From: Candidatus Latescibacterota bacterium
Lineage (GTDB): Bacteria; Latescibacterota; UBA2968; UBA8231
DNA: 64,000 nucleotides
Reading direction: 5' to 3'
NCBI GenBank assembly: GCA_965217585.1
Contig: OZ244561.1
Span: 6,144,001 to 6,208,000, forward strand
Part shown: piece after piece, positions 1 to 64,000 of the stretch
How positions within the stretch are numbered: position 1 is the first letter of the stretch
How the letters are laid out: each line of letters begins with the position of its first letter
Made by a program: the position numbers and the translations under genes
Notes under the pieces: generated by a model
Seen by the model: only the letters and a program-made list of their open reading frames with translations
Told to the model about the DNA's origin: nothing
Database searches by the model: none

Positions 1-708
1 CCCCACGGTGACGTGGTCGCCTAGGTTCACCGTCGCCCGGCCCCCCAGCAGATTGGTGTAGCTGTTGAAGGAAGCTGGATTGGGGTCCGTGATAAAGCCG
101 GGCGCGCTGATGCGGGAGGACAGGCCGGTCACGGACAAATCGTCCGAGCGAAAGTCCACCTGTATGCCGTTAAAGACAGCTTTGCGGAAAGTCATCGGCG
201 TCAAGGTGGTGAAAATCTCGTCGCCGATAGTGATGGAATAGGCGTACTGCCCTTTCAGGTCGGAAGCTATTACGAGGTTGCCGAAGATGCCGGCGTACTC
301 GGGGCGCTGGAGGATACGGCTGCCCTCGGAGGTGCGCGGACGCTCCTCAGTCCAGTCGTAGATCAGCCATCCTTTGGTTAGAAAATTGCCGTAAAAATCG
401 TAGAAGTAGTCCCCCTCGTAAAAAGGATTTACGTAGCGCAGGTAGGGCCGTCTGCGTCTGGCATAGTTGGTGTACTCCCACGTCTTCCAGCGATACTCCT
501 GGTACAGTTCCTGGGGCAGGTACCTCTTCTTCACCGCCAGATCCAGGGCACCTGTATCGAACCATGGACCTTGCGGGCGGAACGCCACCTGCCCGCCCCG
601 GTTGTATCCCAGCCGGTTGCCGTAGTCCTGCTGCGGAAAAACGCGCTCCACAGGCGCGGCGAGTAGGAAGAAGAGGGTTGCGCCAAGTAGCGGACCCGTT
701 CTCGTCAT
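1..708 (-). CDS. Exported Tyr/Trp-rich protein, paralog of 790..3588 (3' part runs off the window)
   Basis: Not in the ORF track; hand-translated. ATG at 708 after CAGGAGG gives MTRTGPLLGATLFFLLAAPVERVFPQQDYGNRLG...YLPQELYQEYRWKTWEYTNYA...TIGDEIFTTLTPMTFRKAVFNGIQ...LGGRATVNLGDHVTVG. It is open to base 1 and colinear with the 932-aa neighbour. Confidence 0.9.
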   Translation of the reverse strand, partial: MTRTGPLLGATLFFLLAAPVERVFPQQDYGNRLGYNRGGQVAFRPQGPWFDTGALDLAVKKRYLPQELYQEYRWKTWEYTNYARRRRPYLRYVNPFYEGDYFYDFYGNFLTKGWLIYDWTEERPRTSEGSRILQRPEYAGIFGNLVIASDLKGQYAYSITIGDEIFTTLTPMTFRKAVFNGIQVDFRSDDLSVTGLSSRISAPGFITDPNPASFNSYTNLLGGRATVNLGDHVTVG

Positions 709-789
709 GGAACCCTCCTGAGGGATCGCCTGGCCGTCGCCGGTCTCTCGAAGTGCGGTCTGGTGCTTGGCACGGCGCGTCTCCAACGG

Positions 790-3588
790 CTATTCTATGC
801 CGGAGTAAACCGTGATAAAGGTGGCGTTATTGGTCTCCGAATCGCTTGCTTTGACGATTCTATCGTTTACCCCGGCGATCACCTCGACCGACCGCCGCGT
901 CAATTTAAAGCCCGTTTGCAGGGTGAGCTTATAACCCAGATAATCCGTGACGGTAGACCACTGCAGGGCCAAGCTGAGCTCGTTCAAGTCGCCTGTGGGG
1001 CCGAGCGTGCCCCGGTCTTCCAGCTCGTCCTCGTCTGCCGCTAGGTCGCTGAGGCGCATGTACTCCACGCCCGCCTGCAGCGACGATTTTTGCATCACGG
1101 GGAGCTGGGCGAGCAGGGAGAGGAGGCCCGTCCACTGTTTTCTCTTGTCTTCGCGCTGCAGGAAGGGCGTCTGCCGCAGGAATTCGCTCTTGGCCTGCGG
1201 CCGGATGAACAGCTCGCCGAGCCAGTAGGTGTAGTCCGCTTTGTTTATGAGCCCGAAGAACGTCGAATTGTCGCGCAGCGGGTTTCCGTCCAGATCCCTC
1301 GGGTCGTCGATCTGCTGCGAGAAGACCTCGTATTTGACCTTGTTGTGCACGTTCAAGTCGGGGATCTGGGTGTAGGTCAGACCGAACCACAGGGTGTATA
1401 TCCAGGTGTCCTGGGCGGGCAGGAGATCCACGACGCGCCCGGGAAGGCCGGCCTTGAGGAACGGGGTCGGCTCGAAGCGGTCGTCGGGGATATCGTCTTG
1501 GGTCTTTTTGAGCATGTTGAAGAATCTGAGCCGTCCTACATTCGCGTAATCCCTGTCGAGGGTGAAGAGCCCGTACGTGGTCGCGTTGTCCCGCGCCGCA
1601 GACATCAGCTCTTGGCTCGTCCGGCCCAAGCTCAGCCGCACGCCGGGTGCCAGCTCCGCGCCGCCGTAAACATTGTAGCCGAGGTGGTCCCTTTTGTAGG
1701 GGAAATCGGGCTCCTCGTCGTTTTCGAAACGGTCTATCCAAGCATTGTTGTTCAGATCGATGCCGAAGAGAAACTCGGGGCGGTCCACCCCGTAGCGCAG
1801 GAAAGGCTCTTCGTAGTCGGGCAGCCGGTTGCTGATCGTCTCGTTGTCGTTCTGGTTGAAGTCGGAGACGAAATCGTTGTTTTCGTCCCAGCCGGGAAAG
1901 ACCTGCCGGTCGGACCCCGGTTGATTGGGCCGCGACCAGTCGGGGAAGCGGTCTTGGTCGTCGTTGTCGTCGACGAACTCGTAGAAAAACATGGTCGGGT
2001 TGTCGTAGGTGATGTCCCCGCTCGTATCGACGGTGAACGGACTGGTGGAGTACTCGCGGTCCATGGAAAAGGCTTCCCCGAAAAAGAACCACGGGAAGGC
2101 TAGGTAGGAGAGGTTGACCATCCACCCGTCGGCCCGGAAAGAAGCGTCCTCGAAGTCCCTTTCGGCGTTGAACAGGGCCAGGTTGGGGTACTGCCGGAAC
2201 CGGTGGTTGACATCGTATTCGGCGTAGAGATCGAATCCCGCGATATCCCGCGCTTCGAGGGTGAAGCCGTATATTTGATGGGCCGTGGGCAAGCCGTAGT
2301 CAAAGACGACTCGCCGCTGGTTGGAGCCGTCCTTTACATTGTCTGGGGCCCGCGCCATATCGAAGAGCACGGGTTCCCCTTCGTCGAGGACTTCCCGAGT
2401 GAGGGGGGCCTGCGGCAGCGCCGCCCGCCCCGTCTGCCGGTCGGACCAGACCTGGACGCGGTAGTCGTTGGCCAGGACTAGGTCGAACGTCACCTTGACG
2501 ATCTCGGTCGGATCAGGGCCGATGTAGGCCGGGTCGGTGAAATCGTAGCTGATTATGATCTTTTGCAGTCCGCTCGCCGACAGAAAGCCCTCCTCTTGAA
2601 AACCGCCTTCGATAATCGGCCAGCGCGTCGGATCGTTGGTGAGGCTCTCCAGTCTCAGGTCCTGCCGCACACCGGTCTGGAAATCCTCGTGGACTGCGAT
2701 TACGTCGTACTCGAAGAGGGCCGCTCCGCCCTCTCCGTCTTCGGGCGAATCGTCGCTGAGCACGAGCGCGATAGCGGTGACCGGCAAGCTGGCCTGGCCT
2801 TCGCCGAGGGTGCCTTTGAAGGAGGACGAACTGAAAAAGGAACCCAAGGTGGTGCGCGAGTGGTGCGCATTGAGGTAGGTGGCCCCGACCGTGACGAAAT
2901 CGCCCACCTGGACCGTCGTCCTGCCGCCGACCAAGTTAGTGATATTGGTCCGCCTTTCCGGATCGCGGCGGCCGCCGACCTGGGGGCTGCTCAGACGCGA
3001 AAACAGCATGGTGGCGGCGTACTTGTCCGAGGCGAGGTCGAGTTGGATGCCGTTGAACAGAGGTTTCGAAAAGGTCATGGGGGTCAGCGTCGTCCTGATC
3101 TGATCCCCTATAGTCACGGCGTAAAAGGCCCCCCCTTTCGAGTCGGAGGCCACTATCAGCCGGCTGAACCAGTTGTTGTAGTTCGGATCCTGGTATATCG
3201 AACTGCCCAGCGGCGTCAATACGTCCTGGCGCCAGTCGTAGATGAGCCATCCCCGGGTGACGAAGTTGCCGTAGATATCGTAGAAATAGCCGCCTTCGAG
3301 CGCGGTGTTCACGTAGCGCTGGTAGGGCGATCTGGCGTAGTTGGAGTACTCCCAGGTCTTCCACCGGTACTCCTGGTAGAGTTCCTGCGGGATGTACCAT
3401 CTTTTCACTGTGGGATCGAGCGCGTCGAAGAGCACCCCCGAACCTATCGGTTCGAAGGTGACGGAACCACCCCGACGCTCTCCGAGGCGAGAACTGGACG
3501 TCTGGGCGTGGGAAGGGATGGTGAAGGCTAAAACAGCGAGGAGACCCACCAGGACCTCGGCGACTACCCGGTTCTTATTCGCTGCCAT
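790..3588 (-). CDS. Large exported hypothetical protein, probable outer-membrane protein with Asp/Asn-rich Ca-binding-like loops
   Basis: 932-aa ORF with CAGGAG RBS and signal peptide (…TIPSHA|Q). Contains DDNDDQDRFPD, DENNDFVSDFNQND and DLNNNAWIDRFEND motifs. The C-terminal half has amphipathic beta-strand-like segments. The beta-barrel call is inference. Confidence 0.8.
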   Translation of the reverse strand: MAANKNRVVAEVLVGLLAVLAFTIPSHAQTSSSRLGERRGGSVTFEPIGSGVLFDALDPTVKRWYIPQELYQEYRWKTWEYSNYARSPYQRYVNTALEGGYFYDIYGNFVTRGWLIYDWRQDVLTPLGSSIYQDPNYNNWFSRLIVASDSKGGAFYAVTIGDQIRTTLTPMTFSKPLFNGIQLDLASDKYAATMLFSRLSSPQVGGRRDPERRTNITNLVGGRTTVQVGDFVTVGATYLNAHHSRTTLGSFFSSSSFKGTLGEGQASLPVTAIALVLSDDSPEDGEGGAALFEYDVIAVHEDFQTGVRQDLRLESLTNDPTRWPIIEGGFQEEGFLSASGLQKIIISYDFTDPAYIGPDPTEIVKVTFDLVLANDYRVQVWSDRQTGRAALPQAPLTREVLDEGEPVLFDMARAPDNVKDGSNQRRVVFDYGLPTAHQIYGFTLEARDIAGFDLYAEYDVNHRFRQYPNLALFNAERDFEDASFRADGWMVNLSYLAFPWFFFGEAFSMDREYSTSPFTVDTSGDITYDNPTMFFYEFVDDNDDQDRFPDWSRPNQPGSDRQVFPGWDENNDFVSDFNQNDNETISNRLPDYEEPFLRYGVDRPEFLFGIDLNNNAWIDRFENDEEPDFPYKRDHLGYNVYGGAELAPGVRLSLGRTSQELMSAARDNATTYGLFTLDRDYANVGRLRFFNMLKKTQDDIPDDRFEPTPFLKAGLPGRVVDLLPAQDTWIYTLWFGLTYTQIPDLNVHNKVKYEVFSQQIDDPRDLDGNPLRDNSTFFGLINKADYTYWLGELFIRPQAKSEFLRQTPFLQREDKRKQWTGLLSLLAQLPVMQKSSLQAGVEYMRLSDLAADEDELEDRGTLGPTGDLNELSLALQWSTVTDYLGYKLTLQTGFKLTRRSVEVIAGVNDRIVKASDSETNNATFITVYSGIE

Positions 3589-3629
3589 CCGGTCTATCTC
3601 CTGCCTGAAAGATAAAAGGCATTCGGCTT

Positions 3630-5819
3630 CTAATACACCACGGCTACAGTCCCGCTCATTTCTTCACTTCCGGTATCGGTGTCGACCGCCAGGCTGAACA
3701 GGTATATCCCGGGCGGCACCACCTTCTCCGACAGGTCCGTGCCGTCCCAACGCCACGAGTACCTGCCGCTTTTGTAGTTTTTCACCTCTTCTTTGACGAG
3801 CCGGCCCGCAAGGTCGTACACCCGCACGGTAGTTCTGGCCCCGTCGATCAGCCTGGTGAGATCGTAATTAATCGTGGTGTGGTCGTTGACCTCATCGCCG
3901 TTGGGCGTGAAGACCTCGGGGCTAGCCGCGACATTGATCAGGAAGCTCCCTTTTATCGGCGCCTTTACCACCAGGTCCGCCGGATTGCGCAGGAGCGCGC
4001 TGCCGCCGCTCACTTCGAGCGCGTTGCCCCCGGTCGTCTCCTGGGGAAAGCCTGCCGGATCGTCGGGCAATGCCCTGCCGGAGAACGCCGTTCCGTTTCG
4101 CAGTACGGTGCCCTTGAAGTTTATGCGCAGGAGCGCCGGATTTCCCGCTTCTGGACGGCTGTCCCGTATCCCGGGGAAACGGATCCTGAAGCGATCGTCC
4201 GCTACGAGATCTATGCTGAATTTCCCTTTGACCAGAGGCCCGGCCAGATCGGCGAGCGATTCCTGCGAGAAATCCTCGGCCATGCGGGTCCCGTCCGCCA
4301 GGGACAACTCGACGGCGCCGATCGATGCCACCTGCACGGGGGTGGTGACTTCGAACGAACTGAATCCCAGATCGGAAGCCGTTCGTATATCGGGCACGAC
4401 GGCGTATGAAAACTCCGTGATTTCCCCCAGCTCGGTTTCGCGCGGGGATATCTCGGCTATGACCTCCCGGGCCAGGGACTGGGTGGAAAAATCGAAAGAC
4501 AGGGAGCCGACACCCTTGGCGGAAAAGAGGTCTTCACTGGAGAAATCCACCTTGAACTGGAAGTAGCGGCGCGCTCCCGGCGAGAGGATTTTGACGCCCC
4601 CCCGTCCGGCTTCCATCTCTTCCGCCGTCACGGCTCCGGCGGGAGAATAAGGCGGTGTCCACGGACTCCAATCCTGGATATCGTCGCGCACTAGGCCTTT
4701 TTCCGCGGTCTTCAGTTTTCTGTAATCCTCCTCGGTGAGGGCTATCTCACTCCTCTGTTTTAGGGACAGATCTTTGAACAGGACCAGGGCTTTCCGCACC
4801 CCTAGGCCGGGATGGTCGAGGAGGGTTGTCAATTCCCTTTCATCCGACCCTTCGTCGAATGCGTCCGCCTTCTTCCAGGGCACGGACTCTTGATCGAGAT
4901 CGGTCCTGACGCGGTTGAATACTACGGGCGTGTCGTCCATGCCGCTTCTCGTGCTTATCTCAAAGCGCGACCTGCGGGGATCGCCCAGACTTTCCTCTAC
5001 CCAGCGCAGGTTTCCCCACAGGGCCAGACGCTGGTCCCGCCCCAGCTCGAACACGTCGGACAGGTAGGACGCGACCGGCACGAAACCCTCGCCAAAGACC
5101 TGGACTTCGGCTATTTCAAAGCCGATGGTCGTGTGCGACTTGATGCGGATGAAGCGGACGTACTGGGGGTCTATCGGCAGGTCCACCACTGGATCTTCGT
5201 TTTGCAGGTCGAGCCGGACGCTGGTGAATATCGGCAGTCCGCCGCTCTGCGTCTCCTTCCTCCCGTCGTTGAGCAGGATCTCGTAACCCCTCAAGTAGTC
5301 GTCCTGAAAAGGGAGGTTGGGAGCGGGGAAATCCGGATGGGCGTTGCGCGGAAAAAAAGCGATGCGGCTCACCCCGAAGCGGGCCCCGAGGTCGAGTTGG
5401 ACGACCACGCCGAGGGCGTTGATCCGCCGGATCGAGGTGCTCTTTCTCTCGAAGGCGGTACTGCCGTTATCGTCTATGGCGGTCAGCAGTTCGGCATCGA
5501 GGTTTTCCAGCAGAGTGGGCGCTGTTACCGCACCTCCTCTGTCGAGGAGTCCCAGCGCGATGTTCTCCGTCACATCCGCGCTGGTGGGGAATATCCAGTT
5601 TTCTCTGAAAGCGAAATTGACGACCCCTCCAGGGGTATTTCCGCGGCCCACTTCTTGGGGACCTGCCACGAATACGGGGGCGATGTGTCCGCCGCCCTCT
5701 TGCCAGGGCCGCCCTCCTTCTCCGCCGAGGCGGATGGTGTCTCCCCGCGCTTTGCCGATCGATCCGGGGAAACCTATCAAGCCGGTCAGGATAACCGGGA
5801 CTAGACGAGGAATCAGCAC
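3630..5819 (-). CDS. Secreted discoidin-like domain protein with C-terminal FlgD Ig-like domain
   Basis: Start reassigned to GTG 5819 (AAGAAGGAAAGGA upstream, signal-like VLIPRLVPVILTGLIG). The C-terminus has FTPNGDEVND…YDLAGRLV…WDGTD…VPPGIY, typical of FlgD_ig/CTD. Confidence 0.85.
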   Translation of the reverse strand: MLIPRLVPVILTGLIGFPGSIGKARGDTIRLGGEGGRPWQEGGGHIAPVFVAGPQEVGRGNTPGGVVNFAFRENWIFPTSADVTENIALGLLDRGGAVTAPTLLENLDAELLTAIDDNGSTAFERKSTSIRRINALGVVVQLDLGARFGVSRIAFFPRNAHPDFPAPNLPFQDDYLRGYEILLNDGRKETQSGGLPIFTSVRLDLQNEDPVVDLPIDPQYVRFIRIKSHTTIGFEIAEVQVFGEGFVPVASYLSDVFELGRDQRLALWGNLRWVEESLGDPRRSRFEISTRSGMDDTPVVFNRVRTDLDQESVPWKKADAFDEGSDERELTTLLDHPGLGVRKALVLFKDLSLKQRSEIALTEEDYRKLKTAEKGLVRDDIQDWSPWTPPYSPAGAVTAEEMEAGRGGVKILSPGARRYFQFKVDFSSEDLFSAKGVGSLSFDFSTQSLAREVIAEISPRETELGEITEFSYAVVPDIRTASDLGFSSFEVTTPVQVASIGAVELSLADGTRMAEDFSQESLADLAGPLVKGKFSIDLVADDRFRIRFPGIRDSRPEAGNPALLRINFKGTVLRNGTAFSGRALPDDPAGFPQETTGGNALEVSGGSALLRNPADLVVKAPIKGSFLINVAASPEVFTPNGDEVNDHTTINYDLTRLIDGARTTVRVYDLAGRLVKEEVKNYKSGRYSWRWDGTDLSEKVVPPGIYLFSLAVDTDTGSEEMSGTVAVVY

Positions 5820-5965
5820 AAGTCCTTTCCTTCTTGTTTGACAGCTTTCTCCATCTGGATGGCGAGTATGGCACGCCGCTTGCGCCCGGAATCGTGGATG
5901 GGTTATCGACGAACTGCATCGCGGCTCGGCGACGGGGGATGGGGGGCTCAGTCCCAATTTTGAGA

Positions 5966-6003
5966 TAATATATATTAAGATAGTATTTATTACAGGAGCA
6001 AGC
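5966..6003 (-). promoter_or_regulatory. AT-rich promoter-like region with a perfect 12-bp palindrome
   Basis: TAATATATATTA at 5966-5977 overlaps a TTGCTC-N18-TAATAT arrangement on the minus strand, upstream of the 5819 start. Confidence 0.4.
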
Positions 6004-6145
6004 TTTTTGCGCACTTTGTCCCGCCCCGTCCGGCGGCGGCTGGACAAAGCTTTGAGGAGCCGTCTGAAAATCCCGGTGAGCCCCGAGCGCGGGCGAAAAG
6101 GTCGGCCTTGCCGGCGGGCGTTTTCAAGCGGCTGCAAAGGGAGCA

Positions 6146-7870
6146 TCAATCGGCTCCGGCGGCGAGTTCGAGCTGGTTTTCCCGGATGGTCACCTCGGCG
6201 GCGTATTTTTCTCGCAATTCCGCCAAATACTGTTCGAATATCACCTGCTTCCTCAGCCATTTCACCGTCGCTTCGACGCGCTTTTTGACCTGCGCGAAAC
6301 TCTGGCTCCCTTCCTCTCTGGAGACCACTTTGAATACTGAATACCCACCCTTTACCTCGACGGGGCCTGTGAGTTCCCCCAGCGGGGCCTCCTGGGCGGC
6401 GCGTACCAGGCGGCTGTAGCGCGCTCTTTCGAAGTCGTGGATGTGCATATTCCCCTCTTCGTCCTGCTGCTCGGCCGGCCGCGTGGAATGGGTCCTGGCC
6501 AGTTCGCCCAACGAGGCACCGCCGCGGATCTGCGCCGCCAGACTCCGGGCCTCTTCCTCTGTCTCTACGAGGATCTCCTGCAAGTATAGCTCGGGCCTCG
6601 CGAAATCGTCTCGATGGCTGTCGTAGTAGGACCGCACCTCCTCGGCGGTCACCGCGAGTTCGTCCTCCATCAATTGCTCCCGGAGTACGATCATCAAGAG
6701 CTGTTCGCGCCGTTCGTCGAGAGCCCGGGCTACCGCCTCTTCCCTGTGTATCCCGGTGCGGAGAGCCGCTTCTACGATCACGGCGTTGGCGACCACGGTG
6801 CGGTCCGCAAAGGAGACGGCCTGGGCGCTGTCGGCAAAACCGGCGAGCGGCAGTTTTGCGGTCCTGGCCGCATCGATAAAATCCTCTGCGGTTATTTTTC
6901 CGCCGGAGTGTCTGTAGAGCGTGATACTGCGCTCTGCCGCGGTCTCAAAAGACGCTTGGTCGTCTATTTTTTCCAGAAAAAGGTGCCAGCCCGCCCGGTC
7001 TATTTCGACACCGTATTCACCCCTGAGCTTGGCCGCGATGGCCGCTCTCTGGTCGGTGTATTTCTCTATGTAGAGTGTCCGGTAGATTTTGCGCAGTACA
7101 TCGTCGTTGAGACCGAGGGTCGCCGCATCCGTGAGTTTGTAAATGGCAAAGCGATTTTCGCCGCGCTGCACGGGCTCCGATACCTCGCCCACCTCGAGGG
7201 AGAACAACGCGTCTCGCACGTCCGGAGGGACATCCAGCGGGGTGCTGTAAGCGCCCTCGTCGCCGCCTCTGGCCGCAGTCCGTGCGCCGCTCGAATACTT
7301 TTTGGCGACCTCGCTAAAGCTCTTGCCCGCCCTGAGTTCCCCCACGGCGGCCGCCGCTTTGTCTTCGCCTGCGACCAGTATTTCGTCGAATCTGACCGCC
7401 TTGGACAAACCTTCTCTTTCGAAGTATTCCGCCACTTCTTCCCGGGTTATTTGCACCTTTATCTCCCTCGCCTGGAAAACGGCCAACAGTCTTTTCTCTT
7501 TGAACCGGCGCATGTTCTTTAAAAAGCGGGGACTCTGGTCGATGCCTTGGTCTAGGGCCTCCAGCGCCAAAAGCTCCCTGTCGATCATGGTCTGCAGGTG
7601 GTTCCTGAAGCGTTCTATCCCCGTTTTTTCGCTCTGGAGATATTTGGGGATGTCGCGGCTGAATGCCCGAAATTGTCTTAGGGTGATCGCCCTGTCCCCT
7701 ACTTGGGCGATTATCGGATCTGGGTCCGGGACCGCGGCCGACTCCTGCTTTTCTTCCGCACAGTAGGTGCCGACGAGCAAAAGCGCCGCCGGGACCAGTC
7801 CCATTCTGCCGGTCCTTTTTACGACAGTGGAGATATGGGCTATTTTTCGATATCTATTGCGTTGGTCCAT
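6146..7870 (-). CDS. PpiC-type peptidyl-prolyl isomerase / SurA-PrsA-like foldase with two PpiC domains (alternative start 7804)
   Basis: Two parvulin motifs (EILV…GKSFSEVAKKYS…RGGDEG…LEVGEVSEPV; EILV…GASLGELARTHS…GELTGPV). SurA-like N-domain (AQVGDRAIT…LQTMIDRELL). Possible lipobox LLVGTYC. Confidence 0.85.
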   Translation of the reverse strand: MDQRNRYRKIAHISTVVKRTGRMGLVPAALLLVGTYCAEEKQESAAVPDPDPIIAQVGDRAITLRQFRAFSRDIPKYLQSEKTGIERFRNHLQTMIDRELLALEALDQGIDQSPRFLKNMRRFKEKRLLAVFQAREIKVQITREEVAEYFEREGLSKAVRFDEILVAGEDKAAAAVGELRAGKSFSEVAKKYSSGARTAARGGDEGAYSTPLDVPPDVRDALFSLEVGEVSEPVQRGENRFAIYKLTDAATLGLNDDVLRKIYRTLYIEKYTDQRAAIAAKLRGEYGVEIDRAGWHLFLEKIDDQASFETAAERSITLYRHSGGKITAEDFIDAARTAKLPLAGFADSAQAVSFADRTVVANAVIVEAALRTGIHREEAVARALDERREQLLMIVLREQLMEDELAVTAEEVRSYYDSHRDDFARPELYLQEILVETEEEARSLAAQIRGGASLGELARTHSTRPAEQQDEEGNMHIHDFERARYSRLVRAAQEAPLGELTGPVEVKGGYSVFKVVSREEGSQSFAQVKKRVEATVKWLRKQVIFEQYLAELREKYAAEVTIRENQLELAAGAD

Positions 7871-7926
7871 TTTTCACTGACTCTCCTTGCCGCACGACGA
7901 TTCTGCCGGACTGCGCTGCGCCTGAA

Positions 7927-7955
7927 GATATATGGCAGGTTAGGACGGAGGTCAA
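7927..7955 (-). promoter_or_regulatory. Sigma70-like promoter for the PpiC gene
   Basis: TTGACC-N17-TATATC on the minus strand. Confidence 0.45.
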
Positions 7956-8019
7956 ACCGTCGGCGGAGCCGCGCCTCAGCTCCGCCGGACTCGCGTGCCA
8001 GGTCCTGTGGGCGGATGGA

Positions 8020-8049
8020 TTGACACGCCGCCCGTTGGGGTTGTACAAT
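8020..8049 (+). promoter_or_regulatory. Sigma70-like promoter
   Basis: TTGACA-N18-TACAAT upstream of 8162. Confidence 0.6.
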
Positions 8050-8161
8050 GTCGAGGTGGGCCGGCCGGGAAAGGGTGCTGCAGAACGTAGCCCAGCCGAT
8101 CCCGAGACTCAGTCCCCAGTAGACAACGCAGATACCCACCAAAATTCGAGGTGATTGGATT

Positions 8162-9184
8162 ATGCCCTCGCGCAAACTTCACCGCATAGGGGTCCTGACC
8201 TGCCATCCCACCCATCACCACATGCCGAACATCTACGGCCCCCTCATTCAGTGCGTGCCGATGCAGGAAGACTACACCCCGACTCGCATGACCGGCATGG
8301 AACTGACCCATATCTGGGACCACGATCCCCAACGGGTGGAGAGCTTCTGCGCCAAATTCGGCACGGTCCCGGTGGAACGCTACGACGATATGGTGGACAA
8401 AGTGGACGGCATCATGCTCACCAATTTGTGCGCGGGCGACTATTTCCACCTGCTCGCGGCACCTTATTTGCAAGCGGGCATCCCCGTTTTCTTCAATCGC
8501 TGTTTTACGCCGCGGCTCGGCCAGGCCCGGGAAATCGTCGAGCTTTCGCAGAAGCACGGCACCCCCATCATCGTCGCTTCCGCCTGGGAGTACACGGAAG
8601 GGGCGTACGCCCTCCAGGAAGCGGCCGGGCAGTTCGGCCTGTCCGAGATTCGCGGTATAACGGCTTATAACTCCTCCAACGAGATCACCCACGATGTCCA
8701 CGGCCTGTGGCTGGTTCTGGCCGCTGCCGGTGGCGACATTGAGAGCGTTGCGGTGCACCGGAGTATAACGAGCATTTACGAGCACGGCTCCGACACTTGG
8801 ACGGTCAAGTTCAGACAACGCGACGATCATCCTGTATTCTACGCCACCATACACAATACGGTCGCCTTCGGCGGCAATGCCTCGATGAGGATAAATTTCC
8901 GCAATACGGTCTACGAACAGGCCCTGCCGTGGGGCGGGACCAGGGAAACCCGTATGCAGTATTGCTTCATACCTCCTCTCCTGGCCTTCCAGCGCATTAT
9001 CGAGGGGCGGGGTATGGAGCAATCGCACGACCACATCCTGGAGAAAACGGCGGCATTCCTCGCCGGGTTTAAATCGCATCTCGAGCTTGGCGGAAAAGAG
9101 GTTTTGCTCGCCGAACTGGACGACGAGTTCTATGTCGCGGGCGATCCTCAACCCCTCACATACCCCGACGCCGTGTTCGATTAG
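8162..9184 (+). CDS. Gfo/Idh/MocA-like oxidoreductase (divergent)
   Basis: 340-aa ORF. Rossmann-like N-terminus: RIGVL…THIWD…YDDMVDKVDGIML…YLQAGIPVF. Confidence 0.7.
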   Translation: MPSRKLHRIGVLTCHPTHHHMPNIYGPLIQCVPMQEDYTPTRMTGMELTHIWDHDPQRVESFCAKFGTVPVERYDDMVDKVDGIMLTNLCAGDYFHLLAAPYLQAGIPVFFNRCFTPRLGQAREIVELSQKHGTPIIVASAWEYTEGAYALQEAAGQFGLSEIRGITAYNSSNEITHDVHGLWLVLAAAGGDIESVAVHRSITSIYEHGSDTWTVKFRQRDDHPVFYATIHNTVAFGGNASMRINFRNTVYEQALPWGGTRETRMQYCFIPPLLAFQRIIEGRGMEQSHDHILEKTAAFLAGFKSHLELGGKEVLLAELDDEFYVAGDPQPLTYPDAVFD

Positions 9185-9252
9185 CAGGCCGACTTCTCCG
9201 GTCCGCGATCTATGACCACTGATCCGTCCGGGAACAAAAGTCGATTGTGACG

Positions 9253-11835
9253 ATGAAGCGAATCTCAATGAATGGATTGAGCCTCATTCTCTATACCCTG
9301 CTACTCAGCGCCACGGTCTGGGCCCAGGGCTATCGCCTTGAGCCGAACCAGTTGGTCATCAGCGAGAGCGACTGGCCGGGGTGGAATTTCCCCGCAGGCA
9401 GTGTGGATTTTAGCGCCGAAGGGGTGCGGCCCCATTTTGTGCGGCGGCAGATCAATGCCGCGCTGAATGCGGGCGCTTTCAGTCGCGAGGACGTGACCGG
9501 GGGCATCCGACGGGCGGGGACCAATTTCGCCGGGGCCGCGCAGCTCATGGACGGTCTGGAAGAAACCTACTGGGAGCCGGAGCTGGCCGCGCCGTTGCGC
9601 GACTGGTGGGTCGAGGTGGATTTGGGCCGGGTGGTGTGGGCCGAGAAAGTGGTAGTGAAATTTGTCGCCGAAGGGGCGGGCGATCCGTTTTTGCAGTTCA
9701 AGGTGCTCACCTCCAATGGCGATGAAGCCTTCCAGGGTAGTGAGAGCCTGAACTACCGGGTGGCCGGTCGCAGCGAGGGGTTGAATAAGACGCAGCGGGT
9801 TTTCGAATATGCTCTGCGTCCTTTCAAGTCGGCGGATCCGGGTTTGAGTGGAGATCTGATCCAGTATGTGCAGATTGTGGCCACGGCCAGCGATGGCCGT
9901 CGTGGGGCGGAGGTCAGCGCGTCTGGTTGGGAGGGCTTGGCGGCGGCGGATCGGGGGGATGTGCTGTATTTCCGCCGGGAGTCGTCGGGGGTGGAGCGGG
10001 AGGTGGCGCAGGAGGAATACGAGACCATAAGCGATGCCCAGTTGCAGGGTCCGATCCGTTATTATCGTTCGGAGCGTCCTCGGTTGGCGGAAGTGGAGGT
10101 GTGGACGGTGGGGGAGAATATTGGTTTGGGCTGGAAGGAGCGCGGGGGGTCGATCGAGGGATTTGGGGAAGCGGGCGGACAATCCAATGCAGTCGACGGC
10201 GATTATACCACCGTCTGGAGTGCAGAAGCGGGATTTTCCACCAAGGGCTTGGGCGGTCGAGATGACGATTTCACTGTGTTGATCAAGAACCGGGATCGGG
10301 ACCTCTTATTGGACCTGGGCACCTGGTACTGGGTCGATCGCGCCTTTATCGTCTATGGCAGTGCCACATTCCCCAATTATGTGCTCAATTTTTCGGATGG
10401 CAGTCTGGCACCCGATGGCAGCCAGATCTTTACCTCCGTGGTTGCGCGCGGCAGAGACGATGTCACGCTTGGCAGCGAGGCCCGTGCGCCCGCCGGGTCG
10501 CTGCCGACGAACACGTTCATGCAGGACAATATCTTCTCCTCTATCAAGGGTCGCTTTTTCAGGTTCGACTATCGCGTCGTCACTACCGGGTTGATCCGTT
10601 CTGGTATAAAGGAGCTTCTGCTCTATGGCTCTGGTTTTCTGCCGCAGGTCACCCTGCAAACGCCAGCGATCGAGTTGGGAGATACCCCCCGCATCCTTTC
10701 CACCATCTCCTGGGAGGCCCAAACGCCGCCCGACACCCAGCTACAGATCCGCACCCGAACCGGGAACCGACTCACCGTGGACAAGCATTTCTACGACAAA
10801 CAGGGCGTTGAAGTGGACGAGGCGGCCTATCGCAAGATGCTGTCGTTTCTGCGCGGGGATTCGACGGTCGCCTTTGTGCCCGACGAGGCGGACTGGAGTC
10901 CGTGGAGCCAATTCTACGAGCAACCCGGCGTGGCCATCACCTCGCCCAGTCCGCGGCGCTATATAATGATTGAGGCTGGCCTGCTCTCGGACGATCCCAA
11001 CCAATCCGCGGTGTTGCGCAACCTGAATATTGGTCTGAGAGATCCATTGGCCCACCAAATTCTCGGTGAAGTAACGCCCCGCACAGCCCAACAAAGCGGT
11101 CAACCCGAGGAGTTCACTCTGTTGCTGACGATCCCGCCCAATGAGGAGGGTTCGTCGGGTTTGGGATTCGATCAGGTGCTCTTTGAAGTGCCCCCGAGCG
11201 CCGAAATGGAGTTGGTGGATGTGCGGATGGGCTTGGCCGCCGACCTGACGGCGGGGGGCGGTCAGGTGTATGGGGCGGACGAGCTGGAGGTAAAGGCCGG
11301 GTCTGATTCGTTGTGGGTGCTCCTGCCCGGGGTGGTGCAGTCGGCCGAGTCTCAGGTGGTGCTGCGATTTTCGAGTGTGTTTTATCTGGTGAGCAATGCG
11401 TTTCTGGTCTCGGTGGGTCTGGGGGAGGAGGCTGTGGTGTGGCAGCGGGTGGACGCGACGGCTTCGGGGGAGGGGCTGACGGTGCTGACGCCGGTGGTGG
11501 GTGGACTGTTAGGCGATCTGGAGGTTGTAGGGAATCCATTCACGCCGAACGGAGATGGCATCAACGATGCGGTGAAATTCGTCTTTCCCATATTTAAGAT
11601 GCCGGGTCAGACGGCGCTGGTATTGGCGGTCTACGGTCTCGATGGGGCGCTAGTGCACCGTTCGGCGCAGTCCGTAGCGCACGCCGCTGGTGTTCAGGAG
11701 GTGAGTTGGGACGGCCGGGACCGGGATGGAGTGCTGTTGCCGCCTGGCTTGTATATCTGCCGGGTGGGTCCAGAGGTGGACGCAGAGAGTATCGGCAAAT
11801 CTACAGTGACCACCGTCGTGGCCAGTGTGTACTGA
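9253..11835 (+). CDS. Secreted protein with two discoidin-like domains and C-terminal FlgD Ig-like domain
   Basis: Signal peptide …ATVWA|Q. Discoidin-like motifs MDG…TYW…WVEVDLG and AVDGDYTTVW…LDLG. C-terminus PFTPNGDGIND…WDGRD…LPPGLY. Confidence 0.85.
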   Translation: MKRISMNGLSLILYTLLLSATVWAQGYRLEPNQLVISESDWPGWNFPAGSVDFSAEGVRPHFVRRQINAALNAGAFSREDVTGGIRRAGTNFAGAAQLMDGLEETYWEPELAAPLRDWWVEVDLGRVVWAEKVVVKFVAEGAGDPFLQFKVLTSNGDEAFQGSESLNYRVAGRSEGLNKTQRVFEYALRPFKSADPGLSGDLIQYVQIVATASDGRRGAEVSASGWEGLAAADRGDVLYFRRESSGVEREVAQEEYETISDAQLQGPIRYYRSERPRLAEVEVWTVGENIGLGWKERGGSIEGFGEAGGQSNAVDGDYTTVWSAEAGFSTKGLGGRDDDFTVLIKNRDRDLLLDLGTWYWVDRAFIVYGSATFPNYVLNFSDGSLAPDGSQIFTSVVARGRDDVTLGSEARAPAGSLPTNTFMQDNIFSSIKGRFFRFDYRVVTTGLIRSGIKELLLYGSGFLPQVTLQTPAIELGDTPRILSTISWEAQTPPDTQLQIRTRTGNRLTVDKHFYDKQGVEVDEAAYRKMLSFLRGDSTVAFVPDEADWSPWSQFYEQPGVAITSPSPRRYIMIEAGLLSDDPNQSAVLRNLNIGLRDPLAHQILGEVTPRTAQQSGQPEEFTLLLTIPPNEEGSSGLGFDQVLFEVPPSAEMELVDVRMGLAADLTAGGGQVYGADELEVKAGSDSLWVLLPGVVQSAESQVVLRFSSVFYLVSNAFLVSVGLGEEAVVWQRVDATASGEGLTVLTPVVGGLLGDLEVVGNPFTPNGDGINDAVKFVFPIFKMPGQTALVLAVYGLDGALVHRSAQSVAHAAGVQEVSWDGRDRDGVLLPPGLYICRVGPEVDAESIGKSTVTTVVASVY

Positions 11836-11923
11836 GAGTCTAGCGCAAATTCCTCCCGGCGTTGCCGCTTTGAGCAAGGGCGACCATTAAAAGGAATCGT
11901 GTGGTTTCCTCGACAGGCACCTT

Positions 11924-13804
11924 TCAGTACGTGGCATACAAGACGCCGGTTTTTTCGACCTTTTCCCGGTCGGCATCAACCGAAACCCGATACAGGTAAA
12001 TCCCTGGCGGCACCAAGCCGCCGGCCTCGTCCCGACCATCCCACGCCCGCTCGTACTCGCCGATCCCATCCGCGCCCGAATACACTTGCCGCACTCGGCG
12101 ACCCGACAAGTCCCACACCTCCACCGTCACCTGCGCATTGCCCGTAATCTCCAAGACGTGATAGAAGATGCCTATCCCGTCGTTGCGGCCATCGCCATTG
12201 GGCGTAAAAATGGTCGGCTCGACTCGCACCTGCAACAGCCTCTGCTCCTGCGCGGCGGTGACCACCGACACCCGGTTGCCCTCGTATTTCGCCGTAGCGT
12301 CCCCCGCATTGACCCCCTGCGGCACCTCCAAAGGCTGGTCGCTGTCCGACACCTGCGCTGCAAAGATTGCTCCGTAGCGCAGCACCTGTGCGGCGAAGTC
12401 GACCTCGACTAGCGTTCCCGAGTCCTGCTCCTGGAGGCGTGGGAAACTGACCGCCAGCCGATGCGGCTCCTCGGCTTCCACTGTAAAGGCCACAGGCGCA
12501 TCGCCGATGCGCACTGCCTCCACCGCGCTGATAATCGAGGAGGTCTCGATTTCTAGCTGGTCAAAGCCGACATCGCCTGAGTGAATCGTCGGCCGCAACG
12601 CATAGGTGAAGGACGATTGTTGCCCTACTTTTGCTTCGACAGGCCAAACCTCGCCCACTAGGTTCGTCGCCACCGGCTCAGAGGCGCGCAACTCCACGAA
12701 ACCCACCCGGCCGCCGGCGTTTTCACGGGGCAGAAAATCGACTTTGAACTGGAAGTAGCGTCTGGGGCTCGTCGATACCACCGGAGTGCCGCTGCTGTCG
12801 GCAAAGTTATAGGGTGCCGACCAAAAGGTCCAGTGGTCGAGGTCGTGGGTGATGCCGGCCCGTTCATTGAGTTTGAGACCGTTGTAACCAGCGCGACTCA
12901 CCTCGGCTTTGCCGCCGCGGCCGGTAAAGCGCCAGAACACGTCCGCATCGTCGTCTAGGCCGCTACGGGTCTGGATGAGGACCTGGGCTCCGGGATCCTG
13001 AACCCCGGACCAGCACAGGTCTCCCCAGGCCATGGGCCGCTCGAAATCGATGACATCGGAAATATAGGTGGCCTGTTTGACGAACCCCTTGGCGTAGACT
13101 TCTATCTCGTTCACTTCCCAGTCCGTGTTGTGCTCGGCCAAGGCCACCTGGACAAACTCTACTGCCTCGTGCGATGGGATGGGAATGTCGAGGATTTGCT
13201 CCCGGTTGTCTCTCACTTCGATAATCCAGGGCGATTTCGGCGGAACGATGCCGTAGTTGACTATGGGTCGCGGGCCGATGTGGACGCGGAGGATGCCCAC
13301 GGTTCGGCCTGGGTCGGTAAACCCGGATATCACCCGAAGCCGGTCGATGTTGTAGAGACCGCCTAGGAAGATATTGGCCGTGCCCGCCCGACTGAAATCA
13401 TCGGTGCAGGCCCCGGATCTGATACTGTGTTCGGCGCACAGATACTTTTCCGCCAGCCAGAAAGTACCCGTATCACCATCCCACACTTCTCTATTTATAT
13501 TGGCCCTTAAATGTGCCCCTCCTTTTTCTTCGATTCCGGGTGCTATGTTGAAGTCTGGATTGCGTTTGAGGGGCTGGATACCGGCACTATCCACGTCCAA
13601 GTCGATGATTTCCCCATGAGGTTCGGCATCGAAATCCATCCAGCTCAACTGTCTGAAGTCCACCCCGTCACGGCCTTCCTCAGGAGGTTTGGGCCGATCT
13701 TCGCCGCCGAACCGGTAAATGGTCAGACCCGAGGCCGGGCCAACCCAAAAACCGATCACCCAAGAAAAAACCCAGAATAGAGAAAGGAAGCGTGCTACTT
13801 TCAT
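11924..13804 (-). CDS. Secreted discoidin-like domain protein with C-terminal FlgD Ig-like domain
   Basis: Signal peptide; WDGDTGTFW; FTPNGDGRND…WDLSGRRV…WDGRD…VPPGIY. Paralog of 3630 and 9253. Confidence 0.85.
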   Translation of the reverse strand: MKVARFLSLFWVFSWVIGFWVGPASGLTIYRFGGEDRPKPPEEGRDGVDFRQLSWMDFDAEPHGEIIDLDVDSAGIQPLKRNPDFNIAPGIEEKGGAHLRANINREVWDGDTGTFWLAEKYLCAEHSIRSGACTDDFSRAGTANIFLGGLYNIDRLRVISGFTDPGRTVGILRVHIGPRPIVNYGIVPPKSPWIIEVRDNREQILDIPIPSHEAVEFVQVALAEHNTDWEVNEIEVYAKGFVKQATYISDVIDFERPMAWGDLCWSGVQDPGAQVLIQTRSGLDDDADVFWRFTGRGGKAEVSRAGYNGLKLNERAGITHDLDHWTFWSAPYNFADSSGTPVVSTSPRRYFQFKVDFLPRENAGGRVGFVELRASEPVATNLVGEVWPVEAKVGQQSSFTYALRPTIHSGDVGFDQLEIETSSIISAVEAVRIGDAPVAFTVEAEEPHRLAVSFPRLQEQDSGTLVEVDFAAQVLRYGAIFAAQVSDSDQPLEVPQGVNAGDATAKYEGNRVSVVTAAQEQRLLQVRVEPTIFTPNGDGRNDGIGIFYHVLEITGNAQVTVEVWDLSGRRVRQVYSGADGIGEYERAWDGRDEAGGLVPPGIYLYRVSVDADREKVEKTGVLYATY

Positions 13805-14218
13805 CGACGTTCACCCCGCAAATTCGGGATAGTGCTCCGCTAGTCGCTGTAAGAAGCTATGTAAAATTCCCAATGTGTCCCGACCCGAGTGGAAAAGCGG
13901 CGGATATGAGGAGCGAGGGACGCGCAGCGCCCGGATCCCGAAAGATAGTGTTGCAAGGGCGTTGTGTCATCTTTTTCTGGCCGCTAGTTGGAGGTCCCAG
14001 TCGTTGAAACCGGCTTGTGGCGATGTAGAGGGTACCCGGCCGGTGCGCTCGCGTTCGGGCCGACGGGTAGGTTTTCGGATAGGCTGTTAGTATCTTTATC
14101 GTCAGTCGTCGGTGAAAATTCAACTTGCTGGCTCAGTGGCACGGGAGAGGTGCAATAGAGCGCCCTGGACCACACCAGCGCGCTGGGTTGTTTCTCATCA
14201 GTATCAGGGGAATCGATC

Positions 14219-15874
14219 GTGACGCGAATATCAGTCCTTGTTTTCTCGGTAGCGGCAACCATGTATTGGGCGTGCGGCACCGCAGAGCACCCGCCGGACC
14301 AAGCCCAAGAATCGCTGCCAGACCAACCTCCGCTCCTCGGCCGCATCGACTTTCCCACTTCCGGTACACCCGCGGCCCAAGAGGAGTTCGAATTGGGGGT
14401 GCTGGCGCTGCACAGCTTCTGGTACGAGGAGGCGCGCGACCACTTTCGCAAGGCGCGGGAACTGGACCCCAGTTTCGCCATGGCCTACTGGGGCGAGGCC
14501 ATGACGCACGACGCGCCTCTGCAGGGCCCCGGGGGCGTGCAGGATTCAAAGGCCGGCCAAGCGATTCTCGACCAGCTAAATGAACTGCAAGCGCAAGGAA
14601 AGCTGCAATGGACGGCGCGCGAGCAGGGATTCGTCGATGCACTGCGGCCGCTCTATCGCGAGCGGGGCAGTTCAAAGGGTCGCCGGGATTTTGCCGCGGC
14701 CATGGAGCAACTCGCCGCGCGCTACCCGGACGACGACGAAGTGGTCGTCTTCGCGGCATTGGCCCGCATGAGCGCCGCCCGGGTCCAAAGGGGATTCACT
14801 TGGGACGATTCCGCGTTTGTGGAGCCGCTCGCCGCCATTTTGGAGGAAGTGTACCAGCGCCGGCCGGAGCATCCCGGCGTGGTGCACTATCTCATCCACG
14901 TGTACGATTCGCGCACTTTCGCCCATAGGGGCTTGGACTTGGCCCGGTTCTATGCTCGCCTGGCACCGGCCTCGTCGCACGCGCTGCACATGCCGAGCCA
15001 CATTTTTCGCTGGCTCGGCATGTGGGCGGAGATGGCTGCTTCAAACGAGGATTCCTACGCGGCGACCGTGCAGTGGCAGGAGCGGACGGGGCGGCCCCTG
15101 TACAAGCGCGACTTCCACTCGCTCGACTGGCTGTTGGACGCCTATCTCAAGTTGGGCCGTTTGCAGGACGCGCAGGGCGTGCTTGATGAACTCGACGCTG
15201 TGGCGCGCGAAGCTCAGCGGCGGGGCGAGAAACTGGACCTTATTCCCTACAATAAGATTATGTTCAAAAGCCGCTACCAAAGGGTCGCGCTGGCCGTGGG
15301 CCGCACCGACGTGCGGCTGCCGGTCGCAGAGGAGGTCGATGTGGCCTCCATGCCGCCGGGCCAGGGCGCGCGCTTTATTGGCTATCGCGCCGCAGTGGCG
15401 GGGCAGGACTCGCTGTTTCGCCTCGCTGTCGAACGCGTGCGAGCCTACTCGCGCATACCGACTTTAAGGAGATTCGAGAATTATCTCCAAGCGGTGGCCC
15501 ACTACCTCGACTCCGTCCACGCCCGGGCGCGCGGCGAGGCCGCTGCCGCGCTGGAGTCGGCCCGCCGGGCCATGGAAGGGGAGCGACGGGAAAAAGCCCC
15601 GCCCGACATTTTGGGTAGTGAGCTGTATGCGGAACTGCTCCTAGAGCAGGGCCATGCCCAAAGGGCCCGCCCGTTGTTTGCCCAGCTTTTGGAGATGCGG
15701 CCGCGGGACCCGCTATACGTGCTCGGTCTGGCGCGGGCCGAAGCGGCCCTAGGCAGCGGGGGAGAAGCTGTGCGTTTTTATCGCGAACTCCTCGATATCT
15801 GGCGCGATGCCGATGCCGATTTACCCGCGCTCAAAGAGGCGCAGGATTACGTCCAGCAACACGGTGCTCAATGA
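14219..15874 (+). CDS. Tetratricopeptide-repeat lipoprotein
   Basis: Lipobox-like MYWAC. TPR-like LHSFWYEEARDHFRKARELDPSFAMAYWGEAM. His-rich motifs HPGVVHYLIH and HALHMPSHIF. Confidence 0.8.
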   Translation: MTRISVLVFSVAATMYWACGTAEHPPDQAQESLPDQPPLLGRIDFPTSGTPAAQEEFELGVLALHSFWYEEARDHFRKARELDPSFAMAYWGEAMTHDAPLQGPGGVQDSKAGQAILDQLNELQAQGKLQWTAREQGFVDALRPLYRERGSSKGRRDFAAAMEQLAARYPDDDEVVVFAALARMSAARVQRGFTWDDSAFVEPLAAILEEVYQRRPEHPGVVHYLIHVYDSRTFAHRGLDLARFYARLAPASSHALHMPSHIFRWLGMWAEMAASNEDSYAATVQWQERTGRPLYKRDFHSLDWLLDAYLKLGRLQDAQGVLDELDAVAREAQRRGEKLDLIPYNKIMFKSRYQRVALAVGRTDVRLPVAEEVDVASMPPGQGARFIGYRAAVAGQDSLFRLAVERVRAYSRIPTLRRFENYLQAVAHYLDSVHARARGEAAAALESARRAMEGERREKAPPDILGSELYAELLLEQGHAQRARPLFAQLLEMRPRDPLYVLGLARAEAALGSGGEAVRFYRELLDIWRDADADLPALKEAQDYVQQHGAQ

Positions 15875-15912
15875 GCCATTGACCCTCGCCCCGCGCGAGA
15901 GGGAGGAAGCAG

Positions 15913-18348
15913 ATGAATAGCTGGCAGAAAGCGCGTTGTATCGTCGCCTTGGGCATGGCCACGGCGACAGGCCCCAGCGCTGATACAGTGATAGAGCCGC
16001 TGGCGGGAACGAATCTGGCCTTGGGCAAGAGCGCGACTTTTTCTTTAGAGCCCAACTACAGCTTGTGTGCCGGGGGCGATGAGACCGATCTCTTCGATGG
16101 CGAGTTCTGGCAGCCCGGCGACACTGGCTTCTGGACCGACAAGGGAACGGTCGGCTGGCAATTCGGCCGCAAGCCCGGCGTCCTCATTTCGCTCGATCTC
16201 GGGGATGTTTACTCCATTGATGCCCTTGGTTTTGACACCACTTCTGGGGCGTCCCAAGTCACCTTTCCCGCGGCGCTCTTCGCCTATGTGTCCGACGACG
16301 GTCAGACCTGGCGCTATGTGGCCGATCTGATCAATGAGGCGATTCCCCAGGACCAGTACGTGCGCCATCGCTTTGTCGCTCGGGGTCTGAAAACCCGTGG
16401 ACGCCACCTCGCAATATACATCGCCAAGGGGGGCTTTTACGGATTCGTGGACGAAATTGAGGTGATGCAGGGCCGCGGCGACCCGGCGGCTGTTTCTTTC
16501 GCAGAGGCCGGAATCGACCAAGGCGCGATCGAAAGCGACGCTTTAAAGCGCGCCGAAGGTGCCGTGCAGAAGAATATCGACCTCTACTTTGTCCAGGCCG
16601 CCCGCGATCAGGTGATGTCCATGCAGGGAGCAGACACGGCCGCTATTCTGCGCCAACTTGAAACCTTGGAGCGCGTCGTTTTCACCGGCAGCGGTAGCGA
16701 AGAAGTGGATTACTCCAAGGGGCTGCCCCACACCGAGGTCGGTCGCAGAATTTGCGCGGCGATGGGTGCCTATTTCAGCCGCCGCGCCGACCGCGCCGCG
16801 ATCATCTGGCAGCCGACCGACTCGATGTGGTCGCACCGGACCAACCCGTTTGCGCGGCCGGTAAGCGCGGTCGCGCCCAGTTTGCACGCGGATATGATGA
16901 TCGGCGAGTACGAACCGGTCGCTTTCAACGTGTCGAACAATACCGACGAGCCGCTGACGGTACAGGTCGAAGTCGGCGCATTGAAGGGGGTTGGGGGAGA
17001 GGATATCTGGCCAGACGCGCAGATCACACGACATATTGCAACCCATGTCGTGGGCAGTGGATTCCTGTTTTTCGACGACGCCCTGCCTCCTCTCGAAGAC
17101 GATGGCGCAATCCTGCCGCCGGGCATGACGCGCCAAGTGTGGCTGGTGTTCCACTCGCGGGGCCTCGAGCCGCAACAGTACGAGGGCAAGGTCGCGGTCA
17201 CCGTCGGCGATGCGCACTTTGAGATTCCGCTCAGCGCTACGGTGTTTCCCGTGGAAATGCCAGCCGATCCGACGTATATCGCCCAGTCGTGGGGCTACTT
17301 CACCTGGACGCCGGCTCTGGGGTACGAGCAGCAGGCCGCCGTGGAACTTGAGCGCTGCTATGCCAACTCCCACGTGCTACACCACGCGTACATTCCCTGG
17401 CCCAAGGTCGATAAGGCGACTGGTGAGTTGGTCCGACCGATTGAGGTCGATTTCACCAAACTCGACGAGATGCTCGCGTACCGGCCCTACGTGAGGCAGT
17501 GGCTGCTGTGGACCGGTTTTGAATTCGGCTACATGGACCTCAATTACCACCGCGCGACTAAGGTGCCAAAGGTCGGCACTCCCGAACACGAATCCCTGTT
17601 CAAGGAGTGGGTGCGACAAATCCGCGACCACATGCAGGCGAGGGGCTATCCGACGGATAAATGGGCCTTTTACTGGGTCGATGAGCCCGGCGACAAGAGA
17701 TTTGTCGAGTACATTATTCCGTCGTCGAAATTCGCCAAGGAGGTCGATCCGACGATCCTCATTTGGGAGGATCATCAAATTTCGCTGGAGATGCTGGAAA
17801 AGCACCCCGATGCCATCGACATCCACTGCTGTCCGCTAAAGTACTATCGCCAACATCCCGAAATCCTCGCCCACGTGCTGGCGGAAGAACACGCCGGCTC
17901 CCAGTACGTCGTGGGAAGTGCCAAAGCCAGCGATCCCCACCAGTATTATCGCCTGCACCACATGGCTGCGGTCGAGTTGGGGTTGGACGGTGCTGGCATG
18001 TGGGTCTGGGGAGACGACGGCGGACAGTTCAACGACTACGCGGGCCGCTATCCCAGCTACGGCATGGTCTATGCCTCCGAGCACGGGCCGATCACCAGCA
18101 AGCGGCGGGAGGCCTGGCGCGAAGGCATCGAAGATGTCGAATTGTGGCGTCATCTGGGCAGCATCGCGGCAAAAACCGGCGATGCTGGTCTGGCACAACT
18201 CCACCGGGAAGGTCCGGCCCGCTTGGTCAACAGGCAGGATGGCCGGGCCGATTTGGTGCAGGTGGACCTACACAGCGGCACGCCCGGGGAATTGCTCGAG
18301 ATGCGGCTGGAGGTGCTGAAGGTCCTGGCTGAGGCCCTGGCAAAATAG
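15913..18348 (+). CDS. Secreted putative glycoside hydrolase: discoidin-like N-domain, TIM-barrel and DUF4091-like C-terminus
   Basis: NLALGK…LFDG…SLDLG (F5/8-like), a WVDEP motif, and C-terminal SKRREAWREGIEDVEL (DUF4091-like). Confidence 0.7.
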   Translation: MNSWQKARCIVALGMATATGPSADTVIEPLAGTNLALGKSATFSLEPNYSLCAGGDETDLFDGEFWQPGDTGFWTDKGTVGWQFGRKPGVLISLDLGDVYSIDALGFDTTSGASQVTFPAALFAYVSDDGQTWRYVADLINEAIPQDQYVRHRFVARGLKTRGRHLAIYIAKGGFYGFVDEIEVMQGRGDPAAVSFAEAGIDQGAIESDALKRAEGAVQKNIDLYFVQAARDQVMSMQGADTAAILRQLETLERVVFTGSGSEEVDYSKGLPHTEVGRRICAAMGAYFSRRADRAAIIWQPTDSMWSHRTNPFARPVSAVAPSLHADMMIGEYEPVAFNVSNNTDEPLTVQVEVGALKGVGGEDIWPDAQITRHIATHVVGSGFLFFDDALPPLEDDGAILPPGMTRQVWLVFHSRGLEPQQYEGKVAVTVGDAHFEIPLSATVFPVEMPADPTYIAQSWGYFTWTPALGYEQQAAVELERCYANSHVLHHAYIPWPKVDKATGELVRPIEVDFTKLDEMLAYRPYVRQWLLWTGFEFGYMDLNYHRATKVPKVGTPEHESLFKEWVRQIRDHMQARGYPTDKWAFYWVDEPGDKRFVEYIIPSSKFAKEVDPTILIWEDHQISLEMLEKHPDAIDIHCCPLKYYRQHPEILAHVLAEEHAGSQYVVGSAKASDPHQYYRLHHMAAVELGLDGAGMWVWGDDGGQFNDYAGRYPSYGMVYASEHGPITSKRREAWREGIEDVELWRHLGSIAAKTGDAGLAQLHREGPARLVNRQDGRADLVQVDLHSGTPGELLEMRLEVLKVLAEALAK

Positions 18349-18359
18349 AAAGGTTCGCT

Positions 18360-18494
18360 ATGATAACCGCCGAACAGGTGGCTCACTATCAAACGTTCGG
18401 CTTTCTGGCCCTGCGCGCAGCCTTCAAGCGCGACGAGATGGCCGCCATTGGTCGGACATTCGACGAGTTGCTCGACCAGGAACGCGAGGGGTGA
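18360..18494 (+). pseudogene. 5' stump of a phytanoyl-CoA dioxygenase (PhyH)-family gene
   Basis: GAAAGG RBS, then MITAEQVAHYQTFGFLALRAAFKRDEMAAIGRTFDELLDQEREG*, a typical PhyH N-terminus that stops after 44 aa. Confidence 0.7.
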
Positions 18495-18537
18495 CCTTTT
18501 GCGGGTGCCAAGCGACCTTAGAAGGGGAGGGCCGTCG

Positions 18538-19689
18538 ATGGAGGAATGGACGCGCAGGACTTTTATCCAGCAGACGCTTGGCGCGGGTGGTGCGCTGGCC
18601 TTGGGCCTTGCGTGCGCTCGTCCAGAGAGCGACGCCGATCCCTTTACTGGCGGCGAATTGCTGGAGAATCTGGGCTTCCTTGACGGCAAGGAGCCTCTGC
18701 AACTAGGCGACGGGCTCGACGCGCGATTCCACACCGATTTGACCGCGCTCACGCCCGCCACCTTAATCACCCCCAATGAGCACTTCTTTGTGCGCACGCG
18801 CTGTTCCGACCTGATCAATTTTGCCCAGCCGTGGAAAATCGCGGTGCGCGGACTGGTCGAGCGACCCGTGGAAATCGGTCTGGACGAGTTGAAGCTCTTG
18901 GTCAAACCCATGGGCACCGTGCTGTTGGAGTGCGCCGGCAATCAGCGCCGGCCCTTTGGGCTGATGAGCGCGGCCCAGTGGTCGGGCGTCCCTCTGACCG
19001 AGGTGCTAGAGGGGCTGAACATCAAGGCCGAGGCGACCCGCATCCTGATCTCGGGCTTTGACGAGTACTCAACCAAACCGCACGCTTCGATTCCAGGGGC
19101 GAGCTGGGTTTTTACCTTTGCGGAGCTTGAGCAATACGGTGCCTTTTTGGCCACTGAAATGAACGGCGAACCGCTGTCGCGCGATCACGGTTTCCCCGTG
19201 CGCCTAGTCGTGCCCCGGTGGTTTAGTTGCGTGGACATCAAATGGGTCAATGAGATTGCGTTGGTCGACGACGGCGCAATGGCGACGAGTCAGATGTTGG
19301 AATTTGCCAGCCGTATCAACCAGCAAGGCGACCCCAAGCTCGCTAGGGACTTCAACCCCGCGCTGATCGACCAGGCGGCTCTGCCCATCCGCGTTGAAAA
19401 ATGGCGTCTCGCCGAGCGGATCGTCTATCGAGTGGTCGGTCTGATGTGGGGAGGCGAGCGGTCGACCGACAAATTGATGATTCGGTTTGGCAGAGACCAA
19501 GATCCCGTTCCGGTCAATAGGCCCTACGCGCAGGAGACCAACGACACCTGGACGCTCTGGTCGCATGCGTGGGAACCCGCGAGGATGGGTTTCTACGATA
19601 TTACCATGCACATTGACGACGCTAGCATCAGGACGTGGCGGCTCGATCGGGGGCTGCACCGACGGCGGATCTATATCAGACAGGTTTGA
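18538..19689 (+). CDS. Sulfite-oxidase-family molybdopterin oxidoreductase, Tat-exported lipoprotein
   Basis: GGGGAGG RBS before ATG 18538. TRRTFI twin-Arg and LGLAC lipobox. FFVR, LECAGN (Mo-Cys), MNGEPL..DHGFPVRL, IKW. Confidence 0.88.
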   Translation: MEEWTRRTFIQQTLGAGGALALGLACARPESDADPFTGGELLENLGFLDGKEPLQLGDGLDARFHTDLTALTPATLITPNEHFFVRTRCSDLINFAQPWKIAVRGLVERPVEIGLDELKLLVKPMGTVLLECAGNQRRPFGLMSAAQWSGVPLTEVLEGLNIKAEATRILISGFDEYSTKPHASIPGASWVFTFAELEQYGAFLATEMNGEPLSRDHGFPVRLVVPRWFSCVDIKWVNEIALVDDGAMATSQMLEFASRINQQGDPKLARDFNPALIDQAALPIRVEKWRLAERIVYRVVGLMWGGERSTDKLMIRFGRDQDPVPVNRPYAQETNDTWTLWSHAWEPARMGFYDITMHIDDASIRTWRLDRGLHRRRIYIRQV

Positions 19690-19692
19690 TGC

Positions 19693-21516
19693 CTAGCCCT
19701 GGTGGGCGTGGGTCACGGCCCGATCAATTTTTTCGTTCCAGGGATCTGCCACGCGGGCCTGGTACCTGCCGTCGTTGAAGTAGGCGGCCTTGGGCATCCA
19801 GCGGTCTTCCAGAATGACCTGGCGGTGGGCCCTTTTGAGGCGGGACTTGAGTTTGGCGAGCGCGGCGGCCTTGTGGCGGGCTTTTGGTCCGGGGGACATG
19901 GCTAGGATTTCGTCGGCTGTATGCCAGCCCCGGATGAGGGTGGCGGGAAAAGCGAACCAGCGGCAGATGTAGCCGATTCTCAGGCGTACGAGCGGATCCC
20001 GCGAGGCCCTGCGGGCGCGGGCGAGGATGGCCTCCAGGTCGTCGACGTCGTCCGCAGTGAAGCAGGAGACCTGGTCGTGGAGGCCGCGCAGCCCTTGGAA
20101 CCAGCGACCCTGCCGAGGGCGTTGCCAGATGGCTTCGAGGCGGTCGTAGAAGACGCGGACTGCGCCGGCCGCCTTGTGGAAGAGCCGACGGAAAAATTCG
20201 TCCAGGAGCGCATCCACATCCTGGTCCGAGTCCCACCAGAGCTTGGAGGCCAGCCAGATGTGGGGGCCGAAGCCGGGCCAGTGGGGATAGGCTTCGGCGT
20301 AGAAGCCCTTGACGCCGGTGCGGTGCTGGAATTTGATGTCGTCGGCCAGCAGGTGGGGGAAGAAACGGGGCAGCACCCAGCCCAGGCCATAGTAGTCGTA
20401 CTTGCAGACGTGGTCGCATTGCCGGCTCCAGGTGCGAATGAATGCGCGGTCCTTGTCGCGGTATTCGCGGTCGAAGTGCTGGGCAGTGTCCTGGGTGAGG
20501 AAGATGGCGACGTTGGGCTCCAGATGGTCGATGGTCTGGGGAGGCGATTCCACGTTGATGTAGGCCAGGCAGCCGACGAACTTTCCCGGGTGGGATTCCC
20601 GCAGCGCCCGGGCCACGGTGTTGATGTAGGTGAACCACCGGTCGGAGTAGACCGGACGGTCGCGAAAGACCAGGCCGGGCACGTCGAGTGCCCGGCAGTT
20701 TTCGCACTGGCAAAAATCCGCGTTGTCGTTCATGCCCAAAGAGAAGCAGTGGGCCTCGGGATTGGCATCGAAGTAGCGGCGCACGGCCTGGATGGTAAGG
20801 TCGATGACCGCGGGATTGCTGGTGCAGGGCTGGCCAAAGCGGGCATTGCTTTCGGCGTCGCTGGTGGGAATGAGGCGCTGCCCGTCGATGAGGGCGTAGT
20901 ACTCGGGATGGCTCTTGCCGTAGCGAGCGACCGGAAAGATGCTGTAGAGGGCGTGGTGAAAGCCGGCGTAGGGCAATTGCGGTCGGCGGCGGCTGACCCG
21001 GTTGCGGCGCTCCCATTGCGCTCCTTCCAGACCGGAGATGCCGCTGAATTCGCGGTGGAGGAAATGGGGCCGCTTTTCCTCGTTTATCGGGGCCAGCCGC
21101 AGGGTGGTTTGCACGGGGATGTCCGCGAAGAGTTCTCCGGGCATGAAAAAGCGGACGCCGAGGTGGTCCTCCAGGAGCCCGTACACGCCGTAGCACGTGC
21201 CGCAGTCGCTGCCGCCCAGAATGAAGAGGTCTCTGCCAGAGGTGGCCAGGCGGTAGCCCTCGACGCCCGCGTCTCCGGCGTCCAGACCCAGGGATTGGGC
21301 GCATGTAGTGGCTCCCACGTGGAGGGCGGTGCTTCCCCGGGGTGCGGGTTTGCCGTCATCCGGTTTCATCGGAGGAGCTATACCAATGATTTTTTCGAGA
21401 ATGGCCTGCAGATCCATGGCCGCTTCGCGGAGTACTTCTCCGGCATCATCGGGCAGGACAATAGCGGTTTTGGGCATGCCCTTATTGGCTAGGGTGAAGG
21501 TCTTGGAAGGGGCCAT
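19693..21516 (-). CDS. DUF4838-domain protein (GH67/GH20-like N-domain, putative glycoside hydrolase)
   Basis: AGGAGG RBS before ATG 21516. EGYRL…LFILGG…GTCYGVYGLLEDHLGVRFF, HPEYYAL, QPCTSNP, SLGMND…CQCENC, LAY. Confidence 0.8.
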   Translation of the reverse strand: MAPSKTFTLANKGMPKTAIVLPDDAGEVLREAAMDLQAILEKIIGIAPPMKPDDGKPAPRGSTALHVGATTCAQSLGLDAGDAGVEGYRLATSGRDLFILGGSDCGTCYGVYGLLEDHLGVRFFMPGELFADIPVQTTLRLAPINEEKRPHFLHREFSGISGLEGAQWERRNRVSRRRPQLPYAGFHHALYSIFPVARYGKSHPEYYALIDGQRLIPTSDAESNARFGQPCTSNPAVIDLTIQAVRRYFDANPEAHCFSLGMNDNADFCQCENCRALDVPGLVFRDRPVYSDRWFTYINTVARALRESHPGKFVGCLAYINVESPPQTIDHLEPNVAIFLTQDTAQHFDREYRDKDRAFIRTWSRQCDHVCKYDYYGLGWVLPRFFPHLLADDIKFQHRTGVKGFYAEAYPHWPGFGPHIWLASKLWWDSDQDVDALLDEFFRRLFHKAAGAVRVFYDRLEAIWQRPRQGRWFQGLRGLHDQVSCFTADDVDDLEAILARARRASRDPLVRLRIGYICRWFAFPATLIRGWHTADEILAMSPGPKARHKAAALAKLKSRLKRAHRQVILEDRWMPKAAYFNDGRYQARVADPWNEKIDRAVTHAHQG

Positions 21517-21556
21517 TTCGCGCCTCCTGTGTCGGCAGGGAGTACACTCGGACAGA

Positions 21557-21585
21557 ATCATATATTTGCATTGTTCGACTGTCAA
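21557..21585 (-). promoter_or_regulatory. Near-consensus sigma70 promoter
   Basis: TTGACA-N17-TATGAT about 40 nt upstream of ATG 21516. Confidence 0.75.
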
Positions 21586-21683
21586 ACATCCTCTGAGCGG
21601 AGCCGGTCGGCATGGCTTTCGAGGAGCGCCGACTGGGAGCACTGGTCCGAGTCCGCGACCAGCCAAGACGGGATAGGTTACAC

Positions 21684-24600
21684 ATGTTGCGACACGTGAT
21701 TTTGGTCGCCGGCTTATTGTTTGGGTCGGGGATGTGCGCCCTGATCTACCAGATGGTCTGGCTGCGCGAATTCCGCTTTGTTTTTGGGGCCTCTACTCTA
21801 GCATCGGCCGCGGTGCTGTCCGTCTTTCTGGGGGGGCTTGGCGCGGGCGGGTTCTGGTTCGGGCGGCGCGTTGACCGCAACCCGCGGCCCCTAGCCCTAT
21901 ACGCCTACCTCGAACTGCTCATTGCGGCCTCGGCTGCCCTCACTCCATTGCTGGTGTGGATAGCGCGCGAGTTCTACGTCGCCTTAGGCGGAGTCCTGCT
22001 GCTGGGGCCGGTCGTGGCCACGCTGTTGCGGCTCGTGCTAACCGCGTGTGCGCTGGCCGTTCCGACCTTTCTCATGGGCGGAACGCTGCCCGCCGCGGCC
22101 AGAGCCGTCGGCGGCGATGAGGATGCTGGGAGACGCCGGGTCGCCGTGCTGTACGGAATTAATACGCTCGGCGCTGTGACCGGGGCTTTGCTGGCTACTT
22201 TCGCGCTGTTGGAACGCCTAGGGGCGGATGCGACCCTGTGGGCCGCCGCCGCGCTAAACGCCGTTGTCGGAGGCTGTGCCCTGTGGATTGCGCGCGCCTA
22301 CCCAGCCGTCTTTGACAAGCAAGTGTCTGTTGCTCAAGCGGTAGATGGAGAGGTGCAGCGCTCCGGCTACGTGCGGATGCTAATTTTTGCCACCGCCGCG
22401 GTGGCCGGGCTGGCCTTTCTGCTCATGGAACTGGTCTGGTATCGGATGCTGGCGCCACTGCTCGGGGGCACCACCTATACCTTTGGCCTCATCCTAGCCG
22501 TGGCACTACTGGGCATCGGCTTGGGGGGGACCGCCTATGCGTTGTGGGGACGCAAGCGGACCCCCGCGCTCGCTGGGCTGGCGCTGACTTGCATCCTAGA
22601 AGCACTGTGTGTAGCCATTCCCTTTGCGCTGGGCGATCAGGTAGCTGTGCTAGCAGGTGGCCTGCGCGAGTGGGGGGCTTTGGGTTTTGGTGGACTGGTG
22701 CTCTCGTGGTCTGTGGTGGTGGGCATCGTGGTGCTTCCCACGGCGGTCGTTGCGGGGTATCAGTTTCCGCTCCTCATTGCGCTGCTAGGTCCCGGGGCGC
22801 GCCAACTCGGGCTCGACGTGGGCTGGACCTATGCTTGGAACACACTAGGGGCCATTCTGGGTGCCTTGCTCGGGGGCTTTGTCTTGCTGCCGTGGCTTTC
22901 CGCCCCGGGCGCGTGGCAACTCGTGGTAGTACTACTCGCGGTTTTGGGAGGCGGTATTGCTGCGTTTTCGTGGGCGCGTGGCAGACGGGAGGTAGAAAGC
23001 GCAAAATGGGCTGGTCTGCAGTCGGGCCTCGCTGTCGCTTTGGCCGCGATCGCCGCGTCCTTATTGTTGGCGACTGGACCCACCGCTGCGTGGCGGCACA
23101 GTCCGATTGGGGCAGGGCTAAACGTGCTGTCCAATTTGAGTGCCAACGAGCTACAGGGTTGGATGCAAGGGCAGCGGCGCGCCGTGCGCTGGGAGCGGGA
23201 AGGCGTTGAAAGCTCGGTGGCCATTCGCGTGTCCGACCGGGGGCCAGTGCTCTTTTTGAACGGCAAGAGCGAAGGATCTGCCGTGGGGGACGCTTCCACC
23301 CAGATCATGAGCGGGATGATCGGAGCCATTCTGCATCCACGTCCGCGCAATGCCTTGGTCATTGGACTTGGGACCGGATCTACGGCTGGTTGGCTGGCCG
23401 CTATCGACGCATTGGAGCGCGTCGATGTGGTGGAGTTGGAGGCGGCGGTGGTCGAAGCGGCCAGCGCCTTTGGGCCGGTCAATGTGAACGCCGTCGGCCA
23501 TCCCAAGGTGCGCACTGTCGTCGGCGATGGGCGGGAGGTCGTCCTGACCACTCGGCAATCCTACGACCTCATCTTCTCCGAGCCTTCCAATCCCTACCGG
23601 GCGGGGGTCGCTAGCCTGTACACGCGAGAATTCTACGAAGGAGTTGCCCCGCTGCTGCGGGACGGCGGCCTGTTCGCGCAGTGGGTGCAAATGTACGAGG
23701 TGGACGAGCAAACTATCCGCACCATCTACGCTACCCTGAGTTCGGTTTTTGCGCACGTGGAAACTTGGCAGACCCAGCGCGGGGATTTGCTGCTGCTGTC
23801 TTCTGCCAGCCCGGTGTCGTATGATATTCCCAGACTGCGCGCCCGAGTCGCCGAGGAACCCTACCGCAGTGCGCTGGCCGCTGTCTGGCGCACCGCGGAT
23901 CTCGAAGGCTTCCTCGCCCACTACGTAGCCGGTCCTACGGTGGCGCGCGATTTGGCGCGCGAGCAGGCGTTGAATACGGATGATCGCACCTTGGTGGAGT
24001 ACGCCTTTGCCCGCCATCTGGGGCTCGGGAGGCATTTCAATATCGAGACGGTGGAACAATTGGCGCGGGCCCAGGGAGAAGATCGGCCCCGCGTGACGGG
24101 TGGGGCCGTGGACTGGGAATGGGTCACAGACCAGCGCCTCGCCTTTCTGATTGGCCAAGGGGAACAAATTCGCCCGGCCCGGTACCCGGATTCGACGCCG
24201 CACCAGCGATATCGCCTGAGAGCCTTATCGGCTTGGTGGGACTCGCGGTCGCGCAATGGGCTGGCGTGGTGGCAAAGTCAGCCGCGCCAGCCGCGAGGGC
24301 TGCACGAAGTGTCGGCGGTGGCTTACATGATGACGGTCAATCAGCGCGAGGAGGCCGCCCAGTACATCGAGCAGTTGCGCGACCTCCAGCCCGTTGAAGC
24401 GGATGTGATCTTGGCCATTTTGCGCACGCGCCAGGGGCGGATAGCGGAAGCAGTCGCCGCACTGGAGGCCGCTTTCGGGGGGTACGGCCGCGATCCTTGG
24501 GCCTGGCCGGCACTCATGCAGCGCGGCTTGGCTTTGGCGCTGGACCTCGGCGGCCGGGATGCGGCTCATGCCGAGCGGTTGTACGCGGCGCTGCGTTCTC

Positions 24601-24833
24601 CGTTTGTCATGGATTACGCGCGGGAGACGCGGCTGAACGCATTGCTGAATCTGGGCTATGAGCTCAATTTTCCGCAGAACTGCATAGAGGTGCTCAACGA
24701 GCTGGAACCGCACGTGCCTTGGAAGCGCGATTTGCTCGAAGCGCGCGTCAAATGCTACCAAGCCGCAGACCATCCCTATCTCGAAAGGGCGCGACGCGAT
24801 CTCGACAAGTATCTCGCCTTAGAGGAAAAGTGA
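21684..24833 (+). CDS. Fused MFS-like membrane / spermidine synthase domain protein
   Basis: Multi-TM N-half (CALIYQMVWLR…YGINTLGAV) followed by a SAM-fold domain (LVIGLGTGST, DVVELE, GDGR, YDLIFSEPSNP). Confidence 0.88.
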   Translation: MLRHVILVAGLLFGSGMCALIYQMVWLREFRFVFGASTLASAAVLSVFLGGLGAGGFWFGRRVDRNPRPLALYAYLELLIAASAALTPLLVWIAREFYVALGGVLLLGPVVATLLRLVLTACALAVPTFLMGGTLPAAARAVGGDEDAGRRRVAVLYGINTLGAVTGALLATFALLERLGADATLWAAAALNAVVGGCALWIARAYPAVFDKQVSVAQAVDGEVQRSGYVRMLIFATAAVAGLAFLLMELVWYRMLAPLLGGTTYTFGLILAVALLGIGLGGTAYALWGRKRTPALAGLALTCILEALCVAIPFALGDQVAVLAGGLREWGALGFGGLVLSWSVVVGIVVLPTAVVAGYQFPLLIALLGPGARQLGLDVGWTYAWNTLGAILGALLGGFVLLPWLSAPGAWQLVVVLLAVLGGGIAAFSWARGRREVESAKWAGLQSGLAVALAAIAASLLLATGPTAAWRHSPIGAGLNVLSNLSANELQGWMQGQRRAVRWEREGVESSVAIRVSDRGPVLFLNGKSEGSAVGDASTQIMSGMIGAILHPRPRNALVIGLGTGSTAGWLAAIDALERVDVVELEAAVVEAASAFGPVNVNAVGHPKVRTVVGDGREVVLTTRQSYDLIFSEPSNPYRAGVASLYTREFYEGVAPLLRDGGLFAQWVQMYEVDEQTIRTIYATLSSVFAHVETWQTQRGDLLLLSSASPVSYDIPRLRARVAEEPYRSALAAVWRTADLEGFLAHYVAGPTVARDLAREQALNTDDRTLVEYAFARHLGLGRHFNIETVEQLARAQGEDRPRVTGGAVDWEWVTDQRLAFLIGQGEQIRPARYPDSTPHQRYRLRALSAWWDSRSRNGLAWWQSQPRQPRGLHEVSAVAYMMTVNQREEAAQYIEQLRDLQPVEADVILAILRTRQGRIAEAVAALEAAFGGYGRDPWAWPALMQRGLALALDLGGRDAAHAERLYAALRSPFVMDYARETRLNALLNLGYELNFPQNCIEVLNELEPHVPWKRDLLEARVKCYQAADHPYLERARRDLDKYLALEEK

Positions 24834-24873
24834 CGGACCGGATCAATTAGACCACGACAAAGGAGGATAGCTC

Positions 24874-26130
24874 ATGCAACCTGTGATGTTCATGGGACAG
24901 ATTCAGGCATTTGAAAACGACGGCGCGGACTATATTATCGAGCGCCTGTGGGACGGGGGTATCAGGGAATTGGTGTTGGGCGATCTGATTTTGCGGCAAG
25001 GCGAGACTCAGGGCCCTTCCTTTGCCCCCAATGTGGATTTTTACCACGACTGTGCAAAACAGCCGCCCCAACTGCCCGCGGCCCTAGCGGCGTCGAGCCG
25101 CATTTTCGGCGATGCGGTAAAAGCCGCGGCCGACAAGGGGTTTGCCATCTATTTCCACGATTGGGGACAGTTCGGCTGGTTCGAATCGGGCTCGTGCCTG
25201 AACAATCCCGAGCAGGTGCGCTACGGCTTGGCGCGCACCCGGGACACCTTTGCCCAATATCCCGACACCGGCGGTTTTGTGCTCGACGGCCCCGAATACG
25301 GCTACGAAATTGAGCCGGGACACCGCAGTGACGTATTCACGTGTTTCTGTCGCCACTGCGAGAACAAGGCGCGGGAATTGGGCTGCGATTTCGCCGCTAT
25401 GCAGGAAGCGGCCGAGCGCCTGCGGGCCCGCCTGAGCGCATTGAGTCCAGCCGTGATGCGCGGTTTTATCGAGGCGCAGACCGGGCCTTTTGACGCGGTG
25501 GATTTGCTCTTGCAGGAGCCCGCGCTCTTCGACTGGATTCGCTTCAAGACCATGTGTATCGAGCACTACGTGGGTGAATTTTACCGCGGCGTCAAAGAGA
25601 TTGACCCGAAATTAAAGCTGGCCTGTGGACCCCGCATCTCGGCCTTTGCGCCGCTGACCGGATACAATTATCGGCGCTTGGGTGAAGTGACCGATTTTAT
25701 TGCCCCCAAGCTCTACTTCTGGCAGCACGGTATCGACGGGTTGAAGGGGACGGTGTACCGCTACGCCCAAACGCTGGTGGAACTGAACGAGGGCGTGGAC
25801 GAGGGGTTGGCGCTGGATTTTGTCTTTAAACTTTTCGGCTTCACTATGCCCGGCGTGCGCACCCTAGACGAATTGTCGGCACCGCTCAACGAAGCCTTTT
25901 TCCGCGAGACCGTACCCGGGGAAATCGCCAAGATGATCTTCCGCACCGGTCCGGTGGAGCGCCTCAAACCCTGGGTCGGCCTGCACCACGGTGGGGTGCG
26001 GATCTCGTCCAACGAACTCGAATTGCTCTTGCAGGCCATTGTCGCCAGCGGCCTGCAGAGCCTCATCTACTGGCACTACTCGGACATGAGCGAAGAGGAG
26101 TGGCAGGTACTGCAAGGATTTATTCGCTGA
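24874..26130 (+). CDS. Hypothetical TIM-barrel glycoside-hydrolase-like protein
   Basis: AAGGAGG RBS. CLNNP…GFVLDGPEY…CFCRHC…WIRFK pattern. Family uncertain. Confidence 0.6.
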   Translation: MQPVMFMGQIQAFENDGADYIIERLWDGGIRELVLGDLILRQGETQGPSFAPNVDFYHDCAKQPPQLPAALAASSRIFGDAVKAAADKGFAIYFHDWGQFGWFESGSCLNNPEQVRYGLARTRDTFAQYPDTGGFVLDGPEYGYEIEPGHRSDVFTCFCRHCENKARELGCDFAAMQEAAERLRARLSALSPAVMRGFIEAQTGPFDAVDLLLQEPALFDWIRFKTMCIEHYVGEFYRGVKEIDPKLKLACGPRISAFAPLTGYNYRRLGEVTDFIAPKLYFWQHGIDGLKGTVYRYAQTLVELNEGVDEGLALDFVFKLFGFTMPGVRTLDELSAPLNEAFFRETVPGEIAKMIFRTGPVERLKPWVGLHHGGVRISSNELELLLQAIVASGLQSLIYWHYSDMSEEEWQVLQGFIR

Positions 26131-26131
26131 C

Positions 26132-29100
26132 ATGACAGAATTCTCCTTTGCGCGCTCGCGACACTTTCCCCGCACCGACCTCGCCGCAGATACGGTCTTG
26201 GTGGTGCCGGATGGCCTCCAAGCAACTCCGCCCGTTGTGCAACTACAGGGCGCTATCACCGCTGTGGCGGGGCGGGCACCCGACATTGTGCCGCAGCAGG
26301 ATTTCACCGAGACGCTCTTTGGCAGTGCCCAGGTGATTGCCTGCGGCAATATGACGAACAACGCCGCTCTGCGTCGGCTCTACGCGGCCCGTTGCTGTTT
26401 TGTCGATACCTTTTTTCCCGGCGGGGACGGCTATTTTGTCAAGTCAATTTCAGATCCCTTCGGCTATGGCAAAAACTGTATCGTCCTCGGGGCCAGCAGC
26501 CGGGAAGGGTTGCTGGCGGCCTTGGCAGTGTTCGAGGACTTGGTCCGCACCAGTGCCGGAGAGCTGCACAGGGTGCATGCCGCTCAGTTCCAGCATCCTC
26601 TGCCCCCGTTTCCTACTGAAGAACAATTGGAGAAGATGGTGCAGGACGATCTCAAGACTTGGGAAGGCGCTTGGGTCTCCACGCCTTTTCGGGGCGGTCA
26701 GGTGGAGAACTACGCCTGGTATTATTATCTGACCGACCACCCAGTGTGGGGCCGTGCCGTGCCGGACATCTTCGCCGGTTCCTTGGAACCCTGGCTGGCT
26801 CAGCGGCGCGACTACCCGGAGACCTACCACTGCTTTTTTCACTTCCACAGCCTCATCCACCTCTGGGAGCTGATCGAGGATAGTCCGCTCTATACCGAGG
26901 CCGACCGCCGCGGGGTGGTGACCATGATAGGCGAGATGCTGCGTCACTTGGCTGGCCTGTTCTATATGGAGGAAAGAGTCAACCCCCCAGACCTGATTCG
27001 CCAGAACCACACCACCTATATCGCCATGGACTTGGCTGCAGGCCACAACTACCTGAGCAAGCGCTACGGCATTGGCGAATTCGCGCCCACCGAGGAAGTG
27101 GTAGAGCGGATTTTTGCCGGCCAGAACGATTGCTACAAAGCCAACGACGACGGTGGAGTGGGGTACGCTTGGCTCGTGCCCCAGGAGACGTTCTCGTACG
27201 CGTTGTTTAAAAAGAACGACTACGGGTACATCGAGAACGGCCACATTGCCGATCTATGCAAGCTCGCGGTGGTGACTACGGACAATATGCGCAGCGAGAG
27301 CAACCACGGGGATACTTCGGGGTACGCCCCTTTTTCTCCGTCCGAGGGGTGGGAGGGCCGCTTGTGGGCACCGATGATCTCCACTTGGTATGCGCGCAAC
27401 CCCGAGCATCTGTGGATTCTCAACTGGCTGGGTGCGCGCAAGAAGCCGACGCTGATGCACGTGTTGCGGGGGCTTTATGCCGGCGTCGAATGGGGCGAAA
27501 ATGGATTGGCGCTCGCCGACTGCGTCCCCGAGGAACCAGTGGGTCTGCTCGGTATATACGCGATGAAATTGCCGGCCCAAGCGCTGGGGTGGGTGCGCGC
27601 GTACGCCCCGGCTGATAACCAGCCCGATCCGCAAAAAGACTACTTCGACAAGCTCTCTCTGCGGCGCGACTTCGACCCGATGAGTGAGTACCTGCTGCTC
27701 GAAGGGAGCGGCACGTTCTGTCACGGGCACGAAGACAGCAATACCATTGTCCGGCTGACTTGGAACGACCGAGCTTGGTTGGGGGACGGCGACTATATCC
27801 GGGCGGCACCCAAATTCCACAATTCAATCGCCGTCATCCGCGACGGCGTGGGTGTATTAAAGCCGCCGGGAGATGGCTTGCTGATGCCGCTGCTGGCCTC
27901 GCTGAACTACCGCAGCGAAAGTGCTGCTTTTGGCTTGGTGCAGACCGAGGCTGCCGGGTACAACGGAGTTGACTGGCGGCGCAATATCTTTTGGGGGAAG
28001 GGGCGCTATTTCGCGGTGATTGACCAATTGCAATGCACCGAGGCCGGGGACTACCGCTGCTACTGCTTGTGGCGTCTGGTGGGGGAGGCCGAACTCAAAG
28101 GGTCCAGGGTGTGTCTGCACCAAGAGGGCGAACACTTCTACATCGACAATGCCGATGGATCGGCCCAGGAAATCGTCGCCGACTTGCACGAGAAAAGCCG
28201 CTGGCGCAATTATCCACACGCCGGGGACATACTCCATGTCCTGCACCAGCAAGCCGCCCGCACCATGCAGCCAGGGGAGAATCTCGTCTATATCAATCTG
28301 CTGACGCCGCATCCCGACATCCGCCTAGCGCGCCTGAATGAAAGTACCGTCGAGATCCGCGATGGGGAAGAGACGACCATTTTGGGCGTCGGCCATACCC
28401 GTCTGGGAGCGCTGGCAATTGAGGCTGAAATGTTCGGAATCTCTCTAAAGGGGGATAGCCTGACCTTGCAGGGCATTGAACGCCTAGGCTTCGCCGAGGG
28501 CGCGCATTGGACCTGGCAGGTGTTTGACGGGTCGCCTGCGACGCTCAAAGTAGGACAGAGCGAAACGGCTCAACGCATCTGCGACGCTATGAATGCCGTC
28601 GCACCAGAATCGCCCCCCGCTGCGCCGGAACCTCCCTCGCTCCGGCCGCAGAACGGCTGGACCGCCGCGTGGAGCCGGGATCTGGGATCGACCGAGATCA
28701 GCGCTGTAGCTGTTGACAGTGAATTGCTGCTCGTCGGCACGGAGGAAGGGGATGTCGTCCAACTAGGGCTCGGGGACGGTGCGGCGATGTGGTCGCACCA
28801 ACTGGGCCCGGACCGGGCGGCTAGTGCCCTGCTTCTGGCCGATATCGACGCGGATGGGGTAGTGGAAGCGCTGGTGGGCACGGACGATGGGCAATTGGCC
28901 GTACTCGAAGGCCACAGCGGCGAGCAGCGCTGGGGCAGGACCTTGAAAAACTCGGGGTGGGGTGCAAAAGTCTCCGGCCTAGCTGTGGCTGATCTGGAGG
29001 GCCGGGGCCGCACGAGTGTCATAGCGTCGACCGTGGGCTGGTACATAAATGCCTTTGATGCGGATAGCACGCTCGAATGGGCGGAGTGGGTGCGCTACCA

Positions 29101-29725
29101 TGCGATCACGGCGCTCGCTGCAGCGGATGTGGACGGCGATGGCCAAGCCGAGGTGATTGCGGGGACCGAATACTCTACCCCGCTCAATGTGCACAATAGC
29201 GATGGGTCCTTCCGCTGGACTACCTTTGAAGAGGTGGGGTCCGAGGGCAATGCCACCACGCCACGCCGCGGCATCGGCCTCACCCATCTGCAACTGGTCG
29301 ATGTCGATGGAGACGGCGTGCGCGAAATTGTTTATGGCACGCAGGACGGCTGGATTTACGCGGTCAAACCGCAGGATGGGGCCGAGGTCTGGCACGTCAA
29401 TATAGTCGGCGAGGTTGTGGGGCTCATCGCCTTTCCCTTTGGCCTGGTCGCGGCCAGCGAATTCGGCGAACTCTACGCCTTCAGCCGCCGAGGGGAATTG
29501 CGCTGGCACGTCCAGATCGGCGAGTGGATTCGGGCTATCGCTCCGGTGGGGGAGTACATTGTCGCAGCCGTGGAAAAGGGCGCGCTGCTAGCCTGTGATG
29601 CAGAGGGCAGGTGTGTGGGCTCTATGGCGCTGGAAGCGGAAATTCGCGGTTTGTGGCCGTGCCGCGGCGGCGTGGTGTGTAGTCTGGCGGGGGGGCGGCT
29701 TAGTTGCGTGGGACTTGGCGTTTAA
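26132..29725 (+). CDS. Heparinase II/III-like protein fused to a C-terminal FG-GAP/PQQ-like beta-propeller
   Basis: QNH motif, HGHEDSNTI…W…HNSIAV, WRRNIFW…FAVID (heparinase II/III-like). C-terminal DIDADG, DLEGRG and two DVDGDG repeats. Confidence 0.7.
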   Translation: MTEFSFARSRHFPRTDLAADTVLVVPDGLQATPPVVQLQGAITAVAGRAPDIVPQQDFTETLFGSAQVIACGNMTNNAALRRLYAARCCFVDTFFPGGDGYFVKSISDPFGYGKNCIVLGASSREGLLAALAVFEDLVRTSAGELHRVHAAQFQHPLPPFPTEEQLEKMVQDDLKTWEGAWVSTPFRGGQVENYAWYYYLTDHPVWGRAVPDIFAGSLEPWLAQRRDYPETYHCFFHFHSLIHLWELIEDSPLYTEADRRGVVTMIGEMLRHLAGLFYMEERVNPPDLIRQNHTTYIAMDLAAGHNYLSKRYGIGEFAPTEEVVERIFAGQNDCYKANDDGGVGYAWLVPQETFSYALFKKNDYGYIENGHIADLCKLAVVTTDNMRSESNHGDTSGYAPFSPSEGWEGRLWAPMISTWYARNPEHLWILNWLGARKKPTLMHVLRGLYAGVEWGENGLALADCVPEEPVGLLGIYAMKLPAQALGWVRAYAPADNQPDPQKDYFDKLSLRRDFDPMSEYLLLEGSGTFCHGHEDSNTIVRLTWNDRAWLGDGDYIRAAPKFHNSIAVIRDGVGVLKPPGDGLLMPLLASLNYRSESAAFGLVQTEAAGYNGVDWRRNIFWGKGRYFAVIDQLQCTEAGDYRCYCLWRLVGEAELKGSRVCLHQEGEHFYIDNADGSAQEIVADLHEKSRWRNYPHAGDILHVLHQQAARTMQPGENLVYINLLTPHPDIRLARLNESTVEIRDGEETTILGVGHTRLGALAIEAEMFGISLKGDSLTLQGIERLGFAEGAHWTWQVFDGSPATLKVGQSETAQRICDAMNAVAPESPPAAPEPPSLRPQNGWTAAWSRDLGSTEISAVAVDSELLLVGTEEGDVVQLGLGDGAAMWSHQLGPDRAASALLLADIDADGVVEALVGTDDGQLAVLEGHSGEQRWGRTLKNSGWGAKVSGLAVADLEGRGRTSVIASTVGWYINAFDADSTLEWAEWVRYHAITALAAADVDGDGQAEVIAGTEYSTPLNVHNSDGSFRWTTFEEVGSEGNATTPRRGIGLTHLQLVDVDGDGVREIVYGTQDGWIYAVKPQDGAEVWHVNIVGEVVGLIAFPFGLVAASEFGELYAFSRRGELRWHVQIGEWIRAIAPVGEYIVAAVEKGALLACDAEGRCVGSMALEAEIRGLWPCRGGVVCSLAGGRLSCVGLGV

Positions 29726-31194
29726 GAAGCATAGAGAGCAAATAGTTTAGCGCGGTCCAGGTACACTTTGACCTTGAGCCCCCCGCGCATCTGCGAGACC
29801 ATCTTCTGTTCGAGACCGCCCGCTTTGCTTCCGTCTGCGTCTTGCCGATCGCCTTTCCATTGTACCCGGTATTCTGTTTCATCGGCCGAGAAGGGTATGC
29901 AGTCGTCGCGGCCAAAACCCGGCACGACCCGGTCAAACGGATCGACTAGCTCCACTCGCAGCGAGCCGCCACTGGCGTCGGCGTTGATCCACAATGCATG
30001 GGGATCAATGTTCAGGGGAACCGTGGTCACAACTCCCTGAGTGTCCGTCTTCAGACAGACTAGGCGATCCTTTTCGATCTTCGCCAGATTGATTCCCCGC
30101 TGGAGTTCCTCGCCGCGGCGCGGGGGCTCGCCGTGCAGATCGTTCGAGCCGCCGTGATAGACCCATATCTCCTCGTCCATGACAAAGGGGGCATGCGGGG
30201 GATAGACACTTCCACAATCATAGCTGCCTCGGGGACCGCAGAGCAGAATTGGTTCGCGGTTGCCCGCCCGATGCCAAGTCCGGCCGTCCTGCGAATAGGT
30301 CAACTGAACGTCCATCTGGTTCATCCATGCGGGCATCCAGTCTTCGATCTGGTTCTGGGCGATCCATCCCTCGTGGAGCGTGTGAAACACGGACAGGAAG
30401 CCGATGCGCAAGCCGCGATACGCCAGCGAACTCATGCCGTAAAACTCGTGGTCCTGAGGGGGATCGAGTTCATCGGGTGCGACGATGATCTGGCGCGGGG
30501 TCCAGTTTTCAAAATCATTGCTCTCGGCCATGCAAATGATGCGCACGTTGGGCCGGCCCCGCAGATAGACGACGTAGCGGTGGATTTTTGCATCCCAATA
30601 AGCGACCAGATGGGTATCCGAGCCCTGTGGAATGACCGGGTTGAGCCAGTGTCGGGGCACGTCCCAATGGATCCCGTCGGCAGAATACGCCACGCAGACC
30701 GGCTGGACAATGCCGGCGAATATCATGTCGCCGCTCTGGAACATAAAGAGCATCTTGTAGCGCTTGGCCGGATCTGTTTCAATGGGATCTTTCATGACTC
30801 CGGTCCCAGCCCCCCACCTAAAAAATGGAAAGACTAGGTTATTCTCTTTGCTGCCGCCGTCCTCGAAGAGGTTGAGGACGGGTTTTTCCCAGTGGATCCC
30901 GTCTTGGGAGACGGCGTAGGCCAGTCCGTCTGCTTGGTCGCCGCGCGCTTCGCTCAGTTTTCGGCCCACGCCGTACCACATCTTGAAGATGTTTTCGTCG
31001 TCGTCGTACGTTACATTGATGTAGCTGCCGATCAGCCACTCATCTTCCCAGGCTCGATCCTTCTCGATCAGCGGTTGTGGCGAAACCTTCTTTGCGGGAA
31101 CGACCCCTTGCACGACGCGGTCGAGACTTTCGATACACGCATCGTCAATGAACAAAAAGGCCGATTTATCGTCCGTCATGTTATTTCTCCTCAT
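29722..31194 (-). CDS. Five-bladed beta-propeller glycoside hydrolase-like protein (GH32/43/130-like)
   Basis: FKMWY…AYAVSQDGIHWEKP, YSADGIHW, SNDFENW and YSQDGRTW Asp-box-like repeats; C-terminal LWINADA…LRVEL. Confidence 0.75.
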   Translation of the reverse strand: MRRNNMTDDKSAFLFIDDACIESLDRVVQGVVPAKKVSPQPLIEKDRAWEDEWLIGSYINVTYDDDENIFKMWYGVGRKLSEARGDQADGLAYAVSQDGIHWEKPVLNLFEDGGSKENNLVFPFFRWGAGTGVMKDPIETDPAKRYKMLFMFQSGDMIFAGIVQPVCVAYSADGIHWDVPRHWLNPVIPQGSDTHLVAYWDAKIHRYVVYLRGRPNVRIICMAESNDFENWTPRQIIVAPDELDPPQDHEFYGMSSLAYRGLRIGFLSVFHTLHEGWIAQNQIEDWMPAWMNQMDVQLTYSQDGRTWHRAGNREPILLCGPRGSYDCGSVYPPHAPFVMDEEIWVYHGGSNDLHGEPPRRGEELQRGINLAKIEKDRLVCLKTDTQGVVTTVPLNIDPHALWINADASGGSLRVELVDPFDRVVPGFGRDDCIPFSADETEYRVQWKGDRQDADGSKAGGLEQKMVSQMRGGLKVKVYLDRAKLFALYAS

Positions 31195-32030
31195 GAAGTG
31201 TCTGCAACATTTCCAGTAGTCCAGGTCACGGGGGGTGGATTGACGCCGTACTGTTCGGCCCAGTCGATCAATGCCTGGGGTATTTCGTCAACATTGCGAT
31301 AGCCGCCCAAGAGTTGCCAGTCGATGGCGTTGGTCGTTCGCTGCAATACTCGTTGGTCTGGTGGATCGAGATATTGATCCGTCTTCATCCAGCGGTAGGC
31401 GTAGCCGTAGATTATCACCTTTGAGGTGCGCTGGCTCAAATTGGGTGCCGCCGTGTGGAAAGTACGGTTTTCAAAGAGGATGGCGTCGCCGGCGCACAAT
31501 AGCGGATCGACCACCGTCGGCGGATCGACCGCGCCCGCGGGAATGGCTAGGGGCATCTCATTGCGATGCGTACCGCGGGCCATCATGGTCATGCCGGAGT
31601 TGGGTGCGGCAAAGTCGGTCAGGCAGTAGCACACCTTTACGCCGAGGCGTGGCAAGCCGGCTTGTCCCAGATCTTCGGCAATGCCAATATCGCGATGCCA
31701 GCCGCGCCTCGGAGCGGTGGTATGTGGATCTTGGGGCTTTTTGTAAATCAGTGAAGCCGAGTGGAGCTGGATATTGGGCGAGAGCAACTGCACAACTAGG
31801 GGAACGGTTGCCGAGTTGGAGACGAGCTGGTCAAACGCTTCCTCCTCGACGACGCCCTGGCGCAATTGCATCTGGATCTCTGCTGGATCGTCGAGGAACG
31901 ATTGCAGCAAGCGATCGCCTGCTCTGGTCAGGCAAGCCACGGTTGCAGCATCGATGGCTTGCGGGACCATGAGAAAGCCGTCGGCCTCAAAAGCGCGGCG
32001 CTGCGCGTGGGTCAATGGGATGAATTGCAT
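31191..32030 (-). CDS. Phytanoyl-CoA dioxygenase (PhyH) family protein
   Basis: FEADGFL, WHRD (HxD), LTD…GTH, AGDAILF…H…N.S.R. Confidence 0.88.
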   Translation of the reverse strand: MQFIPLTHAQRRAFEADGFLMVPQAIDAATVACLTRAGDRLLQSFLDDPAEIQMQLRQGVVEEEAFDQLVSNSATVPLVVQLLSPNIQLHSASLIYKKPQDPHTTAPRRGWHRDIGIAEDLGQAGLPRLGVKVCYCLTDFAAPNSGMTMMARGTHRNEMPLAIPAGAVDPPTVVDPLLCAGDAILFENRTFHTAAPNLSQRTSKVIIYGYAYRWMKTDQYLDPPDQRVLQRTTNAIDWQLLGGYRNVDEIPQALIDWAEQYGVNPPPVTWTTGNVADTS

Positions 32031-32128
32031 TTTTCCCCCGAGTGTGAATCACATCGGCATTCTGCTTGCCCCAAAATAGGGCATAATTACCCCTCAACCA
32101 ACTTTTCCCGCAGGGAAGGAAACCAACT

Positions 32129-33271
32129 ATGAAAATCACGGCCATCAAAACCTTCATGGGGCTATTCAGCGGCCGCAACCGCGGCCTGATCAAGGTCGAA
32201 ACCGACGAGGGTATCCACGGCTGGGGCGAGGCGTATTCCATTGGCCCCGACCGGTCGATAGAGCCCATTGCCGACTACATCTTCGAAATGATCAAGGGCG
32301 AAGACCCCCGTCGCATCGAGTACATCATGCTCAAACTCACCCAGCAATTCCGCTTTCCCCCTGGCGGCGTCGGCCTAGCGGTGAGTTCGGCCATTGACCA
32401 CGCCCTGTGGGACATCTCCGGCAAGGCCGCGGGCCTGCCGGTGTACATGCTGCTGGGCGGCGCCTGCCGCGACCGGGTGCGCGTGTACCAGGGTGCGGGT
32501 GGCCGCAACGGCGAGGAGGCGGCCGACAGCGCCCGGCGCCTGAATGAAGAGTGGGGTTTCACGGCGTTCAAGACCAGTCCTTTCCTCCTCAACCCGGACG
32601 TCGCCCGCTGGGGCCGCATTTGCGCGGAGGCGGCCAAATACTTTGAGGAGATTCGCCAGCACGCGCCCGCGGACTTTGAATTCGCCTTTGATCCCCACGC
32701 CAAGATCTTCGAGCCTGTCCGCGCCCTGCAGTTGGCCAATGCGCTAGCGCCCTACGACCCCTATTTCTACGAAGAGCCTCTGCGTCCCGAGCATACTGCC
32801 GCTTGGGCGCGGCTGCGCCAGCAGATGCAGATCCCTTTGGCTACCGGCGAGTGCCTCTACACCCGTTGGGAATTCCTCGACCTGATGGCGGCCCAAGCCG
32901 TGGACATCATCCAGCCGGATGTGTGCGTTTGTGGCGGCCTGCTCGAAATGCGCAAAATCGCCGCCATTGCCGAGGCCCACTACGTCACTATAGCGCCGCA
33001 CAACCCCATGGGGCCGGTGGCCACTGCGGTCAACGTGCACTTTGCCTTGGCCACGCCCAACTTCAAAATTCTGGAGTACATTTCTCCTTTGAGCAACGAG
33101 TGGAAGGACTGGGTGGACGAGCCCTACTTGCCCAAGGACGGCTATCTCGAACTGCGCGACCGACCGGGCCTAGGCATCGATGTAAACGAAGACGCCATAA
33201 GCGAGGACCGATACGTCCACTGGCAGCGCACCTGTCCGGTGCGGCCGGATGGATCGACTGGGTACATTTGA
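32129..33271 (+). CDS. Galactonate dehydratase-like mandelate racemase/enolase-superfamily enzyme
   Basis: KVETDEGIHGWGE, AIDHALWDI.GK..GLPVY.LLGG, DPH, EEP, TGE, IIQPD, APHNP, ILEY. Confidence 0.9.
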   Translation: MKITAIKTFMGLFSGRNRGLIKVETDEGIHGWGEAYSIGPDRSIEPIADYIFEMIKGEDPRRIEYIMLKLTQQFRFPPGGVGLAVSSAIDHALWDISGKAAGLPVYMLLGGACRDRVRVYQGAGGRNGEEAADSARRLNEEWGFTAFKTSPFLLNPDVARWGRICAEAAKYFEEIRQHAPADFEFAFDPHAKIFEPVRALQLANALAPYDPYFYEEPLRPEHTAAWARLRQQMQIPLATGECLYTRWEFLDLMAAQAVDIIQPDVCVCGGLLEMRKIAAIAEAHYVTIAPHNPMGPVATAVNVHFALATPNFKILEYISPLSNEWKDWVDEPYLPKDGYLELRDRPGLGIDVNEDAISEDRYVHWQRTCPVRPDGSTGYI

Positions 33272-33292
33272 GTCCCGGTGTGGTCCAGAGGC

Positions 33293-34360
33293 CTAGCGTA
33301 CTACTACTTGTCTCACTTTGACGCGGCGCGCAGTGCCCTCCGGCCCCTGTACGGTGAGCACGACCGTGTATCCCCCGGCTTCTTGGTACTGGTGTATGGG
33401 ATGTTGTTCGGCAGAGGTAGTGCCATCGTCAAAATCCCACGCCCAAGAGGTGATGGTGCCGTAGGAAAGGTCTTTGAAGGCCACTAATCTGCGGTCCATA
33501 TCCACCACTTGGAATTCCCACTGCGCTTCGAGCGGCTTGCGCAAGTGGCTTGCGAGCGGCATGAGCCGAAAGGCGCACAAATTCGAGGCGTCTGAGTCCA
33601 TGCGAGTCTTGTGGGAGAGATTCCAGAAACCTTCGTACGAGCTATTGCTCTCGTCGTAGTCGAGTATGGCCCACGACAGGCCGATGAGGGCATTTTCCAC
33701 TAGCTTGGACACCACCGCTCGCTCGGGTCCCTCATAGGGGGCATAGTCAAAAGGGGTGATCCAAAATTCGAGCACTAGCTGGCCGCGCTCGCCCTCGGCA
33801 AAATCGTAGGAGTACGCGTGGTTGGCGTAGGGCAGCCGGCCGATCCACGGCTGACAGCCCCAGACGAAAGTCCAGTCGCGGCCCGCTCCGGGCGGCGTGA
33901 AGATGTGGTAGTTCTGTGCGTGTACCCCCTTGAACGCAAAGTGGCTGTCCCACTCATCCAACTGGGGGTTGTGTATGTTGGGACCGCCCGAGCGGTCCGC
34001 ATCGACGGCGACTTCGAAGATATCCCCGCGACGGTAGTGCATGTTCCAGTAGTCATCGCGGGCTTCGTAGAGGAAGTAGAGCCGGTTCAGACCATGGACC
34101 CAGCCCACCCGCACGGCGACATCGAGGTCTTCGAGGTCGTGATTGGTGCCCTTGCCCTTGACGGTTTCTGCCAGTTCCTCGGTTCCAATTACATAGGATT
34201 GGGGTACGATCTCCCAGTCGTCGGTCCGCCCATCAATGCGGGGTATCATAGTGGGGGGAAACTGGAAGATTGGGAACTCTTTGTCGGGACGTTCAAGCGC
34301 TCGTGCAGGGGCAAGGGTCAACAGAGCCAGCCCCAGGAATCCAGCCAGATTTCGCTTCAT
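33293..34360 (-). CDS. Secreted CBM9-like sugar-binding protein with C-terminal PKD domain
   Basis: Signal peptide; P.IDG.TDDW…VRVGW…LYFLYE..DD (CBM9-like); FKDLS…SWAWDFDDG…HPIHQY..AGGYTVVLTV (PKD). Confidence 0.8.
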   Translation of the reverse strand: MKRNLAGFLGLALLTLAPARALERPDKEFPIFQFPPTMIPRIDGRTDDWEIVPQSYVIGTEELAETVKGKGTNHDLEDLDVAVRVGWVHGLNRLYFLYEARDDYWNMHYRRGDIFEVAVDADRSGGPNIHNPQLDEWDSHFAFKGVHAQNYHIFTPPGAGRDWTFVWGCQPWIGRLPYANHAYSYDFAEGERGQLVLEFWITPFDYAPYEGPERAVVSKLVENALIGLSWAILDYDESNSSYEGFWNLSHKTRMDSDASNLCAFRLMPLASHLRKPLEAQWEFQVVDMDRRLVAFKDLSYGTITSWAWDFDDGTTSAEQHPIHQYQEAGGYTVVLTVQGPEGTARRVKVRQVVVR

Positions 34361-34419
34361 GTTGGAAAATCCTCCAAGTGGTTTTGGGTATAGCGGCGGA
34401 AATTAAACGAAAACGCCTA

Positions 34420-34557
34420 AGTACACGACAGTAGAAGCGGTATGAGATGCTTCGCTTCGCTCAGCATGACAGGCCGGGGTCACAGTCCAATAACTCTTCC
34501 CGTGGTGCTCTTCGGCGCAGAGACCTGAGGATGAAATTCAAGTTACTGTCGTATGCT
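34420..34557. repeat. MITE-like 138-bp unit with 14-bp imperfect terminal inverted repeats enclosing a CGTC/TGTC-type REP arm
   Basis: AGTACACGACAGTA (34420-34433) matches the reverse complement of 34544-34557 (AGCATACGACAGTA) at 12/14. Internal GAGATGCTTCGCTTCGCTCAGCATGACA at 34444-34471. Confidence 0.5.
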
Positions 34558-34652
34558 CCGTATTCTACCTATTTTGACTGCCAGCGAAAAATTGCACGAC
34601 ATCCAACTACTAGTCTACTGTTTGCAATTCACCCAAGCGAGAAAGTGCGTTT

Positions 34653-35927
34653 ATGACGATCGTCCAATGCGCGACTTGTTCAGCATATCGTCGCCATCTC
34701 TCCGCGTGGATATTGCTGGTCCTCGGCGCGGTCTGGTCTGGCTGCGCCGACGTTCCCGATGATGGGAATGTGATCTTGAAGATCGTCTGGATGGGCCCGG
34801 AACTCGAGACCTACGGGATCTGGAAAGAGGGGTTCGAGGCGGAACATCCCGGCGTGACCATTGAACAGCAATACGTCTCCTATGACCAGGGGCCGACGTT
34901 TTACAATACCATGATACAGGGCGACAACCTGCCCGATCTGGGCTTTCTCTTCATGGGAATGATCCCCGAATATGCCGAGCGGGGCGTGCTGGAGCCGCTA
35001 GATGCTTTTATGACCGCGGCCGAACGAGACGAGTGGATCGACGTCGCCCTGAGCGCAGGTGAGTATAAGGGAAAAACCTACGGGGTGCCGCTGGTGGGGG
35101 CCAACCGGACGCTCTACGTGCGCCGGGACTGGATGCAGAAGGCGGGAGCGCTAGAAGCTCCGACGACGTGGGAAGGGGTCCGCGCGCTGGCGAATAAGCT
35201 CAACCGGCCGCCCGAGCGCTATGGATTTTGTATCGGCGCAGGCCGGCAGAAACACCTGATGCAGGATCAGATCGCAATGATGTGGGGGTTTGGGGCCCGC
35301 TTCTTCGACCGCGAGGGCAAGCTGGCGATCAACAGCCCCCAAGCCATCGCCTATGTCGAATTCTTGACCGACCTGCACCTTTTGGACCAGGTCATGCCTC
35401 CGGGCATTCTGAATTTGAACTCCAATGAATGTTATGCCGAGATGGCCGCGGGCAAGGTGGGGATGTTGTTCAGCGGACCGTGGCAGGACGGGCTGTGCCG
35501 GGATGCGGGCGTTGAATGCGAGCCTTTGATGATCCCGGAGGGCGAGGATCGGAAGATGCTGCTCATTGTCGATGTCTTCGGCATGTTTTCCACCTCGCGG
35601 CACAAAGACCTAGGGTATGAATTCATGCGTTTTATCCAACGCTTGGAAAATCGCCGGTTGATCGATATGGAAGTGGGGGGCGTGCCCATGACGAAAGACG
35701 TGGCCGCCGATCCCTACTACCAGTCGATCCCAATACAGAATTATCAGGTGCAAATGGAGTTGCTGCAATTGACGCCCCAACATCCAGAATGGACCAAGAT
35801 CCAGGATGGATGGGGCGAGGCGATCCAGATGGTCTTGGCGGGTACGGCGACCCCTGCCGAGGCACTCAATACCGTGTACGATCGCTTGATGAAAGAGTTG
35901 GAAAACCCGGCGCTACCCATGCCTTGA
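34653..35927 (+). CDS. Sugar ABC transporter substrate-binding lipoprotein
   Basis: Lipobox VWSGC; FEAEHPGVTI, LPDL, GVLEPLD, GKTYGVP, APTTWE, GKVGMLFSGPW. Confidence 0.92.
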   Translation: MTIVQCATCSAYRRHLSAWILLVLGAVWSGCADVPDDGNVILKIVWMGPELETYGIWKEGFEAEHPGVTIEQQYVSYDQGPTFYNTMIQGDNLPDLGFLFMGMIPEYAERGVLEPLDAFMTAAERDEWIDVALSAGEYKGKTYGVPLVGANRTLYVRRDWMQKAGALEAPTTWEGVRALANKLNRPPERYGFCIGAGRQKHLMQDQIAMMWGFGARFFDREGKLAINSPQAIAYVEFLTDLHLLDQVMPPGILNLNSNECYAEMAAGKVGMLFSGPWQDGLCRDAGVECEPLMIPEGEDRKMLLIVDVFGMFSTSRHKDLGYEFMRFIQRLENRRLIDMEVGGVPMTKDVAADPYYQSIPIQNYQVQMELLQLTPQHPEWTKIQDGWGEAIQMVLAGTATPAEALNTVYDRLMKELENPALPMP

Positions 35928-35964
35928 GGCCGCATTTTCGCTCGGGAAATGTAGGGGAGTTATC

Positions 35965-36837
35965 GTGGAAAGAGAGAAACGCCGGCTGGCCTATTTTTAC
36001 ATTGCGCCAGCGGCCCTATGGCTGCTGCTGTTCATGGGATTTCCCATTGTCGAGATCCTCAAGACCAGCCTCTACCACACCTCCTACAAAGGGGAGGTCT
36101 TTGTGGGAGCGCAGAACTACACGGGCCTGGTCGGGGACGACATTTTTCTGCTGGTGCTCAAAAACACAGTGGTGTGGACGGCGCTCGCCGTACTGATGAA
36201 TGTGGGAGCGGGCTTGGCCGCCGCTCTATTGTTGAGTCGCAGTACGATCCTCTGCGAATTGATTCGCAGCTCGTTGATCCTCGCCTGGGCCACGCCGCTG
36301 GTAGTGGCGGCCATCGCCTGGAAGTGGATGTACAACGGCGAGTACGGACACCTCAACGCATTGTTACTGTCGCTGCATATCGTCGATCATCCCGTGCAGT
36401 GGTTGACGAGTGCTTCTACGGCGTTTGGCGGTGCCCTATTCGCCCGTCTGTGGACGGCGCTGCCATTTACCACCTTTGCATTCCTCTCGGCCTTGCAGTC
36501 CATTCCCGTCCATCTGTACGAGGCCGCCATTATAGACGGGACTACGGCATGGCAGAAGTTTTGGTATATCACCGTACCCCTGCTCCGTCCGGTCGCGCTG
36601 GCGGTTTTGTTGATCAGTTTCATCTGGTCCTTCAATAGCTTTGTCTTTATCTACGTGATCACCGGGGGTGGACCGGCCAACCAGACCCAGATCATGGTCA
36701 CGGAGATCTTTCGCCGCGCCTTTGGTTACTTCAACTTTGGCCAAGCCAGCAGTATGGCCTTTTTGGCCTTCTTGCTGCTGGTCGCCATCAGCTTGCTCCA
36801 GTGGCGTCTCTTCTACAAGGAAGAGGCTGAGTCGTGA
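35965..36837 (+). CDS. Sugar ABC transporter permease (MalF/UgpA-like)
   Basis: FVG.QNY; EAA loop LQSIP.HLYEAAIIDG; ITGGGP. Confidence 0.93.
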   Translation: MEREKRRLAYFYIAPAALWLLLFMGFPIVEILKTSLYHTSYKGEVFVGAQNYTGLVGDDIFLLVLKNTVVWTALAVLMNVGAGLAAALLLSRSTILCELIRSSLILAWATPLVVAAIAWKWMYNGEYGHLNALLLSLHIVDHPVQWLTSASTAFGGALFARLWTALPFTTFAFLSALQSIPVHLYEAAIIDGTTAWQKFWYITVPLLRPVALAVLLISFIWSFNSFVFIYVITGGGPANQTQIMVTEIFRRAFGYFNFGQASSMAFLAFLLLVAISLLQWRLFYKEEAES

Positions 36838-37670
36838 GATCTGTTTCCACACTGCCCGTCGCGCTGTTGCGCACCACGCTTATGGCGGGGGTTGCGGTCT
36901 TCACCCTCTTGCCGCTGTTAGTCGTCGCCGGCACCTCGTTAAAGACCTTGGGGGAAGTATTTCAATCGCCGGCGACGCTGATCCCGCGCGCGTTTGTATG
37001 GCACAACTACGTGGATATTTTTGTCCGGATTCCAATGGCGCGGCATCTGTTGAACAGTCTGTTCATCGCCTTGGCTGCGGTATTTTTCAACATCATTGTG
37101 GCGGCTCCGGCGGCCTATGCCATGGCGCGCATCAAATTTCGCGGGCGCGGTTTATTCGGCATGAGCATCCTAGTGGTGCAGATGTTTTCGCCGGTGATTG
37201 TCCTCATTCCCTTGTTCGAGATGATGAAAGCCCTGCAGCTGCTGGATACGTACACGGCCTTGATCTTGGTGAATACGGCGATAACCCTGCCGTTTTCCAT
37301 CTGGATGTTGCGAGGGTTTTTCAAGAACATCCCAGAGGAATTGGAGGACGCCGCCATGATCGACGGCCTCTCGAGGACGGGGATGATCTTCAGAATCGCC
37401 CTGCCGCTGACGGCCCCCGGGCTGACGACTACGGCCATTTTCACCTTTGTCAGCGCTTGGAACGAATTCATCTTTGCGCTAGTGCTGGTTTCCAAACGGA
37501 CCATGCAACCGATTACCATGGCGCTCTACGCCTGGGAAAAAAACAACGTGGTGGAGTGGAATTATTTGATGGCCACCGCCGTGGTGGCCACGGTACCCAC
37601 GATCTTGCTGTTTCTGCTGGTCAGAAAGCGGTTGACGGCCGGTTTGATGGCGGGTGCAGTTAAGGCGTGA
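36834..37670 (+). CDS. Sugar ABC transporter permease (MalG/UgpE-like)
   Basis: AAYAMAR.KFRG; FF.NIP.ELEDAAMIDG; AWNEF. Confidence 0.93.
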   Translation: MRSVSTLPVALLRTTLMAGVAVFTLLPLLVVAGTSLKTLGEVFQSPATLIPRAFVWHNYVDIFVRIPMARHLLNSLFIALAAVFFNIIVAAPAAYAMARIKFRGRGLFGMSILVVQMFSPVIVLIPLFEMMKALQLLDTYTALILVNTAITLPFSIWMLRGFFKNIPEELEDAAMIDGLSRTGMIFRIALPLTAPGLTTTAIFTFVSAWNEFIFALVLVSKRTMQPITMALYAWEKNNVVEWNYLMATAVVATVPTILLFLLVRKRLTAGLMAGAVKA

Positions 37671-39628
37671 GGAGAACTGTCGTGGTCGCCAACGCCCATC
37701 CATTGACCCCGTCCCCCGTCCGGCCGCTCTGGGCCTTGTCCGCGGGGACGGCCTTGAGCGTTCTAGTCGCTTTTTGGGGGCCTTATAATAGCTTGGTGGT
37801 GCGCGGTTCCTACCTGACTATTGACTTTACCACCGCGGCCGCAGTTTTCCTGCTGTTTTTCCTCGCCCTGTTCGTCAATGGTCTGCTACGCCGTTTCCTC
37901 CCCTACCTAGCTCTGTCTTCGGGGGAACTGGCCATTGCCTATGTGATGGCGGCCATTTCCTGTTCTATATGTACCATGGGGCTGACCCTGTACCTGATTC
38001 CCATCCTGCCGGCGATTTCCTATCTGGCCTCCCCCGAAAACCAATGGGCCGAACTCATTCATCCCTTTGTGCCGCACTGGCTGGTGCCCCAAGGCGAGGA
38101 CGTCATCCGCGGCTTTTACGAGGGCATTGCCCGCGACCAGCCCATTCCTTGGATGGCTTGGATCCGCCCCCTGCTGAACTGGCTGCCAGTCTTGTTGGGC
38201 CTGTACATGGTCATGATCGCGCTGGCCATTCTCTTCCGCCGCCAGTGGATCGAATACGAGCGCTTGGCCTATCCCCTGGCCCAACTGCCCCTGGTGATGG
38301 GCACCCAGCAGCCCGGTCGCGCCCTCAATCCCTTTTTTCGCAGTCCGGTGATGTGGATCGGCTTTGCCGTCCCCTTCATCGTCACTTCGCTCAACGGCCT
38401 CAACGCCTACTTCCACTTCATCCCCCGCATCGTCCTCAACACCAGCGTACCCGTCTTCCACGGCATGGAGGGCCTGACCATCAACCTCAGTTTCCCCATG
38501 ATGGGCTTTGCCTACCTCATTCACCAGGAAGTGGCGCTCAGCGTCTGGTTTTTCTATTTGCTGGGCTACGCAGTCAAAAACTATTTCAGCGTTATCGGCC
38601 TCACCCGCACCCTCGACCTAGATATCTACACGCAGAGCGATGGCGGCCCGATCATGGCCTTCGTCCAGTTCGGTGCCCTCATGGCCTTGGTGGGCCACAC
38701 CCTGTGGATCGCCCGTCGGCACCTGCGGCAGAGCTGGAAGGCGGCCCTGCATCCGGAAATCGCCTCCAGCGACGACTTTTCGGCCCGGGCCGTTTATCTG
38801 CAACTGTTTCTGGGCTTGGCGCTGATGACCGGATGGTTTATTGCCATCGGGGTGCCTTGGTGGGCCGCCCTTACTTTTGTGCTGATGGCTTCGCTCACCT
38901 TTCTGGGCATCACCCGCATTCTCTGCGAATCGGGCTTGGCCGCCACCCGGGCTCAATTGATCACCCCCACGGTGGTCCGCAGTTTTTTCGGTACCCAGGG
39001 GCTGGGTGCCCCCGGTACCATAGGCGTGCTTTCCTTCGGCCAGGTGTGGATGAGCGATGTGCGCACCTTTGTCATGGCTGCGACGGCCAACGGCCTCAAG
39101 CTGACCGAATCGATCCGCAACAAGGGCTTGGTCCTGGGCAGCATGATACTGGCAGTGGTCCTGAGTCTGGGCGTATCGGTGTGGACGACCCTATACTACT
39201 CCTACGAGAGCGGTGCCAACAACGCCAATACTTGGTTTTTTCTTAACGGCCCCCGCTACACCGTTGACTTTGCGGCCAATTATCTGCGCAATCCGGCCGG
39301 ACCAGATTATAGCGGCCTAGGCCTGATGGCTTTGGGCGGGGCGGTCATGGCCGTCCTCTACTGGATCCGCAGTCATCTGCTGACCTTCCCCATCCACCCC
39401 ATAGGCTGGGCCGTCTCGCAGATGATGCTGACCCGCCACATCTGGTTCAGTGTCTTTTTAGTGTGGCTGTTCAAGGCCGTGCTGATGCGCTACGGCGGCC
39501 CCCGGGTGCTCAAGGCAGTGCGGCCTTTTTTTTTGGGGCTTATCCTCGGTCAATTCGCCGTTATCGCTTTTTGGCTGATCGTCGACCTGATCACGGGCGA
39601 ACAGGGGCACGGGCTCTACTGGGTGTGA
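37667..39628 (+). CDS. DUF6785/DUF6784-like multi-pass membrane protein (putative transporter)
   Basis: About 650 aa with many TMs. W..WIRPLL.W, RRQW…ERL.YPL..LP, SVWFFY, FPIHPIGW, W.S.F..WL.K..L.RYGG, PFFLGLILG. GTGA overlap with the upstream permease. Confidence 0.75.
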   Translation: MRRTVVVANAHPLTPSPVRPLWALSAGTALSVLVAFWGPYNSLVVRGSYLTIDFTTAAAVFLLFFLALFVNGLLRRFLPYLALSSGELAIAYVMAAISCSICTMGLTLYLIPILPAISYLASPENQWAELIHPFVPHWLVPQGEDVIRGFYEGIARDQPIPWMAWIRPLLNWLPVLLGLYMVMIALAILFRRQWIEYERLAYPLAQLPLVMGTQQPGRALNPFFRSPVMWIGFAVPFIVTSLNGLNAYFHFIPRIVLNTSVPVFHGMEGLTINLSFPMMGFAYLIHQEVALSVWFFYLLGYAVKNYFSVIGLTRTLDLDIYTQSDGGPIMAFVQFGALMALVGHTLWIARRHLRQSWKAALHPEIASSDDFSARAVYLQLFLGLALMTGWFIAIGVPWWAALTFVLMASLTFLGITRILCESGLAATRAQLITPTVVRSFFGTQGLGAPGTIGVLSFGQVWMSDVRTFVMAATANGLKLTESIRNKGLVLGSMILAVVLSLGVSVWTTLYYSYESGANNANTWFFLNGPRYTVDFAANYLRNPAGPDYSGLGLMALGGAVMAVLYWIRSHLLTFPIHPIGWAVSQMMLTRHIWFSVFLVWLFKAVLMRYGGPRVLKAVRPFFLGLILGQFAVIAFWLIVDLITGEQGHGLYWV

Positions 39629-39729
39629 AAATGGCCCAACGCAAAAGCCCTCCTGAGCGGCAGCTTCAATAATAATGAAGAGGATCTACCAGTGGCACCC
39701 TACCTCTCCCAACAGAAAGGAGTTCGGAA

Positions 39730-41628
39730 ATGGATACACGGCTGGGCGCGGCCAAACATGTTAGTACGCCGTGGGCCTTGCGCCGCTATCGGATGCTGGC
39801 GGAGTGGGAGCAGCGGGCGGCGGCGATTCGTCGGCACATTCTCGTCTGCGCGGGATTGTGGCCGCTGCCGGAGAAGACGCCGCTCAAGGCGCAGGTTTTT
39901 GGGCGGATTGAGCGGGAGGACTATGCGGTGGAAAAGGTCTTTTTCGAGAGCTTGCCCGGCTTTTTTGTCTGCGGCAATCTGTACCGGCCGCTGGGCGAGG
40001 GGCCTTTTCCGGCGCTTGCCTGTCCGCACGGCCACTGGGGGCTGGGGCGTCTCGAAAATACCGAGCTAGGGTCGATTGCGGGTCGCTGCATCAACTTCGC
40101 GCGGCAGGGCATGGTGGCCTTTTCGTACGACATGGTTGGCTACAACGACAGCGACCAATTCGTGCATCGGGAGATTGGGGGGCGGCGCGAGGCCCTGTGG
40201 GGGATCGGTGCGCTGAGCTTGCAACTGTGGAACAGCATTCGGGTGGTTGACTTCCTCGCCTCGCTGGCGGATGTCGATGCCGAGCGCATTGGCTGCACGG
40301 GCGCATCCGGTGGGGGGACGCAGACCTTTTTGCTAATGGCGGTTGATGAGCGGATTAAGGCGGCGGCTCCCGTCAACATGGTCTCGGCCCTTATGCAGGG
40401 CGGCTGTCGCTGCGAGAATCAGGGCCACTTGCGGCTGGACATCAACAATGTGGAAATCGCGAGTTGCATGGCGCCGAGGCCCTTGTTGATGGTGTCGTGT
40501 ACCGGCGACTGGACGGCGAACACGCCGGAGGTTGAGTTTCCGGCGGTGCGCGCGATCTACGGTCTCTACGGAGCGCAGAACAAGGTGAGCGAGGTGCAGA
40601 TAGACGCTCCGCACAACTACAACCAGCCGAGCCGCGAGGCGGTGTACGCGTTTTTCAAGCGCCACCTGCTCGGTGGGCAAGGACGGGTCGCCGAACAGCC
40701 GTTTGCCGTGGAGCAGGACGAGGATTTGCTGGTGTTCAACGGGCGCGAAAAACCAGCCCATGCGCTCGACTCGCAAGGGGTCTTTGCGGCCGTGATCGCC
40801 CGCAGCGAGAAGCGCTTGGCCGCGCGGTTGGCAGCAGCCCACATCCGGCGCTTCCAGCGGGAGACGCGCCCGGCGCTGGCGAGCCTGCTCGGGGTGGATG
40901 CCGCGCCTCAAGTCGCGGTGGAGAGCTTGGGATTTCGCCGCGAGGAAGGCTATGTGGCTGAGGAACTGGTTTTGGGGCGCGTGGGCCGAGGGGAATGGGT
41001 GCGAGCGACGTTTTTTCTTCCGCGTGGTCCCCAAGGCAAGGTGCCAGCGACGCTGATTGCCGATGCGCATTGGGGTGGCGATGAGCCGGGTGCGCTGGCG
41101 CAGGGCTTGTTGCAGACAGGGGGGGCCGTGCTGGTCGTCGCTCCCTTCCTGACCGATGGAGCAGAGCGGGAAGGGCACGACGAGGCGGATCCCCTGTACC
41201 ACACGTACAATCAGGCAACGATAGCTTGCCGGGTACAGGACATCCTCACGGGTCTGGCCTATCTGGGCCAGCACCTGCGCGTGGGCAAGCGCCACCTCGT
41301 CGGTCAGGGCGAGGCTGGCATCTGGTGCTTGTTTGCACGGGCGCTGACAGATGGCGTCAGTAGCACCGCGGTGGACTGGGACGGCTGCGATCTGGGCGAT
41401 GACGAAGCGTGGAGCGGAGCGCTTTTCGCGCCGGGGATTCGCGCGCTGGGCGATGTGCGGACGGCGCTGGCGTTGTGCGCGCCGGGGCGGCTGTTGGTAC
41501 ATGGGGCCGGGGAGCATTTCCCGGAGCACATCGCCAGACGATGCTATCGCGCGACAGGTAAGGGAGCGCAGCTTGTGGTTGAGGCTGAGGGGATGGGCGA
41601 GGATGCGATTGTCGAGTGGATCAACTAG
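39730..41628 (+). CDS. Acetylxylan esterase-like alpha/beta hydrolase (two-domain)
   Basis: VEKVFFES.PG…GNLYRP, CPHGHW, YDMVG, RIGCTGASGGGTQT nucleophile elbow, HNY. Confidence 0.85.
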   Translation: MDTRLGAAKHVSTPWALRRYRMLAEWEQRAAAIRRHILVCAGLWPLPEKTPLKAQVFGRIEREDYAVEKVFFESLPGFFVCGNLYRPLGEGPFPALACPHGHWGLGRLENTELGSIAGRCINFARQGMVAFSYDMVGYNDSDQFVHREIGGRREALWGIGALSLQLWNSIRVVDFLASLADVDAERIGCTGASGGGTQTFLLMAVDERIKAAAPVNMVSALMQGGCRCENQGHLRLDINNVEIASCMAPRPLLMVSCTGDWTANTPEVEFPAVRAIYGLYGAQNKVSEVQIDAPHNYNQPSREAVYAFFKRHLLGGQGRVAEQPFAVEQDEDLLVFNGREKPAHALDSQGVFAAVIARSEKRLAARLAAAHIRRFQRETRPALASLLGVDAAPQVAVESLGFRREEGYVAEELVLGRVGRGEWVRATFFLPRGPQGKVPATLIADAHWGGDEPGALAQGLLQTGGAVLVVAPFLTDGAEREGHDEADPLYHTYNQATIACRVQDILTGLAYLGQHLRVGKRHLVGQGEAGIWCLFARALTDGVSSTAVDWDGCDLGDDEAWSGALFAPGIRALGDVRTALALCAPGRLLVHGAGEHFPEHIARRCYRATGKGAQLVVEAEGMGEDAIVEWIN

Positions 41629-41662
41629 TACGGATAGCTAACCACCAACAAAGGAAGACGAC

Positions 41663-42727
41663 ATGGCAGAAAAGTACCGAGTAGGCATTACCGGCTGCGG
41701 CAGCATCGCCAACTACCACATGCAAGGCTGGAACGGGGTGGACCAAGTCGAGGTCGTGGCGCTGGCCGATCCGGTGGCTGCGGCGCGGGAGGAGTTCGGC
41801 AAGCGACATGGGATCGCCCAACGCTACGAGGATTGCCGCCAAATGCTCGACGACGAGGCGCTCGACATTGTCTCGATTTGCACTTGGCACAAGTTGCACG
41901 CGCCGATGACGATTGCCGCCTGTGCGCGCAAGCCCAAAGCCGTGCTGTGCGAAAAACCCATGGCGACGAGTCTGGGCGATTGCAACGACATGCTAATTGC
42001 CGCCCGGCGCAACCAGGTCAAGTTGGCCATTGCCCATCAGCGCCGCTTCAATCCGGCGTGGACCTTGGCCAAGGAACTGGTGGCAGCAGGGGCTATCGGC
42101 GAGGTGCGGCAGGTCAATGCGCGCGGCGGACAGGGCTTGCTCAACGATTGCTCGCACCTGTTGGACATGATGCGCTATGTGATGAGCGATCCACAGGCGG
42201 TGTGGGTGATGGGCAATATCGAGCGCAAGACCGAGCGCTTTGAGCGCGACATCCCCATTGAGGATCGCAGTCTGTGCGTGGTGCAATTCGACAACGGGGC
42301 CATCGGCCAGCTTTTGCAGGAATTGGCCGGCCCGAATTACCAAGGCGGGATCTTCTACGGCTCGGAGGGTATAATTGAACTCGACGAGAGTAAGGTGCGG
42401 CTGCTCAACAGCCAGACCGGCACTTGGGAGGAGCGTCCGGGCGAGGGTGAGGACCCCAGCGTTGGGCAGCAGCGCGAGATTGTGGAGTGGATCGAAGGCA
42501 AGGTCGAGCATCGCGGCCAAGCGGAAAACGGCCGAGCGGCGGTGGAGATCATCATGGCCACGTACGAGTCGGCGCGGCTACACGAGGTGACGGCGCTGCC
42601 TTTGCGGACGATGGCTTCGCCGTTGGAGGTGATGATCGAGGCGGGGGATTTGCCGGTAGAGCGCCCGGGCCGCTACGACATCCGCGCCTTTCTGCTGCGC
42701 GGCGAGGATATGCAGCCGGAGGGCTAG
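41663..42727 (+). CDS. Gfo/Idh/MocA oxidoreductase
   Basis: GITGCGSIA, LDIVSICT…H, LCEKPMA, HQRRF. Confidence 0.92.
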   Translation: MAEKYRVGITGCGSIANYHMQGWNGVDQVEVVALADPVAAAREEFGKRHGIAQRYEDCRQMLDDEALDIVSICTWHKLHAPMTIAACARKPKAVLCEKPMATSLGDCNDMLIAARRNQVKLAIAHQRRFNPAWTLAKELVAAGAIGEVRQVNARGGQGLLNDCSHLLDMMRYVMSDPQAVWVMGNIERKTERFERDIPIEDRSLCVVQFDNGAIGQLLQELAGPNYQGGIFYGSEGIIELDESKVRLLNSQTGTWEERPGEGEDPSVGQQREIVEWIEGKVEHRGQAENGRAAVEIIMATYESARLHEVTALPLRTMASPLEVMIEAGDLPVERPGRYDIRAFLLRGEDMQPEG

Positions 42728-44946
42728 TCGGTATTGGGCACTTGTTCTACCGACCCGTGCCAGAAGGCGATCCGCTCGCGTTTCCACGTATAGGTAATGG
42801 CCATGCCGACTTGGGTGGGGATGATCGCCGGATAGGAGTACTCGCCGTCGGCGGTTTCTAAGTCCAAGCGGCGCGGCCACGTCTGCCCATTGTCCGATGA
42901 GAGTAGGATCGACAGCGGGGTGCGCGTGCGCTCCACCGGGTTGCAGACTAAGGCGAGGGTGCCGTCGTGGAGGCGGGCTACGTCGAGGCCGCTGTTGTTG
43001 TTGGGCAGGTCCGTCGGATGGAGCGGCGACCAAGTCCGTCCTCCGTCTGCTGAGTCGCTGCGACCGATCCGCCCGCAGGTGCTGCGGGCCAGCAGATGCA
43101 CCCGCCCCGGGGCCGATTCCCAAAGCGTCGGCTGGATCGCGCCGCGGCCGGTAAAGAGCGAGCGGTCGCGTACTATGAGATCGCTGGCCTGCCAAGTCGC
43201 GCCTCGGTCCGTGCTGCGATCGACAAAGACCTCCCACCCTTCCTTTTCCAGCGAGGCCCCGGCCAGCCACGTGCCGTCGGCGAGCACGAGGAGCTTGTTT
43301 TTGACCGGCCCGCGCCCGCCTCGGTCGCCCGGTACTAGTGCTCGCGGCTCGGTCCAAGTTTGGCCGTCGTCGGCCGATTCTATCACCCAAGTCTCCCAAT
43401 CGGCTATTCGCTCGCCCACCTTGAAGAACAGATAGACGCAGCCGTCGCCGCTGGCGTGGAGCACTGGATTCCAGTGGGCGCAATCGCGCACCTTGGCCAA
43501 GCAGCGCGGGGCCGACCAACGCCCGTGCCGGCGCTCGGCTCCCCAGATCCCGACGTCCGCGTGGCTCTCGCGGGTGCCGCCAAACCACGCGGCGAGAAAC
43601 GCGCCGTTTTTGAGCTGCACCAAGGTTGAGGCATGGCACTGGGCGAAGGGCTGGTCGTCGGCAAACAGGTGCTCGCGGATGTGGATCAAGTGGCGCAGGT
43701 AGTCGCCGTAGGCGGATAGATCAAGCGACTGGCCGCCGGCCTCAATGGCTTGCTGGATCGCGGCGAGGGGCGCGTCCTGCAAGTCGCGTCCCTCGCGCTG
43801 GCAGATCCGCGCCGTCGTGCCGGCCGCAAAGCCCATCTGGGCGCAGGTCGCTTGGATGCGGAAGGAACTCATGGCCATCTGGTCGCCCGCGGCCGAGCGC
43901 CCGGCCACTAGCAGATTAGCGGCTCCTTTGGGCACTAGACTACGCAGGGGGATGTGATACGGCTCGACCATGGTGGTAATGCCCGTGCCGGCGCGCTCGA
44001 CTCGGTCGGGCCAGTGGTAGTCGAGATGGTAGGTGCCCACTGCCACTGAGTCGGGGAACGTGCAGGCATGGGTGACGTCCTCCTCGGTCAGGAGATATTC
44101 GCCGACAATGCGCCGTCCCTCGCGGGCACCGATGTGCCGGGAGACCGAGGCGAGGACGTGGGTGTCGAGCCGGGTGCCGCGGTAGCCCTTAGTCTGCAAG
44201 TAGTAAATCAGCCCCATCATCTGCCGCCGCGCATGTAGTTCGGCGCGGGACAGGCTCTGGCCATCGGCCGCGTCAAACCCCACGACCTTCATCTTGACTT
44301 CGACCTTGCCGGAGGGGAAGACGTGCAAGGTGGTCATGGGCAGGGCCTCGTCGTCGTCCCAAGTTGGGCAGCCCGGTGGCAAGAAGGGGGTGACGGGTCG
44401 GCCGGTGTCCCACAGCGCAAAGTAAAGGCTCATGGGCAGTTGTTTGTTGGCCCCCTCGTGGATGGTCGCAAACCCGGCCGCGTGGGCTAGGGCGCAGTCG
44501 CCGGTGGCATCGACGACCATGCCGGGCCGGAACTCGATGCGGTCAGAGGCGCAGGCAACCTCGACCGAGGCGATGTGTCCGCCGGTGCGTTGCGCTGTCA
44601 AGGCGCGGGCATGGAAGAGGATTTCGACGCCGGCTGAGGCGACCATTTCCTGCAAAAAGAAGGCGCACAATTCCAAGTCGTATGCACGGCGGTCGGCGAG
44701 CGGGTCGTACTCGGCGATGAGTTCGTGCTGGGCCAAGGTCGCGACGAGGCGGGCAAAAGGGGTGTTGACGCGCCGGCTATCGCCGCAAAAACCAGCGACG
44801 CCCCCGGCCGTGCCTTGGCCTCCCAAGACATTGGCCGGCTCGACAATGGCAACGGTGGTAGCGGGCGTTTTGGCGGCGAGTGCGGCAAAGGTGCCGGCCA
44901 TGCCGCCGCCGAGGACCAAGGTGTCGATGGGGCGGGTGATGGGCAT
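42724..44946 (-). CDS. FAD-dependent oxidoreductase fused to an exo-alpha-sialidase (BNR) domain
   Basis: DTLVLGGGMAG…LGGQGTAG, VDATGD, REGRRIVG, YHIPLRSL…NLLVAGR (FAD_oxidored). Then HASTL…AWFGG.RE, NPVL, and SADDGQTW/STDRGATW/SADGGRTW/SSDNGQTW Asp-boxes, YSYP. Confidence 0.87.
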   Translation of the reverse strand: MPITRPIDTLVLGGGMAGTFAALAAKTPATTVAIVEPANVLGGQGTAGGVAGFCGDSRRVNTPFARLVATLAQHELIAEYDPLADRRAYDLELCAFFLQEMVASAGVEILFHARALTAQRTGGHIASVEVACASDRIEFRPGMVVDATGDCALAHAAGFATIHEGANKQLPMSLYFALWDTGRPVTPFLPPGCPTWDDDEALPMTTLHVFPSGKVEVKMKVVGFDAADGQSLSRAELHARRQMMGLIYYLQTKGYRGTRLDTHVLASVSRHIGAREGRRIVGEYLLTEEDVTHACTFPDSVAVGTYHLDYHWPDRVERAGTGITTMVEPYHIPLRSLVPKGAANLLVAGRSAAGDQMAMSSFRIQATCAQMGFAAGTTARICQREGRDLQDAPLAAIQQAIEAGGQSLDLSAYGDYLRHLIHIREHLFADDQPFAQCHASTLVQLKNGAFLAAWFGGTRESHADVGIWGAERRHGRWSAPRCLAKVRDCAHWNPVLHASGDGCVYLFFKVGERIADWETWVIESADDGQTWTEPRALVPGDRGGRGPVKNKLLVLADGTWLAGASLEKEGWEVFVDRSTDRGATWQASDLIVRDRSLFTGRGAIQPTLWESAPGRVHLLARSTCGRIGRSDSADGGRTWSPLHPTDLPNNNSGLDVARLHDGTLALVCNPVERTRTPLSILLSSDNGQTWPRRLDLETADGEYSYPAIIPTQVGMAITYTWKRERIAFWHGSVEQVPNTD

Positions 44947-45307
44947 AGGGGCATCCGTTTGTTGGAGGGAATGGGAGTAATATGTGCACTCAGGAGGGCA
45001 GGGAACAGACGGCGGCGGGGTGTTTGACACTGTTCAACGCCCCGTCTTCCGTTTTTAAGACCCTTATAGAAACCGCGTAGAAAGGAGCACAACCGATCGT
45101 GCTATGGCTTGACACATACCCCTAATCGTGTGCATTTTAGTAACCACAATCGTATGTATCTTCATATTGGCTGATGTCAAAATAGAAAATGGTTCATAAC
45201 CCGACATTTGATAGGACCGCGCTTGGTGCCGTGGCCCCATGTAGCGTCCAGTCCCGAGCTTTGGACGACAAGGATAACTTCATAAGTCGTTCAAAAACAG
45301 TTATTTA

Positions 45308-45324
45308 CCCCCCCCCCCCCCCCC
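45308..45324. repeat. Homopolymer C17
   Basis: 17 consecutive C in the intergenic region upstream of the surface protein gene. Confidence 0.9.
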
Positions 45325-45644
45325 TCATTCTCTAAGACCCACTAGCTCCATACTGCGGCCAAGTCATATTTGGCCGCGCCTGCTCGGTTCTTTGCCGAGT
45401 ACCGATGGGCCGAAGGTCGCTTCTGTTCTGCGACCTGCTATAAACGTTTGTCCTTTATTGGCAGACGTTGGCCATCCTTTTTTGCGCCTGTCCGCAAACG
45501 TTCGTTCTCCCCTTAGCACACGATCCTCACGACCGATGCGGACCGATGTGTTGGAGGTCGTCTCTGTTGAACAAACACGACCTCGGCGGGGATTGAACCG
45601 GGCACTGGCGCTCGTCAACCACCCTCTGTGAAAGGAGATTTATC

Positions 45645-48600
45645 GTGAAGAACTTAGATCATATCGCTTCAGCTATCGCCGAGGCCATGAGTGTACATCG
45701 GTGGCGGGAGCAACGCCGCCCGCCATCGCCGCTTGACCGCCTGCCGCCCCGGTGGGGCGGCCGTCCTTCCCCATCGACTGCATCCGCCGCCGGTCCGCTG
45801 GCGGCGCGCGCGCGCTACGCGCTGGTGGCCGTGGCGTGCCTCGGCCTCACCTGTGTACTCGCCCTGCCGGTCGCGGCTCAGACCCTCTCGGACGACGTGA
45901 CGCTGAGCGCGCTGGTGGTCAACGACGGCAGCGCCGACCTGCCGCTGGAGCCGACCTTCAACTCAGCGACGGCCAGTTTCGGCGAATACTACGTGGATGT
46001 AAGCCACGATGTCGAGGAGGTGACGGTGACGGCAACGCCGAACCATTCCGGCGCGACGGTGGAATATGATCCCCCGAACGTGTTGCCCCTGGAGGTCGGC
46101 TATCAGGGCATCAGGATCTATGTGACCTCGGAAGACGGAGTTGAGGATGAGACCTACAAGGTGGGGGTGTTCCGGGCGCCGCCCGCGACGCCGTCCTGCA
46201 CGCTGAACCCGGGCGACATCTGGTGCTCGCTGCTCCCCGTCACTTTGAACGATCCCGCCCTTCTCGGCGCGAGTATTGGGGCCCTGTCCGACTTCGACTT
46301 CACCTACAAGGGCTACAAGTACTGGTTCCGGTCGATCCGCCTCGATGATCGAGACGGTGAACTCCGCGTCATTTTCTACCCCCTCTACCCCTTCAACAGG
46401 CTGACCGAACGGGCCGCCGTGGGCGCTCTCGATAAGCTGTATCTGCAAGTCGAGAACGAGTCGTTCCGTTTCTCGGAGAACGAGCGGCCTTCTTGGAGTA
46501 CGGCGCACCACCCATGGAGTGACAGCGGTCTGGAGTGGTCGGAAGGGACCACCGTCACGGTGCGGCTGCGGGAAAACCCCCCCGAGGTCGAGTCGGTGGA
46601 GGAGACGAGTTGGCCGCAATCGGGGGGGCACGTGTACAGGTGGGGCGATACGATCTTGTTCACCCTGACCTTCAGCGGGAAGGTGCGGGTGGAGGGCCAG
46701 CCAACGCTGGTCTTCGACCTGGGCGGGAGCGACCGTGAGGCACGGTTCTGGGGGCTGTCGGACATCGACTATACGAAGGACGGTCCGCGGCCGCGGCCGC
46801 GGCCGGAAGCGGTGAAGGTGCATTTCGGCTACACGGTGCAGCCGGGCGACTTCGACTCCGACGGCGTCGAGGTCGGGGAGCTGTCGAGCGCGATACGGCT
46901 CGGCGACGCTCGGATCCTGAGCGCTGCGAACGGCGACGAGGTGGAGCTCTCCTATGCCGCGCTCGGCCGGCTGATGGACCACACGGTCGACGGCGGGTCG
47001 ACGCAACCGCCGGCGGATGCCGGGGTCACGATCGTCGATACCGACGGCAATCCGCTCGCGCAGGTGAACGGGGAGTACCGGCTGGTGATTCCCGAGAACA
47101 CCTTGGGGCGCTACGGGCTGAAGCTGAACACCCGACCGACGCACCCGGTGGATTTCTCGGCGATCTATGGCGACGGCGACGAGGATCTGCGGGTATTGCC
47201 GACCTACACGCCACTGTCGATCGCGCCGGACGAGTGGGAGACCACGTATTGGATGGAAATCCGGGCGTGGCGCGACGACGACGCGGTGGACGGGGAGCGG
47301 GTCTTCCATAACCGCGTGCACAGCAAGGACCCGGTGTACAACGACCTCATCCTTCCCGATGTCCTCGTGGTTGAGGACGACGACGATGCTACGGCGTCGG
47401 CCACGGCGTTGGAGGAATCGTCGGGCGAAGATGACTTGGGAACGTCCGCCGGGCATTCGGAGCCGCAAGAGGAGGACGAGATTACCGCGCTGACGGCGAG
47501 CTTTGAGGACGAGCCGAGCGGGCATGACGGGGAGAGCGCATTCACGCTGCGGATCGCGTTCAGCGAGGCGGTCGCGATCGACGCCCCCAGCGTGGGGGTG
47601 ATCAACGGCTCGGTGACCGAGGTCCGGCGCGTGGACGGACGCGACGACCTGTGGGAGATCACCGTGGTGCCGGCGTCGAACGAGATGGTGTTCGTCTCGC
47701 TCTTGCAACCGCTGGCCTGCGGCGAGACGGGCGCGATCTGCACGGCTGACGGACGGCCGTTGTCGGTGGGCATCTCGACGGTGGTGCCGGGGCCGGAGGA
47801 ATTGTCGGGCACCTCCGAGGAACAGGTGTCGGAGGAATTGTCGGACGATTCGGGTGCCGAGGAGACCGCCCAGCAGCCGAAGTCGGATGATTCGTCGGGG
47901 AATCGGAAATCCACCGATGGTAACGCGCCGCGCGGTACTGCTACCTCTACCGCTGGCGGCGATTCCTCAGACGCTAGTGAAAGCGAGGAGCAACAGGAGT
48001 CCCCCAATACCGAGGAGCCGTCCACGCCCACCGTTGAGTCGGAGGAATCGTCGGACGATCCGGGTGGCGGTGGCACCTCCGAGGAACAGGCGTCGGAGGA
48101 ATCGTCGGACGATCCGGGTGGCGGTGGCACCTCCGAGGAACAGGTGTCGGAGGAATCGTCGGACGATCCGGGTGGCGGTGGCACCTCCGAGGAACAGGTG
48201 TCGGAGGAATCGTCGGGCGATTCGGGTGGCGAGGAGACCGCCCAACAACCGAAGTCGGAGGAATCGTCGGACGATTCGGGTGGCGAGGAGACCTCAAAGC
48301 AAGCAGAGTCGGAGGAATCGTCGGACGATTCGGGTGGCGGTGAGCCCTCCGAGGAACAGGTGTCGGAGGAATCGTCGGGCGATCCGGGTGACGAGGAGCC
48401 GCCCACGCCCACCGTTGAGCTCGATGGCATATCCGCGAGTCATAGTTCGGTTAGCGAAAACGATGGGCCGGTGACCATCACGGTGACCGTGACGTTGGAC
48501 AAAGCCGCTGCGGTTGACGAGACGATCACCCTCGCGATTGTCTCCCCAACATTAGGCAAGACGGCCAAGCAAGGCGAGGATTTCGACGCGACATTAGATG

Positions 48601-49322
48601 GAACCATCACCATTGCAAAAGGCCAGAGAACGGGGACGGCGCAGCTTATCCTGACGCCCAAGGACAACGCGACGGCCGATGGCCCTAGGGCCTTCGCTGT
48701 GCTGGCTACTTCGTCGAGTGGACACCAAGCTCTGATCAATATCAGGATCGACGACGACGACGAGGCCGACGGCGAGGCCGACGACGAAATGGCCGACGGC
48801 GAGGCCGACGACGAAATGGCCGACGACGAGGCCGACGATAGCGGGATGGCCGACGAGGCCGACGGCGAGCTGGCCGACGACGACGATGGCGAGGCCGACG
48901 ACGGGATGGCCGACGGCGAGGACGATAAGGCCGACGACGACGATGGCGAGGCCGACGACGAAATGGCCGACGGCGAGGACGGCGAGGCCGACGGCGAGGA
49001 CGATGAGGCCGACGACGAGATGGCCCTTGCTTTCGCCGGGGCGGTCGCAGACCAAGCGTACACCGCTGGTGCGGCGATTACCGCGCTGCAACTGCCGGAA
49101 GCTATGGGCGGTGAAGGCGATATAACGTACCGCGTCTTCGACTTGCCTGCTGGCTTGACGTTTGACGCGGACACGCGGACGATTTCGGGCACGCCCGAAG
49201 CCGCCACCGCTGGGGCCGTTGAGGTCACCTACTTGGCGCAGGACAGCGCAGGAGCCGGCGCTACGTTGACCTTCTCCATCACGGTCAACCCGGAGCTGAG
49301 ATTGGGACTCGGCGACTCTTAA
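45645..49322 (+). CDS. Large acidic surface/adhesin-like protein (cadherin-like beta-sandwich, Calx-beta-like, He_PIG Ig-like domains, low-complexity repeats)
   Basis: AAAGGAG RBS. Late signal peptide …LPVAA|Q. SDDVTLSAL…LEPTF…EVTVTATP (cadherin-like); SVSENDGPVTITVTL (Calx-like); LP.A.GG.GD.TY…LPAGLTFD..TRTISGTP (He_PIG). Confidence 0.85.
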   Translation: MKNLDHIASAIAEAMSVHRWREQRRPPSPLDRLPPRWGGRPSPSTASAAGPLAARARYALVAVACLGLTCVLALPVAAQTLSDDVTLSALVVNDGSADLPLEPTFNSATASFGEYYVDVSHDVEEVTVTATPNHSGATVEYDPPNVLPLEVGYQGIRIYVTSEDGVEDETYKVGVFRAPPATPSCTLNPGDIWCSLLPVTLNDPALLGASIGALSDFDFTYKGYKYWFRSIRLDDRDGELRVIFYPLYPFNRLTERAAVGALDKLYLQVENESFRFSENERPSWSTAHHPWSDSGLEWSEGTTVTVRLRENPPEVESVEETSWPQSGGHVYRWGDTILFTLTFSGKVRVEGQPTLVFDLGGSDREARFWGLSDIDYTKDGPRPRPRPEAVKVHFGYTVQPGDFDSDGVEVGELSSAIRLGDARILSAANGDEVELSYAALGRLMDHTVDGGSTQPPADAGVTIVDTDGNPLAQVNGEYRLVIPENTLGRYGLKLNTRPTHPVDFSAIYGDGDEDLRVLPTYTPLSIAPDEWETTYWMEIRAWRDDDAVDGERVFHNRVHSKDPVYNDLILPDVLVVEDDDDATASATALEESSGEDDLGTSAGHSEPQEEDEITALTASFEDEPSGHDGESAFTLRIAFSEAVAIDAPSVGVINGSVTEVRRVDGRDDLWEITVVPASNEMVFVSLLQPLACGETGAICTADGRPLSVGISTVVPGPEELSGTSEEQVSEELSDDSGAEETAQQPKSDDSSGNRKSTDGNAPRGTATSTAGGDSSDASESEEQQESPNTEEPSTPTVESEESSDDPGGGGTSEEQASEESSDDPGGGGTSEEQVSEESSDDPGGGGTSEEQVSEESSGDSGGEETAQQPKSEESSDDSGGEETSKQAESEESSDDSGGGEPSEEQVSEESSGDPGDEEPPTPTVELDGISASHSSVSENDGPVTITVTVTLDKAAAVDETITLAIVSPTLGKTAKQGEDFDATLDGTITIAKGQRTGTAQLILTPKDNATADGPRAFAVLATSSSGHQALINIRIDDDDEADGEADDEMADGEADDEMADDEADDSGMADEADGELADDDDGEADDGMADGEDDKADDDDGEADDEMADGEDGEADGEDDEADDEMALAFAGAVADQAYTAGAAITALQLPEAMGGEGDITYRVFDLPAGLTFDADTRTISGTPEAATAGAVEVTYLAQDSAGAGATLTFSITVNPELRLGLGDS
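47797..48420 (+). repeat. Intragenic 54-bp tandem repeats (SEESSDDPGGGGTSEEQV-type)
   Basis: Near-identical 18-codon units from about 48039 to 48390, plus a related copy near 47800-47890. Confidence 0.9.
48750..49022 (+). repeat. Intragenic Asp/Glu-rich degenerate repeats (DGEADDEMA)
   Basis: Recurrent GACGGCGAGGCCGACGACGAAATGGCC units. Confidence 0.9.
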
Positions 49323-49352
49323 CTCAAATAGGCCCTGCCCCTCGACCCCTGC

Positions 49353-49389
49353 AAAGCGCCCGATGTCTCCTTGGCATCGGGCGCTTTTT
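49353..49389 (+). terminator. Rho-independent terminator (possibly bidirectional)
   Basis: AAAGCGCCCGATG-loop-CATCGGGCGCTTTTT, 30 nt after the stop at 49322. Confidence 0.85.
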
Positions 49390-49434
49390 CATGCACTGAT
49401 ACCTGACACCCGACGCGAGTTTTAAGAATGCTTC

Positions 49435-49470
49435 TTAGGACCAGACGAAAATCGCCGGTTTGTCCTCCGA
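49435..49470 (-). repeat. Displaced copy of the 3' end of CDS 50578..51426 (direct repeat with 50578-50613)
   Basis: 32/36 nt identical. Encodes SEDKPAIFVWS* versus SADKPEIFVWS*. Confidence 0.9.
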
Positions 49471-49514
49471 ATCACGGCTAGGGATATTACAGTAAATGAC
49501 GTTACGCGGCGGGC

Positions 49515-49790
49515 CTACTCGTCGGCTTCTAACAGGCGTCTAAAGGCTTCGAGGCTGGGCACCTGTATGGCCGCCCGATGTAACTGCTTGAGGCGCTGCA
49601 CATCGTCAATGGCCTCAATGCGGTCGGCCAACTGGCGGGCTTCCTCCGGCTGAAAGCGCAGGGCCAACACTTCGAGGAGAAATTCTCGGCCCCCCTGCTC
49701 AATGCCCTGCTCCAGTCCTTCCTCAACACCTTGTTTGCGGGCTTGTTCGGTCAGGTATTGGGCAACGGGTGATTCGCGGATAATATCCAT
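49515..49790 (-). CDS. Probable internally initiated small C-terminal protein (RpnS-type antitoxin), 91 aa
   Basis: In-frame ATG at 49790 preceded by AAGGAGG (plus-strand 49796-49802, 5-nt spacer) and a U-run. Confidence 0.65.
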   Translation of the reverse strand: MDIIRESPVAQYLTEQARKQGVEEGLEQGIEQGGREFLLEVLALRFQPEEARQLADRIEAIDDVQRLKQLHRAAIQVPSLEAFRRLLEADE

Positions 49791-50435
49791 CAGGCCCTCC
49801 TTAAAAAAAATGGCAGAAACGGTGTCTGGTGCGTACACCAACCCGCTCAGCAGCGACATCGCGGCTAGACAATCGGCTTTCGTCGACCGGTCCATCGTGT
49901 GTGCCTGTGCCGTACGCACACACGCCTGGAGCCAATCCTCCGACGCTTGCCCCGTCGCTGGCTTCATCAACGGCGCAAACGGCAGCAGTCCCATAGGCCC
50001 CGACTCTAAGATCGGTTGGCCGTCCTGTTCGCTCAGCCGGATCACTTGGTACTCAATTAAGATGCGGTGGCCGGGCTGCTCTTGGAAATAGTGTCCCGGA
50101 TCGCGCCGACCTGCCTCCGACCGCAGGTAGATCACGATAGCATACACCGGCAGGCCGTATTGCTCAACAAGCCGCCCGATGTAGCCGACCATCCGCCGCG
50201 GCATGGGCGGGTCGGTCCGGTCGGTGGTTTGAAACTCCGTATGAACCAACACCTCCTTGTCGCCGAGCCGCACGCGCAGCAGGCTATCAGTGCGGCGGGC
50301 TGCGACCGTGGGTTGCTCGGTGTCGAGCACGTCTAAGACTTCGATGTCGTCGCGACCGAAGGTGAAGCGGACAAAATCGTCGGGGTAGTGTTGAATCAAG
50401 TATTTGGAAATGGTATCAAAGTCAGACATCGGCAT
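49515..50435 (-). CDS. Rpn/YhgA-like (recombination-promoting nuclease / putative transposase) PD-(D/E)XK protein
   Basis: DFDTISKYL..YP.DF, RRTDSLL…VHTEFQT, MP.RM..Y, PVY.IVIYL, YQVIRL, LLPFAPLM, C-terminal QG.EEG.EQG.EQG…RF…I..I.D…L..L. Confidence 0.88.
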   Translation of the reverse strand: MPMSDFDTISKYLIQHYPDDFVRFTFGRDDIEVLDVLDTEQPTVAARRTDSLLRVRLGDKEVLVHTEFQTTDRTDPPMPRRMVGYIGRLVEQYGLPVYAIVIYLRSEAGRRDPGHYFQEQPGHRILIEYQVIRLSEQDGQPILESGPMGLLPFAPLMKPATGQASEDWLQACVRTAQAHTMDRSTKADCLAAMSLLSGLVYAPDTVSAIFFKEGLMDIIRESPVAQYLTEQARKQGVEEGLEQGIEQGGREFLLEVLALRFQPEEARQLADRIEAIDDVQRLKQLHRAAIQVPSLEAFRRLLEADE

Positions 50436-50577
50436 TGCCTTGAGGCCGGGGTTAGGCCGTGCCCTGTTGCACCTTAAATAGGTAATGTGTGGACTGGGGG
50501 CCGCTTGTCAATTGGCGGGGAGGCCGCAGGCCCCAGGCGGGGAAGGCCGCAAAACATCGGGCCGACGCGCAGTTCCC

Positions 50578-51426
50578 CTAGGACCAGACAAAAATCTCCG
50601 GTTTGTCCGCCGACATGGCGAAGAAGCAGGCTAGCACGACGCGGCGGCGCTGGCGCGTTAGGCGTTCTACTTCGTGGATGTTTTCGGTGCAGAAGAAGTA
50701 GAGATCGCCCGGCGTCAGCCGGACTTGGACGCGGGGGATGCGGCGCTCGGCGACGTACTCGGCGAAGCGATCTTCGCGCAGGACTTCCTCGACGTGGGGC
50801 TGGGTGCCCCAGCACCGATAGATAAAGGGTTCGTCGGCGCTTGCTGCATCGCCGGTTTGCAAGCACAGCACCCCGGCGAATTGGCGCTGGAAGTTGGCGA
50901 CTGCGTATTCGTAGCCGGGGCGAGAGCGCTTGGCGACGGAGTCGTAGTGGGGTCTGTGGCCTTCGGCGGCGTGATACATGCGGAAGATGGCCGGTCCGTA
51001 GAGCCGTCCGTCTGGTTCGCGCGCGGTTTGTACTACTTTGCCCTCGGCTAGGTCGGATAGGGCTGCGTACATCGTGCGTACCGGATCTGCAAACCCCTCG
51101 AAGAGCGTTGCGAACAACTCGTGGGTGCCGGCGGCGTGGGCGAAGAAGGCCGCTGGGTCGGACCCGAGCCGTCCGAGGCTGGTGCCCAAGTCGAGATAGG
51201 GGCCGCCGCTTAGCTGGGAAGCTTGGCCCACGGTGGCCGGGTCGAAATAACCCCGCTCTTCAAAGCGGCGCATCAAGTCGCGGCAGTGGTCGGGCGAGTA
51301 AGCACCCCGCAGGATCACGGCGGGGACATCGCCGGCGGCTAAAGCGGTGAGAGGGCGGGGCAGGCTGTGCAGCAGAGCGGCCGTGCTGTGGGCCTCGGCG
51401 GGTGTCCAAGCGTTGGGCTGGGTCAT
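50578..51426 (-). CDS. 2OG-Fe(II) oxygenase-like hypothetical protein
   Basis: PAIFRMY…HRPHYD (HxD), GVLCLQ, PGDLYFF…HEV…R.VL. Confidence 0.7.
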   Translation of the reverse strand: MTQPNAWTPAEAHSTAALLHSLPRPLTALAAGDVPAVILRGAYSPDHCRDLMRRFEERGYFDPATVGQASQLSGGPYLDLGTSLGRLGSDPAAFFAHAAGTHELFATLFEGFADPVRTMYAALSDLAEGKVVQTAREPDGRLYGPAIFRMYHAAEGHRPHYDSVAKRSRPGYEYAVANFQRQFAGVLCLQTGDAASADEPFIYRCWGTQPHVEEVLREDRFAEYVAERRIPRVQVRLTPGDLYFFCTENIHEVERLTRQRRRVVLACFFAMSADKPEIFVWS

Positions 51427-51483
51427 GGGATTCCCTTATGGATAGTTGTAAAATTTCGTGTCAACTCGTTGTAGGCGTGTAGG

Positions 51484-52527
51484 TTATAATACGACCTCTC
51501 GGCCCGTGCGCGCCGACTCATAACAGGCATCGACGATCTTTTGCAGGTTGAGTAGCTGGCGGGCGTCCTGCATGTCCCAAGGCTCGCCGGCGCGGAGTTG
51601 GGCGATGAGGGTGGCGTCTTGGGTGTGGACGCTTCTGCCCCAGTCGTCGCCGTCGAGTTGAGGCGTTTGATCGACGATCTCGCCTTCGACATCGACCTTG
51701 ACCGCAAAGGGCTCGCCGGTGATGGTGGCTCGGGTAGTGGTCAGTTCAAAGCTGTGGAAGTTGGTCACCTCGCTGCACCAGTTGCCCTCCAAAGAGTAAA
51801 AGGTGCCGTTGTCAAAGCGCACCAAGCCGCTGATGAGGTCTTCGGCGTCGTAGCGCGCGTGGATGGCGGCATCGATCTTGGGTCCGCGCTTGCCGGGGAA
51901 GAGGCGGCGGGTGGCCGCACTGACGGTGAGCGGATTGGGCGAGCCGCCGACCCACATCGCCAAGTCGAGCGTGTGGACCAGGGTCGAGGCGAGGACCCCG
52001 CCGCCGGAAGTGGCTAGGTGGTAGTGCGGCCCCCAGACGGGCGGATCGTCGTGGCAGCCCCACGCCTTGGCGAACACGGGCTCGCCGATGGTGCCGCCTT
52101 GGACCAGGTCGTGCAAGTACCGCGAACTCGGCAGATAGCGCATGTTGGTGCCGAGCTGGACTTGTAGCCCGGTCTCCGCGGCCTTGGCGAGGACGGCTTC
52201 GGCCTGCGCGGCATTCATCATAAAGGGCTTTTCGCACAGCACGCAGGCCCCGGCGTCGAGGCTGGCCAAGGACATGGCCTCGTGCGTGTTGGGCATGGTG
52301 GCGACGATGACCAAGTCGAGGTCGCCGGGCGCGAGCATGTCCCGGTAGTCTTTGGCCGCGCGGGCTGCGGGCCAGAGCTGGCAGGCGGCGGCGAGGCGCT
52401 CGTCGTCGAGGTCGCAGACGGCAGCAACCGTCGCTTGGTCCGCGCCCAATGCCTTGATGCCGGCAAAGTGGACGTTGGCTTGAGTGCCGCAGCCGATCAT
52501 TCCAATGCGCACGGCGCGATCTAGCAT
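51484..52527 (-). CDS. Gfo/Idh/MocA oxidoreductase
   Basis: IGMIGCG, DLVIVATM..TH, VLCEKPF, SGGGVL…HTLD. Confidence 0.92.
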   Translation of the reverse strand: MLDRAVRIGMIGCGTQANVHFAGIKALGADQATVAAVCDLDDERLAAACQLWPAARAAKDYRDMLAPGDLDLVIVATMPNTHEAMSLASLDAGACVLCEKPFMMNAAQAEAVLAKAAETGLQVQLGTNMRYLPSSRYLHDLVQGGTIGEPVFAKAWGCHDDPPVWGPHYHLATSGGGVLASTLVHTLDLAMWVGGSPNPLTVSAATRRLFPGKRGPKIDAAIHARYDAEDLISGLVRFDNGTFYSLEGNWCSEVTNFHSFELTTTRATITGEPFAVKVDVEGEIVDQTPQLDGDDWGRSVHTQDATLIAQLRAGEPWDMQDARQLLNLQKIVDACYESARTGREVVL

Positions 52528-52641
52528 GGATAGTTCCTTTCTTGTGGTAGCTCAACACAGGTTTTCGGCGTATAATGTCCCAGAATACGTAGAGCGAAAC
52601 CCAACCGGCGTCAAGGTGCCGGACAAACGCGAGGCTTGGCT

Positions 52642-53892
52642 ATGACACAACAGGTAGATGTGCTGGTTATCGGCGGCGGAGTCGTTGGTATCTGCGCGGC
52701 GCACTTTCTCCAGCAGCAGGGCCGCGAGGTCACTGTGGTCGAAAAGGATGTGGTCTGCGCGGGGAGCTCCTACGGCAACGCTGGGCTGATTGTGCCCAGC
52801 CACAGCGTACCGCTGGCCGAGCCGGGGGTCATCGCCCAAGGCTTGCGGTGGATGTTCGACCCGGACAGCCCTTTCTACATCAAATGGCGCTGGGACCGCG
52901 ATCTCGTGGCTTGGCTCTGGCAATTCCGCAAGGCTAGCACCATGCGGCGGGTGCGGCAGGCCATGCCGCTGTTGCGCGATATGCACTTGGAGAGCTTTAG
53001 GCTCTATGAGGCACTGGCCGCCGAATTGGACTTTGCCTTTGGGCACGAGGGCCGGCTTTTGCTGTGCAAGACCGAGCAGGGGCTTGAAAGCGTCCACGAA
53101 GAGGCCGAGCTGATGCAGGAGGTGGGGATAGAGGTGGAAATGCTCGATGCCGAACAGGTGCAGCAGCGCGCTGCCACAGTGGAATTGGACTGCGTGGGCG
53201 GTGCTTTTTATGCGCAGGACGCCCACTTGGACCCAGCGCGTCTTGTGCGCGCCTTGGCCGCGCGTTGCGTTGAACGCGGGGTGCAGCTTAACGAGAAAAC
53301 CGAGGTCTTGGGGTTTGGAAAAAAAGGGCGTCGCGTCCAAGTGGTCGAGACGACGCGCGGGGATTTTGCCGCCGCCGAAGTCGTGCTGTGCAGTGGGGCG
53401 TGGTCGCCGGGCGTGGGCCGCGGGTTGGGCCTGTCCCTACCGGTGCAGCCGGCCAAGGGCTACAGCGTCACCGTCCACAAGCCGAGTCAGTGCCCGCCGG
53501 TACCCCTAATGTTGGTGGAGGCCCGCGTCGGCACCACCCCGATGGGGGACAAGCTGCGCTTTGCCGGTACGCTCGAATTGGCGGGTATGGATACGTCGAT
53601 CAACCGCCGACGGGTCGCCGCGATTGTCAATGCGGTGCCGCGCTACGTACCGGCGTGGACGCCAGATGCCTTAGAGCTAATCGAAGTGTGGCGGGGTCTG
53701 CGGCCCTGTACGCCGGACGGCTTGCCCTTTTTGGGGCGAGCGCGGGCGTACGACAATCTCACAGTGGCGGCAGGGCACGCCATGGTTGGGGTCTCGCTGG
53801 GGGCGGTGACCGGGACGGTGATCGCGCGCGTGGTACAGGGGGAGGAGCCGGGTTTTGATCTGAGTTTGTGCAACGTGGATCGGTTTGGATAG
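52642..53892 (+). CDS. D-amino acid dehydrogenase (DadA-like FAD oxidoreductase)
   Basis: IGGGVVG, SSYGNAG, QPAKGYS, LRFAGTLEL, WRGLRPCTPDGLP, GHAMVG. Confidence 0.88.
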   Translation: MTQQVDVLVIGGGVVGICAAHFLQQQGREVTVVEKDVVCAGSSYGNAGLIVPSHSVPLAEPGVIAQGLRWMFDPDSPFYIKWRWDRDLVAWLWQFRKASTMRRVRQAMPLLRDMHLESFRLYEALAAELDFAFGHEGRLLLCKTEQGLESVHEEAELMQEVGIEVEMLDAEQVQQRAATVELDCVGGAFYAQDAHLDPARLVRALAARCVERGVQLNEKTEVLGFGKKGRRVQVVETTRGDFAAAEVVLCSGAWSPGVGRGLGLSLPVQPAKGYSVTVHKPSQCPPVPLMLVEARVGTTPMGDKLRFAGTLELAGMDTSINRRRVAAIVNAVPRYVPAWTPDALELIEVWRGLRPCTPDGLPFLGRARAYDNLTVAAGHAMVGVSLGAVTGTVIARVVQGEEPGFDLSLCNVDRFG

Positions 53893-53901
53893 GAGGGTCA
53901 G

Positions 53902-55380
53902 ATGCGTTACGCACTGGGCATTGACTTGGGCACGGGCAGCACCAAGGCCGTCCTCATCGACGAGGCAGGAGACCTCATCGCTAGAGGGCAGGCCGAGTAT
54001 CCGCTCTACAAGCCGCATCCTGGGTGGGTCGAGCAGGACCCGGAGGAGTGGTGGCAAGCGCTGTGCGCGTCTGCGCGTCAGGCGCTCGCCGATATTGACC
54101 CAGCGCAGGTCGCCTGCGTCGGCCTGTCGGGGCAGATCAACGGCGCAGTATTTGCCGACAGCGCCGGACAGCCCCTGCAGCGGGTGCCGATCTGGCTGGA
54201 CCACCGCTCGCAAGCAGAGTGCGATTGGGCCGAGCAGCGCGCGGGTGACTTGCTGCGGGAGCGGACGCTAATGCGGTTGGGGCCGGTTAATACCCTAGCA
54301 AAGGTACTATGGGTAAAAGACCATGCGACAGATGTTTACCAGCAAAGTCGCTGGATGCTGCTGCCCAAGGATTGGCTGCGCTACCGGCTCACCGGACAGA
54401 TAGCAGCAGAGGTGTCGGATGCCTCGGCAACTGCGGCTTTTGATCTGCACGAGCGCCAGTGGTCCGGGGAAATTTTGGAGGCGTTGGAAGTCGATATGGA
54501 GCTGTTCCCGCCTTTGGTCGATTCGCCGGCCGTGGTCGGGGCCATAACCCCAGCGGCTGCCGAGCAGACCGGGCTGGTGGCGGGCACGCCCGTCGTCGCT
54601 GGCGGCGGGGACATGCCTTGCATGATCCTTGGTGCCGGGGTCATTGAGCCGGGCATTATCAGCTTGGGGATCGGCACGGCGGCGCACGCCACGGCTTTTG
54701 CCGAGACGCTGGACCCACGGGCCTTTGACAAACTCTGGCCGATGTGCCACCCCATCCCCGGCAAATACGCTTGGCTGGGCTGCTCGTTTACCGGGGGGGC
54801 CTCGCTCAAGTGGTTCAAGGAGGAGTTCGGGGGCAGCTACGAAGAGTTAACCGAGGCTGCGGCTGCGGTTCCCGCCGGTGCCGAGGGGGCGTTTTTCATG
54901 CCGTGGCTCGCAGGAAGAGCCACGCCGCGTCCCGATACCCATGCCCGCGGCGGCTTTGTCGGGCTGTCGCTGGCGCACACGAAGGGGCATCTGGTGCGGG
55001 CCGTGCTGGAGGGAGTCGTCTTCGATTTGCGGCACTCGCTCGACTGTTTCGCTGAAATCGGCTTGCCCATTGACGAGCTGCGGATCGGCGAGGGCGGCTC
55101 GCACTCGGAGGTGTGGCGGCAAATCCAGGCCGATATTTTGGGGCGCGACGTGGTGCGGATTGCCACCGACGATCTGTCGGCGATAGGGGCGGCGTTGTTG
55201 GCGGGCATCGGCGGCGAACTCTATGCGGATTTTGCCACTGCTTGCCAGCGCACGGTCAAGTTGGCCGAGACGGTGCGCTGCGATCGGGAGCGGGTCGAAT
55301 ACTACCGGCGGGCTTTTGAGCGCTATCGGGCGCTTTATCCGGCGTTGCGGGAGTGGTATGGGGGATCGGTCGGCGAGTGA
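53902..55380 (+). CDS. xylB: Xylulokinase / FGGY carbohydrate kinase
   Basis: GIDLGTGSTK, EQDPEEWW, GLSGQ, IWLDHRS, LLPKDWLR.RLTG…SDA, GGGD, RAVLEGV, GGS.S..W.QI.AD. Confidence 0.82.
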   Translation: MRYALGIDLGTGSTKAVLIDEAGDLIARGQAEYPLYKPHPGWVEQDPEEWWQALCASARQALADIDPAQVACVGLSGQINGAVFADSAGQPLQRVPIWLDHRSQAECDWAEQRAGDLLRERTLMRLGPVNTLAKVLWVKDHATDVYQQSRWMLLPKDWLRYRLTGQIAAEVSDASATAAFDLHERQWSGEILEALEVDMELFPPLVDSPAVVGAITPAAAEQTGLVAGTPVVAGGGDMPCMILGAGVIEPGIISLGIGTAAHATAFAETLDPRAFDKLWPMCHPIPGKYAWLGCSFTGGASLKWFKEEFGGSYEELTEAAAAVPAGAEGAFFMPWLAGRATPRPDTHARGGFVGLSLAHTKGHLVRAVLEGVVFDLRHSLDCFAEIGLPIDELRIGEGGSHSEVWRQIQADILGRDVVRIATDDLSAIGAALLAGIGGELYADFATACQRTVKLAETVRCDRERVEYYRRAFERYRALYPALREWYGGSVGE

Positions 55381-55465
55381 GAAGAGCTATTCCAAAGGGA
55401 AACGATTTCGCCATGACACTGCGCCCATTAAGACTGTGGATAATTAGAGCGAAAGGTAACATCGC

Positions 55466-56758
55466 ATGATTACGCAAATTGAGATCGGGGGCTATCGGCT
55501 TCTCGACGAGTTTAAGGCAGACTTCAAGCCGCTGACCGTGGTGATCGGTGCCAATGCCGTCGGCAAAAGTACGCTGATCGATTGTCTGCAACTGATTACC
55601 GAGTGTTGCGATTTTCCGCTAAATACCGCGATTGGTTGGCATTATGGGGCAGCGTCCCTTCTTACCTCAGGTAACGGGAATGGGAAGCTGACTTGGAAAA
55701 TCACATTTCATAGGCCCGCCACATGGGCTGCTTTTCCATTGGAGGCGGAAAAGTCCTTGGTGTACGAGGTTCTTCTCCAAGCCGATGCACAGGGTCAGAT
55801 GCACTCGCGATACGAGGTTCTCAGAAACCAAGAGCCAGCACCGGGACACACGGAACCCCTCAAGTTTCTGGAGACAACCCCGTACCATCGACACATATTC
55901 GACAGAAAACAACGCCGATTGATACCGTTTGATGAAGCGCAATCTTCACCTAATCTCGTCCGCGAATCCGATTCGGCGGAAGCCACCTCGGAAAGCGGCC
56001 TGATACAGCCTGCACAACAGGAGGCTGCGTTATTACTTTCACAAATCCGATTCTTCAACGAGTTTCCCATTCCTTCCTCAGCACGCGTTCTATTGGCGAA
56101 CATGGCGTTCTATCCGGGTTTCGATGTAACACGGTCTTCCACGCTACGCACCAAGGCCGACGATATCAAGCCAGTTACAACATTATCGGCTAACGGTGAT
56201 AACTTAGGTACCGTGCTGCACGAAATCCTGACCCGATATGATTATCGTTCAGTAGCAGAGAAGTTGCGTGATTTTCTGCGTGTAGCCTATCCCGCATTTG
56301 AGGAAATTCATTGCGATACCACCTTTGGAACGCCTCCACAAGTGCTGGTTGGGGTGCGCGAGAAAGGCATGTCTCGCTCCATGAATCTGTGGGATCTTTC
56401 GGATGGTATGCTGCGATTCCTGTGTCTGGCGACAGCTCTGTTGAATCCGCGACCTCTACTGCTAGTGGCGATTGACGAGCCGGAATTAGGATTGCATCCC
56501 GGCCTGTTGCCAATTGTGGCAGAAATGATCAAAACAGCGGCGGAGCGCACTCAAGTGTTGGTGACGACACACAGCCCGGATTTACTCAACTGCTTCGATA
56601 TAGCCGATGTTGCCGTGATGGCGCGAGATGCAGACGACGCACAGGTCACGTGGCATCGTCCTGCGGACCGCAAGACGCTTGTGCGAATGCTCAATAACGT
56701 TACTGGCGAAACGTTGGGAGACCTGCACCGCTCCGGCGAATTGGAGGCCGGCGCATGA
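55466..56758 (+). CDS. ABC-type (AAA_21-like) ATPase, putative defence/TA component
   Basis: Walker A GANAVGKS, signature LSDGM, Walker B AIDEPE.GLHP, H-loop TTHSP. Visibly more AT-rich than its neighbours. Confidence 0.88.
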   Translation: MITQIEIGGYRLLDEFKADFKPLTVVIGANAVGKSTLIDCLQLITECCDFPLNTAIGWHYGAASLLTSGNGNGKLTWKITFHRPATWAAFPLEAEKSLVYEVLLQADAQGQMHSRYEVLRNQEPAPGHTEPLKFLETTPYHRHIFDRKQRRLIPFDEAQSSPNLVRESDSAEATSESGLIQPAQQEAALLLSQIRFFNEFPIPSSARVLLANMAFYPGFDVTRSSTLRTKADDIKPVTTLSANGDNLGTVLHEILTRYDYRSVAEKLRDFLRVAYPAFEEIHCDTTFGTPPQVLVGVREKGMSRSMNLWDLSDGMLRFLCLATALLNPRPLLLVAIDEPELGLHPGLLPIVAEMIKTAAERTQVLVTTHSPDLLNCFDIADVAVMARDADDAQVTWHRPADRKTLVRMLNNVTGETLGDLHRSGELEAGA

Positions 56759-57423
56759 AGATATGGATTTTTGTAGAAGGGGATTCAGAGGTTAGGGCAC
56801 TGTCAGCATTGTTGAACGGCTGGAAGCAGCAGCTTAGAAAGAAGGGCTGGGGCATTAAGCTAGTAAGTCTCGACGGCAAGTCCAACTATTTCAAGAGAAT
56901 TGGACCCCGTGCAGCCGAGAAGTTGGAGAATGATACGCGCGATCTCGTTGTGGGCTTACCCGATCTCTACCCAAATCGAGATTATGCGAATACGGATTAC
57001 AGACACAACAATCTGCAAGAGCTTCAAGGCGTTCAAAGGCGCTTGGTGGAACAGCAATTGCGGGAGCAGATGGGAAAACGGACTGATATTGCCAGTCACA
57101 TGGCGCGTTTTTATCCCAGCGCGTTGAAACACGATTTGGAAGTGCTAATCCTTGCTGCGACGAGTCAACTTCAGGCCCAACTCAAGATGTCGAACAGGCC
57201 TAGAGGCTGGCGACAACCTCCAGAAGAGCAAAATCAAGACAAACCCCCGAAGAAAGTTGTTGAGGAACTCTTTCGGAAAAATATCAGACATGCCTATAAG
57301 CCAACCACGGATAGCTACGCCATTCTCAGAAATGCAGACTTGCGAGAGGTGGCAGAACAGTGTCCGACATTCCGTGCTATGATCGATTGGATCGGCGAGA
57401 AGACCGGCGTACCTGGGTATTGA
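56755..57423 (+). CDS. DUF4276-like TOPRIM-fold protein
   Basis: IFVEGDSE, DLYP, HDLEVLILA, PEEQN…P, Y.P..D, CPTFR. ATGA overlap with the ATPase gene. Confidence 0.8.
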   Translation: MKIWIFVEGDSEVRALSALLNGWKQQLRKKGWGIKLVSLDGKSNYFKRIGPRAAEKLENDTRDLVVGLPDLYPNRDYANTDYRHNNLQELQGVQRRLVEQQLREQMGKRTDIASHMARFYPSALKHDLEVLILAATSQLQAQLKMSNRPRGWRQPPEEQNQDKPPKKVVEELFRKNIRHAYKPTTDSYAILRNADLREVAEQCPTFRAMIDWIGEKTGVPGY

Positions 57424-57499
57424 ACGTGGAAGCCAAGAAGTGGTAGGGACTAAAACTATCAATGAAAAAGACGACTCGATCTCTGGAATTATTTGGCAT
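57377..57499 (-). pseudogene. Degenerate 5' stump of a NYN (LabA/DUF88) ribonuclease gene
   Basis: GAGG RBS, then MPNNSRDRVVFFIDSFSPYHFL. Three single-base changes restore the NYN motif IDGFNLYH. Homology is lost where it meets the DUF4276 stop. Confidence 0.6.
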
Positions 57500-57511
57500 A
57501 AAACCTCGTAC

Positions 57512-57645
57512 AAAAAACCCCCGCTCCGGCTATGCCGGATGGCGGGGGGGCTAGAGCACCTATGCCCTAGGGGGTATGCTCCACAGAGTACATCCTGCCG
57601 CAAAGGCAGGGACTTGGGGCACCTACGTCCCCAAGGGAGTATGCC
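57512..57645 (-). ncRNA. Candidate structured leader RNA of four consecutive hairpins ending in a U-tract
   Basis: Stems at 57613-57635, 57594-57610, 57554-57581 and 57518-57548 followed by U6. (G/A)GCATA occurs four times. Confidence 0.45.
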
Positions 57646-57663
57646 TGTAATATAGTCAATTAT

Positions 57664-57742
57664 TAATCGTTTGAGGACACGGAAGTAGTCGGTTGGGGAT
57701 TTGTCGTTGGTCCAGCACTTGTAGTTGAGACCCTAGAGCGGC
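57664..57742 (-). repeat. Displaced, decayed copy of the near-3' end of CDS 59012..60235 (direct repeat with 59042-59118)
   Basis: Translates L*GLNYKCWTNDKSPTDYFRVLKRL versus LQGLNFEYWTDDGSA-EYARVLKRL; 56/72 nt over 24 aligned codons. Confidence 0.85.
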
Positions 57743-57857
57743 ATGGATTTTTGTCCTCGTCGGTTGCTTTCCGTGGGGATTTGCGTTTTTAGGAGCCTGC
57801 TTGTGCGTCCGGCGTGGTCTGGCGCGTTTAACCCTTACTTGAGGAGATCATACGATC

Positions 57858-58934
57858 ATGGAGAACTATAACAACGAACGGGAACACGACCTGTGCCTGA
57901 TTTCTTTGGTCGAAGCGCTGGACGAAGCAGCTCGGCTCGACATATTCCGAGATGCCTTTCGCATCAAAGGGGATCTTGGACCATTGAGGTGGTCGGGGCG
58001 CAGAAGAGCCTTCGATGTGGAATTGGAATTCACCAATCTATCTGTTGCGATCGAAACAAAGGTCCACTCGGATGAGAGCGGAAGATGGTGGTCGCCGTGG
58101 CAGACAGAACGCATCGCCGAGCAGCGAAGAGAAGTGGAGGGACCATGTTTCTTCATTACCTACGGAACTTCCGAATTCTACACGAAGCCCTACGAGCCGG
58201 GCCCTGCATCTCCGGAGTTTCAGCATATTCCTCTGGACAGAATGATCCATCTGGTCGAGTCATCTCTGGCGGCTCTTCCGCAGATCGAACAGTGCACCGC
58301 TTCAGTCGAGTGGCTGCGGCTTATGAGGCTCGAAAAGGAGAAGCGCGAGAAAGCTCAGGAACTCCTGCATTCGTTCGCACAGTTCCGTACGCGTTATCTC
58401 GAAGTCCATGGAGAAAACGATTTTCCGAGAGGCCGCATAGCATTTTCCGCTCCCGAGCTAGCTTTTCCCGTCTTTTCGAAACTGGTGGAGCATTGGGACG
58501 AGTCGGAGTATGTCGCTAAATTCGGACGGCTCTCGATCTATCCCATCGCTCGGGGATATTCTCCGGTTGTGGACTCGATACTCAATTTCTGGGAAATATG
58601 GGATGAGGGACCAGCACTGGCCCCGGACATCGTTGGGTCTGAACAATACCTGTACCTCGAAATCAACGAGGACTTTAATCTCAATCTGAAGCTGGACGAG
58701 GGACAAGCTGAGCCGGACGAGGAACAGAAAGAAAGGATCTGGGAACGCCTGTGCGGCGCTAGGTGGCCTTCGGGCGTGAATGCGTGCCGCCGCGACTACC
58801 GACAGAATTCTCGGGTGTTATACGAGGTAGATTTCGGTTTTCTGGCGAACGTAGACTGCCTGTCTAGAGTGGTGAGCAACCTCGGCCGCACGCTTGAAGT
58901 TATCTTTGGCGCGCTGAACAACGACCGTGAATGA
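57858..58934 (+). CDS. Orphan PD-(D/E)XK nuclease-family protein
   Basis: GAGGAG RBS. ERE.D…FDVELEF…VAIETKV.S.E…QTER, i.e. the D-x(n)-E-x-K catalytic pattern. Confidence 0.75.
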   Translation: MENYNNEREHDLCLISLVEALDEAARLDIFRDAFRIKGDLGPLRWSGRRRAFDVELEFTNLSVAIETKVHSDESGRWWSPWQTERIAEQRREVEGPCFFITYGTSEFYTKPYEPGPASPEFQHIPLDRMIHLVESSLAALPQIEQCTASVEWLRLMRLEKEKREKAQELLHSFAQFRTRYLEVHGENDFPRGRIAFSAPELAFPVFSKLVEHWDESEYVAKFGRLSIYPIARGYSPVVDSILNFWEIWDEGPALAPDIVGSEQYLYLEINEDFNLNLKLDEGQAEPDEEQKERIWERLCGARWPSGVNACRRDYRQNSRVLYEVDFGFLANVDCLSRVVSNLGRTLEVIFGALNNDRE

Positions 58935-59011
58935 CCAGCGATGGGTTGAGATCGTCGGACTTGCAACGACCGTCCGCTTTGGTCAACTCGCCCACGACTA
59001 ATGGCAACATT

Positions 59012-60235
59012 CTACCCCTCAATAAACGGCCCTTCTTCCTGTAAGCGCTTGAGGACGCGGGCGTATTCGGCGGAGCCGTCGTCGGTCCAGTACTCGAAGT
59101 TGAGGCCCTGGAGGCGGCCTTCTTCGGTGCCGGTCAGGCCGTTGATGTCAGGGCTGCCCAAGCTGTAGGCTTTGTGGCCGCCGGCAAAGTGCAGCACGCC
59201 GATATAGTCGTACCTAGGCAGATGGGCGCGGGCGGCGGCTTGGGCTAGGGCTTCTTCGTCCACTTCCACGCCTAGCCCCGGGCCTTCGGGCACCGGTGAA
59301 AAGCCCTCGACGACCGGAATTTTTGCGGCGATATCGAACTCGAACTGGTCGTCTATGTTGATGGTATGGGCCGAGGCCGTGGGCAGAACTGCGGCTTGAT
59401 GCAGGGTGAGGGCTTTCATCAGGGTATTGCCGCATTGCTGGATCAGGCACTGGACATTGGCCTTGCCGTAGGCAAAACCCGAGGTCAGGGTGTCGCCAAT
59501 GCGCCCGCCAATCATGTAGATATCGGCGACCCCGCGGATCACTTCTTGGATGCCGCCCAATTGGGGGACGTGCATGACGAGGGGGATTTTGGTTTTCTCG
59601 CGCAGGGTGCGCCAGCCGTCGATATCGCTCCACACTAGCGGGTCTTCGAGAAATCCGACGAGCGGTGATTTTTCCAGTTCGGCGATAATGGGTAGGATTG
59701 TGCCCAGCGTGCGGTTGTGGTTGAGATCCCAGTGCAGCTTGAAGCCGGGTGGTGCCACTTTTTCCGCCGCTCGGGTCTGCTCGATGACGTCGTAGCGGGC
59801 GTTTGAGTGCATTTTGAAGACGCAGTAGCCCTGATCTGCGGCGCGCTGGATCTCGCCGGCGAAAACGTCGGGGGGGCAGGGGCGGGTCCAAGCGGCGCAG
59901 GGGACGGCGTCGCGCACTTTTTGCCCCATTAGTTTGTACGCGGGCACGCCTACATGCTTGCCCATCAAGTCGTAGAGCGCCATGCCTAAGGCCATGTGGA
60001 AATTGTTGAGCAGATAGTCGAAAGGATTGGTGCCGATGAGCGCGTCGATCTCGGCTTGGGGTACGGGCCTGGGGTTATCTTCGTAGTCACCGTAGCCGAC
60101 TAACCCATTGTCGCCGTGAACTTTAACCACTAGATGTTGATCCATATCGTACATGCGCATGCGGCCGGCGTGGTTGTCGTAGCGCTTGGCTAGGGGCATG
60201 GTGATGGGGATTTGCTCGATGTGGGCGATTTTCAT
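59012..60235 (-). CDS. Mandelate racemase/muconate lactonizing enzyme family protein
   Basis: VKVH.DNGLVGYG, MALYDL.GK..GVP.YKL.G.KVRD, FKMH, WDLN, LEDP, PEGPGLGVE.D. Confidence 0.88.
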   Translation of the reverse strand: MKIAHIEQIPITMPLAKRYDNHAGRMRMYDMDQHLVVKVHGDNGLVGYGDYEDNPRPVPQAEIDALIGTNPFDYLLNNFHMALGMALYDLMGKHVGVPAYKLMGQKVRDAVPCAAWTRPCPPDVFAGEIQRAADQGYCVFKMHSNARYDVIEQTRAAEKVAPPGFKLHWDLNHNRTLGTILPIIAELEKSPLVGFLEDPLVWSDIDGWRTLREKTKIPLVMHVPQLGGIQEVIRGVADIYMIGGRIGDTLTSGFAYGKANVQCLIQQCGNTLMKALTLHQAAVLPTASAHTINIDDQFEFDIAAKIPVVEGFSPVPEGPGLGVEVDEEALAQAAARAHLPRYDYIGVLHFAGGHKAYSLGSPDINGLTGTEEGRLQGLNFEYWTDDGSAEYARVLKRLQEEGPFIEG

Positions 60236-60374
60236 GGGAAGCTCCTTATAGGAAAAGCACGGATTGGGTCTCCAATAATTGACTTGGACGGTGGCCTGTC
60301 AAGGCGGTAGCCGCGTATATTAGGGCGACACGGGCCATAGGTGTAATACTGCAATCATCCCGCATTGAGTAACT

Positions 60375-61661
60375 ATGCTCCAACTCGCCACGTTCCAAGC
60401 CGACGTTACGCCGCCGCTGGGCCATCCGCTCTGTGCGGGGTGGTATCCTCCGGCCAAGGGTATCGCCGACCCACTGTCCGCCTTGGGGCTGATTTTAGTG
60501 CCGGACGATCAATTGCCCATCGTCTTGTGCGCCTTGGACTGGGCTGAATTGAGCAACGGCGATTACGACCGCTGGCGCGGGGAACTGGCCCAGGCCGTAG
60601 GTACCGAGGCCGAGCACGTGGCCGTGCACTGTATCCACGCCCACGATACGCCCTGGCCCGACCGCGATGCCCAAGACATTCTCGACGCCCACGGCCGTCC
60701 CAATATCATCATGGCTGGCGATTGGGCTGAAAAGGTGCGGGTCCAAGCGGCGCAAGCAGCGGGCGAGGCCATGACCAAGCTACAGCCTTGCACGGATATT
60801 GCGGTGGGGCAGGCCAGGGTCGAGCGGATCGCCTCCAATCGGCGGGTAATGGGGCCAGACGGCAAGGTGGCCGCGGTGCGCTGGACCCAGTGCACCGATC
60901 CACAAGTGCGGGACGCCCCCGAGGGTATTATCGATCCCATGCTCAAGACGATTGGCTTTTACCAAGGGGAGACGCCCTTGGCGCTGTTGCACTACTATGC
61001 TGTCCATCCCACCAGCGAGGATGGCACCGGGCTGGTGACGCCTGAATTCGTCGGCTTGGCGCGCAACCGTCGCAGGGCGGAAAGCGACGTGCCGCACATA
61101 TACTTCACCGGCTGCGCGGGCAATGTCACCGCGGGCAAGTACAACGACGGTATAGCCGACAACCGGGAATTGTTCACCGAGCGCATCCACCGGGCCATGT
61201 TGGAGGCGGAGCAGGGGAGTACGCGGCAGCCGCTGGAGCGCGTGGGCTGGACGGTCGAGCCAGTGCGGCTGCCGCCGAGGGAGGATCTCGCCGAGGAAAA
61301 TCTGCTGGCGCAAATCGCCTCGGCAGCCACGGGGGCCAAAGTGCACAGCAAAGCCGCCCTCATGCTGACGTATCTGCGCCGCCGCGAGCGGCCCATTCCC
61401 ATCACTTGTTTGCAGCTCAATGACCGGGTGGCGGTGGTCCATTTGCCGGGCGAGATCTTTATCGAATACCAACTGCACGCGCAGGCGAGTCGTCCAGACG
61501 CCTTTGTCGCGGTAGCGGGATACGGGGATTTGGGGACCGGGTATATAACCTTGGCGAGTTCCTTTGCCGAGGGGGGATATGAGCCAGTGGACGCCTTTGT
61601 GTCGGGGCGGTCGGAAAAAATCGTGCGCGCCGCCATCGAGCAAGTCCTGATGCCGGTTTAA
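60375..61661 (+). CDS. Neutral/alkaline ceramidase-like hydrolase
   Basis: ADVTPP.G, HAHDTP, ASNRR, YAVHP, TGCAGN, HLPGEIF..Y, GY…GY…GGYE. Confidence 0.8.
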   Translation: MLQLATFQADVTPPLGHPLCAGWYPPAKGIADPLSALGLILVPDDQLPIVLCALDWAELSNGDYDRWRGELAQAVGTEAEHVAVHCIHAHDTPWPDRDAQDILDAHGRPNIIMAGDWAEKVRVQAAQAAGEAMTKLQPCTDIAVGQARVERIASNRRVMGPDGKVAAVRWTQCTDPQVRDAPEGIIDPMLKTIGFYQGETPLALLHYYAVHPTSEDGTGLVTPEFVGLARNRRRAESDVPHIYFTGCAGNVTAGKYNDGIADNRELFTERIHRAMLEAEQGSTRQPLERVGWTVEPVRLPPREDLAEENLLAQIASAATGAKVHSKAALMLTYLRRRERPIPITCLQLNDRVAVVHLPGEIFIEYQLHAQASRPDAFVAVAGYGDLGTGYITLASSFAEGGYEPVDAFVSGRSEKIVRAAIEQVLMPV

Positions 61662-61732
61662 CCAGCGCACGGCGACGACATGAGGCGGACCCTCATGACA
61701 ACGCAGGCAATTGACGAGAACGGGAGAAAAAG

Positions 61733-63055
61733 ATGATGCACGACTTACTGGCCGGAACCGGCGGTGCCCGGATCACTCCACCGATCGGCTTCCCCATGGG
61801 CGGGTACGGTGCCCGCGACCACGGGGCCGAAGGCGTACACGACCACCTCAACACCCACGCCCTGTTCCTCGACGACGGCGCGACCCAGGCCGTGATCATC
61901 GCCAACGACCTGCTCGGCATGCGGGCGGAGCAGGTCGCTCGCGTGCGCGAGCTGGTGCAGGTGGCGACGGGGGTGCCTGCGGCCCACGTATTCCTCGCCT
62001 TCTCGCATACGCACGGCGGTCCGCTGATGTACTCTGACTTTTCGGCGCTGGGGGAACAGGTCGCCACCTATATCGACGCGGTGAGCCACTACATGGCCGG
62101 CGCGGCCCTGCAGGCGGCCACCTCGGCGATGCCCGTGCGCTGGGGCACGGGGCGTCATCCGCTGCAGGTCGGCGTCAACCGCCGGGAGCGACAGGCAGAT
62201 GGCACGACTCGCATCGGCGTCAACCCCGACGGAGCGGTGGCACCTTGGGTCGATGCGGTGTGGTTCGAGCGCGACGACGGCGGTCCGCTGGCGGTGATCT
62301 ACCAGCACGCGGCCCACGGGACCTGCCTAGTGAACGACAACTACCTGTTCACAGCCGACTGGATCGGCTACGCCATGCAGTTGATCGAGTCCCAACTGCC
62401 GAGTGTGACGGCGCTGTTCGTCAACGGCTGTGCCGGCAACATCAACCCCCATCCGCGCGGCACCTTTGCCCTCGCCGAGCACCACGGTACTAGGGCCGGT
62501 GCCGCAGTGCTGCAGACGGTGTTGGACCGAGCCGACCTGAGACGGGGCGGCCGGCTGCGCTGTGCCCGGCACGCCTTTGAGCTGCCCCTCCAGCCCATGC
62601 CGTCGCAGCAGGAGTGCGAGCGCGAACTGGCGCAGTGGGAACCGGCCTTTCGCAAACTCAAGGGCGAGCACCACCGGAACTGGCATGTCTGCCGCCACTA
62701 CTTTGCTGCAAAGGAGCGGGTCGCGGCGTGCCAAAGCGGCTCGGTGGCCACGGGCCTGCCCCTGGACTTGCAGGTCGTGGCACTGGACGACGTGGCCCTC
62801 ATCGGCCTGCCGGGGGAGATCTTCGTCGAGACGGGGTTGGCCATTGCCGAGGCATCGCCCTTCTCCTTGACCCTGCCCGTGGGGTACGCCAATGGCTCCA
62901 TCGGATACGTGCCGACGAGTGAGGAGGTGCCCTACGGAGGGTACGAGGTCCTCGATGCGCGGGCGTGCCACCAGGGGCGCTTTCTGCGCGACGACGCGGA
63001 TCGGGTCCTGACCGCCGGTGCGTTGCGGGCGCTGGAACTGGCTGCGGCGGAGTAA
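61733..63055 (+). CDS. Neutral/alkaline non-lysosomal ceramidase-like hydrolase
   Basis: ITPP.G.PMGGY.AR…GVHD.L, SHTHGGP, VNRR, HAAH, NGCAGNINP, LPGEIF, GYANG.IGYVP…GGYE. Confidence 0.85.
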   Translation: MMHDLLAGTGGARITPPIGFPMGGYGARDHGAEGVHDHLNTHALFLDDGATQAVIIANDLLGMRAEQVARVRELVQVATGVPAAHVFLAFSHTHGGPLMYSDFSALGEQVATYIDAVSHYMAGAALQAATSAMPVRWGTGRHPLQVGVNRRERQADGTTRIGVNPDGAVAPWVDAVWFERDDGGPLAVIYQHAAHGTCLVNDNYLFTADWIGYAMQLIESQLPSVTALFVNGCAGNINPHPRGTFALAEHHGTRAGAAVLQTVLDRADLRRGGRLRCARHAFELPLQPMPSQQECERELAQWEPAFRKLKGEHHRNWHVCRHYFAAKERVAACQSGSVATGLPLDLQVVALDDVALIGLPGEIFVETGLAIAEASPFSLTLPVGYANGSIGYVPTSEEVPYGGYEVLDARACHQGRFLRDDADRVLTAGALRALELAAAE

Positions 63056-63060
63056 GTTGC

Positions 63061-64000
63061 ATGGATTATCTCGCAGCGCTCCTGGCCGGCGTTGAGGGCC
63101 TGAGACCGCGGCTACCGGCAATCTCGGAGGCCGCCGACCAGGTCGCCGGACGCCTTGCGGCGGACGGACGGCTACTGCTGGCGAGTATGCGGCCGGACTT
63201 TACATCGGAGGGCTTCGTCCGCTCTGGTGGGCTGATGCTGGCCGAGGAGTGGAGGCCCCAGACGAGGCTGTCGCCGAATGACGCGGTGATTCTCGGCTGG
63301 TCGGGTGCCCCGCCGGACCAGGAGTTGGAGTTGTTGCGGGACCTGCGCGCCTCGGGTGCCCTGATCGCCGGCCTCGGGCCGACCTCGTGGGCTGGGGCGG
63401 ATTCGCAATTGGGTGCCGACCTATTCTTGGAGAGTTCGCTCCCGCTGCCTAGGACGGCGACCGCCCCCTTCGGCGGCGAGGACTACCCGCTGATCTCCCT
63501 GCAGAACTTAGTAGTCTTGTGGACCTTCACCGGCGAGATCGTGGCCGCCTTAACCCGGATCGGGCAGATGCCTGCCATGTATCAGAGCGTGCTGGTAGCA
63601 GGAGCGAGGGATCGCAATGCTCAGTTTGCCGGCTCGCGTTTTCACCATACACATCAAGTGCCGGCGATTCCTCTAGGACAGGTTGGCGGGGATTACCTCG
63701 ACGCAATCGGAGAGATTCTGCGCGCTTTGATCGAGGAAGAGGCGGGGGCGATCGAGCGCGTCGGTGCGGTCTGCGCTCAAGTCCTCAACAATGGCCGCAT
63801 CATCCATGCGGGGATGATCTCCCACTTCCCAGTGCATCAGCACGGAGCACCGGGCGATCCGCTGTACATGCGTCGCCTAGGCGCGCTCGATGGGGAGTCT
63901 CCGTCGGTGGCCGAACTCGAGCGCGAGCTGCAGTTAGGGGATCTGTTTTTCTTCCTTGGATACTATCGGCGGCCAACGCAAGCCTACCAGGCCGTGCGCC
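63061..64000 (+). CDS. Hypothetical protein with tandem SIS-like domains (runs off the window)
   Basis: Not in the ORF track. ATG 63061 opens MDYLAALLAG…ISEAADQVAGRLAADGRL…IERVGAVCAQVLNNGRIIH…, with two SIS-like openings and no stop before base 64000. Confidence 0.65.
   Translation, partial: MDYLAALLAGVEGLRPRLPAISEAADQVAGRLAADGRLLLASMRPDFTSEGFVRSGGLMLAEEWRPQTRLSPNDAVILGWSGAPPDQELELLRDLRASGALIAGLGPTSWAGADSQLGADLFLESSLPLPRTATAPFGGEDYPLISLQNLVVLWTFTGEIVAALTRIGQMPAMYQSVLVAGARDRNAQFAGSRFHHTHQVPAIPLGQVGGDYLDAIGEILRALIEEEAGAIERVGAVCAQVLNNGRIIHAGMISHFPVHQHGAPGDPLYMRRLGALDGESPSVAELERELQLGDLFFFLGYYRRPTQAYQAVR

Follow-up and report, generated by a model that had tools for sequence, protein, structure and literature searches.

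Insertion with long target duplication was reportedly described by Nobusato et al. in 2000. Mobile insertion cassettes carry a passenger gene between insertion sequence (IS) ends, make a short target duplication and depend on a transposase acting in trans. Some of the published long-target-duplication repeats overlap the 3' ends of genes, and RM units flanked by inverted repeats are also known (Furuta, Abe & Kobayashi 2010, PMC2853133). In E. coli, 56 of 60 recombinants contained duplications of the lacZ end, which measured 109-950 bp in the 14 that were sequenced and were explained by trimming, recircularisation and a single crossover (PMC3240628). The T6SS displacement arrays of V. cholerae are attributed to homology-facilitated illegitimate recombination, HFIR (PMC5361080). 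Zhong et al. describe rpn genes without flanking inverted repeats or target duplications (PMC10400941).

In the window (the whole stretch of 64,000 nucleotides that was analysed), an Rpn-like gene is placed between two 36-bp copies of the last codons of an oxygenase gene. The copy behind the rpn gene is interpreted, with a probability of roughly 0.6, as the displaced oxygenase end left by an integrase-free, homology-anchored "insertion with long target duplication", with rpn as its passenger. The features of the locus are:

41663..42727, + strand: convergent Gfo/Idh/MocA gene, the neighbour of the oxygenase gene in the empty allele
42724..45030, - strand: FAD oxidoreductase-BNR fusion, older cargo (profile search; cluster of 12 ORFs)
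45645..49322, + strand: 1225-aa repeat-rich surface protein (cadherin-like, He_PIG), second cargo (profile search)
49306..49435, - strand: dispersed repeat with an IS-end-like 16-mer start and a hairpin, 88% identical over 135 bp to genome positions 6611759-6611892
49435..49470, - strand: orphan (displaced) copy of the oxygenase end, SEDKPAIFVWS and stop (sequence comparison)
49471..49495, - strand: spacer of 25 bp that separates the orphan from the IS end, common to genome G005 up to the same point
49496..49507, - strand: right terminal inverted repeat of the IS701-family element of the genus, with 1 mismatch
49515..49802, - strand: predicted small protein of the RpnS type, 91 aa with 4-aa repeats (internal RBS at 49802, in-frame ATG at 49790, M216)
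49515..50435, - strand: Rpn-like, putative PD-(D/E)XK nuclease of 306 aa, intact, the cargo (TIGR01784 match below the cut-off, Atlas, residues, structure)
50436..50577, - strand: rpn leader of 142 bp with a TTGACA box at 50511 (homology to other rpn leaders)
50578..50613, - strand: working copy of the oxygenase end, SADKPEIFVWS and TAG (sequence comparison)
50578..51426, - strand: 2OG-Fe(II) oxygenase of the WelO5 fold, 282 aa, the anchor gene (Pfam PF22814)

The two copies are identical at 32 of 36 positions, with a spacing of 1143 bp, and are translated on the - strand as SEDKPAIFVWS and stop (49435-49470) and SADKPEIFVWS and stop (50578-50613). They differ by two silent changes (TTC/TTT and TAA/TAG) and two replacements. 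A chance origin of the pair is excluded, since the next-best ungapped 36-nt match in the 7.3-Mb genome, on both strands, reaches only 24/36. The pair is thus confirmed as the earlier note had described it (32/36, frame kept, two silent differences). The TAA/TAG difference need not be allelic, because a 16-nt dispersed repeat starts with the same A that completes the orphan's TAA. With 2 mismatches allowed this repeat has 15 hits, and CTN precedes 13 of these. The 1107 bp that separate the copies hold one ORF and consist of the leader, the Rpn-like ORF and a 44-bp tail.

SADKPEIFVWS is the common end among 21 orthologs (11/21), E is found at position 2 in 4 and A at position 6 in 2. Both replacement residues are natural among these ends and the pair looks like two working alleles, as had been proposed; the downstream copy behaves like a gene end that has been displaced. 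SEDKPAIFVWS, which had been predicted as the end of orthologs without rpn, occurs in none of the 21.

The oxygenase matches Pfam PF22814 with 70 bits (cut-off 27), with residues 26-282 on model positions 16-277 of 277, and the duplicated tail lies inside the oxygenase domain because the match reaches the last residue. The enzyme is probably a hydroxylase and not a halogenase, judging from its HxD motif, which we take to mark the former. Orthologs with 89-94% identity are present in 22 genomes of the same genus, and the oxygenases of the window genome (G000) and G005 are 91% identical. A mosaic test of the gene with windows and trees gave unresolved trees and no mosaic linking G000, G005 and G027.

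The assignment of the cargo protein combines several lines of evidence. It scores 22 bits against TIGR01784, below the cut-off of 52.1, and none of 72 family members matches the Rpn Pfam families. An Atlas feature search ranks Rpn/DUF4351 clusters first (0.97). Residues D7, D50, E67, Q69 and R81 are invariant in 72/72 aligned homologs and correspond, by order and spacing and not by alignment to RpnA, to RpnA D11, D63, E82, Q84 and R94. A model of the N-domain (pLDDT 80.8) compared in VIA aligns 99 residues with NucS 2vld (Z 7.3, rmsd 3.2); several other nucleases reach Z 5-6.8 and all matches stay below 8. Foldseek gave no match at E 0.001, a PDB sequence search returned only chance matches to VPS35, and a single-sequence fold was unusable (pLDDT 47). 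The internal methionine is conserved in 70/72 aligned homologs and the number of 4-aa repeats varies. An in-frame RBS-ATG pattern is found in 93 of the 94 rpn loci surveyed, a raw count without a null; this survey comprises the best 94 of ~274 matches, here and below. The rpn gene most likely is an RpnL/RpnS toxin-antitoxin defence gene that was earlier carried between IS701-type ends.

The flanks of the gene may retain traces of this carriage. The leader is 75% identical over 108 nt to those of loci L053/L054, whose left IS701-type repeat sits at -254, and G005 and G027 have the same leader start; a consensus promoter scan of the leader gave no full site and a terminator scan gave nothing. 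The right inverted repeat follows the rpn stop at the canonical spacing and is the only IS701-type end kept by the window copy, the left repeat being absent. The joint of the orphan is not at the end of the element, because the 25-bp spacer intervenes.

Some other rpn copies of the genus have both ends. Among the best 94 of ~274 loci, IS701-type ends are found on both sides in 27, on the left only in 26, on the right only in 13 and on neither side in 28. Perfect 5-bp target duplications surround 9 of the 27 both-ended loci versus 1.7% for the null, some sites being common to two genomes. The IS-ended unit measures ~1.07 kb and is found at unrelated places, and a cognate IS701-family transposase is present in the genome (NF049921, 353 bits, cut-off 250). 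With both ends, a short duplication and the transposase, these copies are IS701-derived non-autonomous elements. The search for a clean empty site of the IS-ended unit yielded only an approximate one, in L138 compared with G000, where 36 nt are missing; at 7194914, the G000 copy sits within a larger private insert.

For the comparison of the junction, ~20 kb were fetched from 20 of the 22 same-genus genomes with an ortholog (two on short contigs were omitted), giving 21 loci with the window. The junction between the oxygenase gene and the convergent Gfo gene is an insertion hotspot. Inserts range from 0 to 17.3 kb in the 16/21 loci where the Gfo neighbour was reached (it was not placed in 5/21), and filled loci other than the window hold 2.2-17.3 kb. 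G007 is the empty allele, with the oxygenase stop joined directly to the Gfo gene (window 42717). In the window the interval is 7.86 kb long and comprises the rpn unit, the surface-protein block and the FAD oxidoreductase-BNR gene. The last of these is found whole or partial in many orthologous loci; the 1225-aa surface protein was not seen in the 20 others. A second repeat in the window, at 54800-60000, reaches 23/29 only.

Nineteen orphan copies of the oxygenase end are distributed over 12 of the 21 loci, weak hits in G008 and G009 being uncounted. In G002 and G005 the flank after the orphan equals the flank after the gene in alleles without those cassettes. The 3' end of the Gfo gene is also duplicated (G012, G013, G014, G028 and G029). 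The cargo of these loci includes PglZ/methylase/DUF6079 clusters, LRR proteins, DUF2971, Schlafen-type and SIR2-like proteins. Only three of the 19 orphans directly bracket rpn, namely that of the window and those in G001 and G022, where the rpn unit is unrelated to it and inverted; two unrelated rpn units have reached the junction. A metagenome scan added one close locus, L153, with the cassette type of G002, and no orphan was found in five more distant metagenome loci that were checked.

The earlier note had taken the 1143 bp as a defined inserted unit, without which the sequence left of 49435 should come directly behind the oxygenase end. Such a junction occurs in 0/20 fetched orthologous loci, and none of the 20 holds an allele that lacks only the 1143-bp unit. 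The sequence left of 49435 is the dispersed IS-end-like repeat, by its sequence the start of the next cargo block and not an ancestral flank, and G007 joins the stop to the Gfo gene instead. G005 has a decayed rpn unit (pseudogene) whose tail is kept up to the first bases of the orphan, without the 36-bp copy, and G027 has a stub. Among the joints listed (15 of 56, from contigs of four public runs), a precise 1143-bp excision joint is absent; this is no proof of absence, because contigs drop rare forms. Joints 44981-50603 and 45024-50579, from three runs/studies, link the FAD-oxidoreductase region to the end of the oxygenase gene, with neither rpn nor the surface gene in between, and for these excision and other strains cannot be told apart. 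Run X7 contains the window rpn unit and one contig that joins 50736 to 49469, which suggests a longer orphan of ~159 bp, later deleted to 36 bp; it is a single contig, and the letters between are not in the data.

The same scar is found throughout the genome. It was defined as a low-copy orphan of a gene's last codons within 25 kb downstream, and 4592 genes of at least 450 bp, called with our own simple gene finder, were scanned. Downstream orphan tails accompany 51 of the 4592 genes (58 pairs), upstream ones 9, and control windows placed 150 and 300 bp ahead of the stop gave 8 and 4 genes. The density is ~7 per Mb in this genome, the only one scanned. Orphans measure 27-230 bp with a median pair identity of 92%, similar to the 91% between the G000 and G005 oxygenases. 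The right edge mostly falls at the stop codon: 33/58 pairs end within -3..+5 of it, and among pairs with at least 40 non-coding bases behind these are 21/34, with 2 expected. Mismatches by codon position amount to 92/48/181 and one premature stop occurs in 58 pairs. Neutral decay after a duplication is rejected by this spectrum (p 3e-8), which also departs from the pure-ortholog baseline (p 4e-4; the baseline is one gene), though it lies nearer to that. The predominance of third-position changes and the near lack of premature stops agree with the earlier claim of two alleles.

The inserts behind these genes are diverse. The ORFs scanned in short inserts (20 of 28) comprise 8 metabolic enzymes, 8 defence-like proteins, 2 propellers and 2 without assignment, and 2 of the 9 rpn positions fall within the 48 insert regions. 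None of the 5 tyrosine recombinases of the genome lies in these regions, and a genome search found no serine resolvase and no Ku. ComEC and DprA are present; competence genes are found in 10/14 and 11/14 control genomes, and their presence does not show uptake. A footprint specific to rpn, which had been expected at its other copies, is not borne out: 16/19 junction orphans do not directly bracket rpn, 51 genes bear the same scar, many around metabolic enzymes, and flanking repeats are absent at 80 of the best 94 of ~274 rpn loci. Since the scar surrounds many unrelated genes, here and genome-wide, it is most likely the product of ordinary recombination with relatives' DNA. Of the earlier interpretation, the displaced end and the two alleles are retained, and the empty junction, the rpn-specific footprint and the 1143-bp mobile unit are not supported.

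To account for this anatomy, we infer DNA uptake, circularisation and host recombination. A fragment from a related lineage would enter the cell with the 3' part of the oxygenase gene and its stop, followed directly by a promoter and rpn. The fragment would be trimmed within the gene part and its ends joined into a circle, which a single crossover in the common gene end would then integrate. Consequently, the gene would remain whole and have the cargo behind its stop, and the old end of the recipient would be displaced downstream. Of the two edges of the orphan, the left would be the variable joint of the circle and the right the stop codon, where the likeness between donor and recipient ends. 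The orphan was probably shortened afterwards by small deletions. Against this reading, a stretch of 36 bp is short for RecA. Repeated rounds would stack cassettes at the oxygenase-Gfo junction, and a ratchet of replacements at the ends of operons may, in our reading, have first placed cargo against stop codons. The genomes compared yielded no donor-recipient pair. The stop-anchored right edges, the allele-like divergence and the stacking favour host recombination with relatives' DNA over breaks made by the cargo.

The nuclease may instead assist its own mobility by nicking or breaking DNA and thereby promoting its homology-anchored insertion at gene ends. RpnA nicks DNA and promotes RecA-independent recombination (PMC5350276), and cargo-made breakage was proposed for RM systems by Furuta et al. 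(PMC2853133). Flanking direct repeats surround 14 of the best 94 of ~274 rpn loci versus 19/1417 genes of like size and 5/195 low-GC genes (1.3-2.6%); by our hand count the repeat-flanked loci represent ~7-8 independent sites outside repeat elements. Another rpn copy of G000 stands within a 106-bp duplication of a gene start, one on each side, an arrangement that G002 has as well, and the two independent rpn units at the oxygenase-Gfo junction point the same way. However, most of the 58 genome-wide pairs, like most junction orphans, have no rpn between them, enzyme cargo shows the same scar, and the rpn loci without flanking repeats prevail, 27 of the 94 having both IS701-type ends instead. 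In addition, Zhong et al. report no autonomous mobility of rpn (PMC10400941). The control genes are mostly core, so the enrichment of repeats may reflect recent arrival only; because the control is unmatched for recent arrival, help by Rpn keeps some plausibility, although we consider it improbable. Still more doubtful is the wider proposal that the Rpn-like nucleases of the lineage promote their own integrase-free insertion by a nick at gene ends, with the host gene restored from a captured allele, as a second route beside IS701 hitchhiking that may drive the genome-wide scars in trans.

An equally doubtful origin is a tandem, merodiploid remnant, in which unequal recombination between the arrays of two lineages would have brought in a second whole oxygenase with its flank, followed by erosion from the left. 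This would also yield two alleles, and the near-300-bp duplication spanning both gene ends in G019 fits it. Short deletions are rife, as in the G005 rpn pseudogene and the G022 orphan, which has an internal deletion, and merodiploid formation by transformation is published (PMC3784515). Yet no orphan in the 21 loci extends upstream of residue 230, and genome-wide 4 genes have such a repeat at -300, compared with 51 at the stop. Moreover, orphans as long as 230 bp contain no gaps and some match at 100%, so that erosion would have had little time.

A slender chance is left for an att site used by a site-specific integrase in trans, the cassettes being integrase-less islets. The right edges cluster at the stop, the 17-19-bp orphans with a common upstream context (G001, G021, G029) are of att size and cassettes recur in different order (G010, G022). 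Against this, the left edges vary from -17 to beyond -149 with no fixed crossover core, both convergent gene ends are used, 51 unrelated target genes contrast with 5 tyrosine recombinases and no resolvase, and no recombinase family was found in 28 scanned proteins of the junction loci (26 cargo, 2 flanking; a subset of clusters). Finally, transposition of the rpn unit by the IS701-family element, with the 36-bp repeat as its target duplication, is effectively refuted by geometry, since the right inverted repeat is in its canonical place but is the only end left, the orphan starts 25 bp beyond it and the duplications of the element are of 5 bp (9/27 perfect among the best 94 of ~274 rpn loci).

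The preferred reading, a displaced gene end left by homology-anchored insertion, resembles the class described by Furuta, Abe & Kobayashi (2010; PMC2853133), with an insert below 20 kb, a duplication above 30 bp of variable length, no integrase or transposase and a nuclease as cargo. The empty allele of that class has a counterpart for the site as a whole (G007); an allele lacking only the 1143-bp unit occurs neither in the 20 fetched loci nor among the joints listed (15 of 56). Unlike the RM cases of that paper, the inserts here carry one Rpn-like gene or ordinary enzymes instead of R+M; because of this, the locus works like the long-target-duplication class but is not an RM member. A further difference from the described cases is that the scar is genome-wide (51 genes), located at stop codons, stacked in arrays and accompanied by allele-like divergence. 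The E. coli experiments (PMC3240628) share the one-sided homology to a gene 3' end that leads to variable-length duplications without an integrase. However, they concern a rare laboratory event with identical DNA, whereas here we infer the process from natural genomes. Classical HFIR, as presented there, couples insertion to a deletion in the recipient, and the window shows a duplication instead.

The V. cholerae T6SS effector-immunity arrays (PMC5361080) are similar in that new modules behind a conserved anchor displace the old ones downstream. There, the anchor is the 5' part of the toxin gene and whole immunity genes are orphaned, whereas in the window the last codons of the host gene are orphaned and the gene is restored. 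In contrast to an integrase-borne genomic island, no recombinase gene lies in or beside the insert and there is no fixed crossover core. The locus is a clean single-gene example of a known, mechanistically unsettled integrase-free gene gain, and the genome offers dozens of cases whose regularities can be tested, namely right edges anchored at stops, divergence like that between alleles and the stacking of cassettes at a convergent junction.

The cargo itself is comparable to the Rpn/YhgA RpnL-RpnS proteins (PMC10400941; PMC5350276) in the D/D/E-x-Q/R residues, the internal RBS and methionine, the variable 4-aa repeats, the patchy multi-copy distribution and the hitchhiking. It differs from them by its sub-cut-off TIGR01784 score and the lack of a Pfam hit. 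Mobile insertion cassettes resemble the other rpn copies, whereas the window copy has the right end only. In the literature, mainly openly readable texts without supplements, no report was found of rpn between IS701 ends. The both-ended loci (27 of the best 94 of ~274), 9 with perfect 5-bp duplications, differ from the description of Zhong et al. (PMC10400941). The rpn genes between IS701-type ends with 5-bp duplications are an exception to the published statement and provide a concrete route for the spread in copy number.

When the oxygenase gene at window 50578 and its orthologs (L031-L050) are compared, the stop codon is TAA in all nine loci where bases of the Gfo/PQQ-gene type come next, and TAG in the remaining 12. 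The features of the window, of its genome (G000, contig C1) and of the same-genus genomes described below are the following.

Oxygenase stop +1..+1200 in L042 (oxygenase locus of G005): rpn pseudogene
Oxygenase stop +1..+13919 in L038 (oxygenase locus of G019): 13.9-kb PglZ/methylase/DUF6079 (BREX-like) block
L082:1914-2979 (G000:C1:7194913-7195978): example of the ~1.07-kb rpn unit with IS701-type ends
G000:C1:1562740-1563982 (L083): second rpn copy of G000
Window 45645-49322: 1225-aa surface protein
Window 55466-57423: AAA_21 ATPase and DUF4276 pair

The rpn pseudogene of G005 carries numerous deletions of 10-25 bp, and a MITE with IS701-type ends has inserted immediately before its internal RBS. 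Genus-wide, inverted repeats of the IS701 family enclose rpn itself, in a unit of ~1.07 kb found again and again at numerous unrelated sites, where it is accompanied by target duplications of 5 bp.

The second rpn copy of G000 is flanked on both sides by a 106-bp duplication that derives from the beginning of the downstream gene; in its upstream copy, the start is altered and there is an in-frame stop. This arrangement is present in G002 (L055) and absent in G004 (L056). Genome-wide, the polarity of gene-start duplications (orphan upstream in 26 vs downstream in 20) is far weaker than that of the gene-end class (55 vs 8). For 32 of 58 pairs, the next gene behind the orphan tail is a convergent one, compared to 32% genome-wide.

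In the window, the surface protein contains arrays of acidic repeats (54-bp and 27-bp), its start is preceded by an IS-end-like repeat, and the protein was not seen at the oxygenase site in 20 relatives. The non-coding stretch 45085-45534, which includes a long G run, has copies at 82-84% in three other genomic places. The ATPase and DUF4276 pair is probably a defence module; beyond it lies a direct repeat (23/29) at 57664/59042. The BREX-like block of G019 is bounded by a near-300-bp duplication covering both convergent gene ends, and blocks resembling it occur in G001, G008 and G021.

Follow-up and report, generated by a model that had tools for sequence, protein, structure and literature searches.

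How does a single nuclease-like gene come to lie between the intact end of a core gene and a decayed copy of that same end, with no mobility gene beside it? A locus in the genome of an uncultured Candidatus Latescibacterota bacterium raises this question, and we analysed it within a 64,000-nucleotide stretch of DNA (the window). The spread of defence genes without mobility genes, and their stacking in hotspots, are still poorly explained. We propose that passive cargo is the most likely role of the gene, called P, which encodes a candidate defence nuclease of PD-(D/E)XK-like type and is under purifying selection. In our assessment, P together with its upstream region U was probably inserted with a long target duplication, and the decayed copy, fragment F, would be the old enolase gene end left with its native downstream region.

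The locus (Table 1) is variable and poor in GC: a hotspot that lies, in a Candidatus Latescibacterota genus, between a xylulokinase gene and an enolase gene of convergent orientation. As the preliminary description had it, P is antisense to the enolase-superfamily gene E and lies between the displaced and the live ends of that gene.

Table 1. Features of the hotspot, in window coordinates
Feature	Position	Strand	Basis and remarks
A, xylulokinase-type FGGY kinase gene	53902..55380	+	Pfam FGGY_N 1.5e-67, FGGY_C 1e-28; left core flank of the hotspot
HEC-01-like candidate defence pair	55466..57423	+	AAA_21 ATPase 55466-56758 and DUF4276 protein 56755-57423
NYN-gene 5' remnant, ~23 codons (MPNNSRDRVVFFID...)	57431..57499	-	blastn against G002
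L, structured intergenic region	57491..57643	-	identity to G012/G002; RNA fold
F, displaced enolase gene end (codons -33 to -9), decayed	57664..57742	-	alignment, blastn
U, upstream region travelling with P	57743..57857	+	junction sequences; no enolase similarity
P, gene of a 358-aa conserved hypothetical protein	57858..58934	+	homologs, motif, dN/dS
Tail, 67 nt between P unit and enolase stop	58941..59007	.	common to this genome and G001 only
E, live enolase-superfamily gene (MR/MLE, acid-sugar-dehydratase-like)	59012..60235	-	Pfam MR_MLE_C 5.6e-17

Gene E has orthologs of 93–94% identity in 10 genus genomes and a dN/dS of 0.08; every NCBIfam match to it falls under its cut-off. The two genes on the xylulokinase side overlap by 4 nt and match Pfam AAA_21 (4.4e-31) and DUF4276 (6.5e-18), as well as the PADLOC models HEC-01A (1.1e-52) and HEC-01B (4e-11), which qualifies them as a HEC-01 candidate defence pair. 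The pair is also found in G001, G007, G022, and G014 (83–91% identity) and is older cargo of the hotspot. The adjacent NYN remnant corresponds to a gene that is intact in G002, where the ORF matches Pfam NYN (7.1e-20); positions 57431–57643 are 86.6% identical to G002 by blastn. Region L, with 88% identity to G012 and 87% to G002, lies 59–69 nt downstream of the enolase stop in these two genomes, and ends in a GC hairpin and a U-run right before the NYN start codon. Its predicted RNA fold has an energy of -72.3 kcal/mol (z=-3.6); the Rfam search of region L found no family (the best match, E=0.27, is noise), and a scan for consensus promoters and terminators returned nothing exceeding the shuffle expectation. 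The 67-nt tail lacks significant similarity to the native spacer, the xylulokinase end and the NYN gene (p=0.42–0.80), and it resembles nothing else in the genome significantly.

Where does fragment F originate? Local alignment of 57600–57860 with 59000–59260 yields exactly 57664–57742 against 59042–59118, the latter being the live counterpart inside gene E. The score of 58 compares with a mean of 17.7 (sd 2.3, maximum 31) in 1000 mononucleotide shuffles (z=17.4), and 60 of 80 aligned columns are identical (75%), the alignment containing one insertion of 3 nt and one gap of 1 nt. The homology first noticed at these same coordinates is thus real, and the 56/72 matches then claimed are close to our count. 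Read on the minus strand, F gives PL*GLNYKCWTNDKSPTDYFRVLKRL, as compared to RLQGLNFEYWTDDGSAEYARVLKRL at the live end. The CAG>TAG stop and the in-frame insertion of one codon (T) are both present, as had been described, together with AT-biased substitutions, while the final 9 codons, the stop codon and part of the spacer are missing. When F was searched against the whole 7.3-Mb genome by blastn, only the adjacent gene end matched below E=0.1 apart from F itself (75%, 80 nt, E=1.6e-6). Likewise, a protein search of the genome with the F pseudo-peptide recovers the C-terminus of gene E only (E=0.008) and none of the 53 other enolase-superfamily matches. As both nucleotide and protein matches lead only to the adjacent gene, an origin from a paralog is ruled out.

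The preliminary description had suggested that the extra codon might mark a particular (SPTDY-like) allele. This codon is absent from all 12 genus-level full-length and 14 class-level gene ends compared, one further class-level locus being N-masked, and is therefore a decay indel rather than an allele. Moreover, F is nearest to the alleles of its own clade (69–75%) and more distant from those of G016 and G023 (58–68%). A foreign allele with an extra codon is thereby rejected as its source.

Positions 57560–57742 are collinear with the L–spacer–enolase 3' end of G002 and G012, except that one block of about 75–80 nt is absent. This places the loss of the final 9 codons, correctly noted before, in a deletion next to the native NYN leader. 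In both relatives, region L with the NYN leader continues directly to an intact enolase stop, which indicates that F is the old, displaced gene end. On its other side, the enolase homology stops: U, compared with enolase positions 59119–59300, gives z=-0.9 in the window, -0.2 in G001 and -0.95 in G014. U is therefore not derived from the enolase gene, the F|U boundary is a true junction, and a weak 13-residue protein extension of F was accordingly not counted. We regard F as a scar without function. Mis-assembly of the record does not account for the arrangement, since Logan contigs of the runs X1 and X4, possibly the source sample and so not independent, span 57381–59038 with 0 differences. 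Throughout, the Logan evidence consists of contigs; uncovered parts, depth and absent joints carry no weight in it.

What does the site look like in relatives? The preliminary description had proposed a search for relatives lacking the nuclease, and they prove to be the rule: P occurs in just 4 of 31 genus genomes, in one copy each, and the enolase 3' end is single-copy in those without it. Clean empty sites, in which the xylulokinase and enolase 3' ends overlap convergently, are found at 3 of 14 orthologous loci (G003, G021, and G006); G013 has an empty-site junction too, with most of its enolase gene deleted. The remaining orthologous loci hold other cargo, namely NYN, HEC-01, a PIN toxin-antitoxin pair or an FGE-sulfatase-like gene. 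G022 has three copies of a WelO5-like gene end.

The genomes and contigs with P show that the event was larger than originally claimed, as the xylulokinase 3' end was duplicated too. In G014, a 176-nt duplicate of the xylulokinase 3' end (89%) begins 6 nt past the P stop codon. In G008, P is followed by a decayed empty-site junction of xylulokinase end and enolase end. The joint of P with the xylulokinase end also occurs in contigs X5 and X7 from two other studies, and one X7 contig runs from 57615 to 58936 and then from 55224 to 55478, thus joining F, U and P to the xylulokinase-end duplicate. The presence of this duplicate beside the P unit, in relatives and metagenome contigs alike, suggests that the whole hotspot target was duplicated. 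The X7 contig represents a lineage with about 10% divergence, in which the F|U junction is found again; this ties F to the arrival of P.

The P unit ends on the right at 58939/58940, 5–6 nt beyond the stop codon, in G014, G008 and the X5 and X7 contigs. On the left, U is joined to F in this genome and to the NYN remnant, at about 57750, in G001 and G014, while the G008 junction lies ~15–20 nt upstream of the P start codon. All four combinations of the left junctions (F|U or NYN remnant|U) with the right ones (tail and gene E, or xylulokinase end) exist, which requires either later recombination within U–P or separate events. None of the genomes examined holds the full predicted primary structure on a single molecule.

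Could F instead be the remnant of some larger tandem duplication, whether of the enolase gene or of the entire hotspot, produced by unequal exchange independently of P, with P entering the junction region later? G008 contains a second decayed enolase copy, comprising the 3' end and 142 nt of the 5' end around an internal deletion, and three partial xylulokinase ends in succession, so that stacking of whole haplotypes does occur at the hotspot. Our genome-wide repeat survey, described below, is moreover blind to such large duplications. However, U follows directly beyond F with no trace of the enolase gene, a tandem enolase copy is present at 0 of 10 full-length orthologous loci, F is still linked to U–P in the diverged lineage of the X7 contig, and the ends of the P unit are constant wherever it is found. 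We therefore consider this origin quite unlikely, and retain insertion of U–P with duplication of the target.

Is the footprint restricted to P? We surveyed the genome for repeats of ≤350 nt, using exact 16-mer seeds and our own ORF calls; the survey misses old pairs, its filter makes larger duplications invisible and removed many tandem paralog repeats, and its thresholds are arbitrary. Of 17 young isolated repeat pairs around low-GC DNA, 13 place one of their copies on the 3' end of a gene that faces outward; the proportion is 18 of 72 among the other isolated pairs and 14 of 267 among random placements. The repeats are 40–339 nt long and 81–98% identical, and involve many unrelated target genes; one young pair, at genome positions 610088/611254, measures 269 nt at 97.8% identity. 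The bracketed cargo is of defence or toxin-antitoxin type and includes Hachiman, toxin-antitoxin pairs, methylases, GNAT, MazF, HepT/MNT, and SDR with GntR. The empty-site check covered one case, Hachiman, for which at least 9 relatives have a single-copy empty site. No integrase or recombinase domain was detected in 37 inner ORFs of 16 repeat-bracketed regions, which contain one DDE_3 fragment, and Pfam found no recombinase domain in the island ORFs at the P locus.

One further pair concerns a 306-aa ORF without a Pfam match (49515–50435), the “Rpn case” of the preliminary description, which is bracketed by a 35-nt gene-end duplicate in the same manner. The P event was rightly regarded as the older one, with a repeat identity of 75% against 91%. 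The reading of this footprint as a signature of nucleases or Rpn proteins has to be abandoned: with Hachiman, toxin-antitoxin, GNAT, methylase and other cargo inside such repeats, the footprint is not specific to nucleases. At the P locus, it fits insertion with long target duplication.

What kind of protein is P? Its family is no orphan, contrary to the label first given to it: we found 166 homologs across phyla, and the family comprises 99 clusters at 50% identity and resides in defence-type islands of several phyla. The dN/dS values of 0.27 and 0.22 indicate purifying selection. Seven residues (E7, H10, D53, E55, E66, K68, and Q82) are invariant in 45 aligned members, and D53, E66 and K68 form the conserved D...(D/E)xK acidic/lysine motif. 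Pfam assigns no family to P at E≤0.01 and gives no match at E≤1 in the 45 members, Transposase_31 included; PHROGs, NCBIfam and PADLOC yield no match, and the sequence profile search of the PDB gave noise only (E 0.16). By hhalign, the P family reaches a probability of 0.9% against the PDDEXK_4 set at full length, 20.8% (E=0.0011) with its N-domain, and 0.7% against a single PDDEXK_4 protein. Two remote relatives match PF14281 at E=0.004, short of the cut-off, while 21 of 30 ESM-Atlas matches of whole P share the PDDEXK_4 family set, as do 23 of 30 named matches of the N-terminal part. In locus L046, a PDDEXK_4 gene occupies the same island as the P homolog. With no Pfam match and hhalign values of 0.9% and 20.8%, the PD-(D/E)XK label originally attached to P is a lead: an N-terminal PD-(D/E)XK-like domain is probable, and a PD-(D/E)XK fold is predicted as likely. 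P is the sole ORF of an insert of about 1.2–1.3 kb, and neither a methyltransferase partner nor a restriction-modification family match was found for it in Pfam, NCBIfam or PADLOC. The P family, compact and conserved, with an invariant nuclease-like motif and no Pfam model, can reasonably be put forward as a candidate for a novel defence function carried by one gene.

P could also be the agent of its own movement, as a recombination-promoting or homing-type nuclease that would cut at or near core-gene ends and thereby drive its insertion and the duplications; this is the Rpn-like reading of the preliminary description. The rearrangement junctions do hug P in all haplotypes (on the right 5–6 nt past the stop, on the left at 57743–57750 in two contexts and ~15–20 nt before the start codon in G008), its D..ExK motif is invariant, and most of its neighbours in the protein language model belong to PDDEXK_4. 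Flanking direct repeats of ≥98 nt occur at 5 of 6 Latescibacterota P loci and at 0 of 11 loci in other phyla, and double-strand breakage has been proposed as a common property, for restriction-modification genes, in Furuta 2010 (PMC2853133). However, the P homologs outside Latescibacterota lack flanking repeats, so that the repeats follow the host lineage and not P, and the identical footprint surrounds cargo without a DNA nuclease (GNAT, MazF, HepT/MNT, and SDR with GntR). Furthermore, nothing points to a proliferation of P, which is single-copy and present in 4 of 31 genus genomes, and its nuclease activity and fold are predictions. An active role of P in its insertion is thus, in our view, rather improbable, and passive cargo remains our preferred reading, which does not account for one near-coincidence: the F|U junction and those of G001 and G014 lie within 7 nt of each other. 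Site-specific integration, in which a trans-acting tyrosine or serine recombinase would use the gene ends as attachment sites, as with islands at tRNA or tmRNA genes, would explain why the direct repeats include the 3' end and the gene is kept whole, as in 3'-end integrating elements, and why modules accrete in tandem between partial gene ends in G022 (three WelO5-like ends), but we deem it highly improbable, because neither the island ORFs nor the 37 inner ORFs of the 16 regions encode a recombinase domain (apart from the one DDE_3 fragment), repeats of 35–339 nt at many unrelated targets would require many different recombinases, the junction positions vary among haplotypes, and the P locus has no recombinase with a fixed core at both junctions.

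We therefore return to insertion with long target duplication, and infer the following history, in which a single event accounts for U–P. The 1.2-kb unit of U and P (57743–58940) would have entered the low-GC hotspot flanked by these two convergent genes, xylulokinase and enolase, and the target would have been duplicated at length in the process. In one copy, the enolase gene would have stayed whole and under selection (59012–59118 onward). The other copy, freed from selection, would have been shortened by the 27 nt nearest the stop and by some of the spacer, and what is left of it, F, would have drifted to 75% identity while still joined to the native spacer, the terminator-like leader L and the NYN gene. 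The young examples keep the stop-proximal part that F is missing, so the model has to assume that this part was deleted later. The duplicated target probably spanned the inter-core region from about xylulokinase codon -54 to enolase codon -33. With both gene ends duplicated, cargo would have two slots, one on either side of P, the second of which would have collapsed in this genome to the 67-nt tail; why a tail of this kind stands between P and the live stop is left unexplained by the model. As for the route, we favour a circularised donor fragment, with the cargo and a piece of the flanking core gene on it, that would have integrated by a single crossover; haplotypes of the hotspot might equally have exchanged DNA by an unequal or illegitimate event to the same effect.

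A broader idea, which we put forward tentatively and consider unlikely as it stands, is that the duplicated gene ends are more than scars and serve, in Latescibacterota, as functional components of a cassette system that needs no integrase. Target duplication would then supply each cargo with homology arms, by which it could be excised in circular form and enter naive genomes anew through one homologous crossover. Copying both flanking ends would double the hotspot, each slot could swap its cargo, and nuclease cargo such as P might speed the movement by cutting DNA nearby. Such a system would account for the moving and stacking of defence and toxin-antitoxin genes without a mobility gene, and its route, a circular intermediate followed by a single crossover, is testable.

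How does the P locus compare with known systems? Prophage e14 and phage 21 integrate at the icd 3' end and carry a replacement gene end; such 3'-end prophages and islands depend on an integrase that the element itself encodes and on an attachment core that is fixed. The P locus shares with them the live gene end and the displaced pseudo-end around an insert, but shows no integrase and no fixed core. Among nuclease families, PDDEXK_4 (PF14281) proteins are ~350 aa long, and the order D...(E)xK...(D/E)E...Q recurs in the N-terminal third of P, whereas its C-terminal 220 residues are unrelated. P also resembles the recombination-promoting nucleases Rpn/YhgA (Transposase_31; Kingston et al. 2017, PMC5350276) as a small, partnerless gene, probably of PD-(D/E)XK type, in variable regions; it lacks, however, a Transposase_31 match, as the ORF of the “Rpn case” lacks any Pfam match. 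The titles and abstract openings of the Rpn/YhgA papers covered make no mention of such a footprint. Nor did we find, in the parts of the literature covered (on Rpn/YhgA, on long target duplication with defence since 2015, and on defence hotspots with direct repeats), a description of it around non-restriction defence cargo; PMC12595487, from what its text presents, concerns integrase-bearing islands at tmRNA.

The closest precedent is the insertion with long target duplication that Furuta, Abe and Kobayashi reported at restriction-modification genes (2010, NAR, PMC2853133), where Nobusato et al. 2000 (Gene 259:99) is cited for the phenomenon. In the cases set out there, repeats of more than 30 bp and up to ~420 bp, often across stop codons, occur without mobility genes, and restriction-modification genes are inserted in cultivated, mostly naturally competent bacteria. 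The P locus shares with these cases a short foreign insert of deviant GC without mobility genes, an intact gene, and direct repeats well beyond the length of transposon target duplications (35–339 nt in this genome), whose counterpart in relatives with an empty site is single-copy. With respect to their screen, its repeat exceeds 30 bp (80 columns, 75%), its target is single-copy in relatives without P, and its insert is below 20 kb and free of integrase and transposase, but does not hold both R and M homologs. The mechanism class of long target duplication thus fits the P locus, and the cargo class does not. Unlike the cases as presented there, the cargo is a single uncharacterised nuclease-like gene in an uncultured Latescibacterota bacterium, whose genome brackets Hachiman, toxin-antitoxin pairs and others in the same way. 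The repeat copy F is, in addition, old (75% identity) and truncated, and the duplicated target seems to take in both flanking gene ends, doubling the hotspot; duplication can thus copy both ends and so multiply a hotspot. The P locus and at least 13 younger cases in one genome extend the restriction-modification footprint to other cargo and to an uncultured phylum: a pattern of insertion with duplication already described for restriction genes is repeated many times in one uncultured bacterium.

The decayed copy of the enolase-superfamily gene end (F) was recovered exactly at the coordinates given in the preliminary description. Local alignment of 57600–57860 with 59000–59260 returned the match 57664–57742 / 59042–59118 with a score of 58, as compared to 17.7 ± 2.3 and a maximum of 31 in 1000 shuffles. 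Within the 7.3-Mb genome (G000), the neighbouring enolase end is the only non-self match to F below E=0.1 (blastn, E=1.6e-6). Its reading frame matches the adjacent enolase gene alone (tblastn, E=0.008), and no paralog among the genome's enolase-superfamily genes was matched. This superfamily has undergone a large paralog expansion in G000, where the protein has 54 matches, itself included, three of them at 52–56% identity. On the minus strand, F reads PL*GLNYKCWTNDKSPTDYFRVLKRL and the live gene RLQGLNFEYWTDDGSAEYARVLKRL; the stop codon, the extra codon, and the absence of the last nine codons are all as first described. Contigs of the metagenome runs X1 and X4, both of which may be the source sample, cover 57381–59038 with 0 differences. 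About 1.3 kb past the right end of the window (G000:C1:6209308-6209406), a further stretch of 99 nt is 81% identical to the enolase 5′ region (query 1080–1179) and adjoins a paralog that is otherwise only ~28% identical at the protein level; similar short matches occur in the relatives G001 and G010. A conserved motif or a patch of gene conversion could account for this stretch.

Where does F lie relative to the native locus? The segment 57560–57742 aligns in one piece with the L–spacer–enolase 3′ end of the relatives G002 and G012, and the window lacks a single block of ~75–80 nt, which comprises the last nine codons, the stop codon, and some of the spacer. Judged from this one-piece alignment, F occupies exactly the place of the resident gene end relative to the native downstream DNA. 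U, directly beyond F, does not resemble the enolase sequence that would come next (z=−0.9), so F|U is a genuine junction to foreign DNA. The closest sequences to F are the alleles of its own clade (69–75%), with lower values for G016/G023 (58–68%) and noise level for other families. The orthologous allele with the extra codon, which had been proposed as a check, is absent from all 12 genus-level and 14 class-level ortholog ends read. The idea that F is a foreign functional allele is ruled out: about 10 of its 25 codons are altered at the protein level, the majority of changes being towards A/T, which indicates decay. F itself is functionless. In the relative G005, the enolase gene is an independent pseudogene reduced to its last ~239 nt (locus L032, 8230–8467, window orientation), and its TAA stop falls on the glutamine codon that has become TAG in F, probably by coincidence.

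The interval between the two convergent core genes is low in GC (0.49–0.56, versus 0.60–0.68 in the flanks), and F lies within it. Read from the left, the interval contains the AAA_21 ATPase, DUF4276, the NYN remnant, L, F, U, P, and the tail. The HEC-01-like AAA_21 ATPase also resembles MADS MAD3, below the MAD3 model cut-off. L comprises two imperfect direct units (GGCACCTAYGYCCC..GGG..TATGC) and the terminal hairpin, folds with z=−3.6, and is conserved in G002, G012, G014, and G008, without a match in Rfam. L may terminate the enolase transcript, serve the NYN gene as a regulatory leader, or do both. The tail could not be related to NYN, to the native spacer, to the xylulokinase end, or to other sequence in the genome.

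Features of the locus and of the second repeat-bracketed ORF in the window
Feature	Position	Strand	Remarks
306-aa ORF (“Rpn case” of the preliminary description)	49515–50435	-	within 49436–50613
Xylulokinase-type FGGY core gene	53902–55380	+	left flank
AAA_21 ATPase + DUF4276 pair	55466–57423		PADLOC candidate defence system HEC-01, 1.1e-52 and 4e-11
NYN gene remnant		-	first ~23 codons
L, structured leader	57491–57643		ends in GC hairpin + U-run
F	57664–57742	-	decayed enolase-superfamily gene end
U	57743–57857		115 nt, between F and P
P	57858–58934	+	358-aa gene, between U and tail
Tail	58941–59007		67 nt, between P unit and enolase stop; shared with G001 only
Enolase-superfamily core gene	59012–60235	-	right flank

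The enolase gene served as the query against 40 relatives, and 14 loci were compared with the window. Ten genus members carry the enolase ortholog at 93–94%. The relatives without the putative nuclease that the preliminary description called for exist: G003, G021, and G006 have empty sites in which the core genes overlap by ~12 nt, G013 keeps the empty-site junction with the enolase gene largely deleted, and the empty-site joint 55358>59009 is also present in contigs of X1 and X5. The order is xylulokinase–NYN–L–59 nt–enolase in G002 and xylulokinase–L–69 nt–enolase in G012. HEC-01 (83–88% identity) and other DNA occupy G007 and G022, including an FGE-sulfatase-like gene in G022; G010 and G011 hold a DUF6364/PIN_3 pair, and G005 gene remnants alone. 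G001 combines HEC-01 and an internal remnant of NYN with U, P, the tail, and the enolase gene; L and F are both absent there. Given this varied cargo, the xylulokinase–enolase locus is a hotspot with many haplotypes.

P is present in 4 of 31 genus genomes. In G014, the HEC-01–NYN remnant–U–P series gives way, 6 nt past the stop codon of P, to a duplicate xylulokinase 3′ end (176 nt, 89%), and then to NYN, L, and a toxin–antitoxin pair. In G008, a frameshifted P precedes a decayed junction between a xylulokinase end and an enolase end, of the kind found at empty sites, with an internally deleted enolase copy, a third short xylulokinase end, NYN, and L further on. The P|xylulokinase-end joint also occurs in contigs from two other studies (X5, X7). 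One X7 contig matches 57615–58936 at ~90% and then 55224–55478, so that it contains F–U–P joined to the duplicated xylulokinase end and the beginning of HEC-01. From these G014, G008, X5, and X7 junctions, U–P has the same ends in several contexts (left 57743–57750, right 58939/58940), with a displaced enolase end on one side and a displaced xylulokinase end on the other. Each of the two left junction types occurs with each of the two right ones, giving four combinations. The collinearity of F with G002/G012 and the joined F–U–P of the X7 contig support the proposal of a displaced gene end linked to P's arrival.

The simplest reading is one U–P insertion with duplication of the whole inter-core target. 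The mechanism is an inference. Insertion with this duplication would have created two cargo slots, and subsequent deletions and exchanges would have given rise to the haplotypes seen today. The window's second slot would have shrunk to the 67-nt tail. Recombination inside U–P would account for the four junction combinations.

P compared with its G001 and G014 orthologs gives dS 0.19–0.30 and dN/dS 0.27 and 0.22, and the enolase gene compared with G001 gives dS 0.24 and dN/dS 0.08. F and the live enolase end differ at 25% of positions overall. If these changes are taken as neutral, the displacement of F would predate the split of these genomes, in agreement with the presence of F–U–P in the ~10% diverged X7 lineage. 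The suggestion that this event is older than the window's second case also agrees with the 25% divergence of F versus 91% identity there.

What is P? It had been described as an orphan. A word-indexed search returned 166 homologs at E≤0.001 in several phyla, none with a Pfam domain or an informative name, and a profile search run exhaustively over 1.84 billion representatives returned 99 clusters, so the orphan label does not hold. Residues E7, H10, D53, E55, E66, K68, and Q82 are invariant in 45 aligned members. Pfam, NCBIfam, PADLOC, PHROGs, and PDB profile searches with P gave nothing usable. When each of the 45 members was scanned against Pfam, no family appeared in more than three (best E 0.014); HamA matched three of the 45 (best E 0.031). 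Two remote relatives hit PDDEXK_4 at E=0.004, below the cut-off. In hhalign, the probability against the PDDEXK_4 set was 0.9% for the full-length family and 20.8% for the N-terminal domains only, with the D..ExK..Q motifs aligned. In ESM-Atlas, 21 of 30 matches of whole P and 23 of 30 named matches of its N-terminal part share the PDDEXK_4 family set. A PD-(D/E)XK fold is the prediction we consider quite probable. At its other loci in Latescibacterota, P has defence-like neighbours (DUF2779, PIN, PDDEXK_4, AAA_14/DUF4143, M78 peptidase, SNF2 helicase), and flanking direct repeats of at least 98 nt accompany 5 of 6 Latescibacterota P loci versus 0 of 11 from other phyla. At L046, a locus of another Latescibacterota, a P homolog neighbouring DUF2779, PIN_2, HTH, and PDDEXK_4 lies amid three direct-repeat pairs of 81–98% identity in permuted order (4509–4767 / 10205–10462; 5702–5884 / 9854–10036; 5896–5994 / 10563–10661), which points to a shuffling of modules in this island as well.

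The window's second case is the 306-aa ORF, which has no Pfam match. It lies between two copies (49436–49470 and 50579–50613; 35 nt, 91% identical) of the final ten codons plus stop codon of a WelO5-like gene at 50578–51426; this gene end occurs in three copies in G022 and two each in G010 and G011. Using exact 16-mers, we surveyed the genome for isolated direct-repeat pairs 600–8000 nt apart with repeat runs of at most 350 nt. Among the 89 pairs found, 17 bracket DNA at least 5 GC points below both flanks, and in 13 of these 17, one copy is the 3′ end of a gene pointing into the bracket from outside, a geometry seen in 18 of 72 other pairs and 14 of 267 random placements. The genome thus holds at least 13 such pairs, which are young (40–339 nt, 81–98% identical; e.g., G000:C1 145278–145539 / 149971–150223; 610088–610356 / 611254–611522; 3168054–3168390 / 3171883–3172216); compared with them, the F pair is the most diverged. 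Hachiman, toxin–antitoxin pairs, methylases, ThiF, and large ATPases are among their low-GC cargo, which includes no integrase. We scanned 37 inner ORFs from 16 of the 17 regions, the remaining region being a tandem paralog pair without an inner ORF. They include HamA with a helicase (Hachiman type), DUF433/DUF5615, GNAT, Uma2, a UDG-like protein, Dam methylase with DUF7687, PIN_3, MazF, HepT/MNT, AAA_21, AAA_14/DUF4143, ThiF, and a 1675-aa ATPase; these 37 ORFs contain no integrase and one DDE_3 fragment. At the Hachiman case, both flanks overlap by ~210 nt in the genomes of at least nine relatives, which therefore have a single-copy empty site. A reading of the footprint as nuclease-specific and Rpn-like is not supported, as it also surrounds Hachiman, toxin–antitoxin, GNAT, and methylase genes, among other cargo.

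Insertion with long target duplication is a pattern for which Nobusato 2000 is reportedly the founding paper. Our literature search found no report of the footprint around other defence cargo, and no title or opening of an abstract found for Rpn/YhgA mentions it. The pattern was so named by Kobayashi's group, whose article describes foreign genes without mobility genes, flanked by direct repeats of >30 bp and up to ~420 bp (PMC2853133). The targets are single-copy in empty-site genomes, and the repeats often span a stop or start codon; the cases there comprise all types of restriction-modification genes, mostly in competent species, and the mechanism is left open, with double-strand breakage suggested (PMC2853133). 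The F–U–P locus matches this pattern: it shares the structural features set out in the article, but differs in its cargo, which is not of the restriction-modification kind (PMC2853133). The locus is of interest because this lineage repeatedly shows the footprint, free of integrases, around defence cargo, and also because hotspots may have been doubled.
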